Origin: an uncultured delta proteobacterium
GTDB taxonomy: Bacteria; Desulfobacterota; Desulfomonilia; UBA1062
Assembly: GCA_963752595.1 (NCBI GenBank)
Contig: CAVVYZ010000009.1
Location: 300,038 to 364,037 of the forward strand
Direction: 5' to 3'
DNA length: 64,000 nt
Part shown: positions 1 to 64,000 of the stretch, one piece after another
Layout: the number at the start of each line of letters is the position of its first letter
Numbering within the stretch: position 1 is the stretch's first letter
Made by a program: the position numbers and the translations under genes
Notes under the pieces: model-generated
Seen by the model: the letters and a program-made list of their open reading frames with translations, nothing else
Database searches by the model: none
What the model was told of the DNA's origin: nothing

Positions 1-1232
1 TCTCCATGCTCCCTTTGCCCTGCATCGATTCGCAGGCATTGACGAACAGGTGCCAGAAGGCCTCCACCAGGTAGTTGTGGTCCGCCTCGATCTCTTCGAG
101 ATTTTCCGGCACGCTCACCTCATAGGTTACTGCGCTGAATTTCCCGGAGCCGAAGGTCTTGATGAGGGCCTCGTCGATGACCTCCTCGATGCTCGTGCTG
201 GTGAAGTTGGGCCGGTGGATCTTGGTGTAGTTCACATACTCCTCGATATCCATGATCATGGATTCCAGGCGTTTCACATCCTCGATGATATAATCCACGT
301 ATACCTTCTGCTTGGAATCAGGCCCCACGGACTTGCTCAGCCTCCGTGAAAACCCTCCGAGAGAAGTCAGGGAATTTCTGATTTCGTGGGCCACACCTTC
401 CACGACCTTGCCGAGCGATGCAAGCTTCTCTGCATTTATGATCTGTCTCCTCATCATCTCGATATCCGTGAGATCCCGTACCACCAGGACAATACCTCCC
501 GAATATTTTTCACTTTTCAAGGGAGATGCGGTCAGAAGACCTGAAAATATGCTCCCATCGGCCTTTCTGAATGCATACTCTTTCTCGGCATAGTCCATTC
601 CATGAGCAAAAGCCTGCCGGATATCTGCGAGGACATCAATGGACGGGTCCGGTATGAGCACTTCCACAGGTTTGTTCTTCATATCCTCCAGGTCCCCCCA
701 GAGTTTTGCAGCCATTGAATTCATAAACTGGATCGTGCCTCTTTTGTCGATAGTGACGACGGCTTCACCCATGGTTTCCGTTATGGTGACCAGATAATCC
801 TTGTAGGTATCGACACTGCCTTTGAGACGGATGTTCTCCAGCAGCATTTCGTGTTCCTTGATGAGCTTGCCCGCGGTGTGAACGAGATCGGGAAACGATA
901 TGGGCTTGGTGATGTAGTCATTCGCACCGGCCTTCATGGCTTTGACTGCAATATCTTCCGACCCCTGCCCGGTGATGAATACGACCAGGGCCTGAGGGTC
1001 CGCTTTCCTGATCTCCTTCAGTACATCCAGGCCATCGAGCTCCGGCATGAGATAATCGAGCAATGTGAGGTCGGGCTTCTGCTCCTGAAAGGCGGCCAGG
1101 GTCTCTTTCCCGTCAAAGGTCTGGATGACCTCGAACCCGTATTCAGACAAGGTTGTCTTTTACTACATCATTCACGCTGCGGTTGTCATCCGCAATCATG
1201 ATCTTCCATTTTTTTCTCTTCCCGTTATCCAT
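1..1232 (-). CDS. Response regulator receiver + PAS + histidine kinase hybrid (3' end outside window; 1-nt frameshift near 1160)
   Basis: Hand translation of minus strand: MDNGKRKKWKIMIADDN...(shift)...KPDLTLLDYLMPELDGLDVL...AMKAGANDYITKP (REC), MGEAVVTIDKRGTIQFMN (PAS), VAHEIRNSLTSLGGF (HisKA H-box), HLFVNACESM (N-box). Start overlaps the folK stop. Confidence 0.85.
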
Positions 1233-1719
1233 CATCTTCCGGTGTCCACATCCTCACTATCTCGTCATCCGGGAGGGCATTCTTTACTTCTATTATAGGT
1301 CTGCCCGACGGCAACGCAACATGCGGAGCGATCTCGGAGAGCGGGTATATGACGAACGGCCGCTCCTCCATCCTCGGGTGGGGAATGATAAGATCCGGGG
1401 TGGATATGCTCACCCCTTTCAGCAAGAGGATATCGATATCGATGGTCCTTGGGGCGTTGAGATAGGGCCTTTGCCTGCCGAGGCCGTCTTCGACCTTCCT
1501 GCAGGTATCGAGCAGCCACTGGGGGCTCTCTTCGCACTCGACGGCAGCCGCCAGGTTATAGTAGTTCTCCTGGGGCTCACGCACATCGTGCGGTTTTGTT
1601 TCGTAGACGCTCGATGTCTTGAAAACCCGTATCCCCGCTTTCTTCAGGTCCCTTAATGCAGACCTGATATTGTCAAGCCTGTCTCCGAGGTTCGACCCGA
1701 GACAGAGATAGCCTATCAT
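1225..1719 (-). CDS. folK: 2-amino-4-hydroxy-6-hydroxymethyldihydropteridine pyrophosphokinase
   Basis: YLCLGSNLGDR, SSVYETKP, PRTIDIDIL, PHPRMEERPFV motifs of HPPK. Confidence 0.95.
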   Translation of the reverse strand: MIGYLCLGSNLGDRLDNIRSALRDLKKAGIRVFKTSSVYETKPHDVREPQENYYNLAAAVECEESPQWLLDTCRKVEDGLGRQRPYLNAPRTIDIDILLLKGVSISTPDLIIPHPRMEERPFVIYPLSEIAPHVALPSGRPIIEVKNALPDDEIVRMWTPEDDG

Positions 1720-2463
1720 CTACATTACCTTGTTTTCCAGTATTCCGATACCTTGTATTTCTATTGCGATCTCGTCACCGATATTCATGGGCCCGATGCC
1801 GGAAGGGGTACCGGTAGCGATCACATCGCCCGGGTTAAGCGTCATGACACTCGAGATGAATTCGATCAGATCGAAGACATTGAATATGAGGTTGGCAGTG
1901 TTTGACGACTGTTTGAGCTCTCCGTTGAGATATGCGCGTATGGTCAAACTGAGGGGATCTTCCAGATCGGTTACGATCCACGGACCTATGGGTGCAAAGG
2001 TATCGAAGGATTTGGACCTGGTCCACTGCCCGTCCTTTTCCTGAAGGTCCCGCGCCGTGACATCGTTGAAGCAGGTGTAGCCGAGGATGTACTCGCGGGC
2101 ATGTGCTGCCTTCACATCCTTGCATCCTCTGCCGATCACCACGGCGAGCTCGGCCTCATAATCCACCCGGGAAGATTGCGCCGGATAGCGGATCGCATCG
2201 AGATGCCCTATCACGCTCGTCGATGGCTTCATGAACAGAATAGGCTCCTTCGGGAGCTCAATACCCATCTCCTGGGCATGGTCCCGGTAATTCAGGCCGA
2301 CGGCCACGATCTTGCCCGGGACCACGGGAGGCAGCATGCGTGTGATCGTAACCCGCTCACCGGTGTGAAGCGTTTCCGGATCGTATGCCCTGTAATCTCC
2401 TTCGCCCTCGGAGGAAACCGTCACGATCCCTCCTCCGTTAATTTCAGCCCTTCCGATCTTCAT
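1720..2463 (-). CDS. Fumarylacetoacetate hydrolase family protein
   Basis: GKIVAVGLNYRDH, VDYEAELAVVIG, NDVTARDLQ, KSFDTFAPIGP, GDVIATGTPSG. Confidence 0.92.
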   Translation of the reverse strand: MKIGRAEINGGGIVTVSSEGEGDYRAYDPETLHTGERVTITRMLPPVVPGKIVAVGLNYRDHAQEMGIELPKEPILFMKPSTSVIGHLDAIRYPAQSSRVDYEAELAVVIGRGCKDVKAAHAREYILGYTCFNDVTARDLQEKDGQWTRSKSFDTFAPIGPWIVTDLEDPLSLTIRAYLNGELKQSSNTANLIFNVFDLIEFISSVMTLNPGDVIATGTPSGIGPMNIGDEIAIEIQGIGILENKVM

Positions 2464-2466
2464 ATC

Positions 2467-3267
2467 TTATAGTCCCAGCACATCTATCATGGAGTACATT
2501 CCCGGCGCCTTGTCATGCACCCACCTAGCGGCGCGCACCGCACCGCTGGCAAAATTCTGTCTCGTGTGCGCCCGGTGGGTGATCTCGATGCGCTCGCTGT
2601 TGCCTGCGAACAGAACCGTGTGGTCCCCGATAATGTCCCCTGCCCGGAGCGTCTGGATGCCGATCTGGCCGTCCGGCCTCCGGCCTATGATACCATGGCG
2701 CTCGTAGCAGGCGTGGTCGGCAAGGTCCACCCCTTTTGCCTCGGCGACAGCACGGGCCAGGCCCAGTGCCGTTCCCGACGGTGCATCTTTCTTGAGCCGG
2801 TGGTGCGCCTCGACGATCTCCACATCATATGCATCGCCCAGCATCTTTGCCAGGATGGCGGTCACCTTGAACATCACGTTGACGCCGATGCTCATGTTCG
2901 GAGACACGACCATGGGAATGCTTTTCGCATACGACCGAAGCTGCGACGACTGCTCATCGGAGAGCCCAGTGGTCCCGATTACGAGGGCTTTGTTCGCTCT
3001 CGCCGCGTAATGCGCAAGCTTCATGGTCACCTCGGGATGGGAGAAATCGATGATCACCCCGGCAGGCTTGAAGGCGTGCTCCATATCGTCCGATATCTTG
3101 ATGTCGAGAGAGCCTGCACCGATGATCAGTCCGGCATCGGCCCCGATACACTTGTGCCCCGGCGCTTCAAGCGCGCCGGCGAGCTTAAAGTCTTCTTCCT
3201 CGGTAACCAGGAGCCCTATGAAAGAGCCCATCTTTCCCGCTATGCCTGTTACACCAGTCTCAATCAC
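2467..3267 (-). CDS. dapB: 4-hydroxy-tetrahydrodipicolinate reductase
   Basis: GIAGKMG, VIGTTG, EIVEAHHRLKKDAPSGTA, HRAHTRQNFASGA. Confidence 0.97.
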   Translation of the reverse strand: MIETGVTGIAGKMGSFIGLLVTEEEDFKLAGALEAPGHKCIGADAGLIIGAGSLDIKISDDMEHAFKPAGVIIDFSHPEVTMKLAHYAARANKALVIGTTGLSDEQSSQLRSYAKSIPMVVSPNMSIGVNVMFKVTAILAKMLGDAYDVEIVEAHHRLKKDAPSGTALGLARAVAEAKGVDLADHACYERHGIIGRRPDGQIGIQTLRAGDIIGDHTVLFAGNSERIEITHRAHTRQNFASGAVRAARWVHDKAPGMYSMIDVLGL

Positions 3268-3284
3268 CTATTTATCCTCCGGTT

Positions 3285-4172
3285 CTATATCAAGACTTTA
3301 TCTATGCATCCGTATTTTTCAAGGATCGCAGCGAGCTTTTTCCGGTTCGCAGGCTCCATGGGGCACAACGGCAGCTTGAACTCCTCCCGGACCTTACCCA
3401 TCATGGCGAGTGCGGTCTTCACCGGTATGGGGTTGGTCTCGATGAACAGAGCACTGTTGATCTCGAGGAGCTCGAAATGGAGCTTTCTCGCCTGTGCAAG
3501 ATCGCCGGCATGCCAGGCATTGATCATGCCCGAGAGCTTGTCGGGCATGATGTTCGCCGTTACCGAGATGGCGCCCGTACCTCCTACGCACAGAATCGGC
3601 AGGTTCAGGGCATCCTCTCCGGAGAGCACACAGAAATCGTCCCGGGTATCCCTTGCAATCTGCGAGCACTTCACGAGATCGCCGCTCGCCTCCTTGATGC
3701 CGACGATGACGTCGATCTTCGAAAGCGCTATGGCCGTCTCGGTGCTCATGTTCACGCCGGTCCTGCCGGGTACATTGTAGAGGATCTGCGGGATATCGCA
3801 GGCCGCTGCAACCGCGGCATAGTGATCGTACAGACCCTTCTGGGTGGGCTTGTTATAGTACGGCGTAATGAGCAGGGCTGCATCCGCGCCTGCCTGCTTG
3901 GCATGCTTCGTGAGCCTTATAGCCTCTGCCGTCGAGTTTGAGCCGGTTCCGGCTATCACCGGGACCCGTTTCGCTGCCTCTTCCACACAGATATCCATTA
4001 CCCGCTCGTGCTCTTCATGGGTCAGGGTCGCAGATTCCCCGGTCGTCCCGCAGGGAACGATCCCTGAAACCCCGGCACCGATCTGGAAATTGATCAGGTC
4101 CCTGAAGGCCTTTTCATCTATCTTTCCGTCCTTGAACGGAGTTACGATTGCTACGATCGCACCAGAAAACAT
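3285..4172 (-). CDS. dapA: 4-hydroxy-tetrahydrodipicolinate synthase
   Basis: CGTTGES, PYYNKP, LYNVPGRT, IKEASG, ETNPIPVK. Confidence 0.97.
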   Translation of the reverse strand: MFSGAIVAIVTPFKDGKIDEKAFRDLINFQIGAGVSGIVPCGTTGESATLTHEEHERVMDICVEEAAKRVPVIAGTGSNSTAEAIRLTKHAKQAGADAALLITPYYNKPTQKGLYDHYAAVAAACDIPQILYNVPGRTGVNMSTETAIALSKIDVIVGIKEASGDLVKCSQIARDTRDDFCVLSGEDALNLPILCVGGTGAISVTANIMPDKLSGMINAWHAGDLAQARKLHFELLEINSALFIETNPIPVKTALAMMGKVREEFKLPLCPMEPANRKKLAAILEKYGCIDKVLI

Positions 4173-4175
4173 TGC

Positions 4176-5444
4176 TTACCCCCGTATATCTCGAACTGCT
4201 CCGGGGACAACCTCCCCGGACACCAGGTCTTCATATGCTTGTCTTTTCAATACCACATAATACTTCGCCCCATCCACCAAAACCTCGGGCGGTTTCGTCC
4301 GCGAGTTGTAGTTGGACGACATGGTGAATCCGTAAGCGCCTGCGCTCATCACAGCGATCATATCGCCCCGGGTGAGAATGGGCAGCTCACGGTTCTTGGC
4401 CAGGAAATCGCCGGACTCGCAGATGGGACCGACCACGTCCACGGTTTCCCGTTCTTCTGATTTTTCCTGAATCGGCTTGATATCATGATATGCCCCATAG
4501 AGAGACGGCCTGAGGAGGTCGTTCATCCCGGCATCCACCACGATGAAGGTCTTGCTTTTTGTCTGCTTGCGGTAGAGCACGCTCGCCACCATGATGCCGG
4601 CATTGCCCACGATCACCCTCCCCGGTTCGAAAATGACCTTTAAGCCCAGGGGGCCTACGGCCCCGAGGATAGCCCGGCAATAGTCTCTCGGGTGAGGCGG
4701 CTCCTCGTCCGAGTAGGTGATGCCCAGCCCTCCGCCGAGATCGAGATACTTGAGTGAAACCCCGTGGCTCTTCAGCTCTCCGATGAGCATCTTGAGCCGC
4801 TCCACTGCATCGATAAACGGGCTTAAGTCGGTCAGCTGGCTCCCGATGTGGCAGTCTATGCCCACAATCTCGATGTGCTCCATGTCTTTTGCCTTGAGGT
4901 ACTGCGCCAATGACCCTTCGACATCGATCCCGAACTTGTTTTCCTTCATGCCCGTGGATATGTACGGATGGGTCATGGGGTTCACGTCCGGGTTCACCCG
5001 TATGGATATGGGCGCCTTTCTGCTCAAGAGCCCGGCGCGCTCATTGATAACCTCGAGCTCCTGCTCGCTCTCGATGTTGAACATCATGATCCCGGCCTCA
5101 ATGGCCATGTCGATCTCATCCGTTGTCTTGCCCACCCCGGAATAAACGATCTTGCTTCCGGGAATCCCTGCTCTAAGCGCCCGGTAGAGCTCGCCGCCGG
5201 AAACCACGTCTGCACCAAGACCCAGCCGTGCCATGCAACTCAGGATAGCGAGGTTCGAATTGGCCTTCATGGCAAAACACGTCTGGTGATCTACCCCGGC
5301 CAGCGGCTCTTCGAAAGCGCGGATATGCCTGTAGAGCGTAGGCAAGCTGTAGCAGTAAAAAGGCGTGCCCACTTCCTTTGCGATCTCCTCCAGAGCCACG
5401 TCCCCGCAATACAGTTTCCCCTGCCGGTAATCGAAATCGTGCAT
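4176..5444 (-). CDS. lysA: Diaminopimelate decarboxylase
   Basis: FAMKANS (PLP Lys), HIGSQ, DLGGG, EPGR, GPICESGD, GAYGFTMSSNYN. Confidence 0.97.
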   Translation of the reverse strand: MHDFDYRQGKLYCGDVALEEIAKEVGTPFYCYSLPTLYRHIRAFEEPLAGVDHQTCFAMKANSNLAILSCMARLGLGADVVSGGELYRALRAGIPGSKIVYSGVGKTTDEIDMAIEAGIMMFNIESEQELEVINERAGLLSRKAPISIRVNPDVNPMTHPYISTGMKENKFGIDVEGSLAQYLKAKDMEHIEIVGIDCHIGSQLTDLSPFIDAVERLKMLIGELKSHGVSLKYLDLGGGLGITYSDEEPPHPRDYCRAILGAVGPLGLKVIFEPGRVIVGNAGIMVASVLYRKQTKSKTFIVVDAGMNDLLRPSLYGAYHDIKPIQEKSEERETVDVVGPICESGDFLAKNRELPILTRGDMIAVMSAGAYGFTMSSNYNSRTKPPEVLVDGAKYYVVLKRQAYEDLVSGEVVPGAVRDIRG

Positions 5445-5548
5445 ATCCTTTTCTCCTCGCGTGTTACGTGTAATCCACTAAATATAATGCATGAGCTCCC
5501 GGGATCTCCGTGCTCTTTGGCTTGTAATCCATGCATCTTACCTTTGAA

Positions 5549-5941
5549 TTATTGTTTCCTCACGACCCGTGCGCCGGTCATGAATGAGATCGTTCCCTTT
5601 TCGAAAACGAGACGGTAGACCATGTAATCCGACTCGGGCTTCGGGTCTTTCAGGACAATGGTGCCCTTTTGTTCTGCCACCTTCTCATCCCTTTTTGTCA
5701 GGTCATCCGTACAGGAAGGGCATAAGCCTTTTGGCTTTCCGAGGAGAGTTATTTTTCCCCCTGCGATACTGCTTCCGGCACGGGCCTCTACGGATCCGTC
5801 ATCCATGAAATCTATTGCCGAAATCTCTACGGGATCACCCTGCCCGGGCGGCAATGGGGGCAGCTTCCGGCCGCAGCCTGAACCGAGGGCCAGTGTCAGC
5901 CCGAGCAGACAGACGGTCACTGCCCTGCAGCTATTCCTCAA
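5549..5941 (-). CDS. Lipoprotein, LptM/LppL(YifL)-like N-terminus
   Basis: Signal peptide with lipobox GSG-C followed by GRKLPPLPP, resembling the CGxKGPLxxP motif; position directly upstream of lysA. Confidence 0.6.
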   Translation of the reverse strand: MRNSCRAVTVCLLGLTLALGSGCGRKLPPLPPGQGDPVEISAIDFMDDGSVEARAGSSIAGGKITLLGKPKGLCPSCTDDLTKRDEKVAEQKGTIVLKDPKPESDYMVYRLVFEKGTISFMTGARVVRKQ

Positions 5942-7314
5942 GGCCTTCTATCCTCGCCTTGGCATCTTCGATCATGTTCCTGACATTATCCCTGGCCGTT
6001 CCTCCGAAGCTCATGCGCCTGTCAACCGAGTTCTGGGGCTTGACGGCCTCCAGGATGTCGGAATCGAAGGTTTGCGAAAAGCTCCTGAATTCATCCAGGT
6101 TCAGACTTTCCAGCGTCTTCCCCTGTGCGCTGAGCTCGGAGACGATCCGCCGGTTATCCTGTGCGCCTCCCGGAAGGGAATGCCTTTGCCCACCAGGTAG
6201 TCGGCCACGTCGGTCGCCGTGATATAGCCCTCGCTCAAGGAGCGCTTCAATGCATCCCTGTTCATCTCCATGCCGCTTAACAGCCCGGTCATCACCTCGA
6301 TGCACATCGCGACCGTGTCGAGACTCTCCATCACGGCCTTCTTGTCTTCCTGCATGTCCCTGTTGTATGCGAGCGGCAGGCCCTTCATCATGGTGAGCAG
6401 GGCCACGAGGCTGCCGTACACGCCTCCCACCTTGCCGCGCACGAGCTCGGCAACGTCCGGGTTCTTCTTCTGGGGCATGATAGAGCTTCCCGTGCAGAAT
6501 GCATCGGGGAGTTCGACGAACGAGTACGGCTTCGAGTTCCAGATGATGATCTCCTCGGCGAGCCTGCTCAGGTGCATCATGATGAGTGAGGCGCCGAACA
6601 CGGCCTCGCATGCGAAGTCCCGGTCGCTCACGCCGTCGATGGAATTCCGGCACGGCTCTTCGAACTGCAATTCCGCTGCGGTCATGAAGCGGTCGATGGC
6701 ATGCGGGGTGCCTGCAAAAGCGGCAGAACCCAAAGGAGATATGTTGAGCCTTCTCCCGGCATCCTTCATGCGGTCGTAGTCACGCAGGAACATCTCGAAA
6801 TATGCGAGCAGGTGGTGGCCGAAAGAGACGGGCTGGGCATGCTGGAGGTGCGTCATGCCCGGGATGATGGTATCCACGTTCGCGGACGCCTTTTCCACCA
6901 GACAGGCCAGGAGTTCTTTCAGGAGACGCCTGACCTCTCCCAGATATTCCCGGACAAAAAGCCGGAAATCCGTCGCGACCTGGTCGTTGCGGCTCCGGGC
7001 CGTATGGAGCTTCTTCCCTGCCTCGCCGATCCTTTTCGTGAGCTCCACCTCGATGTTCATGTGCACGTCTTCGAGCTCGGGGTCAAAGGCAAAGGTGCCC
7101 TCTTCGATATCCTTCATGATGCCCTGGAGTCCTGAGACAACGGCATCCGCCTCGCTTTCGCTCAAGAGGCCCGCTGTCATGAGCATCTTCGCATGGGCGA
7201 TGCTGCCCTCGATATCCTGGGCATAGAGCGCCGCGTCGACGCTCACCGACTCGGTGAATTCCTCAACCAGGCTGTCGGTCTCCTGGCTGAACCTTCCTGA
7301 CCACGGCTTGTCCT

Positions 7315-7318
<4 letters not shown>
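5931..7318 (-). CDS. argH: Argininosuccinate lyase (frameshift near 6150)
   Basis: [38 protein letters not shown]; C-terminus continues in ORF 5931..6653 ([10 protein letters not shown]). Confidence 0.95.
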
Positions 7319-8520
<1,202 letters not shown>

Positions 8521-8528
8521 GATTCTCT

Positions 8529-9444
8529 TCACCCCTTCCTGCTGTGTCGTAGTAAAAAATCCATGATCGCTTCCTGGATGTACAGCCTGTTCTGCGCCTG
8601 TTCCCAGACAACGGACTGATCTCCCTCCAGAACCGCCTCGCTCACCTCTTCACCCCGGTGGGCCGGCAGGCAGTGCATGAACACTGCTCCTTTCGCCGCG
8701 CCGGCCATGAGGGTTCCATCGACTTCAAAACCTTTGAACGCCCGCTGCCGGAACTCGGCCTCGTCCTCCTGTCCCATGCTCGCCCATACATCCGTATTGA
8801 CGGCAACTGCGCCGGAGGCCGCTTCCACGGGGTCTCTCAACAGGCGACACCTTTGCACCCCGGCTCACCGCTGCATCGAGGACGCCCGGGTTCGGGTCAT
8901 ACCCTTCCGGACATGCCAGGTCGAGCTCGAAGTCGAGCAGAGCTGCGGCTTCTATCCACGAGTTCGCCATGTTGTTCCCGTCCCCGATCCAGGCTACTTT
9001 TTTGCCTTTCAGCGTGCCGAAGATATTTTCCAGGGTAAAGCAGTCGGCAAGCACCTGGCAGGGATGCTGGAGGTCGGTGAGCGCGTTGATCACCGGCACG
9101 TCGGCCCACTGGGCCATTTCCTGTACGCGGTCGTGGCCGAAGGTCCGCATGACGATGCAGTCGCAGTAGCCTGAAAGGACGCGCGCCGTATCCCGAAGCG
9201 GCTCGCCCCGGGACATCTGCGATCCGGCGGGCGTGAGCACGATGGGATGCCCTCCCAGACGCGCCACCCCCACCTCGAAGGAGATACGTGTCCTGGTGGA
9301 AGCCTTCTCGAAGAGAAGCACCACGGACTTGCCCCTCAAGCTTGCAGGCGGGGTGCCCTCCTTATACGTGCGGGCATTGGAGAATATCTCCCGTGCCTCG
9401 GCATTTGTGAGGTCGATAATCGTAAGGAAATCCCTGTGTGCCAT
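8529..9444 (-). CDS. argF: Ornithine carbamoyltransferase (frameshifts near 8860)
   Basis: [34 protein letters not shown]. Confidence 0.95.
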
Positions 9445-10616
9445 TATAGACCTTTCTCCTTCAAGAGTTCATGAATGATTGCAACGGCCTCGTCGCATTC
9501 ATCCCTGCGAGATGACGAGAGGCGGAACGAGCCTGAGGATATTCGTCTGGATCACGTTGAGCAGGATCCCCTTTTTCAGGCCGCCTACGGGCAGCGAGCT
9601 GATGTCTGCATCGAATTCCACGCCGATCATGAGTCCCCGGGCCCTGATATCCCTGATGCTCGGGTGCAGGAGCCTGAGGCCTTCTATCTTGTCTGCAAGG
9701 TACCTGCCCGTCTCCCTGCTCTTTTGCGCGATCTCTTCTTCGACCATGACGGAAAACGTTGCGAGCGATGCGGCCATGGCAAGCGGGTTGCCGCCGAAGG
9801 TCGAGGCGTGGGAACCCGGAACGAACGCCTCGGCGATTTCGGGCCGCGCTACGACTGCGCCCACGGGAAAGCCGTTCCCCAGGGCCTTTGCAAGGGTCAT
9901 GATGTCCGGCACCACGTCTTCGAGCATGTACCCGAATAGCTCGCCCGTCCTGGCCATGCCGGTCTGCACCTCATCGAACACCAGGAGAAGCCCCTGGCTG
10001 TCACAGAGTTCCCTCACTCTCTCCAGATAACCGGGTGGAGGGATCCTCACCCCGCCCTCGCCCTGGATGGGCTCCATCATGATCGCGCCGATCGAATCGT
10101 CTATGGCGGATTTCAATGCCTCGAAGTCCCCGAACGGCACGGTGAGAAATCCTTCGGGCAGAGGTTCGAAGCCTTTCTTGACCTTGTCCTGGCCCGTGGC
10201 GGTGAGCGTTGCCAGGGTCCTTCCGTGGAAAGATCCGTTTAAGGTTATGATCCTCGGGCCTCTGCGGGAGATCGTGTTGCAGTACTTCCTCACCAGCTTG
10301 ATCGCACCCTCGTTCGCCTCGGCTCCCGAGTTGCAGAAGAACGCTCTCGATTCGAAGCTGTTCTCCGCTATCATCCGGGCGAGCGTTTCCTGCTTGGGGA
10401 TGCGGTATATGTTGGAGCAGTGGAACAACTCGAGGGCCTGCTTACGGAGGGCCTCGACCACCACAGGGTGCGTATGCCCGAGGTTGCACACGGCAATCCC
10501 GGCAACCATGTCGAGATACTCGTTTTCGGAATCATCCCAGAGCCTGCAGCCGTGACCGCGCTCCAGCGCTACGGGCAGCCGGGAATAGGTATCCATTACG
10601 TGTCCCACGTCTTCAT
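9444..10616 (-). CDS. argD: Acetylornithine aminotransferase (frameshifts at both ends)
   Basis: NSGAEANE, FHGRT, EPIQGEGG, DEVQTG, TLAKALG, HASTFGGNP; between argB and argF. Confidence 0.93.
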
Positions 10617-11497
10617 TACTCCTTTACGATCTGTGTGCCGATGCCGGAATCGGTGAAGAGTTCCAGGAGGATCGAGTAGGGGATGCGGCCGTCAATGATA
10701 TGCGCCTTGTTTACCCCCCCTTCGAGCGCCCTCATGCAGCACTCCATTTTCGGGATCATGCCGCCGGTCACCACGCCGGTGGATATGAGCTTGTTGATCT
10801 GAGAATACTTCATGCTCGAGACGAGCTTGCCGTCTTTATCCAGAACTCCCTGCTCGTCGGTCAGGATGATGAGCTTTTCGACCTTCATGTGCCTGGCGAT
10901 TTCTGCGGCAACGGTATCCGCATTGATGTTGTACGTCAGACCGTCATCGCCGACGCCCGAAGGGGCGATGACCGCAACGAACCCTGCCTTTTCCACGGCG
11001 TCGATGATCTCGGTATTGACGCCGGTGACCTCTCCCACATGGCCCATATCCACGGCCTCGACCTTGCCTTCCTTATCTTTCCTGGAATGAAAGAGCTTCC
11101 GTGCCCTGATGAGCCCGCCGTCTTTGCCCGAAAGGCCTACGGCCTTGCCGCCGTCTTTATTGATGAGCTGGACGATCTCCTTGTTGATGCCGCCCGCGAG
11201 CACCATCTCCACCACGTCCATGGTCGCCGAATCGGTGACGCGCTTGCCGTCGATGAAGCTCGACTCGATGCCGAGCTTGTCGAGCATGGTGTTGATCTGG
11301 GGCCCGCCGCCGTGCACCACGATCACCTGGATGCCGACATAGTGGAACAGGACGATCTGCTTGGCGAATATTTCTTTCAGTTCGGGGTTTACCATGGCAT
11401 GACCGCCGTACTTGACGACGATCCTCCTGCCTCTGAAATCTTTGATGTAGGGAAGCGCCTCGACGAGGATCTTTGCCCTGTTTATTGCTTGTTCCAT
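10616..11497 (-). CDS. argB: Acetylglutamate kinase
   Basis: VVKYGGHAM, VHGGGP, YNINADT, GGMIPK, HIIDGR. Confidence 0.97.
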   Translation of the reverse strand: MEQAINRAKILVEALPYIKDFRGRRIVVKYGGHAMVNPELKEIFAKQIVLFHYVGIQVIVVHGGGPQINTMLDKLGIESSFIDGKRVTDSATMDVVEMVLAGGINKEIVQLINKDGGKAVGLSGKDGGLIRARKLFHSRKDKEGKVEAVDMGHVGEVTGVNTEIIDAVEKAGFVAVIAPSGVGDDGLTYNINADTVAAEIARHMKVEKLIILTDEQGVLDKDGKLVSSMKYSQINKLISTGVVTGGMIPKMECCMRALEGGVNKAHIIDGRIPYSILLELFTDSGIGTQIVKE

Positions 11498-11651
11498 GGC
11501 ATTTCCTTATCAGTTCTTAGAAAAATTTCCCCTTTCTTAACACCGCGCTCATAATTATTCCAGCATATTTGCGAAAAATGAGAAAGTGGACTTTTTACCG
11601 GATACAGAAGAAAAATGAAAGGATAAACTTGTTTCGGACCGTGAGACATGA

Positions 11652-11690
11652 GTCCCCTCTCCCGCCTGCGGGAGAAGGGACAGGGAGAGG
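11652..11690. repeat. Short palindromic intergenic element (CCCCTCTCCCGCCTGCGGGAGAAGGG type)
   Basis: GTCCCCTCTCCCGC-CT-GCGGGAGAAGGGAC hairpin followed by AGGGAGAGG; a degenerate relative lies at about 51034-51088. Confidence 0.5.
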
Positions 11691-11737
11691 ATATACCGGT
11701 AGAAAGCAAGATCCGGGTGCCCCCTCCCCTTTACAGC

Positions 11738-12526
11738 CTACTGGGCAGAGGCTTTGATGATCGAGCCCGAAATCATGCCCCAGTTGTTCTTCAGGACCAT
11801 GTAGCGGGGAAGCTCGAGCGGGTCCTTGTTCAGGCTTAAGGGAGAGAGAACTCCGCCCCAGTTGATGGTAAAGGCATATGCATACCCTGAACTTTTAAGG
11901 GTCTTTTTCGTGATATCGCTCCGCACGCCGTTGGGATAGACAAAGGCAGAAATCCTGATCCCGAGATTCTTTTCCAGTAACTCTTTTGAGCCGGTTATTT
12001 CATGGATGAACTCGGCCTTGTCCTGATCATAGAATTTCTGATTCATGAGCATGTGATAATATCCATGGGCTGCGATGTCACAACCGTCCTGGACGAGTTC
12101 CTTGAGCTGCTCCCAGGTGAGCGCATAGGTTTTCTTCCCGATGATGTTCGGATAGATGGCAAGGAGAGGTTTGATGCCCAGAGGCTTCATGGTCTGCCGG
12201 TACGCCTCCAGGACGCTTCTATTGCCGTCGTCGATGACGACGAGGATATTCTGCGTCCCCGTTACCGTGCCTTTTACGAGGTCTGAGTATGACACGAAGC
12301 GGAAGCCCTTACTCTTTAATGAATTCATCTGGGCGCGGAACTCCTCCACGGGGATATCGCTCGGAAAGGGCTTATTCCCGAGAAAGGAATGATAGCAGAG
12401 CACGAATACCTTCTGGTCTGCCGCAGGAGCATCGCTCCATCCGGCAAAGCATAAAGACAAAACGATCAATCCTGCTGAAATGTAGGCTCCTATTCTTCCT
12501 TTTGAAGTTCCGATCTGATCCGGCAT
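11738..12526 (-). CDS. Secreted polysaccharide deacetylase (CE4 family)
   Basis: N-terminal signal/TM, VLCYH, VIDDG, AAHGYYH, FVYPNG, ELPR. Confidence 0.85.
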   Translation of the reverse strand: MPDQIGTSKGRIGAYISAGLIVLSLCFAGWSDAPAADQKVFVLCYHSFLGNKPFPSDIPVEEFRAQMNSLKSKGFRFVSYSDLVKGTVTGTQNILVVIDDGNRSVLEAYRQTMKPLGIKPLLAIYPNIIGKKTYALTWEQLKELVQDGCDIAAHGYYHMLMNQKFYDQDKAEFIHEITGSKELLEKNLGIRISAFVYPNGVRSDITKKTLKSSGYAYAFTINWGGVLSPLSLNKDPLELPRYMVLKNNWGMISGSIIKASAQ

Positions 12527-12951
12527 GGCGCATCCTTTCTCTCACGTTGAGTGTTTGATCAGACTGCTTTCTGTTCCTCTCTATAGCCCAAGAATTTCGT
12601 TTCCGCCAGGGGGATGATAGGGTGTGAAACCACCATTTTGCCCATGTCCCTGAGAAGAACATGAAATGATTATCAGGGCGAACGCAGTTATTTTAGGATC
12701 TTTGACAGACCGATTCCCTAAAATGTGCACAGTATCCCTTCTCTCCGGGGCGGCTCCCGGAGGTAATACCGGACATCCGTCCCCGCCTACGACTTTTCAA
12801 CGGACATCACTTACACCCCGCCGGCCGGGGTGCTTTAAAATCCGGCCTTGTCTTGCAGGGATTTCGAAAAAGCGTTAAGATACGCCCAATGTCTCACCGT
12901 TGGGTACCCAAGGGACAGCGGCAGGAGAATTATTCGAGAGCAGCAGGTGAT

Positions 12952-14526
12952 ATGAAGACAACAGCACCCATCAACGCCCGCAAGCCGGGAAAAAAGACCG
13001 GCAAGGCGGCATCCGGCAGTGGAAATACCCGCAAAGATACGGTCGAAGTGATCGCAAATGCGGGCAAGACCATGGAGAAGCTCCACCGGATCGAGTCGGA
13101 ACAGAAAAAGGATCAGCAAGCCCTTGAGGAGATTACGCATGCCCTCAAGGAGCGGGTGAAAGAGCTCAACTGCCTTTACAGCATATCGCACATCGTTGAA
13201 ACCTATGGCCTGGACCTGGATATGATTCTCGACCGTTCCGTAGAAGTCATCCCCATTGCCTGGCAATACCCCGAGGTCACCTGCTGCCGCATACGCCTTG
13301 AAGGGACCCTCGTGCAGAGCCCGGATTTCGAGGAGACTCCCTGGAAGCTCTCCCAAAACATCGTGGTTGACGGCGAAGCCCTTGGCTTCCTTGAGGTTTT
13401 TTACCGTGAGGAAAAACCCGAGATGGACGAAGGTCCCTTCCTTGCCGAAGAAAGAAGCCTCATCAAGGTAATAGCTGAGCGGTTCGGAAAGCTCGTCGAT
13501 CGAAAGCGTGCCGAGGACGCTCTTCATGAGAGTGAGCTTAAAAATATCGCGCTCCTGAATGCCATACCGGATCTCATGTTCCAGGTAGATGACAAAGGCA
13601 CCCTGGTAGGGCTCCGTTCAGGGACTTTCATAATGCTCCGGGATCTCGAAGAGCGGCTCGTAGGAAGAAGCATCTATTGCCTGGCGGATGAAGAAGACCT
13701 GTTGCCCCGCCGGCTCATCGACCATGCCATGAACTCCGTACGGCGGGCCCTGGAAACAGGAAATCCCCAGGTCTTTGAACAGCATACCTCCCTTAACAGC
13801 AAAGGCAGGGACTACGAGATACGCATGGTGGTATGCAGGCCTAACGAAGTGCTCGGCATCGTACGTGACATCACGAGGAGAAAAAGGCTGGAGCGCGAGA
13901 TCCTTGAAATAAGCAACCGGGAGCAGAGAAGAATCGGCCAGGACCTCCATGACAGCCTCTGTCAGCATCTTGCCGGCATCGGGTTCATGGGCAAGGTGCT
14001 CGAGAAGAAGATATCATCGAAAATCCCTGTGGAAACCGGCGATGTCCGGGAAATCGTCGATCTCATCGACCAGGCGATCACGCTCACCAAAGGTTACGCC
14101 CGCGGGCTCAACCCTATCCAGCTCGAGGCCGAAGGCCTCATGATCGCACTTGGCAAGCTCGCTGAGAATGTCCAAAGGCTTTTCGGCGTTACCTGCACAT
14201 TTACCTGCACGTCGCCGATCTACATCCTTGATAATGAAATGTCCGCCAACCTCTACCGGATCGTACAAGAGGCATTGAATAATGCGATTAAACACGGTAA
14301 GGCGGATACGGTGTCTATCACATTGGAAAAAAATGGATCGACCGTACACTTGAACGTATGCGACAACGGCATCGGCATCGGGAAAACAAAGAGGAAAGGG
14401 AAAGGCATGGGGCTGAACATCATGCGCTACCGTGCCTCCATGTTCGGCGCCTCCCTCGATATCAAGAGCCGTGTGCATGGCGGAACCGAAATCATATGCT
14501 CATTCCAGCTCTCGGAAGGGCACTGA
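12952..14526 (+). CDS. Cytoplasmic PAS sensor histidine kinase, HisKA_3 (NarX/UhpB class)
   Basis: ERVKELNCLY input domain, PAS (NAIPDLMF...RDITRRK), EQRRIGQDLHDSLCQ, RIVQEALNNAIKH, DNGIG, GMGL. Confidence 0.9.
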   Translation: MKTTAPINARKPGKKTGKAASGSGNTRKDTVEVIANAGKTMEKLHRIESEQKKDQQALEEITHALKERVKELNCLYSISHIVETYGLDLDMILDRSVEVIPIAWQYPEVTCCRIRLEGTLVQSPDFEETPWKLSQNIVVDGEALGFLEVFYREEKPEMDEGPFLAEERSLIKVIAERFGKLVDRKRAEDALHESELKNIALLNAIPDLMFQVDDKGTLVGLRSGTFIMLRDLEERLVGRSIYCLADEEDLLPRRLIDHAMNSVRRALETGNPQVFEQHTSLNSKGRDYEIRMVVCRPNEVLGIVRDITRRKRLEREILEISNREQRRIGQDLHDSLCQHLAGIGFMGKVLEKKISSKIPVETGDVREIVDLIDQAITLTKGYARGLNPIQLEAEGLMIALGKLAENVQRLFGVTCTFTCTSPIYILDNEMSANLYRIVQEALNNAIKHGKADTVSITLEKNGSTVHLNVCDNGIGIGKTKRKGKGMGLNIMRYRASMFGASLDIKSRVHGGTEIICSFQLSEGH

Positions 14527-14565
14527 AACGAACGAATAAAAGTCAATTGGTGAGGAGGAATACAT

Positions 14566-15216
14566 ATGGGCCGCATGAGAATCATGATCGTGGATGATCA
14601 CCCGATCCTTCGCAAGGGGTTGGCTATGGTTATCAACCAGGAACCGGATCTTACGGTTTCCGCAGAGGCTCCAGACGCCTCTACCGCGCTCGATATGATG
14701 GAATCGCACAAGCCCGATCTGGTGATGGTGGACCTCTCGCTCCCGGGCATCGACGGGATCGAGCTGATCAAGACCATGAAAATCAGATACAAGGATCTTC
14801 CCGCCCTCGTGGTATCCATGCATGATGAGTCGATCTTTGCCGAACGGGCCCTGAGGGCCGGTGCACGAGGATATATCATGAAGCAGGAGGCCGTGGAAAA
14901 GGTCCTGGTTGCCATCCGCAAGGTTCTGAACGGCGAGATCTTCGTGAGCGACAAGATTACCACGAAGATGCTCGAAACCCTTGTCTCCAGCGATGCGAAA
15001 CCCGTGAGCTCGCCGCTCGATCTCCTGAGCAACCGAGAGCTCACCGTATTCCGCATGATCGGTCAGGGCTTCAAGACCAGCCAGATCGCCGAAGAGCTCC
15101 ACTTAAGCGTAAAGACCATAGAATCGTACCGTTCGCACATCAAGGAAAAGCTCAAGCTCGATACCGGCACCGATCTCATGAAATATGCAATCCAGTGGGT
15201 GCAGAACGCGGCCTGA
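14566..15216 (+). CDS. NarL/FixJ family response regulator (REC + LuxR HTH)
   Basis: IVDDHP, MVDLSLP, LSNRELTVF, LSVKTIESYRSHIKEKL; AGGAGG RBS. Confidence 0.93.
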   Translation: MGRMRIMIVDDHPILRKGLAMVINQEPDLTVSAEAPDASTALDMMESHKPDLVMVDLSLPGIDGIELIKTMKIRYKDLPALVVSMHDESIFAERALRAGARGYIMKQEAVEKVLVAIRKVLNGEIFVSDKITTKMLETLVSSDAKPVSSPLDLLSNRELTVFRMIGQGFKTSQIAEELHLSVKTIESYRSHIKEKLKLDTGTDLMKYAIQWVQNAA

Positions 15217-15596
15217 AGAAAAAGAAATGCTTGAATGGGACGCCGGAATTGACAGATTGCGATGCATCCGGCTCACAAGTCAAGCCTTCTTTGCCCAGCG
15301 GAACACCGCATCAAACAACGATTGCCACCCAAATAAGGGATTGCCCCTATATCTGCATAGGGGTACCCCTTATGCAGATTCCAGCATTTCCCTGATTGTT
15401 AAACCTGCTTTTTTCGGGTTTTATAAGGGTAATTTTTCTCATAGCAAAAGAGTGGAAATAAATTAATGCTTAATAAACTGATAGTTGCCAATCAAGGGGC
15501 ACATCAGGGAATGGATGATTCTGCAAAGGTAAGGTGACGAAGTGAAACGGCTATATCGGAAAAGCTGTAAACCATACTAACTTAGAGGAGGAATAA

Positions 15597-16962
<1,366 letters not shown>

Positions 16963-17193
16963 TAAGTTACAAAGAGGATGGCGTATTCGTGCGTACGGTG
17001 GACACGAACCTGCTTTTATGAGTAAAGGCACGGCATGAAGCATATCATGTGCGCCGTTCTCCACCTCCTTTTTCCCTGTCACTTCAACACGGCTTCCGGC
17101 CCGGGTTCTCACCCGGGCCGATCTTTCTTGTGCAGGCTTAAGCATCTCAAAGCCTCTAACTATCGGTGAGCCGGTGCACCTCATGAGGCGCCT

Positions 17194-17841
17194 ATGGATC
17201 CGATCATGATGGATCGTGCGGCAAAATACGGCAGCAATGCATATCGTTTTCTCATCAAGCCCGAGGACACCCTCCTGCTGGTCATCAATATCCAGGAAAA
17301 GTTCCTTGCAGCCATGGAACAGGATCACCGGCAGACCTTTCTGAGGAACAATCAGGCCCTTATCCGGACGGCCCATGCCTTGGACATTCCCATCATCGCA
17401 AGCGAGCATATGCCTGAGCGCTTCGGCAGGTTAGCGAGCGAAATCGACGAAACTCTCGGGGATGCACTTCGGATCGCAAAGCTCAAATTCAGCTGCTGGC
17501 GAGAAGGCCGGATCATGGCCGAGATCAAAAAAACCTCCTGCAAGACCGTGATCGTTTCGGGCATGGAGGCCCATGTATGCGTGCTCCAGTCGGTCATGGA
17601 CCTGCTCGTCACCGGGCATTACCCCATTGTTGCCACGGATGCGGTCTGCTCGCGGTTTCTCTATCACAGGGAAACGGCGGTAAAAGCCATGGCACAGGCG
17701 GGTGCGGTTGCCTACCCGACGGAAGCCATCGTGTTCATGCTTCTGGATACGGCCGGGACCCCGCTCTTCGAAGAAACGCTGAAGCTCCTGGATTTTAGAT
17801 GCCCACCCCTTCCCGCATCAAAGGGGATCGTGAACGAGTAG
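17194..17841 (+). CDS. Isochorismatase (cysteine hydrolase) family protein
   Basis: LLVINIQEK, KLKFSC, GMEAHVCVLQS, DAVCSR. Confidence 0.85.
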   Translation: MDPIMMDRAAKYGSNAYRFLIKPEDTLLLVINIQEKFLAAMEQDHRQTFLRNNQALIRTAHALDIPIIASEHMPERFGRLASEIDETLGDALRIAKLKFSCWREGRIMAEIKKTSCKTVIVSGMEAHVCVLQSVMDLLVTGHYPIVATDAVCSRFLYHRETAVKAMAQAGAVAYPTEAIVFMLLDTAGTPLFEETLKLLDFRCPPLPASKGIVNE

Positions 17842-17868
17842 CGACTTTTTACGTGCTGAAAGCCGGGC

Positions 17869-20468
17869 TTATTCCGGGCTGAAACAGAGCGCCTCCTGGG
17901 AAAGGACGTCGGCATACAGGTAGTAATTCTCCTTACCAAGATCCTTCACCTTCACCACATGCTCGTATTTTGCCTGCTCGGGCAGAAGCGTGCCGAGGAT
18001 ATTCGGCCCGCTGTCGATGAACTCTTTATTGAAGAACGAATGGGAGGTCTCCGGAAATATCGCCACGTAGAAGATGTCCGTTTCCACGAGGTCCTGGAAA
18101 AAGTGCGTGCCGTACGAGAGCTCCGGCATGAGGCTTCCGCCCATATAGGCAAGCTCCACGATGACGCTGATGTTGTTGATTTCGGAAAACCGGACGGGCA
18201 CGCCCAGCGATGGCGTCGTGGTTCCCCATCTCCCCGGCCCGATGAGGACGGCAGGTGTCTTTTCCCTGTCGGATAGCCGGTTGATCTTCCCGATGAGCCG
18301 CGCGATGTCGTACTTCTCGGAGAGCGTGAGCTTGTGATAAGCTTCCGGTTCGACCATGATGATGCGTCTGACCTGCTGATTCGCGCTTCCGCCCATGAAG
18401 CTCCCTTCGGAGCGGAAAATCACCTTCCCGTCCGGAATATTCCTCGGCACCACGACCCTCTTGCCTTCGCCCTTGGTCTGCAGCGGCCTGCACTGGACGA
18501 GGTTGACGGCAAAAGCGCTGTCTTCGGTGAAGTTGACCGTAAATTCGATATCCACCGGGTAGTCGTATGCCCGTTCAAGGGTTTTGAGCATCCTGTGCAT
18601 GGTGTCGGGAAGGCTGCTTTCGGAAAGGAGCCGGTCAAACGTGACGATCCACCTGCTCCCGGCGCTCCCTGCCTCTTCCCTCATCATGTCTCCGGAATCC
18701 CTGTCCAGGGTGCCGATCAGATCGAGGTTCACCCTTGCATCCTCATTCATCACCTGGGAGGCCGGGACGGTCTCAAAGCTGTTCTTGGATGATATCGAGC
18801 ACGTCGACATCGTGCTGGGAATACTTCCGGACTTCCCCGATCTCGCTGTACGGTTTGACCAGCGGGGCGTCCAGCGCAACGATCCGCGGGTAGTCGTTGT
18901 CCACCCGGTTCACTGCCCGCGTGCCCAGGCCCAGCACGAGCCGGATCATCCCTGCCTTGGGGTCCATGTCCTTCCTCCAGACGAAGGTATTGTAGGAGAT
19001 CCCACGCCGGCCAGATCCGGGAAGAAATACTCTTTCCGGTACGACCCCGATACCCTCTGGACCAGCAGGGCCATCTGCTCGTCATGCTGGTCGAGGCCCC
19101 TCTGCAGGCGGTAGGTCAGGGCGTCTTCGTTCATCATGCTCGAATAGACCTGCCGCACGCATTCCCTGAAATTCTTGAACCGCTGTTCCGGGGTCCCCTG
19201 GTTGACGCAGAAGATGCTTTCGTATTTGCCGGCAAAGGCGTTGCCGAAGGCGTCTTCCAGAAGGCTGCTCGATCGGACGATGATGGGAGACTGGCCGAAA
19301 TATTCGATCAGGTGCCAGAACTGCTCCTCGATCTCCTCGGGGAAGTCGCCTTCGAGCATGTTCTCCTGCAAGCGTCCTGGCCACTTCGAAATAGCCCTCC
19401 TTTGTCTTCTGCTCCATGCGGAGCTTCCACCAGCCGTTCTCGACGATATAGGTATAGAAGACATCCGAGCCGATGTAGAAGGAGTCATGGGGCTCCAGGA
19501 GCGACCCCCAGTCGAATGACCCGTCTGAGCGAAAGGATCTTCCTGGCCAGCAGCATGCCCACGGCTTTGCCGCCGATGTAGCCGGTCCCGATGAGCCTCG
19601 ATTTGATGTCGAGGAGATCTTCGAGGGTAAAGCTGCCTGCTTGCGAGGTCGAATATCCTGTGTTCCCGGCCGATCATGATCTCGCAGAGGTGGTCCGAGC
19701 ATCGCTCCTTTTCTGCGGCTCTCCGCTCGTCGCTTACCAGATCTCTTCCACCGTGAGAAAGAGCCGGTCCCAGTAATCGAGGTTCCTCCTCGTCTCTTCC
19801 GGTATCCCGTCCGGAAATATAGGTGAAGAGCCTGCCCGACATCGACGCTGCTCGTGACGGGCAGGAAGCGTCCTCCTCGCATGCTTGTGGGGCAGGAACA
19901 TGGTGGGCTTGTGCCGTCCCATGACCTTCAGCGGATGGACGTAGATGCTGTCTCCGTACGTTGTAGACATCGAGGAGGACCTGGGTGGTTTCCCGGATCC
20001 TGGCCACGGTCTTGAAGGAATGGCTGTTACGGATAAGCCCGAAGTAGGCGATGGTGTTGAGCTGGTAAAGATAGGGACATGTGATCCTGAAGAAGTTGCC
20101 GATCATGAGGTCGGTGGCCCAGGCGGAAAGAGGTCGGAAAGGCAGTCGAAGACATAAAACACATCTTCTCCTTCCTTGGTGACAATGGTGTACACCTGCG
20201 TTGAGAAGGACTCGAACCCGCTGTAGGCATCGAGCTTGTAGGTGACGACTGCAGGGTTGTTCTCAATGAGCGGCTTGTGTCCGGCAAACCGTATGTACAC
20301 GACCTTCTGTGCTCTTCGACCGCCCGGGTAACAAAGGGCGCCGACAAAAAAGAGGTAGTCGTCGATGCTGTCCACCTGCCAGACCACATTATCGCCGGTC
20401 CGAAGGCCGTCGATAATCTGATCGAAACTCTCAAGCCCGGTACTGACCCTTCCGACCAATTTCCCCAT
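17869..20468 (-). CDS. PEP/pyruvate-binding (PPDK_N, ATP-grasp) domain protein with N-terminal KaiC/RecA-like region (multiple frameshifts)
   Basis: Fragments: RVSTGLESFDQIIDGLRTGDNVVW; PIIVRSSSLLEDAFGNAFAGKYES; MALLVQRVSG; LVLGLGTRAV; YPVDIEF; LVQCRPL; GPGRWGTT; LSYGTHFFQDLVE. No His-swivel domain seen. Confidence 0.85.
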
Positions 20469-20825
20469 GATGTCCTTCCTTTCAAGGTCTTTCGCGGCTT
20501 TGGCTCTGCTGATGATACCCAAGCCCTGCGCAAAGGCGCCGATCCGTTTTCGAAATCCCGTAAAGCTCCTTGGCTGTAATCAGAAATCATTGCTATTCTG
20601 CCTTTTGTCAAGCGCAAAGAGGCATTGATGCATGACTCCCATTGAGGAAAACATTCCTTATGGTTATTATGAATGATATCGCGTTCAAAGGATTGAACAG
20701 GCGCTTTAGAACAGCGCGCAAGCGGTTTTTCATCAGAGGTGACGTATCTTTGTTTCACCCTATACCGGAAACATTCTTGATTACAAAGCCGGTCCTTCAA
20801 GCGCCTACCGGCAAAGGAGTAATTC

Positions 20826-21111
20826 ATGACCGACAAAGACGCTTTCCAGCTCAAGATGCAGCATAAATTGGACGAACTGAGTGCGGAAATCGATAAAATG
20901 AAGTCAAAGGCGAATCAGGAAGATACCGGAACCAGGAACGAATATTATAAGCAGATCAACTACCTTTTAGGGAGGCGGGGGCTGCAGAAGACAGGTTGGA
21001 CGAATTGAAGAAACGGAAGGCCGATCCTGGGAAAAGCTGAAAGAAAGCACCGAGAGTGCGTACAATGACGTAAGAACTGCCGTTGAATCAGCATGGACAA
21101 AGCTCAAATGA
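20826..21111 (+). CDS. Small coiled-coil protein, Sll1863-like stress protein (frameshifted)
   Basis: AAGGAG RBS; MTDKDAFQLKMQHKLDELSAEIDKMK..., continuing after shifts as WEKLKESTESAYNDVRTAVESAWTKLK*. Confidence 0.6.
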
Positions 21112-21214
21112 CACCTGCACCGGAATGGCAGATCAGCAAGCATCGGTCAAAGCAGTCTTCCCAAAGGCGTAACCCTCGTGCCTCACATCATATCAAAGAG
21201 AAAGGAGAAAGAAG

Positions 21215-21676
21215 ATGAATCAGGTAAGATTGATGATCATCGCCCTGGCGGCTCTGACCGCTGCATTATTTGTCATCATCCCTGTAGCCGTTGCACGGCG
21301 TCTGTCCGCCAACAGGGCTGCAAAAAGGGTAAAGTACCATACGGCCAAGGCTCTCGAAGCACTCAAAGATTATACTTCCGATCAGCGGGACGAGGCCATC
21401 GGGCAGGCAAAAGCCACGATGAACGACCTGGATGATCGCATCGAGGCATTGCGGCAGGCCATGTTCAATAACTGGGATAAAATGGATCAGGCAGCCAGGG
21501 AAAAATCGAGGAGCTCTCTCTATGAGCTTACAAAAAAGCGGAACCAGCTCGCCGAATGGTATGGAGCCATGGTTCACAGCTCTGCAGAAGCCTGGAATGA
21601 TGTGAAAGAAGGATTCATGGACAGCTTCCGCATCCTGAGCTCTTCCTTCCAGCAGGCCCAGAGCGAATTCAGCTGA
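21215..21676 (+). CDS. Membrane-anchored coiled-coil protein, similar to the upstream small protein
   Basis: N-terminal hydrophobic helix; C-terminal SSAEAWNDVKEGFMDSFRILSSSFQQA resembles the upstream gene's C-terminus. Confidence 0.65.
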   Translation: MNQVRLMIIALAALTAALFVIIPVAVARRLSANRAAKRVKYHTAKALEALKDYTSDQRDEAIGQAKATMNDLDDRIEALRQAMFNNWDKMDQAAREKSRSSLYELTKKRNQLAEWYGAMVHSSAEAWNDVKEGFMDSFRILSSSFQQAQSEFS

Positions 21677-21721
21677 TCTCTGCAAGCATTTCGCTGTAGA
21701 GATTGATTTTCTTTGAAGAAG

Positions 21722-21766
21722 GGCTTATTACGAGTGCACCTCTCAAAGCCGGCCTCGTAATAAGCC
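21722..21766. terminator. 13-bp inverted repeat downstream of the coiled-coil pair
   Basis: GGCTTATTACGAG ... CTCGTAATAAGCC; long loop and no clear U-tract. Confidence 0.4.
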
Positions 21767-22147
21767 TCTGGATGCTATTCCTTGCAGGCTCATGGCATAC
21801 GAAACACTTTATTTATTGCACGTATAAAAATTCTGCTTTATTATTACGCGTATTATTTGATTTTTATTTTATTTGACGGGATGTCTTCGAATCCATCATG
21901 TTTTTATGCATCCACAACCCATTGGGCCTCATTTTTTTGTAGAGGACTCGTATCATGTAAAACATGGCCGGACATCGCGGGCTGAGGATAGCGTCATTCT
22001 GCAAAAGAGAACTCCTCTTATCCCCGGTAAGGCTTACCCGGTTCAGACAGGAGAAACAGTAAAAAAAATTATGTCCGAAACATGACCGATGCTTTGATAA
22101 TCATCAGCCGGGTAAGATAAGGGGCTGATGATGCAGAGGGGTTTACC

Positions 22148-24658
22148 ATGGGACAGGGCAATGATGGAAAGAAGAACCGGAACAAAGACAAGCTCCCCTC
22201 CAGCACTGAGGAAATGATCTCCCGGTATGATAAAAACAGAGAGAACTCTCCTGAGAAGGTAAAAGAACTCATCCACGAACTGTCGATCCATCAGGCAGAG
22301 CTTGAGATCCGGAACGAGGAACTCAAGCTCGCACAAGCAGAGCTGGAAGGTTCCCGGAACAGATACTTTGACCTGTATTACAGCGCTCCCATCGCATACC
22401 TCACCATTACCAACGCCGGCCTCATTGCAGAGATAAACTTGCGGGGCTGCGAAATGCTGGGGATGGAGAGACACCTCATCCTGAAAAGGCCTTTTGGACG
22501 GTTCGTTCTAAAGGAAGACAAACCCGTCTACTCAAAGCATCTCGAACGCATGGAGCATGGAAGGACTGCAGGCACATGCGAGCTGAGACTGGCGCCCATA
22601 GGCAGCGGAATACTGAATGTTTACATGGAGAGCATCCCGCATGAGGATGAAACCGGAACGATAATAGAGTTCGGGGCCGCACTGCTCGACATCACCGAAC
22701 TGAAGGTTACGGAACAGAAGCGGCTCGAAGCAGAGCAGCGCTTCAGGATCCTGGCTGAGAATGCACCTGACTTCATCGCCTATTTCGACACAGGGCTGCG
22801 GTATCTCTATATAAACCCGCTCCTGGAAACCCTGACGGGAAAGGACAAATCCGAGTTCATCGGCAAGACCATGAAAGAGACAGATGTACCGGAAGGCTTC
22901 CGCACGATTCTGGAAGGGGCATTGAGGACCGTACTCCTCAAGGGCAAGGGGGTCGGTGTCGAATTCTCGGTCCCGTCGGCACGGGGGGTAAGGATATACC
23001 ATTCGCGGGTTTTCCCCGCTTTTTCCAAAGACGGCCATATCGAGATCCTGATGGCCATCGGCAACGACATCACCGAGCAGAAAAGGATGGAAGAGAACCT
23101 GAAGAAGTCCAACGAGGACCTGGAAACCAGCGTCCGTATCCGCACCGCCGAATTGACGCTGATCAATGAGAAGCTCAAGGAGGAGATAGCCGACCGGGAA
23201 AAGGCCGAATCAGAGCTCCGCAAGCAGAGTGAGATACTGCAGACCATCATCGACAATATGCCCGCAATGCTCTGCCTCGACGACAGGAACGGCCATACCA
23301 AGATGATCAATATGCCCTTCGAAAACCTGACGGGGTGGACCATGGAAGATGCCCGGAAAGATGATTTCCTTATTCGGGTATACCCGGAAGCAGATCGCCT
23401 GCAAGAGGCATCGGAACATTGGGACAAGGAAGGGCCGCAGTGGATCGATCTCCCGATGAGAACCAGGGACGGCCGTGACCTGCCGGGTTCATGGTCGAGG
23501 GTGAAGCTCTCGACCGGTGATCAGATTTACATCGGGATCGACCTGACGGACCGCATCAAGGAAGAGCAGGAACGTATACGCCTTGCCGCTGCCATTGAGC
23601 AATCACCGGTAGGCCTTGCCATTGCAGACTCCGAAGGAAGGATCCAGTTTGTGAATCCTTCCTTCGAAGCCTTCAACGACTGCAGGAGGAGCGAAGCGCT
23701 GGGCAAAAAAGTCTCTGCCGTCCTGACAGAAGGGCAGCACCAGGAGTGGGTGAAAAAGGAAATCGAGGATGCTTTCGCCTCGAAAGGGGAGAGGAGAGGC
23801 ACGCTGGAACGCAGGAACAAGACGGCAAAACTCGAGCTTACCGTAACAATAGCACCGTTCAGAGACCCTTTGGGGAATATTATCAGCTATCTTATATTCG
23901 AAAAAAATGTTACCCGCGAGCGGGAGCTTGAACGCCACCTCGCAAAAAACCAGAGGATGGAGCTCATCGGGACCTTTGCCGGAGGCATTGTCCACGATCT
24001 CAACAATATCCTCAATCCTGTTATCATGAATGCAGAAGCGCTCCTGGAAGAGATCCCTCCCGAAAGCCCTGTCAGACCCGAGGCTGAAATGATCCTCGAA
24101 GCAGGGATGCGGGGCAAGGACCTTGTGCGGCAGATCCTCACCTTTACTACCGGAAAAAGAGAAGAGCGCACGCTTCTGAAAATATCATCCCTCGTGAGGG
24201 AATCGCTCAAGCTCATCCGGGCCATGCTTCCCGCCACCATCGAGATCCGTTCGGGAATACCCGGAGAAACCGGGTCCGTCATGGCAGAGCCCACACAGAT
24301 ACGGCAGGTGGTGATGAACCTCATCAGCAACGCAGCCCATGCCATAGGAGACCGGGTAGGGGTGATCGAGGTGAAGATGGACAGCATAACCGTGGATACT
24401 GCTGTGGAAAAGGAATATCCCGGCATAAGACCGGGAAGTTATACAAGACTCGCGGTGAAAGACACGGGACAAGGCATATCCAAAGATGACCTGAACCGTA
24501 TCTTCGAGCCCTTTTTCACCACCAAAAAGCCGGGCGAAGGCACCGGCCTCGGGCTTTCCGTTGCCCGCCGGATCATCAAAGGTCATGGCGGCATCATCAC
24601 AGCTTCCAGCCGGCCGGGAAAGGGAAGCACATTCCAGGTTCTCCTGCCCGAAGCATAA
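22148..24658 (+). CDS. Multi-PAS histidine kinase
   Basis: ELSIHQAELEIRNEEL coiled coil, four PAS-like repeats, AGGIVHDLNNIL, QVVMNLISNA, DTGQG, EPFFTTK, GTGLGL. Confidence 0.92.
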   Translation: MGQGNDGKKNRNKDKLPSSTEEMISRYDKNRENSPEKVKELIHELSIHQAELEIRNEELKLAQAELEGSRNRYFDLYYSAPIAYLTITNAGLIAEINLRGCEMLGMERHLILKRPFGRFVLKEDKPVYSKHLERMEHGRTAGTCELRLAPIGSGILNVYMESIPHEDETGTIIEFGAALLDITELKVTEQKRLEAEQRFRILAENAPDFIAYFDTGLRYLYINPLLETLTGKDKSEFIGKTMKETDVPEGFRTILEGALRTVLLKGKGVGVEFSVPSARGVRIYHSRVFPAFSKDGHIEILMAIGNDITEQKRMEENLKKSNEDLETSVRIRTAELTLINEKLKEEIADREKAESELRKQSEILQTIIDNMPAMLCLDDRNGHTKMINMPFENLTGWTMEDARKDDFLIRVYPEADRLQEASEHWDKEGPQWIDLPMRTRDGRDLPGSWSRVKLSTGDQIYIGIDLTDRIKEEQERIRLAAAIEQSPVGLAIADSEGRIQFVNPSFEAFNDCRRSEALGKKVSAVLTEGQHQEWVKKEIEDAFASKGERRGTLERRNKTAKLELTVTIAPFRDPLGNIISYLIFEKNVTRERELERHLAKNQRMELIGTFAGGIVHDLNNILNPVIMNAEALLEEIPPESPVRPEAEMILEAGMRGKDLVRQILTFTTGKREERTLLKISSLVRESLKLIRAMLPATIEIRSGIPGETGSVMAEPTQIRQVVMNLISNAAHAIGDRVGVIEVKMDSITVDTAVEKEYPGIRPGSYTRLAVKDTGQGISKDDLNRIFEPFFTTKKPGEGTGLGLSVARRIIKGHGGIITASSRPGKGSTFQVLLPEA

Positions 24659-24758
24659 GACACGGGGCAGCCCCTTGATCCGCTGTACTGGACACATCCT
24701 GCCGTCTATGGTATTCACCCGCTTGAAATCTTCAAATACCTAACAAAAGAGAGAAGAG

Positions 24759-25748
24759 ATGACGGCAACCATACTGATGACCGCACTGAGCCTCGGCATA
24801 ATCCTCCTTTCCTGCTACGTATTCGTCAATGCCGTGGAGCAGGCAGGCGATAAGCTTAACCTTCACCAGGGAATCATCGGGAGCATCCTCGCCGCAGTAG
24901 GCACGGCGCTGCCCGAAACCATCATCCCGATCATGGCCATTCTCATATCAAGCTCGCCGAACGCCCATGAAATAGGCATAGGCGCAATCGCCGGAGCGCC
25001 TTTCATGCTGGGGACCCTGGCCTTCTTCGTCACAGGGGCGGCCGTCATCGTCTATACCGCGCTGGGCAAAAGGACATTGACGATGAATGTAGACATCCCC
25101 CATCTGCGCAAGGACCTCACCTTTTTCGTGCTCATCTACGGCTTGGCCGTCCTCACTACTTTCATCCACCACCACACCCTGCGGATCGTCATCGCGGCGG
25201 CACTTATGCTCTCGTATATCCTGTATCTGAAAATGATCATCTCCTCCGAGTGCAGCTCGAACGATTTCGTTGAAGAGCTCTACCTTTCACGTTTTCTCAG
25301 GCTCCCCGATAACCTCGCCTCCATCGCTGTGCAGATCCTGCTGGGGCTCGTGCTCATCATCTTAGGCTCCCACCTGTTCATCGGCTATGTGGAGGAACTT
25401 TCGATAACTTTTGGTGTGGCCCCGCTCATCCTGTCCATCATCATCACGCCCATTGCCACTGAGCTGCCGGAGAAGATGAACTCCATCATCTGGGTCGGAA
25501 AGAAAAAAGATACGCTGGCGCTCGGGAACATAACCGGCGCGATGGTCTTCCAGAGCTGCTTCCCGGTCGTCTTCGGCATCCTTTTCACGCCCTGGAATCT
25601 CACCGGAACCACCATGCTCTCCGCAGGACTCGCCTTCTGCTCCTCGCTCCTGGTCCTCGCCTGGATCACAATCTTCAAAAAAATCAACCCCTTTACACTG
25701 CTCGTAGGAGGATTCCTCTACGTATCATTCCTCGTATACGTATTCTGA
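24759..25748 (+). CDS. Sodium/calcium exchanger family antiporter
   Basis: About 10 TM helices, alpha repeats AVGTALPE and PIATELPE, ALGNITGA. Confidence 0.88.
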   Translation: MTATILMTALSLGIILLSCYVFVNAVEQAGDKLNLHQGIIGSILAAVGTALPETIIPIMAILISSSPNAHEIGIGAIAGAPFMLGTLAFFVTGAAVIVYTALGKRTLTMNVDIPHLRKDLTFFVLIYGLAVLTTFIHHHTLRIVIAAALMLSYILYLKMIISSECSSNDFVEELYLSRFLRLPDNLASIAVQILLGLVLIILGSHLFIGYVEELSITFGVAPLILSIIITPIATELPEKMNSIIWVGKKKDTLALGNITGAMVFQSCFPVVFGILFTPWNLTGTTMLSAGLAFCSSLLVLAWITIFKKINPFTLLVGGFLYVSFLVYVF

Positions 25749-25903
25749 GCACCGAATCCTTCACAGACACAAGGGAGTAGTATAAGCATTTTAGAGTGAG
25801 TCGAGCTCCCAACGGAAAGCCGGTAGACAAAGAGATCGAGCACTGGCATCCCTTCTCCTGCAAGGCTGAAACGCTTGGTGGGAGGTGAGGAAAGTCTTTA
25901 TTT

Positions 25904-28290
25904 TCAGCCTTTCAGTGCCCGGTTGATTGCTTCGTCCAGGTCCTTGGTTGTGGCTGGTTTCATGAGGAGCTCTTTTATGCCCATATTTTTTGCTTCCTGA
26001 TCGGAGATCACCTCGCTGAAGCCCGTGCACAGGATGACCGGCACGTCCGGGCGGATGCGCATCGCTTCTTCCGAGAGCTCCACGCCGGTCAGGCGGGGCA
26101 TGGTCTGGTCGGTAATGATGAGGTCGAAATCCTGGGGATTCTTCCGGAAGAGGTCCAGGGCCGCCTCGGAATCCTTTTCCGCCGCCACGGTGTATCCCAT
26201 CCGCTCCAGTGCGCGCTGGACGCTGTTGAGGACGATGCTCTCGTCATCGACCAGGAGAATCTGCTTCTTTTCATGGGACTTATTCCCGATACTTAAAGGC
26301 TCATTTTTCTGCAGATACTCCCTGTCGAGAAGCGGCAGATAGACGATAAACCGGGAACCCTTGCCCGGCTTGCTCTCCACCGTGATCGCCCCCCGATGGC
26401 TCTTCACGATACCGTGAACCACTGCGAGCCCCATGCCGCTGCCCTTGTTAACGTCCTTTGTCGTGTAAAAAGGCTCGAATATATGGTCCATGACGTCATG
26501 GCTCATGCCTTTGCCCGTGTCGCTACACCGTGAGCTTCAGGTAGCGGCCCGGCTTTATGTCCGAGTGCATATGGTCCGGCTCCATGAGGGTGTCGCTCAG
26601 CTCGATCTCAATGGTGCCGGTCTGGGATGAAGTGCGTCTGCAGCATTGCTGCACAGGTTCATGATCATCTGATGGACCTGGGTCGGGTCGCCCAGGATCA
26701 TGTCGATCCGAAGCATTGATCTTCTGCTTGATCTCTATGGTGCTCGGCAGCGATGCCCGCAGAAATTTCAGCGATTCTTTTATCAGCGGCCCGACCTTGA
26801 TGGGCTTGAGCTTCTGCTCGCTCCTGCCTGCTGAATGCGAGGATCTGCCTCACCAGGTCCCTCTGACGGTATGCTGCCGTGAGTATCTGACGCAGGGGCT
26901 GGTGCGTGGCCGTACCAGGGCCTTCTTCATCCAGGAGCATCTCCGTGTTGATGATGATGGGATAGAGGATATTGTTCAGGTCGTGGGCTATACCGCCGGC
27001 AAGCCTTCCGAGGGCCTCCATCTTCTGCATCTGGCGGAGATGCTGCTCCATTTTGATCTCGTTCGTGACATCATGCTCGATCACGACGTAGTTGAGAGTC
27101 CGGCCCTGTTCATTATGTACGACGGATACGGTTGCCTCTATTTCACACATGGTACCGTCCTTCCTTTTGTCGGCAATATGGCCCTTCCACAGTCCCTCCT
27201 GATCGAGCACATCATGCACCTGCCGGGACGTCTCGCTCCCTCCCTGCAGAAGCGCCATGGGTTTGCCGATCATTTCATCGTGGCTGTAGCCGCTGATCCG
27301 CTCGCTTGCAGTATTCACATACTCGATAACGCCTTTTGCATCGGTCACGATAATCCCGTCGCCGGCCTGGCCGACGGCCTTTTCGAGCATGAGCCGTTCT
27401 TTTTCCAGGAGCTTGCGTTCCGTCCTGTCTATCAGGGTCAGGATCACCCCCTGGACATGGCCGTCCGCGCTCTTGACAGGCTGGAGATTCCAGTCTGCAT
27501 ACATCTCGTTTCTGATGCTGTTCACACAGTCGAAGTACTTGTCCTCAGCACTGAAAGGCTCACCCTTCTCAACCACCTGATGGAAGACTGCCCTTTCATC
27601 TTCCCGTGCATAGAGGTCGAAGAAGTTCTTGCCTTTGAAATATTCAACGGCCATGCCGCAGACATCGGCAAAGGATTGGTTCACACGGACGAAATTCATG
27701 TCGCGGTCGAGATATGCAACAAGGATATGCGTATTGCTGAAAATTCTCTCAAGGAGCGAATTTGTCTTTTCCAGGTCATCCCGGCTCTTCTTTTCCGAGG
27801 TGATATCGGTAACCACACCGCAGAATACAGTAGCCTGGTCCATTTCAAGCGGCGAGAAGGACACGTATGCATACATCGCCCCGCCGTCCGGCTTCTCGAA
27901 GACGACTTCCTTTCTCCTGGACTTCCTATCCCCGTTCGAAACCATCTTTTCGATAACCGTGCGTGACTGGGGCCGGAGGTATTTGTACAGGGATGACCCC
28001 ATGAGCTTCGAGAGCGGAACGCCCAGCATCTTCGCAAGCTGCTTGTTGCTGTAGAGGATGAGGCCTTCATTGCTTATGGTTACCGTGCCTTCGCACATCT
28101 CTTCGATGATGATGCGGTAAGGGCGGTCTGCTTCTTTGAGGGTAAAAACCTGCTCGCCGGAAGGGCCTGACACCACGAGGGCATCGACCTCACCACTCCG
28201 GATTGCATCCAGGTTTGCCTGTGCTTCCTGAAATTGATCCCGTAAGGTTTCTATCTTGCTGATTAATTCTGCCTTTGTCTTGTCTTTCAT
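25904..28290 (-). CDS. Hybrid PAS histidine kinase with C-terminal receiver (frameshifts 26520-26830), downstream of kaiB
   Basis: LDAIRSGEVDALVV N-terminus, three PAS, AGGIAHDLNNIL, EPFYTTK, GSGMGL, REC LVDDE...ITDQTMP...LMKP. Confidence 0.9.
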
Positions 28291-28349
28291 TGTTCCCTTC
28301 TCATGATGCATGAATCTATATCGTCACATCCTTTTCCTCCCCAGGGGCG

Positions 28350-28691
28350 TCAGCCTTTGGGCACGATGTTCAAACCAAGGAGGACCTGGTCAATATCCGA
28401 GAGGTCTCCGATGATCTTTTTCAGCGGAGCGGGAAGCTTTTTGACGAGCGTCGGGGCGGCTATGATATTTTCTTCCATGGCCAGACCCGGCTGCTGATAC
28501 ACGTCAATGACCTCCAGCTCGTATCTTCCTTCGAGGTGCTCTTCGCAGATCTTTTTGATATTCTTAATGGCCCGCTGGGACCTTGGGGTTGATCCGGTGA
28601 CATACAAGCGCAGTACATATTTAGTATCGGGAGCTCCCCTCAGGGCCTCTTCGAATGCATCGACCTTATCGCCTTCATGCTTCTTCTTCAC
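28350..28691 (-). CDS. kaiB: Circadian clock KaiB family protein
   Basis: [44 protein letters not shown]. Confidence 0.95.
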
Positions 28692-28737
28692 GACTTTCTC
28701 CTACACCTCCCATAGCGGAGAACCACTTTGTTTATGC

Positions 28738-29030
28738 TTATGCCGGCCGCAAATCAAGGCCCACCAGAACCCGCTCCGTGTTGGAAAGGTCTCCGATAAT
28801 CTTTTTTATAGGTTCCGGAAGCTTCCTCACGAGGGTGGGGAGGGCAAGGATCTGATCTCCCTTGGCCAGCTGGGGGTTCTCCAGCAGATCGATCACCTCG
28901 ATGCGGTACTGCCCCGCCAGGTATTCTTCACATATCTTTTTGAGGTTCGCGAAGGCCGTCATCGACTTCTGAGTCTGCCCGGCGACATATAACCTCAGCT
29001 CCATACTCCGTCCTGATTTTCCGTGTCCAT
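28738..29030 (-). CDS. kaiB: Circadian clock KaiB family protein (probable 1-nt frameshift near the 5' end)
   Basis: [46 protein letters not shown]; GGGAGG RBS before ATG at 29030 gives [16 protein letters not shown] with one base missing. Confidence 0.93.
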
Positions 29031-29151
29031 AATGCCTCCCATGCGCACAAGTCATTACTCCCCAAGAGACGAGACACTCATGATTGCACTATCTCTTTTC
29101 ATCCCCTTGTAACCGCCTCTCGTACTGCCCTTATAAGGCGCCGTCCTTCCT

Positions 29152-30867
29152 TCATTTTTCTCCCGGCTCATCTGCCTTGCGGCTCAAGGCCATTTCTTTC
29201 CTGTGCTGGGCAATGGATGTAGGGCGATATTCCTCTTGTCGATCTCGTTGGCGAGATCGTTCTTTTCATACTCAAAGTCCGTGCGGACCTGCGCAATCTG
29301 AGCATCCATCATGCTGCGCCGTTTTTCCATATTCAACTCGAGCCGTTCTGATTTCCCTTCGGAGCGCTTCCTCCCGATCCCTTTCCTTCGCCTCCTGGGC
29401 GAGCCTGGCCGAGCCGGTGAGCACGCCTCCGGCCCGACATAAACATCGAGGATATCCACCCCGGTATTGGTGAATATGTATTCCCGGATCTGGTTCGAGT
29501 GTGCCATGCCGCGGGACTTCAGGATGTACATGCCCCGGTTGCGCTCGCCGCCTATCTCGATGGTCTTCAGGAGCAGCCACGTATCGGCCAGGGAGGAAAT
29601 TCCCACATCGGTTGATTCCCCCCTCCCTCACCCGAGGTAAGGGATGTGAGCAGAGTGGTGACCCCTTTTTCTTCAGATAGTCGATCAGCCGCTGGATCAT
29701 GGACCTGACCTCTTTGAATGACCCGACATCGGGAAGATTGCTGAACGGGTCTATCGCTACGACCGACGGGTTGAACTCGTCGACCACCCTCATCATCTTC
29801 ATGAGATGATGCTCCAGCCCGTACATCGTGGGCCTCTCGGCGACGAACCTCAAGAGCTCGGCATCCTTCCACTGCCTTAAGTCAAGGCCGATGGAGGACA
29901 TGTTCCGCATGATCTGCTCCGGGACTCCTCGAAGGCAAAAAAGACGGCGCGCTCACCGCGCCGACACGCAGCGTCTATGAATGTCGATGCTATGCTCGAC
30001 TTGCCGGTGCCTGCAGTGCCTGTGACGAGGATAAGGCTGCCCCGGTAGTATCCGAAGCCGCCGAGCATGGCATCCAGCCGGTAGATGCCCGAGGAGATCC
30101 TCTCGTTGCCTGCCTTATACACCAGGCCCATGGTGGTGATGGGAAGCACCACGAAGCCCGGTATCGCTTATCAGGAAGGGGTATTCGTTCGTCCCGTGCT
30201 CCGACCCCCGGTATTTGACGACGCGCAGCCGCCTGGTCGAAACCTCTTCAGTTACGCGGTGATCGAGCAGGACGACGCAGTCGGAAACATACTCTTCAAG
30301 GCCTTCCCGCGTAAGGGAGTCTTTCCCGCGCTCTCCGGTGATGATCGTGGTCATCCCCTTGTCTTTGAGCCATCGGAAGAGCCTGCGGAGCTCTGCCCGG
30401 AGAATCGCCGTGTTGGGCAGACCGGCAAAGAGCGATTCGATCGTATCCAGCACCACCCGTTTCGCACCCACGGAATCGATGGCGTACTGGAGACGGATGA
30501 ACAGGCCCTCGAGATCGTATTCACCGGTTTCTTCGATCTCGGAGCGCTCGACCCGGACAAAATCCATGAAGAGGAGGTTTCCGCTGCAGAGCTTCGCTAC
30601 GTCAAAGCCCAGCGATGCGCCGTTTGAGACCATCTCATCCGTGCTTTCTTCAAAGGAAACGAATACGCCCGGCTCGCCGTACATCTCTGCGCCCCGGACC
30701 AGGAATTCCAGGCCGAGCATGGTTTTGCCGGTACCGGGATTCCCGGTTACGAGTGTGGTTCTGCCCTTGGGCAACCCTCCGTTGGTAACACTGTCAAACC
30801 CCTGGATGCCGGTGGGTACCTTTTCCACCTTTGTCGCATGAACCTCATTGCTTTGGCTGCACTTCAT
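29152..30867 (-). CDS. kaiC: Circadian clock protein KaiC, double-domain (several frameshifts)
   Basis: CI: PTGIQGFD, GNPGTGKT, SFEES, EEYVSD, KYRGS. CII: SSGIYRLD, GTAGTGKS, AFEES, GISSLADTW, KSRG. Charged C-terminal tail. Confidence 0.95.
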
Positions 30868-31333
30868 CTGCGGCTTCCTTTCAATATGGCAGGTAGGTTT
30901 GTTCATAGGTGCAATAGAATTAATATTTGTAACCGATAGTGCATAACACAACCCTGATCCTAGATGCAAACAATAATATAATTTACCAATATCTGCATCA
31001 GGTAATCCTATCTTGCAAAGAGTTAGATGATTATGACAGCATAAAGATGCACGGTAACGGGAAACATCGTGAAGCGTCTCTTGATTTATCTTTCAGGGGT
31101 TCTGCAGGCCCAGCGGCCGTATTCAAAATATCAGTTTACCCCGGGACATGAAAGCGGGATAATATGGTAACCGGCCCGGATAAAAAACGTCCGGAGCTGA
31201 AAAGGTACCGGATTGAACGATATTTTTCATTCTTCCATGAAATTTGACAGATCTTTCAATGCCGATTGGTGAAGCGGGATTATGACTTTTCATTCCCTAC
31301 ATGATATAAGGCCGATACCCTTGTTGGTTGAAA

Positions 31334-31349
31334 CGGCATGCTCTATGCT
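31334..31349 (+). promoter_or_regulatory. Possible sigma-54 -24/-12 promoter
   Basis: CGGCATGCTCTATGCT has the GG-N10-GC spacing, about 130 bp upstream of the CDS at 31476. Confidence 0.35.
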
Positions 31350-31475
31350 TACCATAGAGTATGGGGGCTTTTGCCATGGGTTTACAACGGGTGTTTCTTC
31401 GGAGGATTTCTCTTTCACGGAGCTTAACAAGCGTTTCTTGCAAAAAGAACGATGCACACAAGCGGGAGGATTGAG

Positions 31476-31931
31476 ATGCTCTACTACAATCTGATGGAAA
31501 CAGTGAGGAAGAACGAATATCTCCTTACCAGGGATCTCGTCGGCGAGATCCGGAAGACGCCCGAAGCCGCACATTATCACAACCTCATGGAAGACGCGCT
31601 ATATGAACGCATCCACCAGGTGATCTACCATGCCTACAAGCGCCATTCGGACTGGCTGGACAACGAATCTTCGAAAAATACGATTTCCGCCTACTATTCC
31701 GAACTCGGCAGGGAGAGACATGAAGAAGGGATTCCCCTTCATGAAGTGATCGTGGCCCTCTTTCTCATCAAGAAAAGGGTCTACCGGTGTATCAATGAGA
31801 GGATGGACCTGGGAAAAAACTATACCCATAAGCAGGTCACCGATCTCTTCCTGAACGTCGGCCTATTCTTCGACCGGATGGTCCGGTCGGTCATTACCGG
31901 CTATCAGGAGAGTTCCGCTTCAAGGGCTTAG
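31476..31931 (+). CDS. Stand-alone helical protein, RsbRD_N/HisK_N-like
   Basis: GGGAGG RBS; YSELGRERHEEGIPLHEVIVAL and FFDRMVRSVITGY resemble non-heme globin-like RsbR N-terminal domains. Confidence 0.6.
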   Translation: MLYYNLMETVRKNEYLLTRDLVGEIRKTPEAAHYHNLMEDALYERIHQVIYHAYKRHSDWLDNESSKNTISAYYSELGRERHEEGIPLHEVIVALFLIKKRVYRCINERMDLGKNYTHKQVTDLFLNVGLFFDRMVRSVITGYQESSASRA

Positions 31932-32017
31932 GGAGCAATGCAACAAAAAAACAGGGCATGCCTCCTGCAGCCGCTGGGAGTATGGGTATACCTTGAAGGG
32001 GCAGGAAGGTATCAGCC

Positions 32018-32212
32018 TTACTCGTAAGGATTGGCCTGCGGCCCGGGAACGATCCCCGCGATATCGGGGTCGTAATCACCGTCTTTGTCTGATTTGCCCG
32101 AGGACTTGAGTTCCTTCCGCTCGCCCTTCTTCGCTTCTTTGGCAATCTTCTTGCGGCGTTTGGATTCTTCACGTTCTTTTTTCTTGAATGTATTTGTCGA
32201 CTTCGTTGCCAT
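32018..32212 (-). CDS. Small basic hypothetical protein
   Basis: GGGAGG RBS; MATKSTNTFKKKEREESKRRKKIAKEAKK...DPDIAGIVPGPQ. Confidence 0.7.
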   Translation of the reverse strand: MATKSTNTFKKKEREESKRRKKIAKEAKKGERKELKSSGKSDKDGDYDPDIAGIVPGPQANPYE

Positions 32213-32306
32213 GAGTACCTCCCGGTACGTTATCTTCAAAACAGCTTCGGGTTCCCATCCCGGGTGAGGAATGAAAAAGAGCGGATTGTTGTTTATGCTC
32301 TCTGAA

Positions 32307-32350
32307 GAAAAAGAGCGGAGCGGAGAGGGAAAAGATCCACCCTCCGCTAC
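32307..32350 (-). terminator. Rho-independent terminator after the cold-shock gene
   Basis: Minus strand AGCGGAGGG...CCCTCTCCGCT followed by CCGCTCTTTTT. Confidence 0.5.
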
Positions 32351-32356
32351 GGATTT

Positions 32357-32557
32357 TTACGCCTTGGTGACGTTTGAAGCCTGCGGGCCTTTATCCCCTT
32401 TGACTACATCAAAGGTAACCTGATCACCCTCGTCCAGTGCGCGAAATCCCTGCTGGTTGATCGCGGTGTGGTGGACGAAGATCTCTTCACCGTTTTCGGA
32501 AGTGATGAAACCGTAACCTTTCTCTCTATTAAACCACTTTACTGTTCCTTTTGCCAT
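32357..32557 (-). CDS. Cold-shock protein (CspA family)
   Basis: [31 protein letters not shown]. Confidence 0.97.
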
Positions 32558-32952
32558 TGTTAATCCTCTTTCTTTAAGACCTCAACGGGCATACATCGAG
32601 GTTTTTGTGTTATATTTCTGAAAAAGAAGATATCCTGTTGAATTGCGAACCTTTTTTAGTTGCTTTCCTTCTTTGATCTCTCGCCGGCAGGATTCAATTC
32701 AGATATTTTCATAGTTCAGATGTTCGGTACCAGTTATCCAGAACGACCATTGCTGTCAAGAAAAATGTGGTGGATGAAAATGTCGGCGTCTATCATACTA
32801 TAATATAAGGCGCTCTCCAGTATGTTGTATCTTTACATTTTCTTTCCGTGAGGAGCACGCCTGAACGATTTATTGCATGGAGAATCATAAGTTATTGACA
32901 TGTCTACCTTCTCCGTGCCATATTCTTAGCTACTACCCACTGGGGGCATGAA

Positions 32953-33198
32953 ATGGGATTTTCAGAAGCAAAAAGAAATACAAAGCTTATCCTGATCGGG
33001 GTCGGGGTCTTATGCCTCATCATCTTCCTTTTCCAGAATTTCGAGATGACGTCTTTCCAGTTTCTCGTGTTCACCCTGTTTGTCGCTCCCAAGTGGATCG
33101 TAATAACCATGACATTCCTCCTGGGCTTCGTCTTCGGTTACATCTATGCCAAGAAAAAGACCTGGTCAGAGGTTAGGCGGGACGAACCTCTGGTATAG
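32953..33198 (+). CDS. Small two-TM membrane protein (LapA/DUF1049-like)
   Basis: IIFLFQN followed by a second TM, LLGFVFGY. Confidence 0.7.
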   Translation: MGFSEAKRNTKLILIGVGVLCLIIFLFQNFEMTSFQFLVFTLFVAPKWIVITMTFLLGFVFGYIYAKKKTWSEVRRDEPLV

Positions 33199-33493
33199 CA
33201 GCGCTTACTCCCTGCTTACTTTCTGAAAAACGTATACCCTCGGCGATGCCGCTGCTGCATACAATGCAGTGGGTCGATGCATCACCTCATCTTGAAATCG
33301 TGTATGTGAGCGGCACATAAACCAGGATAGAAGTAATCCCCCGATTCGCACGTTTCATTCAACGGCTTTTAAACATTGCTTTCAATAAATCGTTCTTTCA
33401 GGGCGACCTTCCCTTGTCATCGATCGGATGCAGTTCAGTTATAATTATGAATTCTCAATGTATTACAGTGTTTTTTTCGTTCATATCGCAGGA

Positions 33494-33510
33494 TTGGCAC
33501 AATGGTTGCG
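33494..33510 (+). promoter_or_regulatory. Sigma-54 -24/-12 promoter
   Basis: TTGGCAC-AATGG-TTGCG, near-consensus TGGCAC-N5-TTGC, preceded by an AT-rich tract. Confidence 0.7.
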
Positions 33511-33516
33511 TTATAG

Positions 33517-33663
33517 ATGGCATCAAGTAGCCGTGAAGATGGACAGTTAAATGAAGAGGAGAACCAGACAATAATCGTAGCGGTTTTCGCGGTTCTTATC
33601 ACTTCGACCTTTGCCTTTGCCTTTGCAGCGGCAGCAGCCCCCGAGACCTGGGGGCTGGGATAG
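33517..33663 (+). CDS. Small hydrophobic peptide (start uncertain: 33517, or 33551 with a frameshift)
   Basis: Open frame ...TIIVAVFAVLITSTFAFAFAAAAAPETWGLG* between the sigma-54 site and the next RBS. Confidence 0.45.
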   Translation: MASSSREDGQLNEEENQTIIVAVFAVLITSTFAFAFAAAAAPETWGLG

Positions 33664-33682
33664 CCCGAAAGGAGGAGATGTT

Positions 33683-33946
33683 ATGAAAAGGGCAAGAAGA
33701 AACAGGACCCAGACCAAGGCACTGAATCAGATCATTTTGCTGAGTGCATGGAGCTTCACCCTGGTCATCTCCTCGTTCCTGTTCATGTTCGCGGGCCGGT
33801 GGATCGATGTAAAGTTCAATACGGAACCGACCTTCATGCTGGGGCTGTTGGTACTGGGGATCGGGTTATGCATTGCCCGGATGTACACGGACTATACGAA
33901 GGCCAAAGATGAGCTGAACACCCGCAGGGTAAGGTACCAGTCCTAG
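33683..33946 (+). CDS. AtpZ/AtpI (ATPase gene 1) family two-TM protein, orphan
   Basis: AGGAGG RBS; TM-GRWIDVKFNTEPTF-TM pattern matching GxxLDxxxxTxP. Confidence 0.75.
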   Translation: MKRARRNRTQTKALNQIILLSAWSFTLVISSFLFMFAGRWIDVKFNTEPTFMLGLLVLGIGLCIARMYTDYTKAKDELNTRRVRYQS

Positions 33947-33992
33947 TCGATCAGTCAAGAAAGCCGGAGAACCATCCGGCATATTGCATCAT

Positions 33993-34030
33993 GAAAGCGG
34001 GCCGCCTGTAACAGGCGGCCCGTTGCTTTT
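33993..34030. terminator. Terminator hairpin between convergent genes
   Basis: CGGGCCGCCTG-TAA-CAGGCGGCCCG then TTGCTTTT. Confidence 0.65.
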
Positions 34031-34156
34031 CAAGCATGAGAATCAGTTGCACAAAAAAACCATGCCCTGGTTGGGGACCGTGGTGTGTATGGATCGTTTC
34101 CGGGGACGGAATGCAGGTCCGCTCGCAAAGAACGGACCTGCATGGAGAGCCCCTTA

Positions 34157-35379
34157 TCAGTTCATTCTTTCGACGATTGCGTGGGCGAATTCGGAGCATT
34201 TGAGCAAGGTCGCGCCTTCCATCTGGCGCTCGAAGTCGTAGGTGACCTGCTTGTCGGATATGGCCTTACCGATGCCCTTGCGGATCAGGATGGCCGCTTC
34301 TTTCCAGCCGAGGTAGTCGAACATCATGGCGCCGGAGAGGATCAGCGAGCCCGGGTTGATCTTGTCCTGGCCGGCATATTTCGGCGCAGTGCCGTGGGTC
34401 GCCTCGAATACGGCGAAGGGGATCCGATATTGGCGCCGGGCGCTATGCCGAGCCCTCCGACCTGGGCAGCCAGGGCATCGGATATGAAATCGCCGATAAG
34501 GTTCGGCACCGCGAGCACGCTGTATTCTCCGGGCCGCAGCAGCACCTGCTGGAACATGGAATCTGCAATGCGGTCGTTCACGAGGATCTTGCCTTCGGGG
34601 AGCTTGCCGCCATAGACCTTGTTCAGCTCGTCTTCCGTGACCGCATGATCGCCGAACTCGTCCTTGACGAGCTCGTAGCCCCAGTCCCTGAAGGCCCCTT
34701 CGGTATATTTCATAATATTGCCCTTGTGCACCAGGGTAACGACCTTTTTGTTATTCTCCACGGCGTACTCCATGGCCATCTTCACCAGGCGCCTGGTGCC
34801 GGTGATGGAGATGGGCTTGATTCCGATGCCCGAATCCTCACGGATGTTGGTTTTGAGATTGTCATTGAGGAAACTGATGACCTTTTTCACCTCGTTGCTT
34901 CCCTGATGCCATTCGATGCCCGCATAGACGTCTTCGGTATTCTCCCTGAAAACGGTGATGTCCACGAGCTCGGGCCTCTTCACGGGCGCGGGCGTCCCGG
35001 TGTAGTACTTGACCGGCCTCACACAGGCGAACAGGTCGAGGACCTGCCTTAGAGTAACGTTGAGCGACCTGATCCCGCCGCCCACGGGCGTGGTGAGCGG
35101 GCCCTTGATGCCCACAATATATTCCCGGAAGGCATCCAATGTTTCTTCCGGCAGGTAGCTGCCGGTCAGGTCAAACGCCTTCTGTCCTGCCAGGACCTCT
35201 TTCCACACGATCTTCCGCGTGCCTTTGTATGCCTTTTCAACCGCTGCATCGAATACGAACCGTGATGCCTTCCAGATATCCGGCCCGACTCCGTCTCCTT
35301 CTATATAGGGGATGATCGCGTCATCCGGGACATTGAGCTTTCCGTTTGAAAATGTAATCCTGGTGCCCTTTTCCATCAT
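34157..35379 (-). CDS. icd: Isocitrate dehydrogenase, NADP/homodimeric E. coli type (frameshift near 34410)
   Basis: [59 protein letters not shown]; C-terminus [14 protein letters not shown] in another frame. Confidence 0.95.
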
Positions 35380-35393
35380 AAACTCCTAAAATA

Positions 35394-37318
35394 TTATTGG
35401 TTCGCAGCCCGGGTGTTCCGGTGGAGCTCCTCCCACAGGAGGTGCTGGTATTTCTGGAGGTCCTTGGTGCTCATCTGCATGCCCCGGGACTCATACACGC
35501 TCTGGATCGCCTTGACAACGTCTTCGAACCGGATATCGAGGCCCAGGACCCCGACCATCTCATCTTTTGCATCCACAATAGGCGAGGAAACGGTGATGAT
35601 CAGCGCACGGGTGATGCGGGACGTGGTGACCCCGCTCACGTAGAGCTTGCCCTCTTCGATGGTCTTGACGAACCACTCCCTGTCCGAACAGTCCTCGTGC
35701 TCCTTCATGAGGTGCTTGAACTGCCCCCGGTACTCGGGCTGGGTGATGTTGTGCGTAATCTTGACGCCGTTCATGTCCGTCACATAGGCAAACTGGATGA
35801 ACGGGAACTCCTTGATGAACTCCATGATCACGGGTTCCTGCAGTTTGGGGTCCATGCTGCGGACATCCTCGTTTTCCAGCAGCTCTGCAATGAGCCGGCC
35901 CGCATACTCCCTGGCTTCGTACTTGATGAGATCGAAACCCGAGAGGAAGAGCTGCGGGATAAAGCGCATGGAGAGCTTTTCGAGCTCTTCATCGGACATC
36001 GAGGTGATCCTGCCGTCCTCGTATTCCTTGGCGATGTGCTGGTAGATGCGGGAAATACCGGGGTGCCGCTTGTCGATGTCGTCCGGGGGGACAAGCTTAT
36101 AGTGACGGTTGACCCAGTGGGCGATCCCTGCCTTGCCCGACTTGTCCGTGATGGCGATCTCGATGGGCCTGTTCAGAAGAAGCTTCGTATCGAAGATATT
36201 GTAGATCTCTTCGTTCTTGATCAGGCCGTCGGCATGGATTCCCGCCCTCGTGACATTGAAGTTCTCGCCCACGAACGGGTAGTTGGCCGGGATGGAGAAG
36301 TTGAGCTCCGCGTTCACGTACTCGGCCAGCTCGGTTATGGCCTTGTATTGACCGTCTCGTCGTGCCCTCGCAGGGAGAGGTACTCGAAGACCATGGCCTC
36401 GATGGGGGTGTTGCCCGTACGCTCGCCGAAGCCTAAGATGGCGCCGTTGACTGCCGAGCACCCGTAGAGCCAGGCCGTGGTGGCGTTGGACAGCCCCTTG
36501 TGAAAATCGTTGTGTCCGTGCCACTCCAGGAGATGCGATGGAACGCCCGCATCATCGACGAATGCGCGCACCAGCTTGTCTACCGCCCTGGGCAGCGCTG
36601 CACCGGGAAACGATACCCCGAAGCCCATCGTATCGCACAGCCTGATCTTGATATCGATCCTGCTCTCCTCCTTAAGCTTCATGAGCTCCCTGGCAAAGGG
36701 GACGCAGAACCCGTAGATGTCGGCACGGGTGATATCCTCCAGGTGGCACCTCGGGACGATTCCCATGGAGAGCGCCTCCTTGACCACGCCCAGGAACTCA
36801 TCCATGACCTTTTTCCGGTTCGAACCGAGCTTGAGGAAGATGTGGTAATCCGATATGGAGGTGAGCATGCCCGTTTCCCGGATGCCCATGTCCCTGACGA
36901 GCTTGAGGTCTTCCTTGCTGGCCCTGATCCACGAGGTGATCTTCGGGAACTCATAGCCCTTTGCCAGGCATTCCTCGACCGCCAGCCTGTCCTTGCGGGA
37001 ATAGAGGAAGAATTCCGAAGCCCGGATAAGGCCCTTTTCCCCGCCTATTTCGTGGAGAAAATCGAACAGGCGGGATATCTGCTCCACGGAAAAAGGCGTC
37101 ATGGACTGCTGTCCGTCGCGGAACGTGGTGTCGGTGATAAAGATGTCTTCGGGCGGCTGGATGGGAAGAATACGCATGTCGAAGTCGATCTTGGGGACCT
37201 CGGTATACGGAAAGATCGACCGGTAGTAATTGCCCTCGGCTACGTTATCGATGCCGGACTGGAAATTCTTGCCCGGCGTGTAATAAAATAGTTTCTTCCT
37301 CTCATCCCATCGCGCCAT
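35394..37318 (-). CDS. DRE-TIM metallolyase, probable (Re)-citrate synthase, with C-terminal Cache/PDC-like domain (frameshift near 36345)
   Basis: ITDTTFRDGQQ, RCHLEDITRADIYGF, EWHGHNDF, GERTGN, TRAGIHADG; C-terminal REWF...ITVSSPI...VGVLGLDI; directly upstream of icd. Confidence 0.8.
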
Positions 37319-37322
37319 GCGG

Positions 37323-38122
37323 CTACTTCCTCCTTGGCGTGTATGCTTCCTTGGGCATTTTTCCGGGTCGGGCGCGCCTGCCTCCCTGCGTGCCGCGATG
37401 ATCTCCTCCATGGAAATGTCCCGCGGGATCTTCAAATCCTGGCCTACGTAAACGGCCTTCGGGTCCTTGATCTGGTCGCGGTTTGCCTTGTAGATGAGCG
37501 GCCACATGAACGAATCGTTGTAGATCTCGTGCCGTGCGGCAATGCTGGGCAGGGTCTCGTTTCTCTTCACCACGTAGATCGTCGGGGTACACTTCCAGGA
37601 CATCGGCCTTGCCCTGGCTCTTGATTTCTTCACGCTTCTGCGCCACATCGAGGCTCAAATCCTCGATCCGCTTCTGCTTTGCCTGGACCGTTGTCTCCTG
37701 GGCCTTCTGGACGATCTCATCGAGCTGCTTGCCAAGGACGGAGAGCACCTGCAGATCCCCGTCCATATAAGCGTTCTGCATCTTCAAATACACCAGCAGC
37801 ACGTTGAAGGAATCCTTCGGGGCGTACTCGAATGCCGATACATCCACAATCTTCTTGATGTCCGACAGCGCCTTGTGCATGATCTCACGGCCCTGCTTAT
37901 CGACCTGGCTGAAATGCCTGCCGGCCTGGAAAAAAGCCTGGCGGGCAGCTTCCCTGTCGCCTAGGTCCTGCGCCTCAAGACCTTTCTGCATACTTTCGAC
38001 CCCCAGCTTCAATGAATCCTGCTGGGATATGACTCCCTCAGCACCGTCGGTAATATCCGGCGCAGGTTTTTTCGCACATCCGAGAACAAGCAGTGCCGAG
38101 AGAATAAAGAAGCTTATCCTCC

Positions 38123-38126
<4 letters not shown>
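37323..38126 (-). CDS. LysM-domain lipoprotein (frameshift near 37580)
   Basis: Lipobox VLG-C; C-terminal [14 protein letters not shown]...[15 protein letters not shown]...GQDLKIP. Confidence 0.85.
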
Positions 38127-39906
<1,780 letters not shown>

Positions 39907-39910
<4 letters not shown>

Positions 39911-41172
39911 GTATTTTCTCCTTGATTGGACAGCATTGAGCGTATCTTTTCCCGGACGTCCGACCGCGGAACCCTGATCTGATCGGATGTCCGTAAGTCT
40001 TTCAGCGCCACTACAGAAGTCTTCACCTCATCTTCGCCGATTATGACGCATACGGGGCAGCCCGATTTGCCGGCCCGCCGCATCTGAGCCTTGAAGCTCT
40101 TCCCGAAGACAGCCTCTGCCGGGATCATATCTTTGCGGAGCTCGGAGAGGAGCAGAGCGGCATAGCGCTTCACCTCTTCATCGCCCTGGGCTACGACATA
40201 GCAGCCTTGATCCTGCTTCGGTCTCTCTGCGAGCAGCATTATGATGCGCTCGAGGCCGAATGCAAAGCCGATCCCCGGGGCATCGGGGCCTCCGAGGGTC
40301 TTGACGAGGTTGTCGTACCGACCGCCGCCGGCAACGGCATTCTGTGAACCCAAGCCCTCTGCGGTTATCTCAAAGGTCGTCCTGGTATAGTAATCGAGCC
40401 CCCTGACGAGGTTCGGGTTCTTTTTGTAGACAACGCCCAGGCTGTCGAGGAAACCAAGAACCTGTCCGTAGTGCTCCCTGCATGCATCGCAGAGGAACTC
40501 CTCGATCACCGGCGCGCCTTGGGCGGCCTCCTTGCAGGAGACGGACTTGCAGTCAAGAACCCTCAGCGGGTTTTTATGCATCCTGCGGGAGCAGTCCGGG
40601 CATAAGTCCTCGGACTTTCTGCCGAAGAATTCCTGGAGCGCCTTCTTGTAATTCTCCCGGCATTCTTCGCACCCCAGAGAGTTGACTTCCATGCTCACGT
40701 TCCGGAGTCCGAGATCTTTTGCCAGCCGGTAGGCGAGCTCCAGTGTCTCGGCATCGGAGAACGGCTCGACCTCGCCGAGGCGTTCGACGTTGATCTGGTG
40801 GAACTGGCGGTACCGTCCCTTCTGGGGCCGCTCGTAGCGGAACATAGGCCCCATGGTGTAGAGCTTCCGGACCGGGTCTTCACCCAGCAGGCCGTGCTCG
40901 ATGACGGCGCGGAGCACCGAAGCCGTAGCCTCGGGTCTGAGCGTTATGGAGTCTCCTCCCTTGTCGGTGAAGGTGTACATCTGCTTTTCCACCACGTCCG
41001 TCTCATCGCCGATGCCCCTTAAGAAAAGCTCGGTCCTTTCCATGATCGGCGGCCTGAGCTCCTCGAACCCGTAGAGCGTAAAAATCCTCCTGGCCGTCTC
41101 CTCCACGAAACGCCACTTGGATATATCTTTTGGCAGGATATCGTTGATCCCGCGTATTGCCTTGATTTCCAC
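39907..41172 (-). CDS. hisS: Histidine--tRNA ligase
   Basis: [45 protein letters not shown]. Confidence 0.98.
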
Positions 41173-41224
41173 AGTATGCCTCCGAATTACGGATTGTTAT
41201 CTCACTTGATCCCGGTGTGTCAAT

Positions 41225-42103
41225 CTAAAGGCCTCTGGACCACTCGGGCCGCAGCAGCCTCGAATTTTCATCCTTCATGGCCCGGTCGATGAGATCGAGG
41301 ATGGTCTCCTTGTCCTTGGGCAGCGTGCCGTTTATGGGGAGGTAGTTGGAGGCGTGCTCGGTGCCGAACTTGCAGTCGGTCACGGTGAGGTCCTCCACGA
41401 ACCACCGGAGCTCCTGGAGCGACTGCATCTTGTTCAGCAGCTTGAAGTCGCCGCCCATGAGTTTTTTCTCGTAAACCTCTTCATACGGCCCCAGCATGAG
41501 CGTCAACGTGGCAAGAAAGTTCGGATTGATAGCATTGGCCACGCGGGCGGAATCCTTGGCATGCTCCCGGCTCCCCTCTGCACCGCCCAGGCCGAGGATG
41601 ATGAAGGTGGACATACGCAAGCCCGCATCTATGGCCTTTTTGCTCCCGTCGATGATCTCTCTCGCCGTAGCCCCCTTGTGGATCTTCTTCAGCAGCGCAT
41701 CGTTGCCGGTCTCGATGCCGAGGTAGAGGACGTCGAGCTTGCGCTTGCGCAGCTCTTTGAGGTCGTCGATGCTCTTTTCCATGAGGTTCGTAGGCCCTGC
41801 ATAGATGCTGACCCGCTCCAGGCGGGGAAACTTTTCGTTCAGGAGGTCGAGCACCTTGATGAGGTAGCCGGTTTCCAGGCACAAGGGGTCTCCGTCGGCC
41901 AGAAACACCTTTTTCGTATGCGGCTGATACTTCGCCATCTCTATGATATCATTGCTTAAGTCTTCCCAGGGCCTTACCTTGAAGCGCTTTCCCTTGTACA
42001 TGCCGCAGAACAGGCATTTGTTCCACGAGCATCCGAGCGCAACCTGAAATATGACCGACCGTCCCTCGGACGGCGGTCTGTACAGCGGCATATCGTATTC
42101 CAT
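41225..42103 (-). CDS. Radical SAM protein, uncharacterised family
   Basis: YRPPSEGRS, CSWNKCLFC (CxxxCxxC), FLADGD, LGIETG, HASNYL. Confidence 0.9.
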   Translation of the reverse strand: MEYDMPLYRPPSEGRSVIFQVALGCSWNKCLFCGMYKGKRFKVRPWEDLSNDIIEMAKYQPHTKKVFLADGDPLCLETGYLIKVLDLLNEKFPRLERVSIYAGPTNLMEKSIDDLKELRKRKLDVLYLGIETGNDALLKKIHKGATAREIIDGSKKAIDAGLRMSTFIILGLGGAEGSREHAKDSARVANAINPNFLATLTLMLGPYEEVYEKKLMGGDFKLLNKMQSLQELRWFVEDLTVTDCKFGTEHASNYLPINGTLPKDKETILDLIDRAMKDENSRLLRPEWSRGL

Positions 42104-42393
42104 GCGATCCTCCTCGTTCGAACCGGATACTGTCTTTTTAGAGCCTGCGGGCGTCAGCTTCAACCTCTTGCCCGTGCATTCGTTTTCAGGCATCCGCCGC
42201 AGTCTTCTTCCGGCTTTCTTCTGCAGCGTCTTAAGGAGAGAGTTTTTGTGTTCTTATGGTTCCTGCCAAAGGGGAAGGGGCACTTACGCCTCTTAAAAAT
42301 GGTGCAAGAAACATAGAAGAAATGTAGCACGCCCTTAAGCGCTGCTGATTCTTACTGGTATTTAAACCATATCGGGCGGAAAAATTCAACCGA

Positions 42394-42789
42394 TCACTGA
42401 TGATCGATCGGTTTGTACGGCTTGATATCCAAGATGGGAGTACCGTCTACGAGATCCACGTTCTCAACGGACAATAAAGGCGGATCGACGGCAACCAGCT
42501 TCAGGATCGACATGCCGATGGCATTCGGCCGCATGGGGGAGCACAGGCTGAACACGCCTTTGACCCTGCCTGTCGGACTCTTCTGCCTGAGGGTATATCC
42601 TTCGGAGAGGTGGAAGTGGAAGAGGACGACGATGTGCTCGTACTCTTCCAGGGCATCGAGCCCTTCGAGAAAGGGCTTGAAAATCTCGATAGTGCCCTTG
42701 ACATCGGATATGGAATAAAAGCGTGGCGCATCTGCGGGTTTTTTGATCCCGCAATGCATCACACCGATGGGTTCATAACAGATCTTCAT
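42394..42789 (-). CDS. TrmO/TsaA family SAM-binding methyltransferase
   Basis: PIG, HIVVLFHFH, GVFSLCSPMRPNAIGMS, DLVDGTPILDIKPY. Confidence 0.9.
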   Translation of the reverse strand: MKICYEPIGVMHCGIKKPADAPRFYSISDVKGTIEIFKPFLEGLDALEEYEHIVVLFHFHLSEGYTLRQKSPTGRVKGVFSLCSPMRPNAIGMSILKLVAVDPPLLSVENVDLVDGTPILDIKPYKPIDHQ

Positions 42790-42860
42790 ACATCGTATCT
42801 TCGTGAGGATGACGGCTTCAAGCCTCTTCCGTCACTGATCGGCAACTTAAAAAGCTCTTC

Positions 42861-43601
42861 TTACGCTTCCTCACTCTCATTGTTGATGAGATATTTTGCA
42901 ACGACGGCATTTACCGAATACGCCGGCTGTTTGCCCTGTTTGACCTGCCTCAGAACTTCGAGATCGGACTTCCACGCGAGATGGCCGGGGGCAAGGAAGC
43001 AGAAGCTGCCCGGCTCATAGGTGGTGCTCACCGCATCGTCTTTATAATAGAAGAAATCATTGTTTATCTCCGTGGGAAAGCCCCTCATGACGGACGGGAG
43101 ATCGGTGGGCTGGAACCACAGCTTGATCTCGCGCTCCGAATCTTCCCTGTTCGCCGAGGCATGGATGAGGTTGTCCACCCTGTCGCCTATATACTTTCCA
43201 TTGTCATCCTTCAAGGGCACAACAGTCCCGAGTGCACGGATGCATCCGGGCCTCTGAACCCGGGCGTCATGGGGATTGGTCGGGCCGCAGATGTCGCGGA
43301 TCGTTTTGATGGCAGCCGGCCCCTGGTAGACGATGGCAATGACCCTGCGCTTCCATGGGTCGTTGGGATAGTGGAGATACCCCCTGATGTATTCAAGGAG
43401 CGAAGGATAGAAGAACTTCCCTTTGTGCTCCGCATAATGTTCCTCTGCCAGCACCAGGTTTACGGAAACGACCTTCAGCCCGGCAAAACGCAGGCCCGTA
43501 TGGAACTCGGAAAACTGAGAGAGTATATACCCGGTCAATGAATTCTTGAGCGCATCAGGCTTGATCAGTACCAGGGATCTCTCGATATCCTCTTTTGTCA
43601 T
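42861..43601 (-). CDS. ndk: Nucleoside-diphosphate kinase with C-terminal extension
   Basis: ERSLVLIKPDA, AEEHYAEHKGK, GPTNP, PGCIR, NLIHAS, EREIKLWF, then about 80 extra residues. Confidence 0.85.
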   Translation of the reverse strand: MTKEDIERSLVLIKPDALKNSLTGYILSQFSEFHTGLRFAGLKVVSVNLVLAEEHYAEHKGKFFYPSLLEYIRGYLHYPNDPWKRRVIAIVYQGPAAIKTIRDICGPTNPHDARVQRPGCIRALGTVVPLKDDNGKYIGDRVDNLIHASANREDSEREIKLWFQPTDLPSVMRGFPTEINNDFFYYKDDAVSTTYEPGSFCFLAPGHLAWKSDLEVLRQVKQGKQPAYSVNAVVAKYLINNESEEA

Positions 43602-43915
43602 GCACATTCTCCTTACCTTTGAAATATGCCTTCGTGAGTATGCAAAGCAAAGGTTCACCAAGGCAGCAGCTTGCCGTATACAGTATCCGATTTTGTTGTT
43701 TTCTCTAGTATATTCTTTCCCGGTGAAGCAACTGTTAATTGCCTCTTTTTTGACATTTGATCGATATTTTTTAAGATATCGTTCATGTCACTTTCCGGAC
43801 AGGCATTCAATTCGTGGGTTTTTAAGGCCCTCACGGCCATATCTTGAGAATTTTTCATTGAAGATTATTCATGAGAGTTATCAGTACCCGTGTCATATAA
43901 AAAGGAGGCTACCGT

Positions 43916-44587
43916 ATGCTCTCTCTCATGAGAAAAAATATCGGTAAACTTATCATGGCAATGGGCATTACCATCGCTTTCCTTCTCGCTTCCATTACCC
44001 CGCTCCATGCACAGCAGGCAGCACCTCGGACATCTGTGTATTCGGCAGACCTCAAAACGGTCAACGATACCCTGCCGGGCAACAAAGCAAAAGGCAGGGC
44101 AGAGATAAGGGTCACGGGCGACGAAATGCTCATTACGGTCAATGCGGAAGGCTTGCCGCCGAAGATGATGATCATCCAGCATCTCCACGGATTCAGGGAT
44201 GGGAAAAAGGCAACCTGTGCGACGATGAAGGAAGATGCCAACAAAGACGGCATCGTCGATGTCAAGGAGTCGGAACAGGTGACCGGCGTTGAGCTTATCC
44301 CCCTGAATAATAAGGTTGAAAAGCTTGACATGAAAGACAAATCCTACCCCAAAAGCTCCGAGCAGGGCACATTGCAGTACAGCAAGAAAGTATCTCTGAA
44401 AAAGCTGCAGGATGCCTTGAAAAAGAACAACGACATGACCAATATCCAGCTTGAAAACATGGTTATCAACCTGCACGGAGTTGCAAAGGATACAAAGCTT
44501 CCTTCCACGGTCAAATCCGTGATGAAGCTGCCCCCTGCCGCAACCGTGCCTGTTGCCTGCGGCGAAATCAAAAAGGCCCAGCAGTAA
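43916..44587 (+). CDS. Secreted hypothetical protein
   Basis: AAGGAGG RBS, signal peptide, QHLHG, DANKDGIVD, INLHGV, PVACGEI. Confidence 0.7.
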   Translation: MLSLMRKNIGKLIMAMGITIAFLLASITPLHAQQAAPRTSVYSADLKTVNDTLPGNKAKGRAEIRVTGDEMLITVNAEGLPPKMMIIQHLHGFRDGKKATCATMKEDANKDGIVDVKESEQVTGVELIPLNNKVEKLDMKDKSYPKSSEQGTLQYSKKVSLKKLQDALKKNNDMTNIQLENMVINLHGVAKDTKLPSTVKSVMKLPPAATVPVACGEIKKAQQ

Positions 44588-44620
44588 GGCAGAAGCATCT
44601 GAAAATAATCCCTCTTAAAC

Positions 44621-44655
44621 GTCCGACGGTTCCGGGAACATCGGAACCGTCGGAC
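44621..44655. terminator. Perfect 14-bp hairpin downstream of the secreted protein gene
   Basis: GTCCGACGGTTCCG / CGGAACCGTCGGAC; no U-tract. Confidence 0.5.
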
Positions 44656-44851
44656 ATATACATGGCATGCGTTGTGGGGTTCATCCCGTGATTTAGAGGT
44701 ATACATCTACGTAAATACACTCCTTACGGCAAAAAGCCGCGTCTCGCCCTCCGTTCATAAAAAAATTTACCATTCGCATTTTTTTGAACACCATTTTTCC
44801 TCTCTTGGTGTATAGAAACCGTGCATTAGATTTTTTAAAACGAGGTTTGGC

Positions 44852-45649
44852 TTGAGTCTGTTTCAGGCGATACTTTTGGGTTTTGTTCAGGGGCTGGGGG
44901 AATTCCTGCCTATCTCGAGCTCTGCGCACCTGGTTCTGATCCCCTGGCTTTTCAGTTGGACAGACCCGGGCCTCACGTTCGATATCGCCCTGCACATAGG
45001 AACGCTCATCGCCGTGGTCCTCTACTTCTGGAAAGACTGGGTCCATCTGATCACTCAGGGGCTGACCAATGCCCGGAGCACGGACGGACGTCTGTTCTGG
45101 TATCTGGTCCTGGCGAGCATACCGGGGGCTGCGATCGGGCTCCTGCTGGAGGATAAGGCGGAAACCGTCTTCAGGAACCCGCTGCTCACCGCTGCCATGC
45201 TGATCATGGCGGGCATCCTCTTATACTGGGCAGACCGGAAGAGTGCGAAAAACATCGAGATGAGCACTATCCCCTTGGGATCGAGCCTCCTCATCGGGCT
45301 GTCTCAGGCACTGGCTATCATCCCGGGGGTTTCCCGGTCGGGCATCACCATGTCGATGGCATTGACGCTGGGCTTGACGAGGGAGAGTGCCGCCCGGTTC
45401 TCATTCCTGCTCGCAACTCCTATCATATTCGGGGCTGCAAGCGTGAAGATCCCCTATATGGTGTCGCATCCGGAAATGATCAGCTTAAACTTCACGGCCG
45501 GGATACTGACCTCCTGCATCGTAGGCATCGTAAGTATCGGGTTTCTGCTCCGCTATGTGCAGACAAAAAACTTTCTGCCTTTTGTCTGGTACCGGTTCCT
45601 GCTGGGGGGCATCGTGATCATGGTCGCTCTGGCGAGGTGGGCCGCCTGA
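44852..45649 (+). CDS. uppP: Undecaprenyl-diphosphate phosphatase
   Basis: QGLGEFLPISSSAH, PGVSRSGIT, AARFSFLL; TTG start after GAGG. Confidence 0.95.
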   Translation: MSLFQAILLGFVQGLGEFLPISSSAHLVLIPWLFSWTDPGLTFDIALHIGTLIAVVLYFWKDWVHLITQGLTNARSTDGRLFWYLVLASIPGAAIGLLLEDKAETVFRNPLLTAAMLIMAGILLYWADRKSAKNIEMSTIPLGSSLLIGLSQALAIIPGVSRSGITMSMALTLGLTRESAARFSFLLATPIIFGAASVKIPYMVSHPEMISLNFTAGILTSCIVGIVSIGFLLRYVQTKNFLPFVWYRFLLGGIVIMVALARWAA

Positions 45650-45653
45650 TTCC

Positions 45654-46046
45654 TCACTGTTTCCCCGGCGAGGTTTTCTCCACGATGTAGTCCTTCAGGG
45701 CAACGGCATTGTTGTGATCTTCATCCCTGGCCGAGTACACCAGCGTAACCTTCCCCTCTTCCTCTATCTTGTGCCAGAGGAGATCGATAAGCTCAGGGCG
45801 TGCATCGAGCTCTGAAAAGTACCTTTCTTTGAACTCTCCCCACTTTTCCGGGTCATGGCCGGACCATTTGCGCAGCTCATTGCTCGGCGCGATGTCCTTG
45901 AACCAGAGATCGATGCGAGCCCGCTCCTTTTTCACGCCCCGGGGCCAGAGCCTGTCCACCAGGATCCTGAAGCCGTCGGCCTCGTCAGGGTTCTCGTAGG
46001 TCCGCTTCAGGCGTATGGACAAAAAGCTGTGATCTCTCTTTCCCAT
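45654..46046 (-). CDS. DUF488/YeaO family protein
   Basis: DGFRILVDRLWPRGVKKE, IAPSNELRKW, HNNAVAL. Confidence 0.92.
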   Translation of the reverse strand: MGKRDHSFLSIRLKRTYENPDEADGFRILVDRLWPRGVKKERARIDLWFKDIAPSNELRKWSGHDPEKWGEFKERYFSELDARPELIDLLWHKIEEEGKVTLVYSARDEDHNNAVALKDYIVEKTSPGKQ

Positions 46047-46324
46047 TCGAATCACCTCCGTCTGCCCTTGTTTTCCTGCGAGGATTTCACAGGCTCAAGG
46101 GGCCCCCTGTCCGCTGTTTTTTGTGCTCTTCACTCTCTACAAGAGAAATAAGAACCGGCGGCAGAATAACAACCGTGTCCTTTGTTGCCTGACCGGGTCT
46201 GATCATCCCTTATCAGAGCAGGGAAATATCCTGATTTTTTCATTGGCACCTTTCCCTATGCCCTCTTGCATACTATCATTTTCACAAAGACGCATCAGAT
46301 ATTCCTTTTCCATGAGGAGGAGAA

Positions 46325-47325
46325 ATGTCAGAAAAACTGCACCGTGTAGTGATCATCGGCGGAGGGTTCGGAGGGCTTTCGGCGGCCCGGGCACTGAAAG
46401 GTGCACCCGTACAGGTTACCCTCATCGACAAGTGCAATTTTCACCTTTTCCAGCCCCTGCTCTATAAGGTTGTCACGGGCCTGCTGTGCCCCTCGGAAAT
46501 CACATCACCCCTGCGCCTCATCCTCATAGGGCAAAAGAATACAACCGTTCTCCTCGGAGAGGTGACCGGCGTTGACCCGAATGCCGAATGCGTCCTTCTG
46601 AATGACGGCGAAATCGGGTACGACACCCTGATCATGGCTGCCGGCATGGTGAACGACTATTACGGTAATGACGAGTGGCAGAAGTATGCGCCGGGCCTGA
46701 AGACCATCGAAGATACCGCGAGGATACGGCAGCGCATTTTCTACGCCTTCGAGGTCGCAGAACGCGAGCCCGACCCAAAGGAACGCGAGCGCTGGCTGAC
46801 GTTCGTTGTTATCGGGACCGGAGACGCCGGCGTTGAGCTTTCCGGCATGATCGCGGAGATCGCGATGAACACCCTCAAGGGAGAGTTCCGCACCATACGC
46901 CCCGAGGAATCGAAGATACTGCTTTTGGACGCTGCAGACCGCATCCTGCCCTCGTATCCCAAAGGCCTCTTTCGATTAACAGAAAAGTCGCTGAAAAGGC
47001 TTGGCGTGCACACGCAGACGCTTACCAGGGTCGTGGAGATCGACGAGCACGGCATCACCGTCGAACGGCCGGGGGAAAAGAATATATCCCTGCACGGACC
47101 GTGATCTGGGCATCAGGGGTGACCGCATCCCCGCTGGGAAGACTCCTGGCGGAGAAAACCGGCGCAGGAACGGACAAGCTGTGGCGCGTCATCGTGAGCT
47201 CCGACCTCACCATCCCGGACCGTCCGGAAATATTCATAGTCGGCGACCTCGGTCACTGTGAAGGGAAAAACAAATCGCCGATGCCCGGTCTTGCACCCGG
47301 AAACCTTAAAAAGCAGGGCACCTGA
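46325..47325 (+). pseudogene. ndh: Type II NADH dehydrogenase, 3'-truncated and degenerate
   Basis: IIGGGFGG, FQPLLY, APGLKTIED, IWASGV, FIVGD, PGLAP then stop; second GxGxxG altered to GTGDAG; C-terminal membrane domain absent. Confidence 0.7.
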
Positions 47326-47359
47326 TCCGTTTTACGTTCTGTTTCTCATTGCCAAGACG

Positions 47360-47920
47360 TTACCGGGAAAACGTAGCAGTGAGCTTCGCCTTTGCCAGGG
47401 CATGCTGGTTCAGGTTGAAGCCCACCATGGCGCCCGACGCGTTTTCATCCAGGGGAAGCGATTCGACGTCAAGGGCATAGACGGTAAAGATATAGCGGTG
47501 GGGTTTATCTCCGGGGGGAGGACACGGCCCGCCGAAGCCGGGTTTTCCGAAATCGGTCCGGCTCTGTATGCTTCCCTTCGGTGCTGCCCCCGATGCCGGA
47601 TCGCCTGCATTTTTCGGCAGAGCGTGAACTTTGGCCGGGATATTGAATACGATCCAATGCCACCAGCCGCTTCCGGTCGGCGCATCGGGATCATATACCG
47701 TCACGGCAAAGCTTTTCGTGTTTGCAGGGGCTCCTTCCCACTGGAGCGCCGGGGAAGCGTTCTTGCCCGTGCATCCCATTCCGGAGAACACCTGCTCCAT
47801 ATCCATAGATTTGCCCTGCCGGAGCTGGGGGCTGGTAAGGGTAAAAATCGCTCCAAAGGCGGATACCGAAAGCATAACCCCGCAAACGACACCTATAAGC
47901 GCAATACATCGTTTCGACAT
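47360..47920 (-). CDS. YbhB/YbcL (PEBP/RKIP) family periplasmic protein
   Basis: Signal peptide, YDPDAPTGSGWWHW, GGPCPP, HRYIFTVYAL. Confidence 0.93.
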   Translation of the reverse strand: MSKRCIALIGVVCGVMLSVSAFGAIFTLTSPQLRQGKSMDMEQVFSGMGCTGKNASPALQWEGAPANTKSFAVTVYDPDAPTGSGWWHWIVFNIPAKVHALPKNAGDPASGAAPKGSIQSRTDFGKPGFGGPCPPPGDKPHRYIFTVYALDVESLPLDENASGAMVGFNLNQHALAKAKLTATFSR

Positions 47921-48110
47921 GTCTTCCTCCTCTCTTCCATTCTCACGGCAGCCCGGATTACAAGCTAGAAAAAGAATTCCACTTATAAATTGTTCCTCTA
48001 CGTGTTTCAATACAACGTTCCCCTTTCAACTCAAGGCGCTCTCGAAGTCATCCGGTCCCATGCCGGTCATGGCACGGAGTATTCTTTGACCCTGTCTGCA
48101 GAAAACGGAG

Positions 48111-48164
48111 TTGACAAAACAGGGCAGAGTGCATAAGAATTCATTCAAGTAAATGTTTGAATGA
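48111..48164 (+). promoter_or_regulatory. Sigma-70 promoter with CadC/SmtB-type operator
   Basis: TTGACA at 48111; inverted repeat TCATTCAA-GTAAATGT-TTGAATGA at 48141-48164 resembling ArsR/SmtB cad operators. Confidence 0.75.
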
Positions 48165-48211
48165 TCAGATACGTACTCTATACCCGCATTCTTCAGAAAG
48201 GGACTGACGAG

Positions 48212-48622
48212 ATGGCTGTTGAAAAGGGAGACTTAACCGGCAGAAAGGTGCTCGACGATACCGGCAGGCAGGATATCTGTGAGATATTCTGTTCCGATGC
48301 ATCCAAGGTAAGCAGGCTTCGAAAAGATGTCCACCGGGCAAAAGGGCTGGGGAGCCTGTTCAAGGCGTTTGCCGACGAAACGAGGTCGGCCATCCTCTAT
48401 TGCCTGTCAAAGGAGGAGCTGTGCGTCTGTGATGTGGCCCTTATCATGGGCATGTCGGTTCAGGCTGTCTCCCACCACCTGAGGCTGCTGAAGGCCTCCG
48501 ACATCGTCCGTTACCGCCGAGAAGGCAAGATCGTCTACTACTCCCTGGATGACGACCACATTGCAACCCTGCTTCAGGAAGGGCTTGCACATGTGCAGCA
48601 CACCCGAAGCCCGCATCCCTGA
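48212..48622 (+). CDS. cadC: ArsR/SmtB family metal-sensing repressor (CadC-like)
   Basis: N-terminal CEIFC, alpha3 ELCVCD, VSHHLRLL, alpha5 DDDHI...H. Confidence 0.85.
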   Translation: MAVEKGDLTGRKVLDDTGRQDICEIFCSDASKVSRLRKDVHRAKGLGSLFKAFADETRSAILYCLSKEELCVCDVALIMGMSVQAVSHHLRLLKASDIVRYRREGKIVYYSLDDDHIATLLQEGLAHVQHTRSPHP

Positions 48623-48637
48623 CCGGAGGAGATTTTC

Positions 48638-51001
48638 ATGGACAACCAGGCACATACGCAGAAACAAAGCATCACGGTCACCGGCCTCGACTGCCCGGAT
48701 TGCGCAGCCTCGCTTGAAAAGCGGATCAATTCGATCCCGGGTGTCACCCGGGCAGAGATCAATGTGGTAACCTCGCGGCTGCTCCTTGAGCATACCGCGC
48801 CTTTGGAAAAGATTATCCTGGCTGTGGAAGATGCCGGATACGGCGTAGAGAAAGAGCAGCCCGAAGCGCTCTGGACAAAAACCGTGTTCAGGCTCACGGG
48901 CCTCGATTGCGCAGATTGCGCTTCGAAACTTCAAGCTCGGCTTTCCAGTGCCGAAGGAATCCGTGACGTATCCTTGAATTTCATGGCGGCAAAGCTTGAG
49001 TTAAGCCACAGCACCCCTGTCGAGTCCGTTCAGGAAATCATAAGGCAGGCAGGGTATGGTGCCGTGCCTGAATCTGAAACGAAAGTCCGGACGCACAAAG
49101 AAGCATACCAGGCCGATCCAAGGTTCTATACCACCGTTCTTTCAGGTGTCCTGCTGATTTCCGCCTGGCTCTCAAGCGCCTTCGTGCCCGAGGATGCCGT
49201 AACTGCCCTTTACCTGGCCACCATACTCGTCGGCGGGTTCTGGACCATACGGCGGGGCATTTCGTCGCTCCGGTCGCTCATCTTCGACATGAACGTCATG
49301 ATGACCATAGCCGTCACCGGTGCAGTGCTCATCGGCGAGTGGTCCGAAGGGGCAACCGTAGCCTTTCTCTATTCGCTGAGCAACATGCTGGAATCCATGA
49401 CCATGGAAAAGACCCGCAAATCCATCCGCTCGCTCATGGATCTGGCCCCGAAAGAAGCAACGGTCCGCCGGGACGGTGTCGAGATGCGTGTCGGGATAGG
49501 GGAAGTCGGAGCAGGCGAGATCGTCATCGTCAAACCCGGAGAAAAGATCTCGGTTGATGGAATCGTTACGGCCGGTGCCACCTCGATCGACCAGTCGCCC
49601 ATTACCGGCGAATCCGTGCCTGTGGATGCGTCCGCCGGGGATGAGGTGTTCGCCGGGACCGTGAACAAACAGGGGGCCGTCGAGATCCGGGTCACGAAAA
49701 CGGCGGATGATACCACGCTTGCCAAGATCATCCACCTCGTGGAGGAAGCGCAGTCACAGAGGGCCCCATCCCAGGCTTTTGTCGACCGTTTTGCGAGCTA
49801 CTACACCCCTGCGGTTCTCATCCTGGTTGCAGGCATGGCCGTCATCCCATCCCTGCTCTTTGCGCAGCCGTGGGAGCCGTGGATTTACCGGGCACTGGCC
49901 CTCGTTATCGTTGCGTGTCCGTGTGCCCTCGTGATATCCACGCCTGTCGCCATCATCTCGGCCATCGGCAACGCTGCCAAGCACGGCGTGCTGATCAAAG
50001 GCGGGGCGTTTCTCGAGCAGGCAGGGAGCTTGAAAGTCATTGCGTTCGACAAGACAGGGACCCTCACGCAGGGCCGACTGGAGGTGATAGATGTCCTGCC
50101 GGCTCCGGGGGTAAACGAGATCGACCTTCTCGAACTCGCCGCAGCAATCGAGATGCGCTCGGAGCATCCGCTCGCGGAAGCTATCCTCAAAAGGGCCAGG
50201 CTTGTGAGCTCGACTGTCCCTGCCCCGGATTTCTTCGAGGCTCTCCACGGCAAGGGAGTAAAGGCATCGTTTAGCGGGGATACATATTATGCAGGGAAAC
50301 CCGGTCTTTTCGCAGAAATGGGCATCCCTTTAAGTGATCTGGAGCATACGATCCGTTCGCTGCAGATTCAGGGAAAGACTGTCATGCTTGTGGGAACGGA
50401 TACGGGTGTGCTCGGCGCCATAGCGGTTGCCGATGAAATCCGGCCGGAGAGCGCTCGCAGCATACAATCACTGCACGCAGCGGGGATAGAAAAGGTGATC
50501 ATGCTCAGCGGGGACAATGCGGAGACGGCCCGGGCAATCGGGAAAAAGCTCGGAATGGAAGAAGTACGGGCCGAACTGCTGCCGCAGGACAAGGTGGACG
50601 AGGTGAGAGACCTTCTCCGTCAGCACGGCCGGGTGGCAATGGTCGGCGACGGCATCAACGACGCACCCGCACTGGCAACGGCGACCGTAGGCATCGCCAT
50701 GGGCACGGCCGGGACAGACACCGCGCTCGAGACCGCGGATATTGTGCTCATGTCGGACGACCTCACCAAGCTTCCCTATACCATCGGTTTGAGCCGCAAG
50801 GCGTTGAAGATCATCAGGCAGAACATCGCGTTCTCCATCATCGTCAAGCTCCTGGCCGTCAGCCTTATCTTTCCGGGCTGGCTCACACTGTGGCTCGCTG
50901 TCCTTTCAGACATGGGAGCATCCGTCCTGGTGACCTTGAACGGCATGCGGCTGATCAACGGGAAAGCTTCTTCCACGTCAACCCACGGCAGAGAGCCTTG
51001 A
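48638..51001 (+). CDS. cadA: Heavy-metal P1B-2 ATPase (Cd/Zn/Pb)
   Basis: Two HMA domains (GLDCPDC, GLDCADC), TGES, CPC, DKTGT, SEHP, GDGIND, Lys in M7 and SDMG in M8. Confidence 0.92.
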   Translation: MDNQAHTQKQSITVTGLDCPDCAASLEKRINSIPGVTRAEINVVTSRLLLEHTAPLEKIILAVEDAGYGVEKEQPEALWTKTVFRLTGLDCADCASKLQARLSSAEGIRDVSLNFMAAKLELSHSTPVESVQEIIRQAGYGAVPESETKVRTHKEAYQADPRFYTTVLSGVLLISAWLSSAFVPEDAVTALYLATILVGGFWTIRRGISSLRSLIFDMNVMMTIAVTGAVLIGEWSEGATVAFLYSLSNMLESMTMEKTRKSIRSLMDLAPKEATVRRDGVEMRVGIGEVGAGEIVIVKPGEKISVDGIVTAGATSIDQSPITGESVPVDASAGDEVFAGTVNKQGAVEIRVTKTADDTTLAKIIHLVEEAQSQRAPSQAFVDRFASYYTPAVLILVAGMAVIPSLLFAQPWEPWIYRALALVIVACPCALVISTPVAIISAIGNAAKHGVLIKGGAFLEQAGSLKVIAFDKTGTLTQGRLEVIDVLPAPGVNEIDLLELAAAIEMRSEHPLAEAILKRARLVSSTVPAPDFFEALHGKGVKASFSGDTYYAGKPGLFAEMGIPLSDLEHTIRSLQIQGKTVMLVGTDTGVLGAIAVADEIRPESARSIQSLHAAGIEKVIMLSGDNAETARAIGKKLGMEEVRAELLPQDKVDEVRDLLRQHGRVAMVGDGINDAPALATATVGIAMGTAGTDTALETADIVLMSDDLTKLPYTIGLSRKALKIIRQNIAFSIIVKLLAVSLIFPGWLTLWLAVLSDMGASVLVTLNGMRLINGKASSTSTHGREP

Positions 51002-51119
51002 GATATACTGCCGCTCGTGCTTTCTCAACTTTGCCCCCTCACCCCGCCCACTCCACCGTTTCCGGGAGAGAGCAAGGGAAAAGGGGTTGCTCACCTACAG
51101 GATAAAATTTGACGAGAGG

Positions 51120-51407
51120 CTAGAGCAGTTCGAGGAAGTCTTTCCACGGTGTTCCCGGCAGCGTTTCGGTTACGGAATGTCCATAGGTGCGTATGATCAT
51201 TACAGCCTTTTCCAGCTGTTTCGGGTCATTGCACTCGACGATATCTACGGTATCGAAACGGCCCATCACGGAATAGCTTTCCTTCCAGACAACACTCGGG
51301 CACTCCCTCTTGATGTGCTCGGCCACGCGTTCGGCGAGCTTCTTGAAGCCCTTCGGGTCTCTCAGTGCATCCGGGGACAGCCGGCTCAGGATTATATATG
51401 TCTGCAT
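51120..51407 (-). CDS. GYD domain protein
   Basis: MQTYIIL, YSVMGRFDTV, TETLP; AAGGAGG RBS. Confidence 0.85.
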   Translation of the reverse strand: MQTYIILSRLSPDALRDPKGFKKLAERVAEHIKRECPSVVWKESYSVMGRFDTVDIVECNDPKQLEKAVMIIRTYGHSVTETLPGTPWKDFLELL

Positions 51408-51516
51408 GGGGAACCTCCTTGCTGGTTCTTTAGGCATGGTTCATAAGGATATTAATAATATGCTCCGGCGGAAAAATCTCCTGGTGCAGCACACGGGTCC
51501 TCACCCTTTAAGGAGA

Positions 51517-52296
51517 TCAGGATCCGGACACGGTCATCTTGTTGTCCACGCCCCTGACGCCCTGGACATCGGTGATGATCTTGGTGACGAGATCCTTCTC
51601 CGCTGCATTCTTTGCAGTGCCGCGTACCGTAACAATGCCGTTGTTCGTGTCAACCGCCGCATTTACTGTTCTCGTAGAACTGCGGGACATCAGGGCGAGC
51701 ATTACCTGCGCAGTAATGGATGCATCATCGATCTTTTGTCCAATGGTCTGCTGCCCGGTTCCCGAAGCGCCCTTTACGGTCATCTCGTTGACAACCCCTT
51801 TGACCCCGCCGACATCCTTGGCGTACTCTGCAGTCAACTCTCTCTGCGCGTCGTTTTCTGCTTCGCCCCGCAAGGTTACGATGCCGTTCCTGACAGAAAT
51901 ATCCGTATTCCCGGCGTTCACATTCTGATGGACGATCAGGGCTGCCTTGACCCGTGCTGCGAGGGTATTGTCGGAGTTGTCCGATACAGGGCCCTGTTTG
52001 ACCTGGAGTCTGTTGTCGACACTCGTTACCCCGGGCAGATTCTGCACGGTATCCTGGGCCAGTATCCTCTCCGATTCATCGGATACCGTGCCCGACAGGG
52101 TGACCTTACCGTTATCTGATTTGATCGTGATATCCTTGCCCTGAAGGTAAGTCTTGAAGGCATACGATTCCCTTGCAGCCGATTCGATGCGCTTATCCGT
52201 CTCGCCTTTATTCACCGTAGCACATGCTGCAAGCAGAGCGGCTGCAGCCACAGCAAGCAGGATACGGCAGGTAACAGGTAATATTTTCCCCTTCAT
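51517..52296 (-). CDS. Triple BON-domain lipoprotein
   Basis: Lipobox LAA-C; three GxVTLxG...GVxxVxN repeats. Confidence 0.92.
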   Translation of the reverse strand: MKGKILPVTCRILLAVAAAALLAACATVNKGETDKRIESAARESYAFKTYLQGKDITIKSDNGKVTLSGTVSDESERILAQDTVQNLPGVTSVDNRLQVKQGPVSDNSDNTLAARVKAALIVHQNVNAGNTDISVRNGIVTLRGEAENDAQRELTAEYAKDVGGVKGVVNEMTVKGASGTGQQTIGQKIDDASITAQVMLALMSRSSTRTVNAAVDTNNGIVTVRGTAKNAAEKDLVTKIITDVQGVRGVDNKMTVSGS

Positions 52297-52438
52297 GGTA
52301 TTCTCCTTTCTGTAAGGCTCATATTCCATCGCCCTTACGGCAGGCTTGAAGATCCGCTGCCTTTCCGTTTGAATCTTTGATGTCCGGCTTCATCACGGGC
52401 CGGGATGTCTTTGCTTTTCTTCTCTAGGAGTAATAAGT

Positions 52439-52478
52439 AAAAGACCTGCCCCATCTTCCAAGGCTGGGCAGGTTTTTT
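52439..52478. terminator. Bidirectional terminator-like hairpin in a divergent intergenic region
   Basis: AAAAAG-ACCTGCCC...GGGCAGGT-TTTTT. Confidence 0.5.
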
Positions 52479-52595
52479 AAGGGTGCTTCGTACATAGACC
52501 GGCGATGGATGAACACCATCCTTGAATATCCTTCACGCCGCTTTACCATGAGCTTAAGGGGATCGTTACCATCAAATAAGATGAGGGGGGGGTTT

Positions 52596-53162
52596 ATGAA
52601 ACCGATCGGCATGTTGATGTGGGAACACCGGCTCATCGAGCAGGTCATCGGCTTGTTTCCCGATGAAATATCAAAAATCGGCAAGGCAAACAGGGTGGAC
52701 ACGGTTTTCATCCAGGTGGCAGTGGATTTTATCAAAATTTATGCGGACCGCACCCACCACGGCAAGGAAGAGGATATCCTTTTCCGGATTCTGAAAAAGC
52801 ATAAGATAGCTCCGGAACTTTATAAGATCATGGAAGAACTCATCAAGGAACATATCTATGCAAGGAATCTCGTCAAGAGCCTCGTGGAAGCCAATGAAAA
52901 ATACATCCGGGGGGAAAACAAACTCCCGGATATCGTTACCCGCCTCCAGTCTATAGCCGAATTCTACCCGGTACATATCGAGAAAGAGGACAAGCACTTC
53001 TTTCACCAGTCCATGGGGTTCTTAGACGGCGAAGAGCAGGAAGAGATGCTCCGCGAGTTCGAAGATTTCGACCGCAAGATGATCCATGAAAAGTATAAGA
53101 ATGTCGTGGAAAGTCTGACCGGCAAGGAAATTTCCTGGGCTCCGCCGGGGATGGTCCGATAA
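52596..53162 (+). CDS. Hemerythrin-like (HHE) domain protein
   Basis: LMWEHRLI, HHGKEEDILF, EHIYAR, HIEKED. Confidence 0.9.
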   Translation: MKPIGMLMWEHRLIEQVIGLFPDEISKIGKANRVDTVFIQVAVDFIKIYADRTHHGKEEDILFRILKKHKIAPELYKIMEELIKEHIYARNLVKSLVEANEKYIRGENKLPDIVTRLQSIAEFYPVHIEKEDKHFFHQSMGFLDGEEQEEMLREFEDFDRKMIHEKYKNVVESLTGKEISWAPPGMVR

Positions 53163-53280
53163 AACCTCTTCCGAAGGCATCAGTCTGCACATTGTCCTAC
53201 CCATAACCAGGGGCGTACCCTGAGCCTAGCCCGTTTGCCGACACATCTCCTTGACCACCAAGGGGATTCTCCCTATAAAG

Positions 53281-54180
53281 ATGATCATGCATGTACCGGA
53301 GCAATTGGTGATCAGGCCTCCGAGCGAGGCGAAAAGCCTGCTCGTGAGGGTGGTGCGCGGATGCAACTGGAACCGCTGCAACTTCTGCGGCATCTACGAC
53401 CTCTTCGGCACGCCGTACTCTTCCCGCGAAAAGGACGAGGTCATCAGGGACATCGATGCCCTCTCCGAGATGTACGGTGATATCTTCAAAACCGCATTCC
53501 TGGGCGATGCCAACCCGCTCGATCTGGAGACAGAGTTTCTCGTGGATATCCTTGAGCATCTCCGTAAAAAATTCCCCGGATTGGGGCGCGTGACTGCATA
53601 CGGCAGGGCTTCGAGCCTTTCGAAAAAGTCTGCAGAAGAGCTGAAAACCATCCGTGAAGCAGGGCTGGACCGGGTGCATGTGGGTCTGGAAAGCGGATCG
53701 AACAGGGTCCTGAAGTTCCAGATGAAAGGGACGAGCCAAAAACAGCTTATCGATGCAGGGGAAAAAACAATGGCCGCGGGCATGGAGCTGAGCTTCTACT
53801 TCCTGCTCGGTCTGGGAGGGCAGGATTTCCGGCAGGAGCACGTTTCGGAATCAATCAAGGTATTCAATGAGGTGAAACCCCATTTCATCCGGGTGAGGAG
53901 GCTGTTCATCCACCCCATGTCGCGGCTCTCGGCAAAGGTGCAATGTGGTGAATTCAGGGAGCAGGCTCCCGAAGGCACCGTCCTGGAACTGCGGGATCTC
54001 ATTGCCGGGCTCGATACGGAAGGTACGACATGCGCCTGCGATCACGCGAACAACTACCTGCAGGTTTTCGGAAAGCTCAATGAAGATAAGGAAAAGATGC
54101 TCGAATTCATCAACACCTTCCTTGCCCTGCCCGAGCATCAGAGGATTGCCCACTATAATTCCGTTCCATCCGTGATCTGA
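53281..54180 (+). CDS. Radical SAM protein, paralog of 41225..42103
   Basis: IRPPSEAKS, CNWNRCNFC, FLGDAN, VGLESG, DHANNYL. Confidence 0.9.
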   Translation: MIMHVPEQLVIRPPSEAKSLLVRVVRGCNWNRCNFCGIYDLFGTPYSSREKDEVIRDIDALSEMYGDIFKTAFLGDANPLDLETEFLVDILEHLRKKFPGLGRVTAYGRASSLSKKSAEELKTIREAGLDRVHVGLESGSNRVLKFQMKGTSQKQLIDAGEKTMAAGMELSFYFLLGLGGQDFRQEHVSESIKVFNEVKPHFIRVRRLFIHPMSRLSAKVQCGEFREQAPEGTVLELRDLIAGLDTEGTTCACDHANNYLQVFGKLNEDKEKMLEFINTFLALPEHQRIAHYNSVPSVI

Positions 54181-54310
54181 TAAGGGAATTCCTGCAGTGT
54201 GCGGTTAAAACCAAGAAGCCCTTTGTTTTTCCCAATGATTCCAATAAAATCTACTTTTTTGCTTGACTTATGAGCCGTTTTGACTTTAAAGCTCCATTTC
54301 TATGACGAGT

Positions 54311-54358
54311 ATGAAAAACATAACCATCAGCACCAGCTTCTTTTTCTTCTTTGTTTAG
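54311..54358 (+). CDS. Phenylalanine-rich attenuator leader peptide MKNITISTSFFFFFV (in-frame upstream ATG at 54302)
   Basis: ATG AAA AAC ATA ACC ATC AGC ACC AGC TTC TTT TTC TTC TTT GTT TAG: five consecutive Phe codons, one codon before the stop. Confidence 0.85.
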   Translation: MKNITISTSFFFFFV

Positions 54359-54451
54359 GTCTACCTGCGTACACGCTTTTTAAGATCTGACCAAAGAGAA
54401 CGAGGAAAAAAGCCGTAGGTAGACCGAGTCGGTCTACCTACGGCTTTTTTT
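54347..54451 (+). promoter_or_regulatory. Transcriptional attenuator (protector, antiterminator, terminator)
   Basis: Terminator GCCGTAGGTAGACC/GGTCTACCTACGGC (54412-54444) + T7; antiterminator GGTCTACCTGCG (54358-54369) is complementary to the terminator 5' arm; protector 54347-54362 pairs with 54383-54398. Confidence 0.88.
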
Positions 54452-54518
54452 ATGCATTGTTCCTTGGGAAGCCCATGGAGCATGCATGGAGATATCATAT
54501 CAAGAAGGGGGAAACAGT

Positions 54519-55730
54519 ATGGTGAGAGGGTTAAAATTTTTGATCAGTGCGGTGGCAGGCATCGCAGTCTTCTGCGGGGCCATGTCGGCATCCGCAGAGA
54601 ACATCAAGGTAGGCGCGGCAATGAACCTGACCGGCCCTGCATCAACCTGGGGGCAGTACCATGCCAAGGGCCAGCAGGACTACTTCAGATACGTCAACGA
54701 GGTAAAAGGCGGCATCAAGGGCAGAAAGATCCAGATGATCACCGTGGATACCGCCTACAAGGCGTCCGAGGCGGTTGCTGCCGTCCGGAAGTTCGCCATG
54801 CAGGACAAGGTGGACATGATCGCCACCTGGAGCGCAGGAGAAGGCATCCAGGCGAAACCGCTGCTCCAGCAGTTCAAGATCCCTGCCATCAACTACTCCA
54901 CGGCCTGGGAGATCCTGCAGCCGCCGGTCGATTACATGTACCTGCCTTTCGGCAACTACAAGCTCGACTGCCAGGCCGTGCTCGAGTACGTCGTTGCCGT
55001 GCACAAGGGCAAAAGTTCACCCAAGGTCGGCCTGCTGACCTACAACAACCCCTACGGCCGCTCAATCCACGAGCCGAGCAGGGAGTATGCGAAAAAGAAG
55101 AATATAGAGATCGTGTCCATCGAGGAGTTCCCTCCTCAGACCGTTGATCTCACCACCGAGCTGCTCCGCCTCAAGCAGAAGGGAGCCCAGTACGTATTCG
55201 TCCAGATGCTGCCCGCAGCCATCATCAGCACGCTCAAAAGCGCTGACCGCATCGGCTACAACCCGCAGTTCATCGGCACCTGGACCTCTACGGACCCGGA
55301 TTTCTTCAAGAACGGCAAGGGCCTCATCAAGGACCGGGTGAAAATGCAGTTCTGCGGCGCGCTTCCTTCGGACAAGACGCCCGGGATCAAGCTGATGGAA
55401 GGTATCTGGAAGCGCTACAAGACCGTTGATTCCTTCGATACCGCCTACTGGGAAGGCATGGTTGTCGGCATGATCATGGAACGGGCATTTGCAAGGGCCC
55501 AGGAGAAGTTCGGAAACATCACGCCCGAAAACATCAACAAGGCCATGGAGACCTTCAGGAACGAGGACTTCGGCGGGCTGGTCCCGAACATCACCTACAC
55601 CAAGAACGACCACGGCGCATCGTTCAAGGGCAGGATCGTCCAGATTCACGAGAACGGGACCTTTACCCCGCTGACCAATTTCTTCACCCCCGGCAAGGAC
55701 AAGATCAGAGCTCAAAGTGAAATAACGTGA
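54519..55730 (+). CDS. ABC transporter substrate-binding protein, LivJ/HAAT family
   Basis: Signal peptide, IKVGAAMNLTGP, YVNEVKGGIKGRKI, DTAYK. Confidence 0.92.
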   Translation: MVRGLKFLISAVAGIAVFCGAMSASAENIKVGAAMNLTGPASTWGQYHAKGQQDYFRYVNEVKGGIKGRKIQMITVDTAYKASEAVAAVRKFAMQDKVDMIATWSAGEGIQAKPLLQQFKIPAINYSTAWEILQPPVDYMYLPFGNYKLDCQAVLEYVVAVHKGKSSPKVGLLTYNNPYGRSIHEPSREYAKKKNIEIVSIEEFPPQTVDLTTELLRLKQKGAQYVFVQMLPAAIISTLKSADRIGYNPQFIGTWTSTDPDFFKNGKGLIKDRVKMQFCGALPSDKTPGIKLMEGIWKRYKTVDSFDTAYWEGMVVGMIMERAFARAQEKFGNITPENINKAMETFRNEDFGGLVPNITYTKNDHGASFKGRIVQIHENGTFTPLTNFFTPGKDKIRAQSEIT

Positions 55731-55760
55731 GAGGCGAATGGGTTTGGCATGAGAATCCGT

Positions 55761-55843
55761 CCTGATACCACCGGGATTCATGCCGGTGGTATCAGGCACA
55801 GCACATGATGGGCGTCACTCCGGCACATGCCGGGAGTGACGCC
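55761..55843 (+). repeat. Two tandem GC-rich hairpins after the substrate-binding protein gene
   Basis: CCTGATACCACCGG/CCGGTGGTATCAGG (55761-55796) and GGCGTCACTCC/GGAGTGACGCC (55811-55843). Confidence 0.7.
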
Positions 55844-55905
55844 GGATAAAAGGACTTATTGTGAGGGCATTTCGCGGACAACCACGAATCTTCTCCGCCG
55901 ACAAG

Positions 55906-56725
55906 ATGGCGCAGAGACGGGCCGAGCTCGAGGTAAGGGGCCTGTCTCTTTCCTTCGGCGGCATACACGCCGTCAGGGATGTGGATCTTTCCGTCCATAC
56001 CGGGAGAGCTCGTGGCCGTCATCGGGCCGAACGGTGCAGGCAAGACGAGCCTCCTGAACTGCATCACCGGGTTCTACAAGGCCACGTCGGGCGATATCGT
56101 TTTCAACGGCCGGAGCATTACCCGCATGCACACCCACAAGCTCACCTCTCTGGGCATCGGCCGGACCTTCCAGAACATCGAGCTCTTCCCGGGCATGACC
56201 GTGCTCCAGAACATGCTGCTCGCCCGCCATACCCGCTCCTCCTACAACTTCGGGCTGGCCTGCCTGTTCTCTCCCTCGGTCAGGCGTGAGGAGGTCCGGC
56301 ACCATGAGATCCTCGAAGAGATCATCGATTTCCTGGAGATGCAGTCCATCCGGAAGGAGCTCGTGGGCTCGCTGCCCTACGGCATGCGCAAGCGGGTGGA
56401 GCTGGGCGGGCTCTGGCATCGGAGCCGAGCCTGCTGGTGCTCGACGAGCCTTTTGCCGGAATGACGCTGGAGGAGAAAGAGGACATGGTGCGCTTCCTCC
56501 TGGAACTGCACGACGGCTGGGGCCAGACCATGATCCTGGTGGAGCATGACATGTCCATCGTCATGAGCATCTCCGAGCGCATCATCGTGCTCAACTTCGG
56601 CGAGAAGCTCGCCGAGGGCCTGCCTTCCGAGATCCAGGACCATCCCGAAGTCATCAAGGCCTACCTCGGGGATACCACGGACCTGGACCCGGACAAAAAG
56701 GAAACGGAAGAGGTCCATGGATGGC
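55906..56725 (+). CDS. ABC ATP-binding protein, LivG-like (frameshifted; 3' end approximate)
   Basis: SFGGIHAV, GPNGAGKTS, RTFQNIELF, LPYGMRKRVEL, LDEPFAGM, VEHDM, VIKAYLG. Confidence 0.88.
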
Positions 56726-58677
56726 CGGTCATTCGCGGAAAGTCAGCGCTGGAACGCCTCGATGCGCTCGAACTCCTGCACCCTTCCCCAGGTGCTCTTG
56801 AGACAGGCCGAAGTTTTCGGGAACAGGCATACCGCCATCCGGGAAAAGGCCTACGGCGTCTGGCAGACCTATACCTGGGAAGACTACCTCCAGTACGTGA
56901 AGTACACCGGCCTCGGGCTCAAGGCCCTGGGCCTCAAGCGCCACGACCACGTGGGCATCATCATGAACAACCACCCCGAGTGGCTGTTCTCACAGCTCGG
57001 GGCACAGGCCTTCGGCGCGGTAACGCTCAACCTCTTCACCTCGGCCGTTGCGAGCGAGCTGGCCTCTGCCCTGAACCGCATCCAGGCGAGCTTTGTCATC
57101 GCCCAGGACCAGGAGCAGGTGGACAAGCTCCTGGAACAGCTCGCCAAGCTGCCCCACGTGAAGGCCATCATCTACGTGGACCCGACGGGCATGAGGGGCT
57201 ATGCGGACAACAAGCTCCTCGTCAGCTATCAAAGACCTGCTGGACCTGGGGAAAAAGCATCGATGCCGAGCACCCGGGGCTGTTCAGCGAAGAGATAGCC
57301 AAGGGAAAGCCGGAAGATACGGCCCACATGATCCTGACCTCCGGCACCACGGGCCTCTCCAAGCTCGCCATGCTCTCGCACCGGAACTACGCGGACATGG
57401 GCAGGAAATGGATCGAGGCCGCCCCGGTGGGCATCGGCACGAACTGGCTTTCCATGACGCCGCCCGCCTGGATCGTGGACCAGATGTGGGCGTTCGGCGT
57501 GGCGCTCCTGGGCGGCATGACCATGAACTTCCCCGAGACCCCCGAGACCGTGACCGCGGATTTCCGCGAGATCGGGCCCGAGCTGCTCATCTCCTCGTCG
57601 CGGTTCTGGGAGGACCTGGCCTCGAAGATCAGGGTCAAGATCGACGATGCGGGGTTCGTCAACCGCGCCATGTTCTGCCTGGCCGAGCGCATCGGGTCGG
57701 CCGTGGTGAACCGGAAGGCGAAGAAAGAGCCCGTTCCGCTTGCCTTGAAGCTCCTCCACGGCCTGGCAGCGCAGCACTGGTGTTCGACCCGCTGCTGGAC
57801 CGCGTGGGATGCTCCCGGTTCACCAGCGCCTACACCGGAGGCCACCCCATCAGCCCGGACGTGATCCGCTTCTTCCGGGCCTGCGGCCTGAACCTCAAGC
57901 AGTGCTACGGCCTCACCGAGACCTGCGGCATCTTCCAGGTGCAGCCCGACGACGAGGTGAAGCCCGAGACCGTGGGCAAGGCTCTGCCCAACACCGTTGG
58001 TCAGGATCTCCAATGACCAGGAGGTCATGGTGCTTGAGCAAGTCTGTCTTTTCCGGGTATTACAACGACTACGAGTCCACGGAAAGCACGTTCGAGAACG
58101 GCTGGTTCCTCACCGGCGACGCCGGGTACTTCGACGACGACGGCCACCTCGTGATCATCGGCCGCAAGCAGGACATCATCCGCGACAAGGAAGGGAACGC
58201 CTTCTCGCCCGGATTTCATCGAGACCAGGCTCAAGTTCTCGCTCTTATGTCAAGGAGGCCGTCATCTTCGGCGAAGGCCGGCCCTACATCACCGCGCTCA
58301 TCAACATCGACCAGGGCAACGTGGGCAACTGGGCGGAAGACGCGCATGATCCCGTACACCACCTACACGGACCTGTCCCAGCGGCCCGAGGTGGAGGGCC
58401 TCATCCTCGCCGAGGTGAAGAAAGGTCAACGAGCAGCTCCCGACTGCCCATGAAGATCCGGAAATTCATCCTGCTCTACAAGCTGCTGGATGCAGACGAC
58501 GAGGAGCTCACCCGGACCGGGAAAGTGAGGAGGCGTTTCGTGTACGGCCTGTATCTCCCCATGATCGAGGCAATGTATTCGGGCTTGAGCGAGCTGCCGG
58601 TCAAGGGCAAGGTACGATACCGGGACGGCCAGGTGGGCATGATCGAAACGATCGCCCGGGTCATCACCGTGAACTGA
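56717..58677 (+). CDS. AMP-binding acyl-CoA synthetase, long-chain-fatty-acid-CoA ligase-like (several frameshifts)
   Basis: AIREKAYGVWQTYTW, TSGTTGLSK, QCYGLTE, WFLTGDAG, ELTRTGKVRR. Confidence 0.88.
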
Positions 58678-58703
58678 TACGGTAAATTTTAGGAGCTTAA
58701 ACT

Positions 58704-59580
58704 ATGGAATTCTTCTTACAGCTGCTTATAAACGGACTGAGCATAGGGCTGCTGTACGGGCTTTCGGCACTGGGCTTTGTCATGATCTTCAAGTCGTCGT
58801 CCGTGCTCAATTTCGCCCACGGCCAGCTGCTCGCCATCGGCGCCTTCTTGTTTCTCGTCCTGGTCTCCTGGTCGAAGGTGCCTATTGCCGTCGCCTTCCT
58901 CATCACCCTGGCGGGAAGCTTCGTGCTGGGGTTCGTGGTGGAGCGGATCTTCCTGCGGCCGCTCATCGGCGAGTCACTGATCTTCGTCATCATGCTCACC
59001 GTGGGGCTGGCCTCCATGTTCAAGGGACTGCTCCTCTTCTTCTTCGGCGGCAATCTCCAGACCTACCCGGACTTCCTGCCGCCAAGCTGGCCATCCAGAT
59101 GGGCAACATCTACATCCCGCCGGTATACGTGGCATCTTCGCTCATGGGAGGGGTCTTCCTCGTGCTCTTCGGGCTTTTCTTCAAGTACTCGCCCCAGGGC
59201 ATCTTCATGCGGTCCGTTGCCGACAATCAGACCGCGGCCCTGTCTCTGGGCGTCCACGTGAAAAAGGTCTTTGCCCTGTCCTGGGCCATCGCGGCCATGG
59301 TGGCGGCATGAGCGGCATCGTGCTGGGCATCATCAACGGCATCAACGTGCACGAGATATCATCCATCGGCCTCAAAGTCTTCCCGGTGGTGATCCTGGGC
59401 GGGCTCGACAGCATCGGCGGTGCCATCATCGGCGGCATCATCATCGGCCTGCTGGAGACCTTCACCAGCGGGTACATTTCACCGTCGCTCCGGGACGTCG
59501 TCCCCTACATCGTCCTGGTCGTGATCCTTCTCATCAAACCCTACGGCCTCTTCGGGCTCGTAGAGATCGAGCGGGTATGA
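58704..59580 (+). CDS. ABC permease, LivH-like (frameshifted)
   Basis: QLLINGL, LGFVMIFKSS, NFAHG, VILGGLDS, KPYGLFG. Confidence 0.88.
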
Positions 59581-59581
59581 G

Positions 59582-60667
59582 ATGGATATGCCGGTGAGGA
59601 AGCTTACATTCCATCCCTGCGGAAACTACAAGGAGCATTACAGCCCGGGAGCTCACCATCTTCGAGACCGACTTCGGAAGAATGTGGGCGTTCATCGGGC
59701 TTATGCTGCTCTTCGGCGTCGTGCCCTTCATCACCTCGCCCTACCTGCTCTACGTCCTCAACATGACCGGCATTGCAGCCATCGCCGCGCTGGGCCTGAA
59801 CATCCTCGTCGGGTTCACGGGCCAGATCTCGCTGGGGCACGGGGCTTTCTTCGGCGTGGGCGCCTATGCAGGGGCCATCCTGGCCACCACGTTGGGCATG
59901 CCCTTCTGGGCTGCCGTGCCTGCGGCCGGGCTCGTCACCGCCTTCGTGGGCATGATCTTCGGCATCCCCTCGGGCAGACTCAAGGGCCTCTACCTCACCA
60001 TCGCCACCCTGGCGGGCCAGTTCATCATCGAGTACATCCTGGTGCACTGGGACAGCCTCACCAAGGGGACCATGGGCATCATGCTGCCCAGAGCAAGCCT
60101 GTTCGGGTTCGAGATCAACTCGGACCTCCGATTCTTCTACGTGATCTTCGTCTGCCTCACCTGTGTTACCCTCGTGGCGTCGAACCTTATGCGCACCCGC
60201 TACGGCAGGGCCTTCATCGCCATCCGGGACAACGACCGGGCGGCCGAGGGCATGGGCATCCCCATCTTCTTCTACAAGCTGCTCTCCTTTGCCATCAGCT
60301 CCTTCTATGCAGGGTTCGCCGGGGCGCTCTGGGCATACTACATGCGGAGCATCTCCACCGAGCCCTTCACGCTTGGGCCTGTCCGTGGAATACATCGCCA
60401 TGGTCATCATCGGCGGCCTGGGCAGCATCCCGGGCTCGATCTTCGGTGCGGTCTTCATCACCGGCCTCAACGAGGTCTCTGCGCTTCGCCACGGATGCCA
60501 TGATGAACTTGGCGGCCTTGAGCGGGTTCGGGCTCAATATGGCATCTCTGCGCGAGTTTGCCTTCGGCCTGGCCATCGTCCTGTTCATCCTCTTCGAGCC
60601 CAAGGGGCTTGCCGAGCTGTGGCGGATCGTCCGGTCCACCTTCAGGCTCTGGCCGTTCTCCTACTGA
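59582..60667 (+). CDS. ABC permease, LivM-like (frameshifted)
   Basis: GLNILVGFTGQISLGH, RLKGLYLTIATLA, GRAFIAIRDND, EPKGLAELW. Confidence 0.88.
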   Translation: MDMPVRKLTFHPCGNYKEHYSPGAHHLRDRLRKNVGVHRAYAALRRRALHHLALPALRPQHDRHCSHRRAGPEHPRRVHGPDLAGARGFLRRGRLCRGHPGHHVGHALLGCRACGRARHRLRGHDLRHPLGQTQGPLPHHRHPGGPVHHRVHPGALGQPHQGDHGHHAAQSKPVRVRDQLGPPILLRDLRLPHLCYPRGVEPYAHPLRQGLHRHPGQRPGGRGHGHPHLLLQAALLCHQLLLCRVRRGALGILHAEHLHRALHAWACPWNTSPWSSSAAWAASRARSSVRSSSPASTRSLRFATDAMMNLAALSGFGLNMASLREFAFGLAIVLFILFEPKGLAELWRIVRSTFRLWPFSY

Positions 60668-60678
60668 AGGGAAAAGTC

Positions 60679-61491
60679 ATGGAAAACGTGAAGACCGAAA
60701 TCCTGCTCCAGCTCAACAACATCAGCGTGGTCTACTCCGACGTCATCCAGGTGCTCAAAGGGGTCTCCCTCAAGGTGCCCAGGGGACGGATCGTCTCGCT
60801 TCCTGGGCAGCAACGGCGCGGGCAAGACCACGACCCTGAAGGCCATCTCCGGGCCTGCTGAAGCCCGAGAACGGCAAGGTGACGGACGGCGGGATCATCT
60901 ACAACGACCATCACATCCAGAACCTGTCCCCGGAAGAGATCACGCGGCTGGGCATCATCCAGGTGCTGGAAGGCAGGCAGCCCTTCAAGTATCTCACCAT
61001 CGAGGAGAACCTGAAGGTCGGCACCGCGACGCGCTGGACAAAGCCCTACAAGAAAGACCTGGAGCTCGTGTACCACTACTTCCCCGCCCTCACGAAGCGC
61101 AGGAAGACCATGGCCGGCTACTGCAGCGGCGGCGAGCTGCAGATGGTGGTCATGGGCAGGGCGCTCATGGCCCACCCCAAGCTGCTCCTGCTGGACGAGC
61201 CGTCCCTGGGCCTGGCGCCCCTGGTGGTAAGGAGATCTTCCGGATCATCAGGCGGATCAACGAGGAGCAGGGCACCACCATCATCCTCGTGGAGCAGAAC
61301 GCCAACATGGCGCTGCAGATCGCCCACTTACGGCTATGTCATGGAGAACGGCAAGATCGTGATGGAGGGCGAGGCAGAGGCCTGAAGGAGAACCCGGACG
61401 TGAAGGAGTTCTACCTGGGAGTCGGCGCTGGCGGCGCACCCGGTCGTACCGGGACGTGAAATCCTACAAGCGGCGGAAGAGATGGCTGTAA
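60679..61491 (+). CDS. ABC ATP-binding protein, LivF-like (frameshifted)
   Basis: VYSDVIQVLKGVS, Walker A NGAGKTT in a shifted frame, SGGELQM, LLDEPSLGLAP, C-terminal YKRRKRWL*. Confidence 0.88.
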
Positions 61492-61590
61492 GCTGAACGT
61501 ATAACTGCCTTTTCTTCAGCGTGAAGGTAACTTGATAGAATCTCCCGCCATTTTGCCGGGCGGCGAAGGCATTAAAAAAGGGGGCGATCT

Positions 61591-62850
61591 ATGAGTACAT
61601 ATCTCGACGATCTCGAAACCATGACCCAGCCGGAGCGTGAGAGCATATCAGGATAACCGGCTCGCTCGAAATGGTGCGGCTCGGCTATGAGCGCTCCGCC
61701 AGGCTCAGGGCAATGTTTGACGATCGCGGGCTTAAACCCTCCGATATACGGACCGTAAAGGACCTCGCCAAGCTCCCGGTCATCAACCGGGAACAGACTC
61801 GTGGAGATTGAGGCCGAAGAGCCGCCCTTCGGCGGACTGGCCGACCCGAAGCCCCATCGAGCGCATCTTCACCTCTCCCGGCCCGGTGTACGAGCCGCAC
61901 CTCGGCTCCGACGATCCGCTCTGGGCAAGGGCATACAAGGCCGCAGGGTTCGGCAAAGGCGATATCGTGCTGAACGCCTTCTCCTATCACATGGTGGCTG
62001 CAGGGCTCACCTTCCACGGCGGGCTGAACCAGGTGGGCGCCACGGTGGTGCCCTCCGGCGCCTCGGCCACCCAGCAGCAGGTCCAGCTCATAAAGGATCT
62101 GAGCGTCACCGGCTATACCGGCACCCCGAGCTTCCTCATGGCCATCATCGAAAAGGCGCGGGAGATGGGCTTCGACTTTGCAAAGGACTTCCGGGTCGAG
62201 TCGCGCGTGCTTTGCGGCAGAACCGCTCCTGCCTTCGCTTGCGGCAGCGCTTCGAGACCGAGTTCGGCATCGACACCTACCAGATGTACGGCGCCACCGA
62301 GGTGGGGGACGTGGCCTACGAGTGCCCGGAAAAGAAGGGCTGGCACATCTGCGAAGAAATCATCGTGGAGATCGTGGACCCGGCCACCGGGAGCAGCGTG
62401 AAGCCCGGCGAGCTGGGCGAGGTGGTGGTAACCAGGCTGAACCACATCTTCTTCCTCTTCCGCTTCGGCACCGGCGACCTTTCCAGCCTCATTGAGGAGC
62501 CCTGCTCCTGCGGCAGGACCTCGTACAGGCTCTCCGGGATCGCAGGCCGGGTGGGGGATGCGGTGAAGGTCCGGGGCATGTTCGTGGCGCCGAGCCAGGT
62601 GAAGAAGGTAACCGAGAGTTTCCCCGGCATAGCTGTCCAGCTCGTCATCACCCGGTCGGGCCACAAGGACATACTGACGGCCAGGGTAGATACGAAAGGA
62701 TCCGGCATCGACACTGCCGGCCTTACGTCCCGCTTCGAGAAGATTTTCCAGGAAATCTGTACCGTGAGGATAGACCAGGTGGATTTCGTCAGTCCCGGCA
62801 GCATTCCGGATGGCGCCAAGCTGCTCGTTGACGAGAGGGAGTGGAAATAA
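61591..62850 (+). CDS. Phenylacetate--CoA ligase (PaaK) family protein (frameshifted)
   Basis: DLAKLPV, FTSPGPVYEP, NAFSYH, YTGTPSFL, QMYGATEVG, IRF-type RFGTGDLS, KVRGMFV. Confidence 0.85.
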
Positions 62851-62872
62851 AAGGCATAGGCAGGGCAGCTTC

Positions 62873-63760
62873 CTAGAGGGCACAGGCCTCCTGTCCGCTG
62901 ACATAGAAATTGCTGACCTGCTTACCCATCCGGTTCATAGCCCTGTTGATGAATGGGATAAAATCTTGTGCTGCTTTTGCGTTGCCTTCTGCATTGGGAA
63001 GGCTGTCTTTCGCGTTGCCAGATGGATACCTGAGCCAGTTGGAGGCCCCGCAAAAGGTGAGAACATTATAATAGTCAAAGGCAACCACATTCCGTAAGGG
63101 GTAATTTTTCAGCCATCCGGAGTGGATGTTTTTAAGCCAGTTGTTGAAAGACCGGGCCCTCTTTCCGGTCTCATCGGCCTGGTCCTGGCCCGACTTGCCG
63201 AGAATACGCCGGAAAATCCCCTGGGCCGGTTCCGGCTTAACGATCGGGGGGGCAGTGACTGCAATGAACAGCGTTTGGGGCTCCTTCCGGAAATATTCCA
63301 GCAGGGACCGGTATGCAGCCTTATAGTCGGCAACGGTTTTCTCGGTGGAGTCCGGGTTGCCGGGCTCAGTCCCGTCAGCCTCGATCCAGTTGCTGAAATC
63401 ACCGGGCTGGAACATCACCACCTTGTTTCTGGTGCTGTCGGTGTAGAGCGTATCCTGGTACCTGGTCCTGAGGATTCTCTCCATGTGGTCACGGAATTTC
63501 CGGTTCCAGTGGCAGATATCGGTTCCCTCCCCGATCTTTGAGCCATATGCCGCTTCGTGGACAACATAGTTGTTTCGCCCAAGCAGGGGCCTTAAGCCTC
63601 CCGCGTTCGGATGCGTCTTCAGGATGCTGGATTCACCTCTCACGCCGCCCCGGTCTGCCATGAGCTGGCCTCCGACCGAATGGTGAATGAAAAGAAGGTG
63701 AACAGCGTTTCCAGGCTTGACTGCCGAATATGCCGAAAGGTCAAGTTCTATGATATTCAT
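62873..63760 (-). CDS. Hypothetical protein, possibly SGNH-like fold
   Basis: Intact 295-aa ORF with RBS; LFIHHSVG, FIAVTAPP, FDYYNVLT, DSLPNAEGN. Confidence 0.7.
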   Translation of the reverse strand: MNIIELDLSAYSAVKPGNAVHLLFIHHSVGGQLMADRGGVRGESSILKTHPNAGGLRPLLGRNNYVVHEAAYGSKIGEGTDICHWNRKFRDHMERILRTRYQDTLYTDSTRNKVVMFQPGDFSNWIEADGTEPGNPDSTEKTVADYKAAYRSLLEYFRKEPQTLFIAVTAPPIVKPEPAQGIFRRILGKSGQDQADETGKRARSFNNWLKNIHSGWLKNYPLRNVVAFDYYNVLTFCGASNWLRYPSGNAKDSLPNAEGNAKAAQDFIPFINRAMNRMGKQVSNFYVSGQEACAL

Positions 63761-64000
63761 GCCTTCCCTGTTGCAAGAACGCGGCCGCAAGATACGATAA
63801 AAACAGCATAAGGTGTGCACCCTGCTTGCTCGTGTACTGTATGCCGAGGGATGAGAGCCACTCTTTTAACCGGCTGCTCAACAACGGATGACTCTCTTTC
63901 CATAGCCGAAAGTGTGATCCGATTTTCTTTTTTGTTACCGTGGTAATTGTGACGGATCTGCCCCTGTTTTCTTCTCCCCGTTTTTTCTCCTGAATTCTTT

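Follow-up and report, generated by a model that had tools for sequence, protein, structure and literature searches.

A putative phenylalanine-sensing transcription attenuator upstream of a Liv-type transporter/CoA-ligase operon in an uncultured member of the Desulfobacterota

In the genome of an uncultured delta proteobacterium, an element spanning 200 bases, with a short open reading frame (ORF) rich in phenylalanine codons and an intrinsic terminator, lies directly ahead of an operon for a Liv-type ABC importer and two CoA ligases. This arrangement raises two questions, namely whether the element is a transcription attenuator that responds to phenylalanine, and why such a device would control a transporter. 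A sequence-only reading of the 64,000-nucleotide stretch of DNA analysed here (hereafter, the window) had proposed a Phe-sensing ribosome-mediated attenuator, and this proposal is supported by conservation of the element, maintenance of the reading frame, base-pair counts and folds with a modelled ribosome. The ORF, its Phe run and three competing helices are present in the sequence, as are their conservation and spacing in relatives. From these data, the element is a real, conserved and very probably functional Phe attenuator. We put at about 0.9 the probability that it works by classical ribosome-mediated transcription attenuation, with charged tRNA-Phe as the signal, and opens the transporter/CoA-ligase operon when Phe is short.

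Organization of the locus

The element is located between a radical SAM gene and the predicted operon, as follows.

53251–54180: upstream radical SAM gene, an ORF ending before the element
54519–55730, + strand: Liv/HAAT-type substrate-binding protein (Pfam Peripla_BP_6), the predicted first regulated gene
~55861–56664, + strand: LivG-like ATPase
~56717–58677, + strand: FadD-like acyl-CoA ligase
58704–59580, + strand: LivH
~59590–60667, + strand: LivM
~60679–61488, + strand: LivF
~61590–62850, + strand: PaaK-like CoA ligase

Six of the seven operon genes (window positions 55861–62850) are split over several frames in this assembly. In loci L039, L057 and L072, each of LivH, LivM and the two ligase genes is a single frame, and a trp-like cluster on contig C30 of this genome is fragmented as well; the frame breaks in the operon are therefore probably assembly indels.

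Leader ORF and predicted promoter

The leader region contains the following features.

54263–54268, + strand: predicted -35 element TTGACT (TTGAC invariant in 22/22 aligned family leaders), with a putative promoter function
54287–54292, + strand: predicted -10 element TAAAGC (TA conserved, last T mostly absent)
54302–54358, + strand: leader ORF of 18 codons, MTSMKNITISTSFFFFFV, with a predicted near-leaderless start
54338–54352, + strand: five consecutive Phe control codons, read directly
54356–54358, + strand: leader stop codon TAG, read directly

The five consecutive Phe codons noted in the sequence-only reading are confirmed by direct inspection, and an ATG-initiated ORF with five consecutive Phe codons near its stop appeared in none of 2000 dinucleotide shuffles of the intergenic region. 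The ATG and the TAG are the same in all 22 aligned leaders of the window's family and stay in frame with each other whatever the length of the leader, and codons -2 to -5 encode Phe in every case, with exchange between TTT and TTC, while the leader peptide outside the Phe run varies freely. The conserved leader start is the first ATG (54302), found in all 22; the second ATG (54311) is present in only two of them and was rejected as a conserved start.

The ribosome-binding site, previously described as weak, is absent rather than weak, as no Shine-Dalgarno-like word precedes the leader ATG in any of the 22 family leaders. TTGAC is found 37–39 nt before the leader ATG; among the distinct promoters of the family, all 20 have a TA at a spacer of 17 or 18 behind TTGAC[TA], and the -10 hexamer is separated from the ATG by 9 nt in 18 of these and by 8 nt in the other two. 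Genome-wide, the 389 TTGAC[AT] sites show a TA peak at spacer 17 (0.16 vs a background of ~0.07). A consensus promoter scan of 53500–55000 returned no promoters, most likely because the weak -10 element TAAAGC falls under the scan threshold; the promoter was placed by comparison of the family leaders, which supersedes the scan. Transcription is accordingly predicted to start at ~54299–54302, 0–3 nt ahead of the leader AUG. Since a Shine-Dalgarno sequence is absent and a promoter-like site is found 8–9 nt before the conserved first ATG, translation of the leader is probably near-leaderless. In one family member, L017 (leader identical to that of L037), the start is preceded by AGGAG instead. 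The idea that the TTGAC promoters of this genome give leaderless starts in general was considered and rejected, as ATG is not enriched at 38–39 nt from the 389 sites.

Competing RNA structures and ribosome position

Three competing helices were identified downstream of, or overlapping, the Phe codons.

54412–54451, + strand: intrinsic terminator with a 14-bp stem (54412–54425/54431–54444) and U7 (T7 at 54445–54451)
54358–54425, + strand: antiterminator (54358–54369/54414–54425 plus 54375–54381/54407–54413)
54347–54398, + strand: protector helix (54347–54362/54383–54398)

The terminator stem consists of 14/14 Watson-Crick pairs (-28.3 kcal/mol) and its T7 ends 67 nt before the ATG of the binding-protein gene (54519), in agreement with the perfect 14-bp hairpin originally placed about 70 nt before the next coding sequence. 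A pattern scan of 53500–55000 found no terminators and is likely to have missed this one because pairing between its A5 and T7 flanks carries the stem on into the T run. The antiterminator, including its GCTTTTT/AAAAAGC extension, also holds up: segment 54358–54369 is an 11/12 copy of the terminator 3' arm and pairs with 54414–54425 at 12/12 positions (one G-U), and the extension pairs at 7/7, for a total of -24.3 kcal/mol. A three-way repeat of this kind arose in none of 300 shuffles of the intergenic region. The protector forms 15/16 pairs (-13.4 kcal/mol), and the minimum free energy fold of 54290–54460 consists of protector plus terminator (z = -7.25; 0/200 shuffles as stable). On the 3' side of the terminator, positions 54452–54500 of the window contain a small palindromic stretch (CCCATGG, GCATGCATG) that is echoed in several family members.

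The effect of the ribosome was modelled by an equilibrium fold with masked bases, using a 12-nt footprint and RNA exposed to 54436, which is about where polymerase reaches the U tract. The antiterminator probability was 0.01 with no ribosome, 1.00, 1.00, 1.00, 0.85 and 0.60 with the ribosome on Phe codons 1 to 5, and 0.00 with the ribosome at the stop codon, the last value being low partly by construction of the masking. With a 9-nt footprint, the respective values were 0.71–1.00 on the Phe codons and 0.27 at the stop. When the full-length RNA is folded at equilibrium, the terminator wins in every ribosome state; antitermination must therefore be kinetic.

The same model was applied to 62 homologues (L108, with too little upstream sequence, was left out, and L032 was read in the wrong frame). 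A ribosome stalled on Phe codons gave an antiterminator probability above 0.8 in 59/62, and a ribosome at the stop gave a probability below 0.2 in 61/62. Without a ribosome, the antiterminator was suppressed and the protector dominant in only 14/62, although the upper part of the protector is largely kept within the window's family. The last Phe codon starts 8 nt ahead of the antiterminator strand in 47 of the 62. The original proposal, in which a stalled ribosome breaks the protector and so permits read-through whereas a ribosome at the stop masks the antiterminator, is consistent with these folds as far as the two outcomes are concerned, but its protector-breaking step does not seem to be conserved, and the protector, while present in the window, is probably not a general part of the element. 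In the modelled folds, what the homologues share is that the ribosome occludes the antiterminator strand, and the protector looks like a local addition; the conserved feature is a spacing such that a ribosome on the Phe codons would spare that strand and one further on would cover it.

Conservation among orthologues

Searched with the binding protein, 26 of 61 genomes gave an orthologue of at least 60% identity. Each of the 23 orthologues of the window's family is preceded by a short ORF containing four or more Phe codons in a row, and leader ORF, antiterminator and terminator all recur ahead of each of them; the three sister-family orthologues all lack the Phe leader. In a GTDB scan, in which the best 80 of 124 relatives were examined (some of them duplicates of the 61-genome set), the leader motif was present in 68/80 loci: 67 that passed the motif and terminator filters plus L078, which has the leader and the motif and failed the terminator filter. 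The remaining 12 of these 80 loci had neither leader nor motif. In a quick tree of 90 proteins (the 80 GTDB loci and 10 of the first set), the 15 proteins without the Phe leader form one side of a branch with support of 99, so a single gain or a single loss suffices to explain the distribution. In the same tree, the near-leaderless group is one branch (support 97) nested among the Syntrophales-type copies.

Base pairing was counted in 63 distinct sequences, after truncated or near-identical ones (L043, L075, L087, L089, L109) had been left out; as the 63 are related, the figures are counts and not probabilities. For the 11 terminator pairs, 97.8% of the 693 cells are paired, and five of these pairs have changed on both sides. 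The nine core pairs of the antiterminator are formed in 98.1% of 567 cells, as opposed to 26–49% in slid controls, and only one of them has changes on both sides. Positions 54363, 54420 and 54436 change jointly in all three strands (GCG in 39, GTA in 13 and ATA in eight of the 63 sequences), and the core GGTCT[AG]CC is strongly conserved in sequence. At orthologous loci, where the initial reading suggested looking for Phe-rich leaders and covarying stems, the leaders (23/23) and the pairing of the stems (~98% of cells) are both kept.

In the Syntrophales copies, Phe codons are interspersed with those for Ser, Gly or Ala, and the sequence before the start is often purine-rich. In many of these copies, the first terminator is directly followed by another hairpin and T run (GGCCGTG...CGGCC), as seen at L061, L067, L076, L081, L084, L094, L100, L102, L103 and L107. 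Both Tyr and Phe codons occur in the Smithella-type leaders (L046–L055 and L196; e.g. YYFYFFSF), located ~110–200 nt ahead of the binding-protein gene, and this mixture suggests that the operon in those organisms may serve both amino acids. In orthologues without a Phe leader, a strong Shine-Dalgarno-like word (e.g. AAGGAGGTG) is found ~90–140 nt ahead of the binding-protein gene, in some cases with a short Lys-rich ORF behind it (L040, L041, L045, L064, L070, L074, L080, L088, L093, L096 and L099).

Sister attenuators on the same scaffold

A covariance model was built from the core of the element and run on the genomes. In this genome (G000) it detected two more sites, each with a leader of mixed Tyr/Phe(/Trp) codons ahead of a DAHP synthase-type gene, and a third leader, coding for a WWW run, was found among 149 terminator-like sites.

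G000:C28:12012–12148, - strand: sister attenuator (locus L146), mixed aromatic leader MNRNADRYFGYYYFWFIRGGPPVG, before a DAHP synthase-type gene
G000:C23:22783–22915, - strand: sister attenuator (locus L147), mixed aromatic leader MITASATRYYGFYFGFIGEEPPVG, before a DAHP synthase-type gene
G000:C30:87164–87330, + strand: Trp leader MNTYLPPFTILTTRWWWRIRRDGAVGGLP with terminator

The DAHP synthase-type protein on C28 scores above its NCBIfam cut-off. At both L146 and L147, the ATG is found a few bases behind a promoter-like site and a moaC-like gene is located downstream; the two loci may be paralogues or may be a product of the 6.8% contamination of the assembly. The Trp leader on C30 has TTGACA-17-TATAGA 8 nt before its ATG and precedes fragmented ORFs that, recognised by eye, read like trpE-G-D-C-F-B.

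In relatives, the scaffold occurs ahead of genes for DAHP synthase, iorA (with Tyr/Phe codons), a TRAP binding protein (Trp codons) and another iorA (Trp codons). Aromatic-rich leaders precede seven of the ten iorA loci that were read, and only three of 27 scaffold matches read (L140, L160 and L161) were without an aromatic leader. The occurrence of one scaffold with Tyr, Trp or mixed codons before genes of aromatic pathways supports aromatic amino-acid sensing, and this match of codon to pathway, as judged from the sequences, is the strongest independent support for amino-acid sensing by the element. At L192 (G013:C70:8296–12000) and L162, a Trp-rich leader (GWWRWY) is located before a TRAP binding protein gene that is divergent from an iorA-iorB-paaK-like cluster, making these loci candidates for indole-3-acetate salvage.

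Proposed mechanism

Under the attenuation model, transcription would begin 0–3 nt before the ATG at 54302 and the leader would be translated without a Shine-Dalgarno sequence. When Phe is plentiful, the ribosome would reach the stop codon at 54356 and cover 54358 to ~54367, blocking the antiterminator, and the 14-bp hairpin would then terminate transcription at U54445–54451. When Phe is scarce, the ribosome would stall on the Phe codons and release 54358–54381 from the protector without covering this strand, which would capture 54407–54425 and allow transcription to go on. A transcript that is not translated, such as one reading through from the radical SAM gene, would fold into protector plus terminator and stop.

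Purpose of the operon and alternative explanations

The presence of sister copies before aromatic biosynthesis genes suggests that the operon salvages a precursor of Phe, such as phenylacetate, a reading to which we give slightly better than even odds; direct uptake of Phe is considered unlikely, and other precursors take the remaining share. The salvage route would comprise import, CoA activation, carboxylation by indolepyruvate:ferredoxin oxidoreductase (Ior) and transamination. Precedents are described for Methanococcus maripaludis, in which aromatic amino acids are made from aryl acids by way of Ior (PMC4162585), and for rumen cultures, which produce Phe out of phenylacetate (PMC7356843); in the route outlined in these sources, uptake and CoA activation would be the share of the operon. 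In the literature searched, neither attenuation control nor this transporter was found to be described for the aryl-acid route. Among the 61 genomes, 54 have an iorA above the family cut-off, and IorA heads iorA-iorB-paaK-TRAP clusters (read from ORF starts and blast matches).

In this genome iorA was not assembled, and G000 also lacks orthologues of genes that neighbour iorA in relatives (topA, ileS and others); topA is missing from both G000 and G004. True loss of iorA is not supported, as the whole topA/ileS/iorA block is missing and the assembly is 84% complete, and an assembly gap is the likelier explanation. Phe auxotrophy was rejected as the reason for the operon, as prephenate dehydratase is above its cut-off in 55/61 genomes, including this one, in which pheA is found on C31. 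As these cells have pheA, salvage would be a saving and not a need.

Several findings speak against salvage, among them the widespread prephenate dehydratase and the unassembled iorA of this genome. Although its closest solved structures are PaaK phenylacetate-CoA ligases (E 4e-48), the PaaK-like protein (scored on the intact homologue at L062) is far under the PaaK cut-offs, with 180.9 vs 646.3 bits for TIGR02155 and 217.9 vs 700 bits for NF041878, which places it outside the PaaK equivalog. The PaaK-like gene is present in 36 and missing from 14 of the 50 leader-bearing operons with enough sequence, and the iorA operons already have paaK-like and TRAP genes of their own. In addition, the closest solved structure to the binding protein, 3LKB from Thermus (27% identity, TM 0.86), holds valine.

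The last two kinds of evidence, the valine-bound structure and the 14 operons without a PaaK-like gene, would fit an operon with the same attenuator that imports Phe itself, other hydrophobic amino acids or Phe-containing compounds, with the ligases as passengers or with other targets. LivK of E. coli carries the annotation of a Leu/Phe binding protein, and attenuation of a Phe transporter would be logical. Against this stand the FadD-like ligase, which is inside the operon in 50/50 leader-bearing loci with enough sequence, and the second structural match of the binding protein, a fatty-acid binding protein (4N03). Moreover, the positions of Glu226, Tyr202 and Ser79 of LivJ/K, which, in the numbering we assume, we take to bind the amino group of the ligand, hold Trp255, Leu231 and Ala106 here, which speaks against an alpha-amino acid ligand as far as a weak alignment (20% identity) allows. 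The binding-protein model has a pLDDT of 92.7; an assignment of its substrate from structure was dropped, as the Foldseek matches are a mixture of amino-acid, fatty-acid and aromatic-acid binders at 15–27% identity. On balance we regard Phe import as unlikely and salvage of a Phe precursor as the preferred reading.

It is far less probable still that the leader senses something other than the charging of tRNA-Phe, whether by a stall on the nascent peptide or a small molecule (TnaC-like, with Phe or an aromatic acid) or through a riboswitch or protein-binding switch on the same helices. An uptake and CoA-ligase operon could be catabolic and induced by its substrate, and the strong sequence conservation of GGTCT[AG]CC would suit such a switch, but the free variation of the peptide outside the Phe run and the change of control codons with the downstream pathway argue against it, and in this geometry a stall at the stop codon would terminate and not induce. 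None of 11 Rfam matches at E <=10 in 53900–54800 was to a T-box or riboswitch model.

That the hairpin is only a constitutive terminator of the radical SAM gene, with the Phe ORF as a by-product of U-rich sequence, is scarcely credible: although a pattern scan found no other terminator between the stop of that gene (54180) and 54451 and the fold of the full-length RNA is dominated by this hairpin, just 14/59 leader-bearing loci have the radical SAM gene as their direct upstream neighbour, the frame, start, stop and Phe codons are kept in 22/22, a promoter-like site is conserved ahead of the ORF, and the antiterminator copy changes jointly with the terminator.

Relation to known attenuators

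The best Rfam match of the element is Phe_leader (RF01859), over the full length of the model, at 34.6 bits and E 8e-4, under the gathering cut-off of 55. We take RF01859 leaders to be located upstream of pheA, whereas the element described here is upstream of a Peripla_BP_6 gene; it works, on the proposed mechanism, like E. coli pheL and is not a member of RF01859. A further Phe leader attenuator in E. coli is that of pheM-pheST. For pheL, the source consulted describes leader-peptide transcription attenuation ahead of pheA (PMC3082878). As in E. coli pheL-pheA, a short leader ORF has a Phe run near its end, the antiterminator strand repeats the terminator 3' arm and begins at the stop codon or immediately behind it, a long helix covers the Phe codons, and an intrinsic terminator is located ahead of the first gene (PMC3082878). 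In contrast to pheL, the target is an ABC importer with CoA ligases and not pheA or pheST, the leader has no Shine-Dalgarno sequence, and the host belongs to the Desulfobacterota, whereas the 53 pheL genes of PMC3082878 are gammaproteobacterial.

Other features have parallels elsewhere. In Corynebacterium glutamicum, the ilvBNC attenuator leader peptide is likewise made without a ribosome-binding site, and the actinobacterial aroF leader (Phe-Tyr-Phe) is a mixed aromatic leader before DAHP synthase, as in the sister copies (both as described in PMC4046766); these leaders, likened here by description, differ in phylum, amino acid and target. The 'ABC-leaders' and bmrB-bmrCD also place a premature terminator and an antiterminator before ABC transporter genes (PMC2965389, PMC4191407). 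Unlike the present element, however, bmrB responds to antibiotics, and the word 'phenylalanine' does not occur in the main text of PMC2965389.

Within the delta-proteobacteria, the aroA' supraoperon of Desulfovibrio vulgaris is mentioned in the attenuation section of PMC1173090. No description of the present element was found in the literature searched, which comprised main texts; the supplements of PMC2965389, PMC3766115 and PMC1173090 may list related leaders. The mechanism is textbook, and it is the target, the lineage and the predicted near-leaderless start that were not found in that literature. Some sister copies may already be in print. Candidate attenuators in delta-proteobacteria were reportedly described by Lopatovskaya in 2010.

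According to a 2013 survey, amino-acid attenuators are mostly gammaproteobacterial and their targets mostly biosynthetic (PMC3766115). With the element, classical Phe attenuation would reach beyond gammaproteobacterial genes for biosynthesis and synthetases to an operon for an importer and CoA ligases in uncultured anaerobes. Since control codons report what a pathway supplies, the leader would also point directly to the function of a transporter cluster that is widespread and unassigned, and it suggests that Ior runs in the biosynthetic direction in these organisms.

Distribution of the scaffold across the phylum

At the phylum level, 59 of 151 genomes match the core model at E <=0.001. A short ORF rich in aromatic codons is present at each of the 28 new top loci, a count to be read with the preference of the model for U-rich codons and the choice of the most aromatic ORF by the script. 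Of 12 downstream proteins scored, four are ADH synthases, three DAHP synthases, one is shikimate-kinase-like and one is a partial IorA; the other three had no NCBIfam match at E 1e-40. These data allow a broader proposal, to which we give somewhat less than even odds. The scaffold would be a Desulfobacterota-wide family of aromatic attenuators outside Rfam, re-coded with Phe, Tyr, Trp or mixed codons according to the pathway. The Phe copy described here would be its leaderless member, and the Phe-only code would name the substrate class of an uncharacterised ABC importer with CoA ligases built into its operon, by which syntrophic anaerobes would take up and activate phenylacetate for salvage to phenylalanine. 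If so, leaderless initiation would make the Phe copy deaf to read-through from upstream genes.

In many genomes of the phylum (L198–L202, L205, L208–L213 and L220), the scaffold occurs with mixed aromatic leaders before archaeal-type ADH synthase (aroA') genes. At L215:1500–2676, a Phe-only leader (FFKRFFFFSF) precedes a gene whose 309-aa product matched no NCBIfam model at E 1e-40, a candidate for a further Phe-linked gene.

Follow-up and report, generated by a model that had tools for sequence, protein, structure and literature searches.

A phenylalanine-attenuated Liv-type importer and acyl-CoA ligase operon in Desulfobacterota, a candidate aryl-acid salvage route to phenylalanine

The window analyzed here is a 64,000-nucleotide stretch of contig CAVVYZ010000009.1 from an uncultured delta proteobacterium, and it includes seven genes on the + strand in the order SBP-livG-FACL-livH-livM-livF-paaK-like. 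The first encodes an intact HAAT/Liv-type solute-binding protein (SBP; 54519-55730, 403 aa, PF13458 E 1.6e-51). It is followed by a LivG-type ATPase (55861-56720, ends approximate, from a profile scan and comparison with the closest relative), a long-chain-type AMP-forming acyl-CoA ligase (FACL; 56717-58677, ~650 aa), a LivH-type permease (58704-59580), a LivM-type permease (59582-60667), a LivF-type ATPase (60679-61491), and a PaaK-like protein, “PaaK2” (61591-62850), an optional member of the operon. With the SBP, two permeases, and two ATPases, the HAAT-type set is complete. The gene order and the co-orientation under a phenylalanine (Phe) attenuator, both noted in the original prediction, were borne out by the open reading frame (ORF) listing, by Pfam/NCBIfam scans, and by folding. 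Its statement that the window lacks ring-degradation genes was also upheld: none was found among 44 ORFs chosen for scanning from the 86 listed in 1-46.5 kb (the remainder being mostly overlapping frames), and 46.5-53 kb was judged by eye only.

The SBP gene is the sole member of the operon read as one intact ORF. Compared to the closest relative, 36 indels of 1-2 nt each are spread over the other six genes (2 in livG, 14 in FACL, 2 in livH, 3 in livM, 6 in livF, and 9 in paaK2), and the neighbors within 46-55.7 kb are whole ORFs, as could be expected of a decaying pseudogene cluster. Decay is nonetheless scarcely credible: no new in-frame stop has appeared in the six genes relative to the closest relative, their synonymous changes outnumber non-synonymous ones just as in intact neighbors, and the operon is intact in relatives. 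Since housekeeping genes are split as well (argH, argG, argF, gdh pieces, pgk, clpB, and one tRNA-synthetase frame), assembly error is the likelier origin of the indels.

An 18-codon leader ORF (54302-54358, +) lies upstream of the SBP gene and contains an unbroken run of five Phe codons (54338-54352), then Val and a stop. It is preceded by a putative sigma70-type promoter (54263-54292, +; TTGACT, 18 nt, TAAAGC), whose TTGAC hexamer occurs at the same place in orthologs from the host genome’s family. Beyond the Phe run are an antiterminator (54358-54425, +; arms 54358-54368 and 54415-54425; -27.0 kcal/mol) and an intrinsic terminator hairpin with a U-tract (54405-54451, +; -36.6 kcal/mol). A consensus promoter/terminator scan called neither element upstream of the operon. 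Ribosome-masked folding gave the antiterminator a pair probability of 0.91-1.0 when the ribosome covered Phe codons 1-3, but of 0 when it stood at the stop. Across 12 aligned sequences, 100% of antiterminator cells were paired, with one-sided changes only, and 98% of terminator cells were paired, with 3 pairs changed on both sides. The Rfam Phe_leader model RF01859, which we take to represent the pheL-pheA and pheM-pheST attenuators, matched at 34.6 bits (E 3.6e-4), below its gathering score of 55. The leader, terminator, and antiterminator are a genuine attenuator, predicted to switch the operon on under Phe shortage: a ribosome stalled at the Phe run would free the antiterminator and permit read-through, and one reaching the leader stop would block the antiterminator so that the terminator forms.

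This leader is strongly conserved. A Phe run precedes all 17 orthologs of the host genome’s family, host included, and a Phe-only leader is present at 79 of the 80 nearest orthologous loci. The best 11-codon leader windows, which were picked for Phe content, hold 429 Phe, 12 Tyr, and 1 Trp, and the Phe specificity spans two lineages. The expectation that paralogous Liv clusters would carry leaders rich in other residues was borne out only for tyrosine: Tyr-rich leaders occurred at 2 of 23 paralog loci, with no Trp- or Leu/Ile/Val-rich ones, and FACL-type paralogs, including the C15 cluster of the host genome, had no leader. Regions upstream of the PaaK2-first operons L250, L252, L267, and L270 lie outside the leader scanning. 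An SBP tree from a rapid search not run to completion, whose root is unreliable and in which a stricter rule mislabelled the leader-bearing rows L157 and L264, places 26 leaderless rows together (SH-aLRT 97).

FACL is in the operon at every locus whose contig is long enough, and its adenylation motifs are intact in 90 ortholog sequences. It resembles long-chain ligases rather than aryl-acetate ligases, and a PDB search returned distant ligases only, uninformative as to substrate. The last gene had been taken for a true PaaK, trapping the imported acid, a reading that is not supported: an intact PaaK2 ortholog scored 202 bits against the TIGR02155 cut-off of 646.3, and the P-loop consensus of 47 orthologs is TSPGP, versus SSGTTG in PaaK1 of the relatives’ ior operon (canonical form, S(S/T)GTTG). 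PaaK2 keeps the YG.TE, TGD, and GR.D motifs, and its nearest solved relatives are PaaK structures (PDB 4R1L, 2Y4O, and 2Y27; E about 1e-46). It is missing within 2.5 kb of livF at 19 of 56 loci, one of which has it further on. PaaK1 scored 645.8 bits against the same cut-off of 646.3, with its P-loop intact. A further canonical PaaK is encoded in the host genome at G000:C9:240449, and no leader was found upstream of it or of pheA. A Vor/Kor-like cluster lies 4 kb from this PaaK (G000:C9:234091) and was not linked to the Liv operon.

The original prediction linked the operon to Phe synthesis through IOR and proposed a search of the host genome for iorAB. This search came back empty: neither the host assembly (84% complete) nor the closest relative, G004, holds orthologs of IorA, IorB, or PaaK1. 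For IorA, HMM and tblastn gave only weak Vor/Kor-type matches in the host genome. We do not take this as proof of loss, since the essential ileS, which lies downstream of the relatives’ ior operon, is missing from both assemblies too; the absence is probably a gap, which the missing ileS explains without proving that iorAB is present. Of 24 relatives from the host genome’s family, 23 yielded a full-length IorA, and IorA matches were obtained in 43/43 further carriers, IorA being common among non-carriers too. In this family, the ior operon reads iorA-iorB-paaK1-ACT, sometimes with TRAP genes added, and in 25 of the 28 genomes examined it comes with a Tyr/Phe leader and a terminator of its own. 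Tyr/Phe leaders also precede two DAHP-synthase-like genes in the host genome, hence IOR and PaaK1 are regulated like biosynthetic genes. In genome G018, iorAB-paaK-ACT behind the ior leader is joined by another Liv importer, distinct from the present one, and by an additional ligase. For the TRAP binding protein encoded in the ior operon, the best PDB matches are 4N6D, 4PGN/4PGP, and 4NAP, presumably structures with aromatic ligands. The benzoyl-CoA ring hydrolase TIGR03200 was detected in 0 of 13 carriers, whose genomes are incomplete (positive control, 2/5), and TIGR03189 was far under its cut-off in the host genome. A pheA-type PDT is encoded in the host genome and in 51 of 59 carriers, and the host has seven class I/II aminotransferase matches, one within a pheA-tyrA-aroA run.

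The SBP bears on what is imported. Its best PDB match, by both sequence and fold, is 3LKB, crystallised with valine, and its second-best fold match is a fatty-acid binder; a protein atlas gave unnamed clusters only. It scored 57.6 bits against a cut-off of 477 for NF011933, a test of LIV-I membership, and is ~21% identical to LivJ/K. In an alignment of low confidence at this identity, LivJ/K residues S79, T102, Y202, and E226, which we take to be head-group residues, correspond to A106, T128, L231, and W255, i.e., one of four is kept. The pocket looks to be of a non-amino-acid type, which would favor the salvage of an aryl acid. Alternatively, the ABC transporter could import Phe itself, or phenylpyruvate or phenyllactate without a CoA step, with the ligases as inherited passengers or accessory subunits. 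Consistent with this, the E. coli LIV-I annotation reads branched-chain amino acid/phenylalanine transporter, the best structural relative of the SBP holds valine, SBP Trp44 aligns with LivK Trp18, and PaaK2 is degenerate and optional. In addition, no leader precedes iorA (23/23 loci) or paaK (30/30 loci) in Syntrophales-type carriers, so that the importer alone is Phe-controlled there, a pattern that direct Phe import would explain too. The three replaced head-group residues argue only weakly against Phe import because 3LKB likewise departs from them. However, a FACL that is constant in the operon with intact motifs, and the acyl-CoA enzymes surrounding leaderless orthologs, argue against a transporter of Phe, and we regard this alternative as unlikely.

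Leaderless orthologs displayed other neighborhoods. In genome G265, the ABC-FACL unit lacks a leader and is followed by co-oriented TRAP, 3-hydroxyacyl-CoA dehydrogenase, iorA, iorB, and paaK genes. The dehydrogenase between importer and iorAB, the long-chain type of FACL, and the fatty-acid binder among the SBP fold matches would suit uptake of longer phenylalkanoates (e.g., 4-phenylbutyrate) that are beta-oxidised to phenylacetyl-CoA for IOR. This would still be Phe salvage but seems quite unlikely, as no beta-oxidation gene is among those listed just past the operon at the Phe-led loci read. Other leaderless Desulfobacterota orthologs adjoin mutase, reductase/dehydratase-like, or ETF genes, and on the Roseovarius plasmid NZ_CP045412.1 the same seven-gene type sits beside an acyl-CoA mutase and MeaB. 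Given these leaderless and aerobic alphaproteobacterial copies in other, catabolic-looking acyl-CoA contexts, there is no support for aryl-acid import toward Phe as the role of the cluster type in general, and we do not extend the salvage reading that far. The same contexts might indicate that the operon imports non-aromatic fatty or branched acids, or feeds catabolism, with the Phe run as a general translation-stress sensor. We hold this very unlikely in view of the Phe-specific leader across two lineages, the sister leaders that mark aroF-like and ior genes in the host’s family, and the ring-cleavage hydrolase not found in 13 carriers.

For the leader-bearing clade, we favor with moderate confidence the reading that the operon is a Phe-starvation-induced importer salvaging phenylacetate, or an unsubstituted aryl acid close to it, for Phe via IOR. 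The leader, gene order, and conservation are seen in the sequence, the switch comes from folding, and the substrate is inferred. Specifically, the Liv-type importer would take up the acid, and its commitment as a CoA ester would fall to FACL and/or PaaK1, the canonical ligase encoded apart from this operon, instead of PaaK2. IorAB, known from relatives and not from the host assembly, and presumably working in the reductive direction, would then carboxylate the aryl-acyl-CoA to phenylpyruvate, to be transaminated to Phe. This salvage would supplement the pheA route, not replace it. The original interpretation is partly supported: for this clade, by the co-regulated iorAB-paaK, the ring hydrolase not found in 13 carriers, the SBP pocket, and G265, and not for the cluster type as a whole, for the terminal PaaK, or for IOR in the host assembly.

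More tentatively, sediment and syntrophic Desulfobacterota might possess an entire regulon for aromatic salvage under attenuator control, remaking aromatic amino acids out of the fermentation waste of other microbes through CO2 fixation. Here, the Phe-only ABC importer with its built-in acylating ligase would serve phenylacetate, while PaaK-ACT-IorAB, together with a TRAP or second Liv importer that senses Tyr/Phe, would serve hydroxylated aryl acids. As part of the same tentative proposal, PaaK2, its P-loop lost, might act as a non-catalytic aryl-CoA- or ligand-binding partner, and leader codons would name the substrates of an orphan transporter family. If the salvage reading is true, the operon provides what the anaerobic aryl-acid route to Phe would use for import and regulation in energy-starved syntrophic bacteria, genes labelled “branched-chain amino acid transport” or “phenylacetate degradation” become biosynthetic salvage genes, and metagenome scoring of aromatic degradation and cross-feeding changes. 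A small set of candidate ligands for an orphan SBP/ligase subfamily follows as well, and could be tried on the intact proteins of relatives.

A literature search with mostly title-level matches yielded no published description of this leader-importer-ligase system. In Firmicutes, a connection between Phe/Tyr T-boxes and ior/paaK genes may reportedly have been made before, in two T-box surveys. The operon is not described in the available parts of PMC9007349, PMC3766115, and PMC4641369, and the accessible supplements of PMC4833913 hold genome lists only for the terms sought, its leader-gene tables being external. According to the available portions of the respective papers, Methanococcus maripaludis uses IOR to channel aryl acids into a second pathway to aromatic amino acids (PMC4162585, citing Porat 2004), an IOR-linked AMP-forming ligase of Bacteroides is an arylacetate-CoA ligase with a suggested biosynthetic role (PMC13285125), and A. 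aromaticum uses IorAB in catabolism (PMC9765128). Insofar as these portions describe it, the M. maripaludis/Bacteroides route shares with our system IorAB beside an AMP-forming PaaK (in relatives), an anaerobic host, and salvage alongside a de novo route; it differs in the separate Liv-type importer, embedded long-chain-type ligase, degenerate PaaK-like gene, and leader attenuation found here, where IOR is not assembled. From E. coli LIV-I (LivJ/LivK-LivHMGF), which has the same five-component HAAT architecture, the operon is set apart by its divergent SBP, with most head-group residues gone, and by two embedded ligase genes. PaaK2 shares three motifs with PaaK (TIGR02155), its nearest solved kin, and differs from it in score and P-loop. 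The widespread FACL-livG-livH-livM-SBP-livF-PaaK-like cluster of aerobic Proteobacteria has the same seven gene families and a TSPGP/QSPGP PaaK-like protein, but its order differs, and the Roseovarius copy has an SBP only 25% identical and adjoins the mutase. Finally, enterobacterial Phe attenuators (RF01859) share the short Phe-run leader, the antiterminator arm at the stop codon, and the competing terminator, whereas the sub-gathering-score attenuator described here controls an importer/ligase operon in Desulfobacterota instead of pheA or pheS. Both the switch type, classical attenuation, and the aryl-acid pathway are already known, and their combination is a variant.

The seven co-oriented genes of the operon (SBP-livG-FACL-livH-livM-livF-PaaK2, window 54519-62850, plus strand) and the Phe attenuator ahead of them were both borne out. 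The leader ORF (54302-54358) has 18 codons with five Phe codons at its end; an 11-12 bp antiterminator begins at the leader stop codon, and its 3' arm also forms part of the terminator (-36.6 kcal/mol). We evaluated this switch through ribosome-masked folding, with 12-15 nt masked behind the ribosome (12 nt being the figure given in PMC4833913): the probability of antiterminator formation was 0.91-1.0 for a ribosome stalled at Phe codons 1-3, fell to 0.6-0.9 at codon 4 and to 0-0.6 at codon 5, and was 0 for a ribosome at the stop. The ribosome-free leader fragment likewise folded the antiterminator, so that basal termination would depend on translation in this folding model. Across 12 aligned leaders, three terminator pairs carried changes on both sides; the antiterminator was paired in all 12, with one-sided changes only. 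A Phe leader preceded 17/17 family orthologs and 79/80 best loci (72 recognized by script and another 7 by eye; the remaining one truncated), two overlapping sets whose members are kin. The Phe attenuator on this importer-ligase operon is thus real and conserved. It works in the same way as pheL but lies outside the Rfam Phe_leader family, scoring below that family's threshold. In Syntrophales-type loci (L127, L141, and L157 among them), leaders read through the antiterminator arm with an FF.FF..VC motif, GTG serves as the start codon in some of them, and two terminator-like hairpins stand in tandem. A radical SAM gene (53251-54180) lies directly upstream of the leader, a position kept in many family orthologs.

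Within the operon, the SBP gene is the sole single open frame: compared to the closest relative (G004, 85% DNA identity), the other six genes carry 36 indels of 1 or 2 bases each. These six genes displayed 0 new stop codons and more synonymous than non-synonymous changes, a substitution pattern resembling that of the radical SAM gene and the SBP gene, both of which are intact. Since the arginine, pgk, and clpB genes of this assembly (84% complete, 6.8% contaminated) are split likewise, and the operon genes are intact in relatives, we read the breaks as assembly errors; given these breaks, family tests of the operon proteins used relatives' sequences.

The top match of the predicted SBP fold (pLDDT 77.5) was a valine-bound Thermus SBP and the second a fatty-acid SBP, followed by aryl-acid and amino-acid binders with similar scores. 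At four LivK positions that we take to be head-group residues, only T102 is retained, and the position of E226 is an invariant Trp in SBP orthologs. In 90 orthologs, FACL retained every adenylation motif. The gene originally labeled paaK can no longer serve as a pillar of the argument: PaaK2 scores 202 bits against a PaaK cut-off of 646 bits, has TSPGP instead of SSGTTG in its P-loop (47 orthologs), and follows livF in just 37/56 loci. The constant unit is therefore the importer plus FACL.

The proposed salvage pathway involves the oxidoreductase IorAB. IorA was not found in the assembly carrying the window or in G004, yet was full-length in 23/24 family relatives; since the essential ileS, which relatives carry downstream of their ior operon, is missing from both assemblies as well, the simplest reading is an assembly gap. 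IorA matches were detected in 43/43 further carriers of the operon (37 above cut-off), but co-occurrence by itself is weak evidence because IorA is also common among non-carriers. In A. aromaticum, IorAB is used catabolically (PMC9765128), so pathway direction must come from regulation, and here the ior operon gave a stronger result. Specifically, iorA-iorB-paaK1-ACT, where paaK1 encodes a probable canonical PaaK, is preceded by a separate aromatic leader with a terminator in 25/28 family genomes (L074-L089, L062-L073, L180-L186; leader ending near CP-stop), the other three being truncated, doubtful, and leaderless, respectively. The 22 tallied leaders hold 62 Phe and 69 Tyr codons; no aromatic leader was seen on the ior operon in the sister family (0/4 loci). 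TRAP transporter genes often follow in the family's ior operon, and the TRAP binding protein has 4N6D, 4PGN/4PGP, and 4NAP as its best PDB matches, presumably binding proteins with aromatic ligands. Elsewhere in the genome carrying the window, an 8-kb interval (C9:234091-241711) holds Vor/Kor-type oxidoreductase genes together with an ACT-like gene, pgk, and a canonical PaaK; no leader was seen there.

A ring-cleavage hydrolase was found in 0/13 carriers (positive control, 2/5), leaving aryl-CoA without a known catabolic exit. Because a pheA-type PDT is present in this genome and in 51/59 carriers, aryl-acid salvage would act as a supplement, cheaper than the pheA route. Two DAHP-synthase-like genes of this genome, named by eye from translation (C23 from 22915 and C28 from 12148, both minus strand), are also led by a Tyr/Phe-rich leader and terminator, one leader including a Trp; the loci share 70% DNA identity, and one may belong to the 6.8% contamination.

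In Syntrophales-type carriers, no leader was found on iorA (0/23 loci) or paaK (0/30 loci), and therefore only the importer is Phe-controlled there. Such control would fit salvage limited at uptake, and it fits direct import of Phe by the operon as well. Genomic context bears on the substrate class. Orthologs occurred in 48/401 genomes of a phylum sample, where no Phe leader was found directly before the SBP in 25/30 loci read, including 4 that begin with PaaK2 and were scanned at that position only. These leaderless orthologs, which cluster together in a quick tree, adjoin acyl-CoA enzymes (mutase and MeaB, reductase/dehydratase-like sets, ETF), one stands in line with TRAP-iorAB-paaK, and a Roseovarius plasmid carries the same seven gene families next to a mutase. 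Such neighbors make a carboxylic acid a likelier substrate of the subfamily than an amino acid, but they do not justify extending Phe salvage to the whole cluster type.

Among individual loci, L275 and L277 (family f10) have a further acyl-CoA ligase after the leaderless ortholog, and L275 adds a set of four genes resembling benzoyl-CoA reductase or 2-hydroxyacyl-CoA dehydratase, with scores under all specific cut-offs. Leaderless or distant versions at L056, L285, and L311 adjoin a B12 acyl-CoA mutase with MeaB, a recurring link, with a CaiB transferase also at L285. At L276 (genome G410), a leaderless ortholog precedes genes for a TrpB2-type enzyme (above cut-off) and what is probably a thioesterase, a hint that indole or aryl compounds are used. 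The aromatic leaders anticipated on paralogous Liv clusters appeared as Tyr-rich leaders in 2/23 loci. These two (L305:2974 in G012 and L310:7723 in G022, positions on the strand read) precede SBP-livH-livM-livF-livG-paaK without FACL, in genomes lacking an ortholog of the window SBP, and are possibly a hydroxyphenylacetate counterpart.

Overall, aryl-acid salvage to Phe is the operon function best supported by these sequence patterns, and we consider it somewhat probable; with longer phenylalkanoates included as substrates, salvage to Phe appears fairly likely. Leader-peptide attenuators are a textbook type of switch, and the aryl-acid route is reportedly known from rumen work. According to one survey (PMC3766115), such attenuators occur mainly in gamma-proteobacteria, on biosynthetic enzymes. 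The aryl-acid route is described from M. maripaludis (PMC4162585) and has been proposed for Bacteroides, where the IOR-linked ligase accepts arylacetates (PMC13285125). A literature search that covered few subscription papers and not the external tables of PMC4833913 returned no account of the leader-importer-IOR set. Switch type and pathway are each already known.
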